Positions 1 through 15,654 of a DNA stretch of 15,654 nt are shown here, piece after piece. The stretch is taken from NCBI GenBank assembly GCA_043750125.1, contig JAYVCD010000230.1:1-15654 (forward strand), read 5' to 3'. Source of the stretch: Archangiaceae bacterium (GTDB lineage: Bacteria > Myxococcota > Myxococcia > Myxococcales > Myxococcaceae). Each line of letters opens with the position of its first letter. Positions within the stretch are counted from its first letter, which is position 1. The notes under the pieces were generated by a model. That model ran no database searches. It saw only the letters and a program-made list of their open reading frames with translations, and had not been told where the DNA came from. Position numbers and translations under genes: made by a program.

Positions 1-286
1 CCGCGGTCACCGTCTGGATCGACCACCGCAAGACACCCGGAACGATCGTGATCTGCGGAATGCTCGAGGCCGGAAGCGCGCTGCGGACATCGACGAAAGC
101 GCCCTTGCTGAGCACGATCACCCGCGTCGGGTCGCCCGTCGCCCCAAGCATTCGCCACACGCCGCCACCAATCGCGCCGATCGCGGCCAGAGAAAACGAC
201 ACCAGGGCCATGCTCACCAGAAGCAGCGCGGTGACCAGGCGTCGCGAAAGCAGGCCCCGAACCACGTAGATGAACAGGGGAGACAT
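1..286 (-). CDS. ABC transporter permease, FtsX/MacB family (N-terminal part; runs off the window start)
   Basis: Not in the ORF track. My translation from ATG at 286 is MSPLFIYVVRGLLSRRLVTALLLVSMALVSFSLAAIGAIGGGVWRMLGATGDPTRVIVLSKGAFVDVRSALPASSIPQI..., open to position 1. It has the basic 'LLSRR' + TM1 + 'GDPTRVIVLSKGA' pattern typical of MacB-type permease N-termini. The ATG directly follows the TGA of the upstream permease. Confidence 0.85.
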   Translation of the reverse strand, partial: MSPLFIYVVRGLLSRRLVTALLLVSMALVSFSLAAIGAIGGGVWRMLGATGDPTRVIVLSKGAFVDVRSALPASSIPQITIVPGVLRWSIQTVTA

Positions 287-1423
287 TCAAGCGCCTCGCA
301 GCGCATTCAGGGGGTTTGCATACGACGCACGCAGCGCAGGAATCAGCGACAGCGCCGTCCCCAACAACAGGCCGAACGCGGCGGAAATCAGGCAGACGTC
401 CCACGACACGACGACGTTGAACGCGATGACGTGAAGCCCATACCTGAAGAGCAGAAAGGGGATGAGGCAGCCCCAAAGGACCCCCGGAGCCGCAAGCAGC
501 AACGACTCAGCCACGATCATCCGAAACAAATCTCCCCGCTCGAACCCAATCGCCCGCAACGTCGCCAACTCGAGCCGCCGTTCGTCGATCGAAAGCGAGA
601 TGAAGGTCAGCATCACGACGATCACCAGGAACACGGCGAGCAGCCCGGTTCCGCGGATGACCGAGATGGCGAGGGCCGCTCCGCCGTAGATCATCGACTT
701 GGTCTCTTCCATCTTCCAGTACACGAAGGGGCGTCCTGGAAACTCCGTCCGCAACTGCTGCATCACGAGCTCCCGGGCCTCGACGCTGTCGGCGAGAATC
801 CAAGTGGCCCACGAAGTGAGCGGCTTGTTCAAGTACGACTCGACGTAGTCCGGGTGAACGTAGATCGGCTCGAAGTCGCCCATTCGGTTGTTCACGACCG
901 CGCTGATGACGAACTCAGGGTCTTTGAGGCCCTTCTCTTTGTACTCGGGCCAGAGCGGGAGCGTCACCGACTGACCTTCTTTCCAATTCATCCGCTCGGC
1001 CGTGGGCAGGGTGACGATGATCCCATTTCTGATCCGCTCCCACTTCTCGAACTGCTGAGGGGAGACGATCGTCTGGTCGCGCCAGATCTTGATGTAACTG
1101 GAAGTGGTCGCGTCGCAGACCGAGGACTGATGTTGGTTTTCTTTGGTCGAACAGCCGCCTTCCGTCATGAACCCCATGCTCTCGACGTGCGGCAGCCGCT
1201 CGATGCGCTTGAGCTCGGCCCTCGAGAACGAAGCCTTCTGAGCCCACGCCCCGACCCGGAAGACCCTTCGATCGAAGTCGTCGGTCTGGGTCCAGCGCAG
1301 GGCGGTCTCGACCCCTACCAACATCGTCACCAGCGCGAACAGCACCGTCGTCGGAGCAACGATGTAGAGCAACGACCAGCGTCGACGAATGAAGCTGATC
1401 CAGGCCAACCGCAACGTGCTCAT
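287..1423 (-). CDS. ABC transporter permease, FtsX/MacB family
   Basis: N-terminal 'LRLAWISFIRRRWS' + TM, a large periplasmic domain, the FtsX signature 'SIDERRLELATLRAIGF...IVAESLLLA', further TMs and C-terminal 'PALRASYANPLNALR'. Start placed at ATG 1423 (MSTLRLAW); the ORF track extends to 1507. Confidence 0.92.
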   Translation of the reverse strand: MSTLRLAWISFIRRRWSLLYIVAPTTVLFALVTMLVGVETALRWTQTDDFDRRVFRVGAWAQKASFSRAELKRIERLPHVESMGFMTEGGCSTKENQHQSSVCDATTSSYIKIWRDQTIVSPQQFEKWERIRNGIIVTLPTAERMNWKEGQSVTLPLWPEYKEKGLKDPEFVISAVVNNRMGDFEPIYVHPDYVESYLNKPLTSWATWILADSVEARELVMQQLRTEFPGRPFVYWKMEETKSMIYGGAALAISVIRGTGLLAVFLVIVVMLTFISLSIDERRLELATLRAIGFERGDLFRMIVAESLLLAAPGVLWGCLIPFLLFRYGLHVIAFNVVVSWDVCLISAAFGLLLGTALSLIPALRASYANPLNALRGA

Positions 1424-1531
1424 GAAGGTCCCGAAAAAATCCGCGCGCTCACTCGAGCAGCCCTGCGCTCGAAGTCCAGTGGCCAAATCATCGAGGAAAA
1501 GTACCACGGTGCCCCAGGCATCACCGAGCTT

Positions 1532-2404
1532 TCAGAAGGAAGCGTTGCTCATCCGAACGTGAATTCTTCGAGTGGGATCGGTGAAGGGCATCCGTCCGTG
1601 CATCATGCGGGTGTTGTCGATGAGCAGGACCTCGCCGGCACGCCATTTGATCGGTTCGGTGAGGTCGTGGGCGAGCGCAAGCAGGTCCCACTTCAGCTCT
1701 TCGGTGATGGGTTCCCCGTCCTCGAAAAACATCGAGCATTGATCGTGGACGATCACGCTGTTCACGAACGCCAGCTCGGTTCCCCAGCGCGTGGGCAGCG
1801 CCGCGTCGGTGACGTACTCGATGTCGATGGTGCCATCGGTGTTGAGCCGGTGGCTCACCCCCTCGAGCTTGCCCAGCGCCTGCGAGGCTTCAGTCGCGCC
1901 AGTCCAGGCGCCGGTATAAACGGGCCACACATTCCGGTCTGCCCGGGGAAATGAGTACTTGATCCGTTTCTTCGAGAAGCGCGCCTTGAGCTCAGCTCCC
2001 ATTTTCGACCACAGCTCCACCCCGTCAGCCAGAAACGTCTCGCCGCCCTTCGACGCCGGATGAACGCACAAAAACCAGAGCAACTCGGGCCGCAGCGGGC
2101 TGTAGCTGAGCTCGCAGTGATGGCCGACCAGCTTGTTGCCGAGGTTGACGGTGCTGGTCCGACCCTCATCGGAGACCATGTCGCGGTGCGAGCCCGCGTG
2201 CAGGTTTGTGACAAACGAATGGCCGAAACTTTCCGTCAGCGTCTTGAACCCATCACCGTCGATCTCGAAGCCACTGAACAGGACGGCCCCTGACGTTTTC
2301 AGAAGCTCGATGATCTCGGGTCGCGGCAGTGCACTCACGGTCGCGGCGCCACGCGCGCGGACCACGGTGCCCCAGCGACGGGTCAGAGGCGCGGCGTCGA
2401 ACAT
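1532..2404 (-). CDS. TauD/TfdA (clavaminate synthase/SyrP-like) Fe(II)/2-oxoglutarate-dependent dioxygenase
   Basis: H-x-E motif 'HCELSY...PELLWFLCVHPASKGGETFLADG', distal His and 2OG-binding Arg region 'WRAGEVLLIDNTRMMHGRMPFTDPTRRI'. Starts 6 nt after the cyclodeaminase stop, with GGGA as SD. Confidence 0.93.
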   Translation of the reverse strand: MFDAAPLTRRWGTVVRARGAATVSALPRPEIIELLKTSGAVLFSGFEIDGDGFKTLTESFGHSFVTNLHAGSHRDMVSDEGRTSTVNLGNKLVGHHCELSYSPLRPELLWFLCVHPASKGGETFLADGVELWSKMGAELKARFSKKRIKYSFPRADRNVWPVYTGAWTGATEASQALGKLEGVSHRLNTDGTIDIEYVTDAALPTRWGTELAFVNSVIVHDQCSMFFEDGEPITEELKWDLLALAHDLTEPIKWRAGEVLLIDNTRMMHGRMPFTDPTRRIHVRMSNASF

Positions 2405-2410
2405 AGTCCC

Positions 2411-3535
2411 CTACCGCTTGGCGAGCCCGGCTACCGACCGCAGGCCCGCGCTCGCCTCTTCGGCTTCGACCACTGAATAGGGATCCAAGGGGTCGGAGGG
2501 CATGGCCTCGATCGCAAGCGCGGTGCCCAGGCCCAGGCGCGCCGCGTGCGCGAGAATCATCTCGAGCACCACCTTGTCTTCGAGCGCGAACCCGGTCGAA
2601 TCGAACAACGTCAATTTTTCGCGGTATTCGGTGAACCGGTCTGGAGTCTTGACCAGCTGCGCGAGGCTGGGGCCAATCAGATCGTCGGGAATCTGCTGGC
2701 ATTCCCCTTCGAGCATCGCCTGGGGGCGAAAGTCTGGGCAGACCAGGGCGCGCTCGACCACCTCGCGCGGACATTCGGTTTTTCCAGGGACGTCCGAGCC
2801 GACCGAGTTGATGTGCACCCATGGCTTGAGATCCCGACCCTCGAAAACCGGCCCTTTCCCGACGGGCACGCTGGTGGCGGTCACCAGAATGTCGGCCTCG
2901 GCCTCGATCGTCTTGAGCTCCTCGGGCCGGACCTCGAGCTTCAGGAAGGCAACCCGCTGAGCAAACGACTTCTTCGCCGCCGGGTCAGTATCGTGAACCA
3001 GCACCTTGTCGATCGTGCACACCCTCGAGAGCGCATGCAGCTGGGTGACCGCCTGGGCCCCGCAGCCAATCATCCCCACAGTGCGGCTTTTGGGGTGGGC
3101 CAGAATCCGGGTGGCGATCGCTGAAGCCGCCCCGGTGCGCAACGCAGTGAGAAACACCCCGTCGGAAAGCGCCATCAGGTGACCGGTCTGGACGTCGTAC
3201 TGGCTGGTGGTCGCCAGAATGGTCGGGATCCCGTGCTCCCTTGGGTTGTTGGGGTTGTAGCTGACCGTCTTGATGATCGCCGTTCCCCCCAGTTCCATCA
3301 CCGGCATCCACTCGAGCAGGCCGCCGGTCAGCTCTTGAGGAGCGCCCCGCGCGATCCCGCTTCCCCGCCGCCGGTCGTAGTTGAACCCGTCGCGCTTGCG
3401 GACCTCTGTGATGCGCGAGTCGTAGTTGCGCAGCGCCTCGGTGAGCGCGGTGATCAGCTCGTCCATCAAACCGTCGCGTCCGACCTCGGTGACGATCCGT
3501 GCGATGTCGCTTCGGGCAACCACCAACGTATTCAT
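2411..3535 (-). CDS. Ornithine cyclodeaminase/mu-crystallin family protein, most like L-lysine cyclodeaminase (RapL/PipA/TubZ type, pipecolate-forming)
   Basis: Motifs 'EWMP', 'KTVSYNP', 'LTALRTGAASA', NAD-binding 'IGCGAQAVTQLHALSRV', 'TATSVPVGKGP', 'EGECQQ', 'FDSTG' and C-terminal 'DPLDPYS', plus N-terminal 'VGRDGLMDELI', resemble RapL-type lysine cyclodeaminases as I recall them. Start ATG 3535 has AAAGGT upstream; the ORF-track extension to 4039 overlaps the opposite-strand gene. Confidence 0.9.
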   Translation of the reverse strand: MNTLVVARSDIARIVTEVGRDGLMDELITALTEALRNYDSRITEVRKRDGFNYDRRRGSGIARGAPQELTGGLLEWMPVMELGGTAIIKTVSYNPNNPREHGIPTILATTSQYDVQTGHLMALSDGVFLTALRTGAASAIATRILAHPKSRTVGMIGCGAQAVTQLHALSRVCTIDKVLVHDTDPAAKKSFAQRVAFLKLEVRPEELKTIEAEADILVTATSVPVGKGPVFEGRDLKPWVHINSVGSDVPGKTECPREVVERALVCPDFRPQAMLEGECQQIPDDLIGPSLAQLVKTPDRFTEYREKLTLFDSTGFALEDKVVLEMILAHAARLGLGTALAIEAMPSDPLDPYSVVEAEEASAGLRSVAGLAKR

Positions 3536-3566
3536 CGGCACCTTTCCACGCGATCGACGGTGCTCA

Positions 3567-3575
3567 AACCTAGCA
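3567..3575 (-). promoter_or_regulatory. Possible extended -10 element (TGC-TAGGTT) for the cyclodeaminase-dioxygenase-permease operon
   Basis: The minus strand reads TGCTAGGTT (TGn + TANNNT) about 30 nt upstream of the ATG, in the divergent intergenic region. Motif match only. Confidence 0.3.
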
Positions 3576-3701
3576 GACCGGTCGCTTTCTCCGGACGGAA
3601 TGACGGCCTTCCTTGTGGGGCAAGGTGGGCGGTCGATCGCCAACAGCCCGGTATATGTTTGGGCCGAACGAAGTCGGCGCCCCCTGGAGTAGCCGCTGCC
3701 C

Positions 3702-4901
3702 ATGACTGAAGCAGAACGGACTGGAGCGCTGGAACAGGCGGGGCTCAACGTCCTCAATCTGGACCCCAACGAGATCGCCCTGGATCTGCTGACGGACGTC
3801 CCAGCACGCATCTGCGTGGCCGAGGTGGCAGCGGCAACCGCCCGGGCCGCTCGGGGGGGAGCACCCAGCCCCGATCTGCAGGCACTCGCCGAACGCCTGT
3901 ACGGCCCCGCGCGGTACGTCTTTTCCGCCAAGGGCAGATCCGCCGAATTGGCCCTGGTCGCGGCCGCCGTCGAGCCGGGGTCGACGGTCTTGACCCACGG
4001 CCTGTTCCGCACCACGGCGCGCGCGCTCACCGAACGCAAAGCGACCCTCGAAATGATTCCTCGCCGCGCCTCGGACCATGGCCGCGCCGACGTTGATCTC
4101 GAGTGGCTGTCCGCTCGACTGGCCCAGGGAAGAGTCGACGCCGTCTACCTCGAGCCGAGCAACAACGCGCTCGGCGGGTGGCCGCTCTCGCTCGAGAACG
4201 CCGAGGCGGTGGCAGCCGCTTGCCGCACAGCGAGCTGCCGCCTGCTGCTCGACGCGACCCGGCTGCTCTCCAATGTCTGCGCGCTCGGACTGCCCATCGG
4301 GGAGACCACAAAACGTTTCATCGCGCTGGCCGATGGCTTTACCGTCAGCTGCGCGAAAGAGCTGCTGGTCCCCCTGGGTTCACTGGTCGGTGTTCGAGAT
4401 CTGCCGACCCAGCGAAAAGTCTGGTCCCACTGCTTCGAAGAAGGGACGTTGCTTGATCCGCTCGAGGCGAAGGTCGCGCTCGCCAGCGGCATCGAGGCCA
4501 CTCTGGATTTTCGGCATCTGAAGTCGCGCGCCCGCCAACTCAAAATGCTCGCCGACGAGCTTCGCGCCCGCGAGATTCCCTTCCTCGAACCGATCGGGGC
4601 CCACGCCGTCTACGTGGTCGTGGGGCCGCAGTTGGGCGAAGGCCCGTTGCGCTCACACGCGCTGCAAGGACTGCTGTACCGAGCCGGTGGAGTGCGGGCG
4701 CTGATTCATGGCAACCCCATTCTCAAGACCCGGCTGATGCGGCTGACCCTCACGCTTGGCAGATTCAGCGATCAAGACATCACCTCGATCGCTCAGGCCG
4801 TGAAGGCACTTTTCGAGCGCGCCTTCGAGGCGCCCGAGCTTGAGGCCCGCCCCGGAGACAGCGTTCACGAGGCGTACTTCTCACGCTACGCCCGGGCTTG
4901 A
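3702..4901 (+). CDS. Divergent tryptophanase/tyrosine phenol-lyase-like PLP-dependent enzyme (beta-eliminating lyase family)
   Basis: '[20 protein letters not shown]' (cf. AGYNTFLL..IYIDLLTD), 'KGRSAE' (QGRGAE), '[13 protein letters not shown]' (NLAGGQPVSMAN), 'LDATR', PLP-lysine motif 'SCAKE' (K219; cf. SGKKD/SAKKD), 'PIGAHAVYV' and 'MRLTL'. GGAG upstream. Confidence 0.85.
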
Positions 4902-4928
4902 TTCCCGCTCAGCAGCACCAAAGTCGGT

Positions 4929-5624
4929 TCAGGAGTTCGCCGACTCTCTGAAGACCAGGCCCTTCTCGAGGTGGAGCACCCGGTTGGCGCGCTTGGCGGC
5001 CTTCGGGTCGTGGGTCACCATCACGATCGTCTTCCCGAGCTTCTTGTTGAGCAGCAGCAACAGCTCGAGGATCTCATCGGCCGACTTGGCATCGAGATCG
5101 CCCGTCGGCTCGTCGGCGAGGATCACCGTCGGGTCGGCAATGATGCTGCGCGCGATCGCCACCCGTTGTTCCTGGCCACCGGACAACATGCTGGGAAAGT
5201 GCTTCGAGCGATCCGACAGGCCGACCAATTCGAGCGCGGTCTGGACCCGACGGCGGCGCTCCTTGCTGCTGAGCTTGAAGAGCAACAGCGGCACTTCGAC
5301 ATTTTGTGCCGCGTTCAATACGGCCAGCAGGTGGTAGCGCTGAAAAATGAAGCCGACATGGTTGCTGCGCCATTTGCACAGCGCGCTGTCGCTCATCGTG
5401 GCTGGCTCGTAGCTTCCAATCGAAACCTTGCCCGACGAGGGGCGGTCGAGCCCAGCGATCAGATTCAATAGCGAACTCTTGCCCGAGCCCGAAGGGCCCA
5501 TCAACGCGACAAAATCTCCCGCCGGAACGTTCAGGTTCACTCCATCGAGAACCTTGATCTGCTGGTCGCCTCGCACGAACGACTTGGTGACCTGCTCGAA
5601 CTTGACGGGAAGCGCTTCGGCCAT
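4929..5624 (-). CDS. ABC transporter ATP-binding protein, LolD/MacB-NBD-like
   Basis: Walker [10 protein letters not shown]-loop 'VGFIFQ', signature LSGGQEQR, Walker B '[11 protein letters not shown]', H-loop 'VMVTHD'. Strong SD GGAGGAG 7 nt upstream. Confidence 0.96.
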
Positions 5625-5730
5625 TTCTGGGCTCCTCCATCGGCTTGGGCCGACGAATGCGACCCGCGCACTTTGTCAGTTCCCCTCTGAGGTTCCAACA
5701 GTTCTTCCCCCTCCCCGCCGCACATTTCGT

Positions 5731-5874
5731 CGCGCCGTCCGACCGGCGTTTCCCGCCTTCCGACCGGCGTTTCCCGCCTTCCGACCGGCGTTCCGCGCCG
5801 TCCGACCGGCGTTTCCCGCCGCCCAACCGGCGTTCAGCGCCGTCCGACCGGCGTTTCCCGCCGCCCGACCGGCG
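5731..5874. repeat. 21-bp tandem repeat, about 6.9 copies, consensus CCGACCGGCGTT(TCC/CCG/CAG)CGCC(TT/GT/GC)
   Basis: Full units start at 5739, 5760, 5781, 5802, 5823 and 5844, with partial units at 5731 and 5865. The first 12 bp are nearly invariant (one G>A). Lies between divergent genes. Confidence 0.95.
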
Positions 5875-6042
5875 GGACGATGTGTGCGGCCCCGGCACCG
5901 CCTCAATCGTCCTCCCCGTTCGAGCAACCAATCTGATGTGGGCAACGGGGCCATGGTACGGTTCGGGAAATCGATTTTCGGCAGATCCGCGCCATGGGCT
6001 CATCGCCTCCGCTGTGGAAAAGTCGTTGAAGAGGGCAAACCT

Positions 6043-7215
6043 TTGCGTTCACTTTCTTTGCTGGGATCCGCCGCGCTGCTTCTCCTGGCCCTCGCCGCAA
6101 CGGGCTGCTCGGATAAGGACAACGACAATCCAGGCGCCGACTGCCCCCACATGGCGGGCAGGCTCTGCGACGGAGGTCGGGAGTTCATCGACGAAGATGC
6201 GGGGACGATCGTCCGGCGCGACGGCGGCGGCGAGTTGCTGTGGGGCGAGGGCGCCCTGCTCGCGATCTCGACCTCCATCCCCGGGCAGGAAAAGTTGGTG
6301 CTCTACGACATCGATGCCGACAAGCGGGTCACCATCAACTACGCCGACATCAACCTCGGAATGGGGCTCGCCGGCGTCACCCAGGGCCTCACCTGGAACG
6401 CCGCTCGCACCTATCTGTACATTGCTCAGAGCGGACCCAACTCGGTCCTCTTCTTCAGCATGGGCACCAAAGACATCGCCTGGGACTACCCGTTTTCGGA
6501 CACCACCCAGCTGAGCCGACCCATTCTCAGCGCAGACAACAAGAGCCTTTATCTCGCCAGCTCGACCGACAAGGCTTTGTACAAGATAGACGTCCCCGGA
6601 AGGCTGCTGGCGCAGAAAGTCAAAGACACCGATGTGCCCGCACTGTCCTCACCCATCTCGGTCTCGTACGGGGCGGGCTCGGTGTTGGTGGGCTCGGCCC
6701 TCGGAAACCGTCTGCTCGCGTTCAACGACTCGACCACCCTCTCGTACGATACCGCCAAGTCCGTCGATCTGGTGGACGGCGCGAACCAGGGTGCCGGCCC
6801 GACCAGCTGCATCGCCACCAAAGACGCCGCCTTCTACTGCGCGGCCTCAGGAGCGGGCGCGGGCATCTGGTACGTGAAGCCCGGCAGCCCGGCGAAGCTG
6901 GTCATTCCGGGCGTCACCTCGGTGAGCGCAATGGCGCTCTCGTCGCTGAACGAGAAGCTCTGGGTCGGCACCGGCAGCAGCCTGAACGCCTACTGGATTG
7001 CCCGTGACCCGCAGGCCCCGTTGTTCCTGGGCAGCGTGGCGGCAGGCGCGCCAATCTTCGACATCGCCAGCTCTGCCGACGGGCTGTGGGTCTTCGCTTC
7101 CGTGCCGACCGCGGACGCGCTGCTCAAGGTCCGCTCGACCGACCTGAAGCTGGTCAAGACCTTCACTGACCTGGGCCGACCCCGAGCGCTGGCGGTTGGG
7201 CCGTTCCCCAATTAG
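6043..7215 (+). CDS. Lipoprotein with YncE/YVTN-like beta-propeller
   Basis: TTG at 6043 preceded by GAGGG gives the signal peptide 'MRSLSLLGSAALLLLALAATG-C' (lipobox). Repeated blade motifs ('LSADNKSLYLAS', 'IASSADGLWVFAS', 'TYLYIAQSGPNSV', 'PRALAV'). The start is uncertain (ATG 5953 is an alternative). Confidence 0.75.
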   Translation: MRSLSLLGSAALLLLALAATGCSDKDNDNPGADCPHMAGRLCDGGREFIDEDAGTIVRRDGGGELLWGEGALLAISTSIPGQEKLVLYDIDADKRVTINYADINLGMGLAGVTQGLTWNAARTYLYIAQSGPNSVLFFSMGTKDIAWDYPFSDTTQLSRPILSADNKSLYLASSTDKALYKIDVPGRLLAQKVKDTDVPALSSPISVSYGAGSVLVGSALGNRLLAFNDSTTLSYDTAKSVDLVDGANQGAGPTSCIATKDAAFYCAASGAGAGIWYVKPGSPAKLVIPGVTSVSAMALSSLNEKLWVGTGSSLNAYWIARDPQAPLFLGSVAAGAPIFDIASSADGLWVFASVPTADALLKVRSTDLKLVKTFTDLGRPRALAVGPFPN

Positions 7216-7218
7216 CCC

Positions 7219-8064
7219 GTGAACCAGCCGGGAGAGGCAGTGCTGACGGCTGCGATCGACGACGCGCGGCGCTCTTTTGGCCCGCGCCTTCTGGCGGGGT
7301 ACGCGCTGGGCAGCCTGGCTCACGGGGGCTTCAGCGCCGAGCTGAGCGACGTGGACCTGGGCCTGGTGCTCGCTGATCCTCTCAGCGATTCTGACGGGCT
7401 TGCAGTCGCTGATCTGGTTGCCCGCTTCAAGGCCACCGGAGATCCCCTCGCGGGTCGCCTTTCGGTCTTCTGGGGTTCGAAAGCCTCGCTGACCGGAAAA
7501 TCGACGCTGGGCAGGTTCCCCCCGGTCGATCGCCTCGACCTGCTCCAGTACGGGCGGCTGCTCGAGGGCAAGGACCTGCGCGAAGGCCTGCCTGTTCCCA
7601 CCCAACGCGAGCTGGTGGTGGCCGCGGCCTGGCTCGGCCTCGAGGTGCTCGACCGACCCGATGTCCGCGCCGAGCTCATCAGCCCCGAAGTCCTCTACGC
7701 CCATGGCCCCAGGCCGCTGACCAAGCGGGTCCTCTTTCCAGTTCGCTTCCTCTACACCGCCCGCACCGGGAAGATTGGACCCACCGACGCGGCGGTCGAA
7801 CACTACCTGTCCTCGGCAAAGCCGGCCCAGAGCCTCGTCGCTGCCGCGCTCAGATGGCGGGAAACCACTCCTTCCCGGGACGAAGCGATCTCGCTCTTGA
7901 GCCAGGGCTTGAAGCCGCTGTACCTCGAGTTCATCGACGATTATCTGGCCCGCGTCCGCGCGTACGGCGAGGTGCAGCTGGCTTCCTTGCTCGAAGGGTG
8001 GCGGGCGCGCATCGCCGCCGAGCTGCCCGGAGATGCGGGCGTACCTGCCGTGGGTGTCCGGTGA
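7219..8064 (+). CDS. Pol-beta superfamily nucleotidyltransferase domain protein (aminoglycoside adenylyltransferase-like architecture)
   Basis: N-terminal 'LAGYALGSLAHGGFSAELSDVDLGLV' matches the hG[S]x9-13DhD NTase motif and is followed by a helical C-terminal domain. GTG start is 3 nt after the previous stop. Confidence 0.8.
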   Translation: MNQPGEAVLTAAIDDARRSFGPRLLAGYALGSLAHGGFSAELSDVDLGLVLADPLSDSDGLAVADLVARFKATGDPLAGRLSVFWGSKASLTGKSTLGRFPPVDRLDLLQYGRLLEGKDLREGLPVPTQRELVVAAAWLGLEVLDRPDVRAELISPEVLYAHGPRPLTKRVLFPVRFLYTARTGKIGPTDAAVEHYLSSAKPAQSLVAAALRWRETTPSRDEAISLLSQGLKPLYLEFIDDYLARVRAYGEVQLASLLEGWRARIAAELPGDAGVPAVGVR

Positions 8065-8801
8065 GCGCGCCCGAAGCCAAGGACCCCAAAAGCGTCTCGC
8101 TGTTCGCCACCTGTCTGGTCGACGCGCTCTACCCCCGGGTGGGCGCAGCGGTCGTTCAGACCCTCGAGCGCGCGGGCTGTGAGGTCGACCTCCCCGAGGG
8201 CCAGACCTGCTGCGGGTTGCCTTTCTACAACAACGGGTACGTCGCCGAGGCCACGCGACTGGCCCAGAACACCATCGCCGCGCTCGAAGGACAGCAGCCG
8301 GTGGTCGTTCCGTCCGGCTCTTGCGCGTGGATGATGCGGTCGATCTACCCCCGCCTGCTGCCCGCAGGGGAAGCGTTCTCCAAGCGGGTCGTCGAGTACT
8401 CCGAGCTGCTCTCGAAGCTCCCGGGCTGGACCGCGCGCACCCCGCCCGCGGCTGGAAAAGTGACCTACCACCCGTCTTGCCACCTGCTCCGGGGGCTGCA
8501 CGTCGAGAAAGAGCCGAAGAGCGTGCTCGGAAGAATCGAAGGCCTTTCGTTGTGCCCGATGGATCGTGAAAAGGACTGTTGTGGCTTTGGAGGCTCCTTC
8601 TCCGTCCGCTACCCCGAGGTGTCGACCAGCATGCTCGAGGACAAGCTCGCCAGTGCCCAACGGACAGGGGCCGAAACCATCGTCGTGACCGACGTAGGGT
8701 GCCTGATGCAGCTCGAGGGAGGCCAGCGGCGACGTGAAGCAGGCCCCCGCGTCATTCACCTCGCCGAGCTGCTCGAGGAAAGCGCCCCCAAAGACCGATG
8801 A
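8061..8801 (+). CDS. lutA: Lactate utilization protein A (LutA/LldE/YkgE), Fe-S CCG-domain protein
   Basis: 'VSLFATCLVDALYP', 'QTCCGLP..NNG', 'PSGSC', 'YHPSCH', 'CCGFGGSFSV', 'DVGCLMQL', 'IHLAELL'. GTG at 8061 overlaps the upstream TGA (GTGA). Confidence 0.93.
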   Translation: MSAPEAKDPKSVSLFATCLVDALYPRVGAAVVQTLERAGCEVDLPEGQTCCGLPFYNNGYVAEATRLAQNTIAALEGQQPVVVPSGSCAWMMRSIYPRLLPAGEAFSKRVVEYSELLSKLPGWTARTPPAAGKVTYHPSCHLLRGLHVEKEPKSVLGRIEGLSLCPMDREKDCCGFGGSFSVRYPEVSTSMLEDKLASAQRTGAETIVVTDVGCLMQLEGGQRRREAGPRVIHLAELLEESAPKDR

Positions 8802-10207
8802 AAAGCCGGCCCCACGAAGGAGTCTACGCCCGGGCCCGAGAGGCCGTAGGCGACCCCCAGCTGCGCGACGCGGTCTGGACCAGCACCCAGCGGTTCCTCA
8901 ATGGTCGAAACCGCGCTTTCGAGCAGCTGCCGCAGCAAGGCTCGCCGATGCGGGACCTCGGCCGCGAAATCCGCATTCGCACGCTGAAGAATCTCGACGT
9001 CCACCTCGAGCGTTTCGTGGCCTCGTGCAAGCGAAACGGAACGCAGGTGCACTTCGCCCGGGACGCGGCCGAAGCGGCCCGTACGATCTGCGACCTGGCT
9101 GCCGGCAAAGGCCTGGTCATCAAGTCCAAGTCGATGGCGACCGAAGAGATTCACCTCAACGAGGCGCTTCAGAAACGGGGCATCGAGGTCGTCGAGACAG
9201 ATCTGGGCGAGTGGGTCATTCAGCTCGCGGGCGAGACTCCGGCGCACATCATCGCTCCGGCGCTGCACAAGACCCGCGAGCAGTTCGCCGAGCTGATCGG
9301 CCGGGAAGTCGGTCGCACCGTCTCGACCGAACCTGAAAACCTGGTCGCCGAGGCCCGGGCCCGGCTGCGGCGCGACTTCGTGGCCGGGGCGGTCGGCATC
9401 TCGGGGGTGAACTTCGGAGTCGCCGAAACCGGGACGCTGGTGTTGGTGACCAACGAAGGCAATGGCCGGCTGGTCACCTCGGGCCCCAAACTTCACATCG
9501 CCCTGATGGGAATAGAAAAGCTGGTCCCCACCCTGGACGAGGCGTTTGCGCTGCTGCGAATTCTGCCGCGCAGCGCCGCGGGTCAGAAGCTCACGTCCAA
9601 CACCACGTTCATTTCGGGGCCCCGGCGCGCGGACGAGGTCGACGGGCCGGACGAGGTGCACGTGGTGCTGCTCGACAACGGGCGCATCGATTACCTTTCG
9701 ACCGACCGGTGGGAATCGCTGCTCTGCATTCGCTGCGGCGCGTGTCTCAATGTCTGCCCGGTCTACAAGCGCATCGGCGGCCACGCCTACGGCTCGACCT
9801 ACCAGGGGCCGATTGGATTGTTGGCGACTCCCATGGTTCGGCCGGAAGACCCCGAAGCGATCACCGACCTGCCTCACGCCTCTTCGTTGTGCGGCGCCTG
9901 CCATGAGATTTGCCCGGTCAAAATCGACATTCCCCGCATGATCCTTTCTGTCCGCGCGGAAGCCGTGAGCCGGGGGTGGACGGGCACCAAAGAGCGGGCG
10001 GTGTTTGCGCTGGCCGCCGCGGTTCTTTCCCGGCCGCGGCTCTATCGGGTGCTGGTGCGGGTCGCCGGGCTGTTCAGTCGGCTGCTCGGAGCCACCCACT
10101 TCAAGGCCCTGCCTTCTTTCTTGTCAGGTTGGACCTCGACGCGAGATCTACCGGTGGTCGCCCCTGAGTCTTTTCGAAGTTGGTGGCAATCGAGGAAGGG
10201 ACCTTAA
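8798..10207 (+). CDS. lutB: Lactate utilization protein B (LutB/LldF/YkgF), LUD domain + 4Fe-4S
   Basis: 'KSKSMATEEIHLN', 'ETDLGEWVIQL...PAHIIAPALH', 'TNEGNGRL', 'CIRCGACLNVCPVY', 'SSLCGACHEICPVKIDIP'. ATGA overlap with lutA. Confidence 0.96.
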   Translation: MKSRPHEGVYARAREAVGDPQLRDAVWTSTQRFLNGRNRAFEQLPQQGSPMRDLGREIRIRTLKNLDVHLERFVASCKRNGTQVHFARDAAEAARTICDLAAGKGLVIKSKSMATEEIHLNEALQKRGIEVVETDLGEWVIQLAGETPAHIIAPALHKTREQFAELIGREVGRTVSTEPENLVAEARARLRRDFVAGAVGISGVNFGVAETGTLVLVTNEGNGRLVTSGPKLHIALMGIEKLVPTLDEAFALLRILPRSAAGQKLTSNTTFISGPRRADEVDGPDEVHVVLLDNGRIDYLSTDRWESLLCIRCGACLNVCPVYKRIGGHAYGSTYQGPIGLLATPMVRPEDPEAITDLPHASSLCGACHEICPVKIDIPRMILSVRAEAVSRGWTGTKERAVFALAAAVLSRPRLYRVLVRVAGLFSRLLGATHFKALPSFLSGWTSTRDLPVVAPESFRSWWQSRKGP

Positions 10208-10208
10208 G

Positions 10209-10889
10209 GTGGCAGAGCCGGCAGAGGCCTTCTTCGCCCGGCTGCGTGCCTCGCTTGCGCGCTCGGGCGATTGGCGACAGCCCGAAGATCCCGACGCGGC
10301 CCGTAGCCCCGAGCCCTTCGTGCTGCCCGTCGACTCCGAAGGGGCCGTCGAAAATTTCGTTCGAGAATTCACTGCCGTCAGCGGTGAGGTGCACCGGGTG
10401 ACCGCGGCGGGGCTGACCGCGAAGATCGTCGAGCTCGCGGTGGCCCGGTCGGCGAAGTCGTACGCCAGCTGGGCCACCCCGCTGCTCAGTGACCCGGCCC
10501 TTCATCAGGCGCTGGCGGGCGCAGGGGTGACCCGGCTTCCGCTGGGCACCGATGCGGCGCGAGAAGGGTTACGGAACCTGGAAATCGGGCTGTCGGAACC
10601 CGACTGTGGTGTGGCCGAGACCGGAAGCCTGGTGTTGATTCCCGGGCCGGGGCGATCGCGCCTGGCGACGGCGATGGCGCGCTATCACTTCGCGGTTCTG
10701 CCCGTAGCCCGGGTGGTGACCAGCCTGACTGAGGTTCCAGCCCGGCTGCGCGCGGCCAAAGATGGCAACGGCCAGATGCGCAGCGACGCGGTGCTGGTCA
10801 CTGGCCCCAGCCGCACCGGCGACATCGAAGGTCAGATCGTCCTCGGGGCCCACGGGGCGCTCGAGCTGCACCTGTTGCTCGTCGGGTAG
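10209..10889 (+). CDS. lutC: Lactate utilization protein C (LutC/LldG/YkgG), LUD domain
   Basis: 'GVAETGSLVL', 'R..TAMARYHFAVL', 'VTGPSRTGDIEGQIVLGAHG'. GTG start at 10209 follows AGGAAGG and the lutB stop. Confidence 0.92.
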   Translation: MAEPAEAFFARLRASLARSGDWRQPEDPDAARSPEPFVLPVDSEGAVENFVREFTAVSGEVHRVTAAGLTAKIVELAVARSAKSYASWATPLLSDPALHQALAGAGVTRLPLGTDAAREGLRNLEIGLSEPDCGVAETGSLVLIPGPGRSRLATAMARYHFAVLPVARVVTSLTEVPARLRAAKDGNGQMRSDAVLVTGPSRTGDIEGQIVLGAHGALELHLLLVG

Positions 10890-10891
10890 CG

Positions 10892-12052
10892 CTACCGCTC
10901 GATTCCCCAAACCTCGGCCGCGTTTTTCCACATCAGCCGTTCCCGGTCGTCTCGCGAGACGTCCAACCCGGTCACCAGCCCGCTGAAGACGCGGTGGGAA
11001 TTCGGCCAATCATTGCCATGGTGGGGAAAGTCGCTGCTCCAGGCCATGTTGCGAATTCCGACTTCGTGGCGCAGCTTGACCCCGATCTTGTCTCTCATGA
11101 ACGTCAGCATCCAGTGGTCGCGGAAGTAGTCGCTCGGCCACCGCTTGAGCTTCATCTCGGTCCACTTGCGGTTTCGCTCGAACCGGTCGTCCATCAGATC
11201 CAGAACGTGCGGGACCCAACCCACGCCGACCTCGGCCCCGACGAACTTCAGCTTCGGAAATCGGTCGTGCACGCCTGAGAAAATGACCTGCAGCATCGGG
11301 TCGGGAAAAGAGGTGAAGAAACAGATGCCATGCCAGGCGAGCGCGGCCATCTGCTGCGAGCCGTCGTTCTTGGCCGGATCTTTGTCTTTCTTCGGGACTT
11401 CGGTGAGCGCCGCGCTTTGACCTGCCTTCAGGCCGACGTGGATGCAAATCACCATCCCCATCTCTTCGGCCACGGCCCAGAACTTGTCGTCTTCCACCGA
11501 AATTCGGTCTTCCCCGCTGGGCCAGGTCTTGAGCACCATGCCCCGGCACCCTTTCTCTTTCACCCGGTGGAGCTCGGCGATCGCGTCGGTGATGCCGGTG
11601 TCGGGAATCTGGGCCACGCCGATCAAGCGCTTGGGGTCCGCCTTACAAAAGCCATCCAACAAGAAGTCGTTGTACGCCTGCACTCCCGCCAGCGCGGCAT
11701 CCCGGCTGCGATTGCGCATGTTCATCCAATAGAGCAGCGCTCGCATCGGCGTGAACTGAACGGCTGCCGAGATCCCGTCTTGATCCATCGCGAGCAATCG
11801 CGCCGCGCCGTCATAGACCGCCGGAGGAATCGTCTCGCCGTACCGAAGCCCGGTATGACGAACGCTTTCTCCCATGTGGCTGACGATCCCCATGCTCCCG
11901 TAACGGCCGGGCTCGTAGGCCCAGGCATCGCCTCCGTCGGCGTCACGAACCAGCTTGGGGGCCAATTCCAGATACTTCTTGGGAAGCCATCGTTCCCAGA
12001 GATCTTTGGGTTCAGCGGTGTGTTGATCTGCATCGATGAGGAATTCGCTCAT
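10892..12052 (-). CDS. Amidohydrolase family protein (Amidohydro_2, metal-dependent TIM barrel)
   Basis: 'IDADQH', 'RLLAMDQDGI', 'AYNDFL', 'ICIHVG', 'FPKLKFVGAEVGVGWVP', 'WSSDFPH', 'NAAEVWG'. SD GAGAGG upstream. Confidence 0.93.
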   Translation of the reverse strand: MSEFLIDADQHTAEPKDLWERWLPKKYLELAPKLVRDADGGDAWAYEPGRYGSMGIVSHMGESVRHTGLRYGETIPPAVYDGAARLLAMDQDGISAAVQFTPMRALLYWMNMRNRSRDAALAGVQAYNDFLLDGFCKADPKRLIGVAQIPDTGITDAIAELHRVKEKGCRGMVLKTWPSGEDRISVEDDKFWAVAEEMGMVICIHVGLKAGQSAALTEVPKKDKDPAKNDGSQQMAALAWHGICFFTSFPDPMLQVIFSGVHDRFPKLKFVGAEVGVGWVPHVLDLMDDRFERNRKWTEMKLKRWPSDYFRDHWMLTFMRDKIGVKLRHEVGIRNMAWSSDFPHHGNDWPNSHRVFSGLVTGLDVSRDDRERLMWKNAAEVWGIER

Positions 12053-12091
12053 GTGCTGTAAAACCTCTCATTGTTCCTGCGGCGGGCAAAA

Positions 12092-12120
12092 ATCGTACAG
12101 CACGTCAAAGTCAGTTCCAA
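12092..12120 (-). promoter_or_regulatory. Putative sigma70-type promoter for the amidohydrolase (TTGGAA-N17-TACGAT)
   Basis: On the minus strand: -35 TTGGAA (12120-12115), an exact 17-nt spacer, and -10 TACGAT (12097-12092). Each is a 4/6 match, in a relatively AT-rich 85-bp gap. Confidence 0.45.
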
Positions 12121-12137
12121 CGAGGTCGTTCCACCGT

Positions 12138-12845
12138 TCAATGCAGCAGGTAGCTGATCAGATCTGAAGCGTCCGCGTCAGACAGCCGGTCGGTACTGAA
12201 GGGGGGCATCGTACCTCCGTGCCCGAAGAAGCGGCCATGTCGGATCGCGCGCAGAGCCCCCATGTGCCTGCTTCCGCCGGGCAGGTGGTCCGCCGCGTCA
12301 GTCAGGGCCTCGGGCATCGCCGGCACGACGGCAGCCAGGCGATGGTCCCCGGTGTTCTTCTCCCCGTGGCAGTGATCGCACGCCGCCAGGTAGATCTCTG
12401 CCCCCCGCATCACGTCACCGTTGGGCAACGGAAGCGGCGAGGCGACGATGGTATTCGGCAAAACGTCGGACGCGTTGCCAGGTGACGGGGAAGTCGACGC
12501 CAGGAATTCAAAAAGCGCGCGGGCCGTGGGGTCTTCGCGCTGCAGCGGCTGGCCTTGCATGAAGGAAGTCACGCACAGATTGACCGCCGCCAGCAACTGG
12601 GCCTCGGTGCCTCCCCAATAGGCCTTGCGAAGCGCGGTGCCCGCAAGCGGCGCCCCCGGAAAAATGCGTCTTCCGTCTTCCACGCCCGGGTTGTGGCAGG
12701 TCGCGCAGCTGAAGACGTTCTGACTCGAGGAAGAGAGCGCGGGGGAAGCGAACAGTTCGGCCCCCAGCTCACGCGCCGGTGTCGTCCGTTGCTCGGGGAC
12801 CACACAGCCGGCCAGACACAGGGCGAAGGCGAGGGCTCGAGTCAT
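12138..12845 (-). CDS. Di-heme c-type cytochrome lipoprotein, TsdA/SoxA-like fold
   Basis: Lipobox 'LAGC' (C14). Two CxxCH motifs: CATCH (47-51) and CDHCH (156-160). Extra Cys in 'AVNLCVTSFMQG' and C-terminal 'MPPF...LSDADASDLISYL'. ATGA overlap with the upstream gene. Confidence 0.9.
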   Translation of the reverse strand: MTRALAFALCLAGCVVPEQRTTPARELGAELFASPALSSSSQNVFSCATCHNPGVEDGRRIFPGAPLAGTALRKAYWGGTEAQLLAAVNLCVTSFMQGQPLQREDPTARALFEFLASTSPSPGNASDVLPNTIVASPLPLPNGDVMRGAEIYLAACDHCHGEKNTGDHRLAAVVPAMPEALTDAADHLPGGSRHMGALRAIRHGRFFGHGGTMPPFSTDRLSDADASDLISYLLH

Positions 12846-14113
12846 TGAAGGGGCGGCGGAGGAAAGAGGAGCAGCGTCGACCCCGACAGGCCCGCCGGCA
12901 TCAGGGCCGAGGCGCGCACGGCCCCGGACGCGAGGTTCACTCGAAGCAGGCGCGCGGGATCGCTGTCCCGGCCTGCGCAGACGACCACCGCGTCTTCAGA
13001 GCCAGGCGCATTTGCGAAGGCTGCCGTCGCCTGGCCACAGCTCGAAGGCAGGGCCCAGTCGATCAAGCTGCTCCCGGCAGAGCCGACCACCACGAGATGT
13101 TCGTCATGATTCAACGCCGTTCGGGCGAAGAACGACCGGGTTCCCTGGGTGCTGCCGAACCCCACCGGTCCCACGGTGTCGATCGTCCGGGACGAATCGA
13201 CCGCGCCGGACACCAGGTCGAACGCCCGAAGCTCGTGGCTGGACTGGCACGAAATCCAGACCGTGCGACCATCGGGGTCGAGGGTGACCGCCGCAGGTCC
13301 GTACGCGGGGGGTGCGAGCGGGTTGACTCCGGGCGTGGTCGTCGGCCGCGTCATCCGCGCGTTGGGGCCGATCGGGATCCGGGTGACCTTGAAGCCCTCG
13401 CCTTCGGGTTCCACCTTCGCCAGGCTGTCTTCGCCCCAACAGGCGACCAGCAGCTGCGATTTTCCGGACGAAAAAGCGGCACCGAGCGGCGCGATGCACG
13501 TCGGCACCACCTGCTTGACGACGAAGGCGGCGGCATCGATCACCGTGACCGGGCTTCGCCATTGGTCCGGGGACACCCGTTCGAGGATCCGCCGCAGGTC
13601 GTAGTGGGTCACGAACAGCAGCGTCCCATCGGGCGAGGCGACGACGTCAGCGGGGTTGGGACCCACGTCGAGGCGGGCGACCACCACTCCATCCGAAGCG
13701 CGCACCTTCACGATCTGCCCGGGCGCCGTCGAATAGCCCTGCGCTGCGCTCACGTCGCCATGTTCGGCATGACCCGACGGCTCGAGGCCCGCACCGGTCA
13801 GAGCCACGAACCAATACCGGCCGTCGGCGCTGGCCACGAGGCGCGACGCTCCGTCTTTTTCGATGGGGTTCCCGCCGACCGGAACTTTCGCCGTGACCGC
13901 GAGCGACACGGGGTCATAGAGCCAAAGCGAATCGTCGTCGCCCAGCACCGCCAACGTCGCGCCGGGCAGCGGGTCAATCACCCTTCGCTCGGGCCAGGGC
14001 TGGGAGAACTCGTAGACGACCGCGACGAGATCTGACGGACGCGGCTGACAGGCCAGGCCGACAGCGAGCAACGCGGCCAAGGGAAGAACGACCTTGGAAG
14101 CACTCCTCAGCAC
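12842..14113 (-). CDS. YncE/YVTN-family beta-propeller lipoprotein
   Basis: Signal peptide ending 'LAVGLA-C'. Blade motifs 'VPVGGNP', 'ASADGRYWFVAL', 'LDVGPNPADVVASPDGTLLFVTH', 'LDPDGRTVWISC'. Confidence 0.88.
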   Translation of the reverse strand: MLRSASKVVLPLAALLAVGLACQPRPSDLVAVVYEFSQPWPERRVIDPLPGATLAVLGDDDSLWLYDPVSLAVTAKVPVGGNPIEKDGASRLVASADGRYWFVALTGAGLEPSGHAEHGDVSAAQGYSTAPGQIVKVRASDGVVVARLDVGPNPADVVASPDGTLLFVTHYDLRRILERVSPDQWRSPVTVIDAAAFVVKQVVPTCIAPLGAAFSSGKSQLLVACWGEDSLAKVEPEGEGFKVTRIPIGPNARMTRPTTTPGVNPLAPPAYGPAAVTLDPDGRTVWISCQSSHELRAFDLVSGAVDSSRTIDTVGPVGFGSTQGTRSFFARTALNHDEHLVVVGSAGSSLIDWALPSSCGQATAAFANAPGSEDAVVVCAGRDSDPARLLRVNLASGAVRASALMPAGLSGSTLLLFPPPPLQ

Positions 14114-14119
14114 CTCGCG

Positions 14120-14125
14120 AACATA
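14120..14125 (-). promoter_or_regulatory. Putative -10 element (TATGTT) 6 nt upstream of the GTG start of the YncE gene (leaderless-type)
   Basis: The minus strand reads ccgcg-TATGTT-cgcgag-GTG(14113). No properly spaced SD. Confidence 0.45.
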
Positions 14126-14170
14126 CGCGGCTCGAAGTCACTTCGCTACGAAAGCGAAAGCCCGCACCTG

Positions 14171-14216
14171 CCATCGCACTTAGACAGACACTCCATCACA
14201 CTTAGACAGACACTCC
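14171..14216. repeat. 22-bp direct tandem repeat x2 (CCATC[G/A]CACTTAGACAGACACT), candidate operator
   Basis: 14171-14192 and 14193-14214 are identical at 21/22 positions and are followed by CC. Intergenic between divergent genes. Confidence 0.92.
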
Positions 14217-14257
14217 GATCTGCGACGCGAGGAAATTGCGATCGCTGAATGCGGCTC

Positions 14258-14266
14258 TGTTAAACT
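14258..14266 (+). promoter_or_regulatory. Putative extended -10 element (TGT-TAAACT) 6 nt upstream of the aminotransferase GTG (leaderless-type)
   Basis: TG-n-TAAACT at 14258-14266, then ttcgcg, then GTG at 14273. No SD in between. Confidence 0.5.
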
Positions 14267-14272
14267 TTCGCG

Positions 14273-15415
14273 GTGCCTGTCCCCTCGCGTCGTGCTGCAG
14301 CGATCCGACCTTCGGTTCTGCGCAGGCTTTTCGATTCTCGCAGTCCGACCTCGATAAATCTGGGAACCGGCGAGCCTTCAGTGCCCGTTTCGAACGCGCT
14401 GCTCGACGCGGGCATCGCCAGCTATCGCGAGAAGAGAACCGGTTACACGCTCAACTCCGGAATGATGGAGCTGCGCGAGAAAGTCGTTCGCTATCACCAG
14501 ACGCCCCACTACCCGACGACGAAGAACGTGGTCGTCACCATCGGAGCGACCGGCGGCCTGTTCGCCGCGCTGATGGCAGTCGGCGACCCCGGAGACGAGA
14601 TCCTCTATTTCGATCCGTCCTTCACCAACTACCCGACGGCGATGACCCTGGCCGGGCTGGTGCCGAAGCCGATTCGCCTCGAACGCGATCGTTCGTGGGC
14701 CCTCGATCTGGACGCAGTGGCCGCCGCGATCACCCCTCGAACCCGCGCGTTGCTCCTCAATTCCCCTTCGAATCCCACCGGAAGAATCGACAGCGCGGCC
14801 GAGCTGAAGGCGCTGGTCGAGCTCACCGAACGTTCGGGAATCTGGTTGATCAGCGACGAGGTCTACCGGGACATCTATTTCACCCCGAGCGCGCCTCCTT
14901 CGGTCGGAACGTTGACCGACCGGGCGATCGTGATTCGAGCCTTGTCCAAGAGCGCGTCGATGACCGGCTTCCGGGTCGGGTATGTGCTGGCCCCAGATGC
15001 GATCGCGACCGCCGTCGCTGCGGTGCACCAGTTCAACGTCACCTGTGCGCCCACGCTCTCGCAGCACCTGGCCCTGGTCGCGATGGGTGACCCCGAGCGC
15101 TACCTCACCGAGCTGTTGCCCGCCTTCAAGCGACAGCGCGCTGCGATGGTCGAGGCGGTCGACCGTGACCTCGGCATGCCCTTCGCCTCGCCGCAGGGAG
15201 GCTTCTTCATTTTCCTCGACGTGCGTTCCCTCGGGATGAAGTCCCTCGAGCTCTCAGAGCGCTTGCTGAGCGAGGCCGACGTGGTGACGGTTCCCGGTAT
15301 TGCATTCGGAGAAAACGGAGAAGGGTTCCTTCGGCTCTCGTTCGTGGCTTCCGAAGCGGACATTGCCGAGGGCATCGGGCGGATCAAATCGTTCGTCCAG
15401 AAGCTGAGGGCCTGA
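14273..15415 (+). CDS. PLP-dependent aminotransferase class I/II (aspartate aminotransferase Ib-like)
   Basis: 'INLGTGEP', 'GYT...G..ELRE', 'VVVTIGA', 'LLNSPSNPTG', 'ISDEVY', PLP-lysine motif 'LSKSASMTGFRVGY', 'PQGGFF', 'VPGIAFG...GFLRLSF'. Confidence 0.96.
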   Translation: MPVPSRRAAAIRPSVLRRLFDSRSPTSINLGTGEPSVPVSNALLDAGIASYREKRTGYTLNSGMMELREKVVRYHQTPHYPTTKNVVVTIGATGGLFAALMAVGDPGDEILYFDPSFTNYPTAMTLAGLVPKPIRLERDRSWALDLDAVAAAITPRTRALLLNSPSNPTGRIDSAAELKALVELTERSGIWLISDEVYRDIYFTPSAPPSVGTLTDRAIVIRALSKSASMTGFRVGYVLAPDAIATAVAAVHQFNVTCAPTLSQHLALVAMGDPERYLTELLPAFKRQRAAMVEAVDRDLGMPFASPQGGFFIFLDVRSLGMKSLELSERLLSEADVVTVPGIAFGENGEGFLRLSFVASEADIAEGIGRIKSFVQKLRA

Positions 15416-15417
15416 CC

Positions 15418-15654
15418 ATGAAACTTCGGTGCCGCCTGAAATCGCCGCGGGTGCGCAAGGTGCTGGTGGTCGCCCACGAGACGGGTCTCATCAATCGCCT
15501 CGAGCTGGCGATCACCCCCAAAAGCCCGCAGTCCGGCCTGACCCGGGACAACCCACTCGATCAGATTCCGACTCTCGTCACCGACGACGGGACGGCAATC
15601 TTCGACTCGGTCGTCATCTGCGAATATTTGGATAGTCTTTGGGCAGGCCCCAAA
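15418..15654 (+). CDS. Glutathione S-transferase family protein (N-terminal thioredoxin-like domain; runs off the window end)
   Basis: Not in the ORF track. My translation is MKLRCRLKSPRVRKVLVVAHETGL...DNPLDQIPTLVTDDGTAIFDSVVICEYLDSL..., carrying the GST-N motifs SPxxRKV, NPL..IP.L and DS.VICEYLD. ATG is 2 nt after the aminotransferase stop. Confidence 0.92.
   Translation, partial: MKLRCRLKSPRVRKVLVVAHETGLINRLELAITPKSPQSGLTRDNPLDQIPTLVTDDGTAIFDSVVICEYLDSLWAGPK

Follow-up and report, generated by a model that had tools for sequence, protein, structure and literature searches.

Positions 1 to 5,624 of a contig from an uncultured myxobacterium probably form one end of an orphan NRPS-type cluster, devoted to precursor supply, tailoring and export. 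We hold this reading with moderate confidence; in it, the cluster would continue on a second contig of the same assembly (C125). The window, the whole 15,654-nt stretch of DNA analysed here, is the entire contig C230 of a Myxococcota metagenome-assembled genome, and therefore no flank beyond position 1 exists in this assembly.

Gene content and arrangement

Gene calls were based on open reading frames together with Pfam and NCBIfam profile matches, and they recovered every gene named in the preliminary description of this DNA in its place. The block comprises the following features.

2-286, minus strand: N-terminal part of permease 2 (first 95 codons), truncated at the contig end
287-1423, minus strand: FtsX permease 1, 378 aa (PF02687, E 3e-18)
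1532-2404, minus strand: TauD/TfdA-family Fe(II)/2-oxoglutarate dioxygenase, 290 aa (PF02668, E 1e-31)
2411-3535, minus strand: lysine cyclodeaminase (LCD)-type OCD/mu-crystallin protein, 374 aa (PF02423, E 2e-56)
3536-3701, no strand: divergent intergenic region of 166 nt between the LCD operon and the PLP gene (from coordinates)
3702-4901, plus strand: short stand-alone TPL/tryptophanase-fold PLP enzyme, 399 aa (PF01212 Beta_elim_lyase, E 3.5e-26)
4929-5624, minus strand: ABC ATPase of the LolD/MacB-N-terminal type, 231 aa (PF00005, E 4e-32)

The genes of a single transporter enclose the three enzymes, with the ATPase on one side and the permeases on the other, and active-site residues are kept in all three enzymes. 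The LCD gene stops at 2411 and the dioxygenase gene starts at 2404, which leaves the 6 nt between them that had been described earlier, and the LCD-TauD-permease operon has spacings of 6 nt and 0 nt. Permease 1 starts with ATG at 1423, and its longest open reading frame begins with GTG at 1507. The PLP gene and the ATPase gene are convergent, with 27 nt separating their stops. A scan of the divergent region found no sigma-70 consensus site, a result of little weight in this phylum. The GC content of the block (0.634) is unremarkable relative to that of the genome (0.649). LutABC and further primary-metabolism genes lie to the right of the block.

Probable continuation onto contig C125

Protein comparison indicates that the cut permease 2 most likely continues at the right end of C125 (candidate remainder at C125:13369-14172, minus strand), with ~22 codons absent between the two pieces, and the minus-strand operon LCD-TauD-permease 1-permease 2 would most likely run across this unassembled gap of ~66 nt into C125. 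Residues 4-87 of the window fragment align with residues 2-97 of three full permeases (L025_380, L029_388 and perm2', a paralog on contig C265). Residues 115-380 of the same permeases match the C125 fragment, all 267 residues of which align to reference permease residues 118-380 (E 4e-25). Within the genome, orphan halves of this permease subfamily occur once each, the N-terminal one in the window (32-277) and the C-terminal one at the right end of C125, and the sole complete paralog is on C265. The paralogous C265 locus carries MatE, perm1', perm2' and an adenylation gene on one strand, which is the order of the proposed join. FtsX fragments cut at the 5' end also occur on C282 and C166, but these two match the C-terminal FtsX domain only. 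The contig break falls in low coverage (depth 3.7-6.8), and records in two runs extend 41 nt past position 1; no sequence bridging C230 and C125 was found, nor any k-mer overlap with another contig end. We infer the join from two observations: the permease pieces complement each other, and the paralogous locus has the matching gene order.

C125 carries genes for an EntF-like A-T-TE protein, a carboxylic acid reductase (CAR, A-T-R), a second, WelO5-like Fe/2OG hydroxylase with an HxD motif, and three NodU-type carbamoyltransferases. The best named NCBIfam match of the A-T-TE protein is EntF (585 bits, under the curated cut-off), from which it differs in having no condensation domain, while the CAR matches NF041592 over its full length (1036 bits, under the curated cut-off). 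Adenylation, carrier and release domains are present on C125 and would be contiguous with the tailoring genes by way of the proposed join. Neither the A-T-TE nor the CAR gene is in the window, and their contig is connected to it through that join only. Delivery of a building block to an assembly line encoded beyond the window, one of two options in the preliminary description, fits this likely continuation into A-T-TE and CAR genes.

The specificity code of the A-T-TE protein is DVWHISLVDK, which we take to be serine-like; an imino-acid code is lacking from both adenylating enzymes of the composite cluster, a point against the cluster reading. Across the genome, only contig C268 holds an imino-acid-like adenylation code (DVQYVAQ..). 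This location is in keeping with an alternative that we regard as possible though unlikely, namely that the block is a mosaic of neighbouring genes from separate pathways, in which LCD and TauD feed an NRPS elsewhere, the TPL-like enzyme acts in trans with partners encoded on contig C90, and the ABC genes belong to a tripartite pump for general efflux. However, the placement of the enzymes between the ATPase and permease genes, the close spacing of the operon, and the overlap of the stop codon of the C125 permease fragment with the A-T-TE start all argue against such a mosaic.

The three enzymes

The best solved relative of the window cyclodeaminase is the lysine cyclodeaminase of Streptomyces pristinaespiralis (SpLCD), which matches over its full length (residues 1-355, E 7e-92), whereas the match to the ornithine cyclodeaminase (OCD) of P. 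putida is weaker (E 6e-41). All 12 of the mapped NAD and substrate contacts of SpLCD are kept: R57, E75, K89, T105, R133, A160, Q161, V245, D248, K252, S313 and T314 of the window protein correspond to SpLCD R49, E63, K77, T93, R121, A148, Q149, V233, D236, K240, S301 and T302, respectively. SpLCD A235, a main-chain contact, is replaced by Ser. Sequence comparison thus supports an LCD-type enzyme, closer to LCD than to OCD, as had been proposed. Like SpLCD/PipA (PDB 5gzi/5yu0; RapL-type), it has close homologs that mostly adjoin NRPS genes; unlike SpLCD, it carries an insertion of 12 residues near residues 36-60 and ends in a C-terminal tail of 19 residues. NRPS adenylation domains were found within 10 kb in 11 of the 16 LCD-homolog loci. 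The closest homolog found (67% identity, genome G401) belongs to a large NRPS region and is 2.3 kb away from a CAR with 42% identity to that of C125; such a repeated LCD-CAR pairing is a further point against the mosaic. In contrast to NRPS/PKS pathways that use an LCD, the proposed cluster (C230 plus C125) showed no adenylation domain of the pipecolate type.

OCD-family enzymes have catabolic roles, and the block might simply cyclise lysine or ornithine to pipecolate or proline for ordinary catabolism or osmoprotection, with unrelated housekeeping genes as neighbours. The LutABC and other primary-metabolism genes to the right agree with this, as does the use of pipecolate as a compatible solute, described in PMC6397837. 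We consider this very improbable, given the stronger match to LCD than to OCD and the NRPS linkage of most LCD-homolog loci. The three same-genus genomes have no LCD copy and are missing the genes of the block, which also runs counter to a catabolic role, but this absence says little since those genomes are also without the LutB of the window.

The dioxygenase scored 111 bits against the TauD Pfam profile (cut-off 27), and its HxE triad is intact (H96-x-E98...H269), with R279 as the 2OG-binding Arg. In an alignment of 11 sequences, H96, H269 and R279 are invariant and E98 is nearly invariant. The AlphaFold model (pLDDT 88.8) found At3g21360 as its best Foldseek match (TM 0.80), with a probability of 1.00 to TauD-group structures, so that the predicted jelly-roll fold is nearest At3g21360 and the TauD/TfdA/isonitrile-enzyme group. 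VioC, AsnO and KDO match solely at the C-terminal ~35 residues (E 1e-5 to 1e-3) and were not among the best 50 Foldseek matches listed; full-length kinship with these clavaminate-synthase-like hydroxylases of free amino acids was therefore rejected. The earlier analogy with VioC and KDO stands at the superfamily level only. Of the three TauD homologs nearest in sequence, two (60% and 44% identity) follow immediately on NRPS genes, and the fold matches that of Condensation-TauD fusions grouped in one Atlas cluster. The block resembles the LCD plus GetF route to the GE81112 building block, and the VioC/VioD pair, in pairing a cyclodeaminase gene with that of an Fe/2OG oxygenase close to a PLP enzyme gene; it differs in that the window dioxygenase belongs to the TauD/TfdA/At3g21360 structural group.

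The PLP enzyme shares with TPL and tryptophanase the fold, the PLP lysine and the cofactor and carboxylate residues, although it is ~55-70 residues shorter. The Schiff-base lysine is K219, and D184, R187, N155, R79, F102 and R347 correspond to TPL Asp214, Arg217, Asn185, Arg100, Phe123 and Arg404, so that the PLP lysine, pyridine-nitrogen Asp, phosphate Arg and alpha-carboxylate Arg are all present. Across 27 family members, K219, D184, R79, R347, R187 and N155 are invariant. Four TPL residues are replaced (the general acid Tyr71, also Tyr74, by Ala50, Thr124 by Arg103, Arg381 by His336 and Lys256 by Ala218), and the A50 region is variable within the family. With Tyr71, Thr124 and Arg381 replaced and NCBIfam TPL/tryptophanase scores far under the cut-offs (131.5 versus 285), a functional TPL or tryptophanase was rejected; a canonical tryptophanase paralog (27% identity) is encoded on C387. 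The model (pLDDT 96.1) matched TPL at TM 0.86-0.89 and TPL/tryptophanase together at TM 0.84-0.89, and the highest identity among the Foldseek matches (26%) was to an SH thiocysteine-lyase domain (PDB 9cen; TM 0.82/0.80; profile E 3e-50). These sequence and model comparisons support a remodelled TPL-fold protein, as first described, resembling the thiocysteine-lyase (SH) domain of PKSs.

Like the SH domains of the leinamycin and guangnanmycin PKSs (9cen; LnmJ-SH), the window enzyme has a compact TPL fold of ~400 residues, and it shows the residue pattern given in part of PMC3870968 for PKS-embedded Beta_elim_lyase domains, which keep PLP and carboxylate residues and lose Tyr71 and Arg381. Unlike the SH domains, it is a stand-alone 399-aa open reading frame outside a PKS, with no preceding DUF domain, its context gives no sign of sulfur chemistry, and the usual neighbour of its relatives is an AMP-ligase. 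The TPL-like family has about 40 stand-alone representatives. An AMP-ligase lies beside the TPL-like gene in five of seven loci, of which two also have an HMGL-like enzyme (fused to the ligase in L002) and one additionally a 450-aa protein; in L001 the gene order is 449-aa gene, TPL-like, HMGL-like. An AMP-ligase, an HMGL-like enzyme and a 460-aa protein are encoded next to a C-A-T-C NRPS on contig C90, where no TPL-like gene was found, and the ligases adjoining the TPL-like gene in L002, L003, L030 and L032 are 44-46% identical to the C90 ligase. The flanking of TPL-like genes elsewhere by homologs of the C90 genes, and a C90 locus that has the partners without the TPL-like gene, are both as expected from the mosaic. 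In the cluster reading that we prefer, the membership of the PLP enzyme in the pathway is the least certain step.

Transporter, co-occurrence and proposed pathway

The block combines FtsX-domain permeases with a LolD/MacB-like ATPase, the set common to the MacAB-TolC and LolCDE type VII systems; it differs from these in that the ATPase is unfused and biosynthetic genes are wedged between ATPase and permeases. MacB proper, an ATPase-permease fusion with an adjacent membrane-fusion protein, was rejected: the genes are separate, and neither an HlyD (membrane-fusion) nor an OEP (outer-membrane) gene was found in the window or on C125. Permease 1 has weak LolCE/DevC/ADOP matches (NCBIfam), and a MacB_PCD domain was found in perm2' of C265 but not in permease 1. 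The two "MacB-type permeases" of the preliminary description are thus FtsX permeases, but separate LolCE/DevC-like subunits without ATPase fusion, the second being a fragment. ATPase orthologs occur in pump loci of G213 (70% identity) and G401 (65%); both loci add an OEP gene, and that of G401 also HlyD and no biosynthetic enzyme. Such pumps again suit the mosaic.

The three enzymes occur together in no other locus examined. Neither a TauD nor a TPL-like homolog was found in the 16 LCD-homolog loci, neither an LCD nor a TPL-like homolog in the three closest TauD loci, and neither an LCD nor a TauD homolog in the seven TPL-like loci. This lack of synteny is compatible with the mosaic and counts against the cluster reading. 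It gives no support to conservation of the three enzymes as one unit, and it is the outcome, within the loci searched, that the preliminary description had named as counting against its own proposal. The genes and enzyme types of that description hold up, and its assembly-line option fits the likely join; the conserved unit and the close VioC/KDO analogy are not supported.

An NRPS-independent cassette, in which the three enzymes would yield a modified cyclic amino acid in free form (e.g., hydroxy- or dehydro-pipecolate) for export by the ABC system, is improbable. The nesting of the enzymes inside the transporter genes accords with it, as do a distant TauD (27% identity) that adjoins the 70%-identical ATPase in G213 and the conversion of lysine to cis-3-hydroxypipecolate by SpLCD and GetF in an engineered cell, an example given within PMC9271919. 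However, such a cassette was found at no other examined locus, NRPS genes accompany most of the close homologs of LCD and TauD, and the operon most likely continues into the carrier-protein genes of C125.

In the orphan NRPS-type cluster that we favor, homology and the kept active-site residues suggest that LCD would convert L-lysine to L-pipecolate, and the TauD-family enzyme may hydroxylate an amino acid or a carrier-bound intermediate. By analogy with the PKS SH domain, the PLP enzyme might act as a beta-lyase or in beta-replacement on an amino acid with a good leaving group. Beyond the gap, the A-T-TE and CAR proteins, followed by the second Fe/2OG hydroxylase and the three carbamoyltransferases, would extend the pathway: the two adenylating enzymes would load and then release or reduce building blocks, and the carbamoyltransferases would decorate the product. 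The ATPase and two FtsX permeases would then export this product as a type VII MacB/LolCDE-like ABC system.

Gene content of the block and its flank

On balance, we lean towards the block at window 1-5624 being the terminal part of an orphan NRPS-type cluster, the rest of which would lie on C125, another contig of the same genome. The genome (G000; 6.17 Mb, 460 contigs) is 89% complete, and the whole window is its contig C230. The block contains six genes:

2-286, minus strand: permease 2, N-terminal fragment (open reading frame)
287-1423, minus strand: FtsX permease 1 (open reading frame, domain match)
1532-2404, minus strand: TauD, an Fe/2OG dioxygenase (open reading frame, domain match)
2411-3535, minus strand: OCD-family enzyme, the lysine cyclodeaminase or LCD (open reading frame, domain match)
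3702-4901, plus strand: Beta_elim_lyase enzyme, the PLP enzyme (open reading frame, domain match)
4929-5624, minus strand: ABC ATPase (open reading frame, domain match)

The layout given in the preliminary description was recovered, with 6 nt from the LCD stop to the TauD start and a divergent region of 166 nt between the LCD and PLP genes. The PLP gene and the ATPase gene are convergent, and their stops lie 27 nt apart. The third-position GC of the long ORFs of the block was high (0.78-0.82); no anomaly in GC content was found, and sigma-70 and terminator scans were uninformative. The public carriers of the nearest proteins are labelled Myxococcales or Polyangia. Rightward of the block are LutABC and genes for an amidohydrolase, a cytochrome c and an aminotransferase, as well as an ORF bearing a lipobox-like signal; none of them is obviously biosynthetic. 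The LutB of the window is also absent from the three same-genus genomes that lack the genes of the block, so the absence of the block there is weak evidence for an island.

A 21-nt tandem repeat (5733-5874; 6.8 copies, 85% matches) occupies the gap from the ABC ATPase start to the next plus-strand ORF. Three long ORFs of the window had no Pfam match (5962-7215, plus strand; 6847-7803 and 12842-14113, minus strand), and the lipobox-like LLLLALAATGC lies within ORF 5428-7215.

The three enzymes and their relatives

The model of the PLP enzyme (pLDDT 96.1) superposes on tyrosine phenol-lyase (TPL) and tryptophanase with TM 0.84-0.89. The enzyme retains the Schiff-base lysine K219, D184, R187, N155, R79 and F102, as well as the carboxylate arginine R347, which corresponds to TPL R404 in the family-profile alignment. 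Four TPL residues are replaced (Tyr71 by Ala50, Thr124 by Arg103, Arg381 by His336 and Lys256 by Ala218), of which Tyr71 is the proton donor to the carbon leaving group in TPL. It belongs to a stand-alone TPL-fold lyase family without the TPL proton donor that resembles the PKS thiocysteine-lyase (SH) domain. The accessible text of PMC3870968 describes Beta_elim_lyase domains in PKS/NRPS lines, including LnmJ, that keep the PLP and carboxylate residues and have lost Tyr71 and Arg381, the same residue pattern as in the window. SH domains are cysteine/thiocysteine lyases according to the accessible part of PMC8479088, and the guangnanmycin-pathway SH domain, solved as 9cen and of similar size, had the top identity (26%) among the Foldseek hits to the PLP enzyme.

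About 33 close TPL-like members were found, and an exhaustive search of 1.84 billion proteins returned 46 representatives at E <= 1e-30. The recurring neighbour in the seven TPL-like loci read was an AMP-ligase of the AMP-binding_C_3 type (four 44-46% identical to the ortholog on contig C90, one 35%). Two of the AMP-ligase-bearing loci also had an HMGL-like enzyme, fused to the AMP-ligase in locus L002, and one had a ~450-aa protein of no known family; another locus had a divergent ABC ATPase in place of the AMP-ligase. In G000, a C-A-T-C NRPS on contig C90 has as neighbours genes for an AMP-ligase and an HMGL-like enzyme, along with one for a 460-aa protein of no known family (L065, 8772-13799). 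This partner set has no TPL-like gene, and that of the genome is in the window instead. The main rival to a cluster continuing on C125 is a mosaic neighbourhood in which the C90 genes are the proper partners of the PLP enzyme; we regard this reading as unlikely.

Relatives of ~900 aa were considered as AMP-ligase fusions and rejected, being tandem double TPL domains. Proteins P0071, P0073 and P0075-P0077 (~870-930 aa) have two tandem TPL-like domains each, the first of which keeps the DEAYAGS (Tyr71) motif. A short TPL-like gene in L001 (genome G401) is flanked by homologs of the C90 460-aa and HMGL-like genes. PilZ (c-di-GMP-binding) domains recur around the TPL-like and TauD families. One is fused to a TPL-like domain in P0026, another to an AMP-ligase immediately upstream of a TPL-like gene (L032, 2445-4439), and a PilZ protein adjoins a TauD homolog (L039, 6669-8540).

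The LCD matched the solved lysine cyclodeaminase of Streptomyces pristinaespiralis over its full length (E 7e-92), compared with E 6e-41 for Pseudomonas ornithine cyclodeaminase. It keeps 12/12 of the NAD and ligand contact residues taken from the accessible part of PMC5935100 and mapped via HMMER alignment. Judged by these alignments, the LCD step of the proposed pathway is a well-supported prediction. Of the 401 Myxococcota genomes sampled, 68 had matches at E <= 1e-30; there were 50 full-length places, with 52-60% identity. NRPS adenylation domains occurred in 11 of the 16 LCD-homolog loci read at ±10 kb. The nearest homolog, from G401 (67% identity), is separated by 2.3 kb from a carboxylic acid reductase (CAR) with 42% identity to the CAR of C125, and this pair sits inside an NRPS region that spans at least 80 kb. 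Plain catabolism, to be set beside these NRPS settings, seems to us very improbable and less likely than the mosaic. According to the accessible text of PMC9271919, an established way of making cis-3-hydroxypipecolate combines an LCD with the Fe/2OG oxygenase GetF, so the idea of an LCD plus an oxygenase has precedent.

TauD has the residues H96-x-E98, H269 and R279, which are invariant or nearly so across 11 relatives. Its AlphaFold model (pLDDT 88.8) is nearest to At3g21360, followed by TfdA-like structures, IsnB/PvcB/ScoE, TauD and AtsK. VioC, KDO, AsnO and clavaminate synthase align only to its last ~35 residues. Because the matches are confined to this stretch and the fold is nearest to At3g21360, the VioC/KDO-type analogies drawn earlier hold at the superfamily level and not beyond it. 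A word-based search gave eight TauD proteins, counting the query, and the best match among the 401 sampled genomes had 36% identity. The three nearest retrieved homologs had 60% (Nannocystis radixulma), 46% and 44% identity. NRPS genes immediately precede two of them, and the third adjoins a methyltransferase and a hydrolase.

The three enzymes had been proposed as a cassette for an unusual cyclic amino acid. As a recurring unit, the set was not borne out: the 16 LCD loci yielded neither a TauD nor a TPL-like homolog, the three nearest TauD loci neither an LCD nor a TPL-like homolog, and the seven TPL-like loci neither an LCD nor a TauD homolog.

The exporter and its probable continuation on C125

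The biosynthetic genes of the window sit between the ATPase and the permeases of a pump. Orthologs of the ATPase in genomes G213 (70% identical) and G401 (65%) adjoin an OEP and a pair of FtsX permeases, which belong to the same two subfamilies as those of the window; the G401 locus additionally has an HlyD protein. As predicted from these sequences, the pump is tripartite and MacAB-TolC-like, with unfused subunits. A free-standing cassette for an exported amino acid would suit this placement; we consider it improbable, and less likely than the mosaic. A second case of amino-acid enzymes beside this pump family was seen in L025 (G213:C59, 5371-11020). There the 70%-identical ABC ATPase, together with an OEP and a permease, has as neighbours a Glu/Leu/Phe/Val dehydrogenase and a distant TauD of 27% identity.

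A cluster continuing on C125 would require permease 2 to run on from position 1 to the right end of that contig. 5'-cut FtsX genes terminate three contigs, C125, C282 and C166; of these fragments, the one on C125 alone fits the right permease subfamily from end to end. It covers residues 118-380 of a G213 permease (E 4e-25), and the window fragment corresponds to residues 2-97 in the same reference permeases, implying a gap of about 22 codons. C282 and C166 were rejected, as only their C-terminal FtsX domain matches. In a reciprocal search with both halves, the only orphan N-half was that of the window and the only orphan C-half that of C125, with one complete paralog, on C265. From these matches, we infer that permease 2 continues on C125. 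On one strand, C265 has the order MatE, permease 1 paralog, permease 2 paralog and adenylation gene; the genome therefore already holds an adenylation gene placed immediately after two permease genes.

The window ends shared no k-mer overlap (21-127 nt) with the end of any other contig, and no full-length permease 2 was found in a set of 5.8 billion proteins queried with the 95-aa fragment and longer lengths. The window is present in Logan contigs of four runs from one study, and this DNA may stem from two of those runs; no gap-bridging contig was found among those aligned to window 1-2000. Since the depth was 3.7-6.8 and two of the four runs had records extending 41 nt past position 1, the break looks like a coverage gap.

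On C125, the stop of the permease fragment overlaps the start of a gene for an EntF-like, condensation-free A-T-TE module, followed by the CAR, a WelO5-like HxD hydroxylase and three NodU-type carbamoyltransferases. The adenylation code of the module, DVWHISLVDK, is presumably serine-like rather than pipecolate-like. The sole imino-acid-like code in the genome (DVQYVAQ..) is on C268, whose adenylation domain is a possible taker of pipecolate. That domain (L066, 6647-9355) lies at the contig end, preceded by a CmlA-like diiron beta-hydroxylase and an N-methylating module.

The WelO5-like enzyme was considered as a BesD-like lysine halogenase and rejected; it has HxD and is therefore a hydroxylase. 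It had no significant sequence match in the PDB (E 0.49). Its homologs in L044 (G395) and L045 (G176) occur with a Zn-ADH, a P5C-reductase-like enzyme and a C-A-T-TE NRPS, with sulfate-activation genes also nearby. This setting marks a different cluster, and these loci were rejected as the same one; we take their layout to resemble the hydroxylase/ADH/reductase route to methylproline.

Proposed chemistry and significance

Beyond the LCD step, we infer the chemistry of the cluster. On one far-reaching reading, the short, stand-alone SH/TPL-like lyase, relocated from its usual AMP-ligase and HMGL-like partners, would team up with TauD as lyase and hydroxylase, following VioC/VioD logic, to modify a scaffold derived from lysine or pipecolate. 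The unusual amino acid so formed, cyclic or dehydro, would pass to the condensation-free A-T-TE and the CAR, and the product would be carbamoylated several times and pumped out by the LolCDE-like exporter. Taken jointly, these steps towards carbamoylated piperidines are rather doubtful.

Orphan clusters are common in myxobacterial MAGs. The composite LCD/CAR/A-T-TE/carbamoyltransferase cluster was seen in one organism alone, and a full-text search of a library of openly accessible papers found no described cluster of this gene combination. If true, the cluster would mix a pipecolate-forming enzyme, a CAR, an A-T-TE, two Fe/2OG oxygenases and three carbamoyltransferases, a set found in no other locus examined. 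If both the join and the pathway are true, it would also be compact (~20 kb) and open to synthesis and expression. On the far-reaching reading, carbamoylated piperidines would be a small, previously undescribed metabolite class. The analysis also brings to notice the stand-alone TPL-fold lyases, a small, unstudied family mostly from Myxococcota.

Follow-up and report, generated by a model that had tools for sequence, protein, structure and literature searches.

A Stand-Alone TPL-Fold PLP Enzyme Marks a Four-Gene Biosynthetic Set in Uncultured Myxococcota

The gene at positions 3702 to 4901 of a DNA stretch of 15,654 nucleotides from an Archangiaceae bacterium (this whole stretch is referred to as the window) is intact and encodes a stand-alone PLP enzyme with a predicted TPL fold. 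The subfamily to which the enzyme belongs marks a four-gene biosynthetic set for an undescribed pathway in uncultured Myxococcota. Its other members are two ligases, one an acyl-adenylating AMP ligase and the other of the ATP-grasp type, and a DmpG-like aldolase. We tentatively propose that, in a myxobacterial small-molecule pathway not yet described, the enzyme eliminates or replaces a good leaving group at the β-carbon, a reading that we consider plausible but short of probable.

Both TPL and tryptophanase serve as biocatalysts in industry and as models for mechanistic work, and TPL folds without Tyr71 are already known as SH domains. The protein described here is apparently an undescribed stand-alone variant of the TPL/SH fold; no earlier description of the subfamily was found in a literature search that most subscription papers lay outside. 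With every contact to PLP and the carboxylate kept, the subfamily offers a natural test of what Tyr71, Ser51, and Lys256 do in TPL, along with its tetramer arm and K+ site, and it is a possible open-pocket catalyst for β-substitution. Several of the homologs carry the database name "tryptophanase", an automatic name from annotation pipelines that leads to the wrong prediction of indole production.

The Gene and Its Residues Aligned with TPL

The features of the coding region are given below. Residue equivalences were taken from a phmmer alignment to the TPL of E. herbicola (1C7G), and the per-column counts were taken from a multiple alignment that included the 52 subfamily domains.

3686-3689, forward strand: GGAG, a possible ribosome-binding site, read from the sequence
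3690..3692, forward strand: in-frame TAG, 12 nt 5' of the ATG; no N-terminal arm encodable
3702..4901, forward strand: gene for the TPL-fold PLP enzyme, ATG at 3702, TGA ending at 4901, 399 residues; member of the short "D-[VIA]-P" subfamily
3798..3800, forward strand: Val33 at the position of TPL Ser51, followed by Pro34 at Gly52 (alignment to 1C7G)
3801..3875, forward strand: remodelled, non-conserved segment in place of SGT.AM...GDEAY, with Ala50 (3849-3851) at Tyr71
3930..3938, forward strand: K77-G78-R79 phosphate-binding motif, equivalent to TPL Q98-G99-R100 (position 77 is K in 36 and R in 9 of 52; R79 in 51/52)
4005..4010, forward strand: F102 (PLP stacking, TPL F123) and R103 (at T124); F in 52/52, R in 25/52
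4251..4262, forward strand: D184-A-T-R187, equivalent to TPL D214 and R217 (each 52/52)
4347..4361, forward strand: S216-C-A-K219-E220 on TPL S254-G-K256-K257-D258, Schiff-base Lys kept and Lys256 lost (K219 and E220 in 52/52)
4740..4742, forward strand: R347, the α-carboxylate arginine, equivalent to TPL R404 (51/52)

In the multiple alignment, the DLxTD motif begins at residue 42-57 in 18 of 21 canonical proteins but already at residue 25-38 in 46 of 51 proteins of the short group. The structural alignment pairs residue 1 of the model with residue 19 of TPL, so about 18 N-terminal residues are absent; the remaining difference in length is accounted for by loop deletions. Contigs from two sequencing runs, both possibly the source of the assembly, cover 3224-5506 with 0 differences and 0 gaps, as do those from two further runs of the same study over 3197-3880 and 3202-3851. 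An assembly error or a start-site artefact is ruled out by the matching public contigs, the in-frame TAG, and the family-wide position of DLxTD. A promoter scan of 3400-6000 returned 0 sigma-70-like sites, the same as in shuffled sequences.

The protein scores 92.6 bits against PF01212 (Pfam gathering cut-off 27), and the Schiff-base Lys (K219) and pyridinium Asp (D184) that are the hallmarks of that family are present in all 52 domains. The curated cut-offs were missed for TPL (TIGR02618, 85.4 versus 720.7) and for tryptophanase (PRK13238, 131.5 versus 285; TIGR02617, 53.4 versus 825.8). The AF2 model has a pLDDT of 96.4, and Foldseek matched this predicted structure to TPL and TIL. With VIA-align, the top match for the model was the GnmT SH domain 9CEN (Z 42.6, rmsd 3.1, 387 residues aligned, 26% identity), tied with TPL (Z 42.0, rmsd 2.6, 395 aligned); the threonine aldolases reached Z values of at most 34 and serine palmitoyltransferase 30. 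The fold is thus predicted to be that of TPL (C. freundii and E. herbicola; 1C7G, 6DVX) and TIL (1AX4), at an identity of 22-25%.

Residues D28-D32 pair with TPL D46-D50. The next position, 33, is V in 41, I in 6, A in 4, and N in 1 of the subfamily domains, and the Ser51 equivalent is Ser in 35/35 DSW/DSL and 32/32 canonical domains (the groups are defined below). Farther along, the phmmer alignment opens a 3-residue gap opposite TPL 66-68 and places R48 on E69 and A50 on Y71; in the multiple alignment, the column of the canonical Tyr also holds Ala for the window protein. A Tyr within 3 columns of the canonical one was found in 0/52 domains of the multiple alignment, and the Tyr present elsewhere in the middle of the segment in 3/52 (P0009, P0018, and P0021) is not conserved. 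Position 218 is A in 38, S in 10, G in 3, and T in 1 of the subfamily domains, versus K in 32/32 canonical ones, and no equivalent of Lys256 occurs in any of the 52. The Lys or Arg at position 77 may substitute for this lost Lys256. The residue at TPL R381 is H336 (IHG versus ERG).

Residues K219, E220, D184, R187, F102, D32, E151, G248, and R276 are invariant in the 52 domains; R347, R79, H301, and T/S31 are found in 51, N155 in 49, and S216 in 47. Residue E151 is shared with 34/35 DSW/DSL domains, versus 3/32 canonical domains. Relative to TPL, the window enzyme keeps the equivalents of T49, R100, F123, N185, D214, R217, S254, K257, H343, and R404 and is without the arm (TPL 1-18), the Tyr71/Glu69 segment, and Tyr291. 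In place of the TPL residues Ser51, Gly52, Gln98, Thr124, Lys256, and Arg381, it has Val, Pro, Lys, Arg, Ala, and His, respectively.

These alignments bear out much of an earlier note on this DNA, in which the catalytic GDEAY Tyr and the N-terminal arm were said to be absent, the sites of Thr124 and Arg381 to be altered (here R103 and H336), and the PLP machinery to be kept (K219, D184, and R187 in 52/52 and R347 in 51/52). That note was silent on the losses at the Ser51, Lys256, and Glu69 sites, on the precedent of the SH domains (available parts of PMC3870968 and PMC8479088), and on the AMP ligase, aldolase, and ATP-grasp partners.

The Subfamily and Its Relatives

A word search gave 38 matches among 7,999 candidates, of which 33, the query included, scored at least 182 bits and the next 102. 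A full search with phmmer yielded 46 clusters with E values of 1e-30 or lower. From 174 proteins, 156 domains were obtained with more than 70 bits and coverage of profile positions 20-330, and the removal of 5 degenerate N-halves of tandem proteins left 151. These were grouped by the residues after DLxTD into 52 short (D-[VIAN]), 35 DSW/DSL, 32 canonical GDEAY-type, and 32 other DSG domains. Since this grouping relies on position 33, the tree was rebuilt without columns 32-66. In the resulting unrooted FastTree phylogeny, a branch with support 100 separates the 52 short domains from all others, and the group label changes once, versus a mean of 43 when shuffled. The subfamily stands apart from a 17-row PKS-type clade in this tree, which is unrooted and weak at its deep forks. 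The homologs are 37-53% identical to the window protein, and on this sequence evidence the branch is old.

The subfamily is rare. It was found in 2/401 genomes of the phylum sample, including the genome of the window (next match at 1.9e-65), and in 4/401 genomes in the class of carrier G401. The named records are from Myxococcota or "Deltaproteobacteria" MAGs. The genome of the window also has a canonical GDESY enzyme on contig C387, and one subfamily homolog, P0026, is fused to PilZ.

The SH domains of LnmJ and GnmT (9CEN) likewise have a TPL fold without Tyr71 and Arg381, as described in the available parts of PMC3870968 and PMC8479088. The SH-type (DSW/DSL) homologs in our set, some PKS-embedded and some stand-alone, share E151 with the subfamily, and both groups are without Lys256 and GDEAY. 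Unlike the SH domains, the window enzyme is a stand-alone ORF of 399 residues with no DUF-SH didomain, and no PKS was found among the 14 window proteins scanned or on the contig. It has D-V-P where the SH-type homologs have D-S-W, an SH motif taken from PKS-embedded homologs and not from the sequence of 9CEN. A mode of action like that of an SH domain is possible for the window protein, but its stand-alone gene, its lack of Ser51, and its separate branch would set it outside that group.

The low-specificity L-threonine aldolases (1JG8, 4LNJ) also belong to PF01212 and have neither the N-terminal arm nor Tyr71. They differ from the window enzyme in structure (Z 31-34) and in sequence (18-21% identity, phmmer E of 6.6e-4 at best). 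A His stacks on PLP in these aldolases, versus F102 in 52/52 subfamily domains.

Partner Genes and the Local Cluster

Nine carrier genomes were compared: G000, G325 (the same locus as L035), G401-G405, G735, and the record of L037. The carriers are MAGs, some of them incomplete, and related genomes are not independent, so the counts are given without a statistic. The AMP ligase was found in 9/9 carriers and within 5 kb of the enzyme gene in 7/9. It is a distinct protein resembling long-chain acyl-CoA synthetases, with a C-terminal PilZ domain in several cases. Seven of these ligases went into the search profile, which leaves G403, G404, and G735 as the independent tests. In the phylum sample, the ligase occurs in 5/401 genomes, namely both carriers and 3 of 399 non-carriers; the genomes with this ligase family and without the enzyme gene are G235, G038, and G141. 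A predicted complex of the enzyme with the AMP ligase scored 0.15, versus a mark of 0.32, a value that speaks neither for nor against an interaction.

The DmpG-like aldolase was found in 6/9 carriers and is split into two ORFs in G405. Its score against PRK08195 is 196, above noise and below the cut-off of 229, and for its C-terminal part of about 300 residues there was 1 other homolog only and no Atlas match above threshold. The same 6/9 carriers have an ATP-grasp ligase that resembles a circularly permuted GSH/GSP synthetase, as judged from a low-confidence model (pLDDT 64). This family occurs in 1/401 genomes of the phylum sample, that of the window. Neither the aldolase nor the ATP-grasp gene was found in G325, G401, and G403. 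The four genes occur as one group in L037 and G735; in the genome of the window, the three partners lie side by side on contig C90, adjoining an NRPS, and the enzyme gene is on another contig. G735 is unpublished. It is included in the counts of nine and six and in the profiles for the aldolase and the ATP-grasp ligase, and it supplies one of the ligase tests, one of the compact loci, and two of the dN/dS pairs. When it is left out, the ligase is present in 8/8 and nearby in 6/8, and the aldolase and ATP-grasp genes are each present in 5/8.

Unlike TPL and TIL, the window gene has a biosynthetic context. As in the aldolase/aminotransferase/ATP-grasp cassettes of rhizocticin (RhiG) and nikkomycin, the genes for an aldolase of the HMGL family, for an ATP-grasp and an AMP ligase, and for a PLP enzyme occur together. 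In contrast with both, the PLP enzyme here is of the TPL fold, the ligase appears to be of the circularly permuted GSH/GSP-synthetase type (low-confidence model, TM 0.4-0.5), and the aldolase has a C-terminal part of about 300 residues that lacks an assigned family.

The genes around the enzyme gene in the window are the following:

1..1423, reverse strand: two FtsX-type ABC permeases, of which the second is truncated at the contig end (family matches)
1532..2404, reverse strand: TauD-family Fe/2OG dioxygenase (PF02668)
2411..3535, reverse strand: lysine cyclodeaminase homolog, divergent neighbour (E 7e-92 to 5YU0)
4929..5624, reverse strand: LolD/MacB-type ABC ATPase, convergent with the enzyme gene (family match)

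A gap of 166 bp separates the enzyme gene from its divergent neighbours. The cyclodeaminase was found in 0/5 other carrier genomes, in a search that had no positive control, and the TauD-like dioxygenase was matched in 1/5, at 33% identity and on a different contig; neither was found near the homologs in 16 loci. By these counts, neither the dioxygenase nor the cyclodeaminase appears to be a conserved partner. In L046, an ATPase 50% identical to that of the window is divergent from the enzyme homolog.

As a possible partner, the first permease of the window has only weak matches, at 26-27% identity, in 3/5 carrier genomes, although it is 32% identical over 389 residues to a permease that adjoins the aldolase gene of G402. 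The permease truncated at window position 1 (95 residues) and the one truncated at the end of contig C125 (267 residues) have complementary matches, covering 112-205 and 221-486 of one G402 permease. In G402, this permease pair comes after the aldolase gene and after an A-T-TE gene that is 51% identical to that of C125. No record that bridges the ends of the window and C125 was found in the public contigs searched, and we therefore infer the join between them. The local cluster probably extends left onto C125, into a Ser-type A-T-TE gene. C125 also contains an A-T-reductase, a 2OG oxygenase, and three carbamoyltransferases. The A-domain code on C125, read by motif offsets, is DVWHISLVDK, which we take to specify serine; the codes differ among G000/G402 and G404/G405. 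The carbamoyltransferases were matched in 2/5 carriers, with generic matches at 38-42%, and are ruled out as conserved partners on that account.

Proposed Reaction and Alternatives

The mechanistic background follows the available parts of the cited articles. The contacts in TIL structures are Thr50, Asn194, and Arg414 for the carboxylate, Asp223 for the pyridinium, and Ser52 and Ser263 for the Lys amine, and a Lys-Ser-phosphate-water-Tyr72* chain has been proposed as the proton relay to the leaving ring (PMC11301627). In TPL, Tyr71 is required for protonation of the aromatic carbon and Thr124 and Arg381 hold the phenol, and good leaving groups are also eliminated in vitro (PMC9262865, PMC10170061); the N-terminal arms lock the tetramer (PMC10170061). 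Neither Tyr71 nor Arg381 is present in TPL-like domains embedded in PKSs, and the two residues are not indispensable for every substrate (PMC3870968). These PKS-embedded SH domains are (thio)cysteine C-S lyases (PMC8479088).

The subfamily keeps the TIL contacts to the carboxylate and the pyridinium and has lost both ends of the relay. With the equivalents of T49, N185, R217, R404, D214, F123, and K257 kept, PLP and a carboxylate would be bound, and the enzyme likely binds an α-amino acid as an aldimine. Since Ser51 and Lys256 are gone in addition to Tyr71, the entire Lys-Ser-phosphate-Tyr proton relay appears to be lost, and with Tyr71, Ser51, Thr124, and Arg381 missing, aromatic C-C cleavage would be lost as well. 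Release of phenol or indole is unlikely by this residue pattern, in agreement with what the earlier note had suggested. The losses of the arm, Glu69, and Lys256 point to a dimer without a K+ site, and the pocket would be open to a large or activated substrate.

In the reaction that we favour, the group that departs from the β-carbon would be a thiolate, carbamate, phosphate, acyl-oxy group, or halide rather than phenol or indole. The gene content of C125 makes O-activated serine a candidate substrate in this genome, where the Ser-type A-T-TE and the carbamoyltransferases could supply it. Conservation of the PLP and carboxylate residues in 49-52 of 52 domains argues for this reaction. So do the E151 and the loss of Lys256 common to the SH-type homologs, and the fact that the closest characterised enzymes without Tyr71 and Arg381, the C-S lyase SH domains, are also the top structural match, tied with TPL. 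Against it, the subfamily is not nested in the PKS SH clade in the unrooted FastTree phylogeny, whose deep forks are weak, no activating enzyme is common to all loci, and the partners are on other contigs here. Ser51 is lost as well, yet it is kept in 35/35 SH-type/DSL homologs. The elimination of S-alkylcysteine by the S51A variant is reportedly also about 100-fold slower. In TPL, Ser51 stabilises the ammonium form of Lys257, as cited in PMC7508748. Of the points against a plain cysteine lyase, the loss of this residue weighs most.

A wider proposal, which we find possible but doubtful, is that this stand-alone lineage without Ser51 and Tyr71 is now a transaminase or a C-C bond-former. Together with the AMP ligase, the DmpG-like aldolase, and the GSH-synthetase-like ligase, it would constitute a mobile cassette that builds a new non-proteinogenic amino acid for the peptide products of uncultured myxobacteria.

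The main rival to elimination or replacement, an unlikely one in our estimate, is that the TPL fold was repurposed as an aminotransferase for the 4-hydroxy-2-oxo acid of the aldolase. By the logic of nikkomycin and rhizocticin, the γ-hydroxy amino acid so formed would then be coupled by the ATP-grasp ligase. The aldolase and ATP-grasp genes, each in 6/9 carriers and the latter in 1/401 phylum genomes, favour this possibility, as does the compact locus L037, where no other PLP enzyme was found among the 12 neighbouring ORFs scanned. Three of the nine carriers (G325, G401, and G403), however, are without both genes, and the locus of G325 has class IV and class V aminotransferases of its own. R187, the equivalent of TPL R217, is kept as in the lyases, and we know of no transaminase in the TPL family. 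RhiG-type HMGL aldolases do yield 2-keto-4-hydroxy acids (bioRxiv 10.1101/2021.04.07.438883, available part). Loss of Ser51 could also favour protonation at C4', because in TIL the Lys released from Ser52 and Ser263 sits 3 Å below that carbon (PMC11301627, available part).

It is improbable that the enzyme makes or breaks a C-C bond, whether by UstD/kynureninase-like enamine aldol addition, by retro-aldol cleavage of a β-hydroxy amino acid, or by acylation of the quinonoid with what the AMP ligase produces. No other partner is as tightly linked as this ligase (9/9 carriers versus 3/399 non-carriers), and both loops donated by the partner subunit are remodelled. The ligase family, however, also occurs without the enzyme gene, and the threonine aldolases (Z of at most 34) and serine palmitoyltransferase (Z 30) score lower as structural matches than TPL. 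The window protein has Phe on PLP, not the His of the aldolases. His137 stacks on PLP in the oxoamine synthases as well (PMC3870968, available part). A β-substitution of such a C-C kind is within the reach of PLP enzymes (PMC13397446, available part).

The earlier note had suggested that the enzyme may act on the product of the adjacent dioxygenase, a proposal that found no support in the comparison of genomes. A hydroxy-pipecolate or hydroxy-lysine made by the dioxygenase, with or without the cyclodeaminase, is a very improbable substrate even though both genes are divergent neighbours across the 166-bp gap and substrates may vary from cluster to cluster. The TauD-like gene was matched in only 1/5 carriers, as a distant homolog, and the cyclodeaminase in 0/5 (no positive control). 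Pipecolate is moreover a secondary amine and is for that reason unable to form a normal external aldimine.

We give very little weight to a non-catalytic binder of PLP or amino acids, or to a heterodimer in which this protein would bring the Lys and a canonical subunit the Tyr71. In favour, the residues of the relay are missing, tandem TPL proteins of about 900 residues divide GDEAY and the Lys between their halves, and the PilZ fusion in P0026 and the canonical enzyme on C387 would suit such a role. The carboxylate-binding residues are nevertheless all conserved, and the subfamily is without its own T124, R381, and S51, which the C-halves of the tandem proteins keep. G325, which is 100% complete and has the short gene, showed no further match to the TPL family at E ≤ 1e-40, and this argues against a heterodimer with canonical TnaA.

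It is extremely improbable that the protein is an ordinary tryptophanase or TPL, or that the gene is a decaying copy of one: the name "tryptophanase" on several homologs, a premature stop in 1 of 15 copies, and dN/dS values of 0.27-0.40 in close pairs, which are not very low, stand against scores far under the curated cut-offs, an old branch, and invariant PLP residues. The reading frame is intact in 14/15 DNA copies, that of the window included, the exception being L043. Over the same four genome pairs, two of which involve G735, the dN/dS of the enzyme was 0.31-0.40, versus 0.38-0.57 for the adjacent AMP ligase (Nei-Gojobori; dS is underestimated and the values are inflated at this high GC3). 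A pseudogene is ruled out by the intact frames, the invariant PLP residues, and this comparison, which the earlier note had called for and which agrees with its view that the gene is not decaying. The dN/dS of the enzyme was not above that of the AMP ligase in three of the four pairs and was about equal to it in the fourth.

Gene order at the enzyme loci

The gene for the short TPL-fold (tyrosine phenol-lyase) enzyme, at 3702-4901 of the window, separates an ABC ATPase from its permeases. This gene and that of carrier locus L035 (10001-11197) were each found to be the sole plus-strand gene within a run of genes on the minus strand. The orientation of the enzyme gene relative to that of the AMP ligase of the partner set differs among the carriers, being tandem, convergent, or divergent, and this variability suggests frequent shuffling. 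A permease gene is cut at the left edge of the window, and a second piece was located on contig C125 of the same genome.

1-286 (window): cut permease piece
13372-14172 (C125, locus L091): cut permease piece

The two pieces align to complementary parts of a single homolog with approximately 15 residues between them, and thus C125 is probably the leftward continuation of the window, as judged from these matches.

Partner genes and candidate substrates

The partner genes of the window's own genome are found on a different contig, C90.

8772-13799 (C90, locus L048): AMP ligase, DmpG-like aldolase, and GSH/GSP-synthetase-like ligase

Beside these genes are an NRPS and an ABC transporter of the cyclic-peptide type. 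The DmpG-like aldolase has an extra C-terminal part of about 300 aa without a family assignment, and its LRDGSY motif falls at a site that is occupied by a His in DmpG. A Pfam search with the GSH/GSP-synthetase-like ligase yielded no match above the cut-off. A C-terminal PilZ domain is found on the partner AMP ligase at loci L036/L045, L037, L040, and L047. In P0026 (667 aa), a member of the short subfamily, a PilZ domain and a receiver-like region precede the TPL-fold part of the fusion.

Genes for ComA, ComB, a GSP-type ATP-grasp ligase, and GGT are present in both the window's own genome (L096, contig C282) and a second carrier, G402 (L085 and L090, contig C42), where the ATP-grasp gene of the partner set is flanked by ComA and GGT. 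The presence of these genes in the two genomes makes cysteate, or another sulfonate, a candidate substrate of the window enzyme.

The AMP-ligase family is also found in the noncarrier genome G141 (L066, contig C5, 9071-15721), where the PLP gene is absent. This AMP ligase may activate aryl acids. It is fused to a domain that, by eye, resembles class II DAHP synthase, and its neighbors are an AurF-like oxidase and, again by eye, pABA-synthase-like genes.

Tandem and stand-alone relatives

Five proteins of 887-928 aa (P0067, P0069, P0074, P0078, and P0084) consist of two TPL-fold halves in tandem. By residue comparison, the N-terminal half contains GDEAY and lacks the Schiff-base Lys, and the C-terminal half contains the Lys, Thr124, and Arg381 and lacks Tyr71; this split is clear in four of the proteins and ambiguous in P0084. 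From the residues retained, each looks like a complementing heterodimer in a single chain, with one active site. In three other tandem proteins (P0063, P0065, and P0068), the Lys is present in both halves.

Stand-alone TPL-fold proteins of 402-443 aa without Tyr71 were also observed (P0083, P0095, P0109, P0122, P0128, P0131, P0139-P0142, and P0149). These have DSW/DSL motifs, with Ser51 retained, and are possibly free-standing kin of the SH domains, the PKS-embedded (thio)cysteine lyases. The DSW/DSL domain without Tyr71 also occurs inside several fusions of 600-780 aa.

Other features of the window

5733-5874: tandem repeat, 21 bp, 6.8 copies with 85% matches, in the interval that separates the start of the ABC ATPase from the gene beyond it
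7219-10889, plus strand: 281-aa gene without family assignment, then lutABC-like lactate utilization genes
10892-14113, minus strand: amidohydrolase, di-heme cytochrome c, and beta-propeller lipoprotein, opposite the lutABC-like genes
14171-14216: repeat, 22 bp, 2.1 copies
14273-15415, plus strand: class I PLP aminotransferase

The genes at 7219-10889 and 10892-14113 are unconnected with the TPL-fold enzyme finding. The best NCBIfam match of the 14273-15415 product is the GntC cyclodehydratase model, with a score of 284 that is below the cut-off of 415, and the protein is probably an ordinary aminotransferase.
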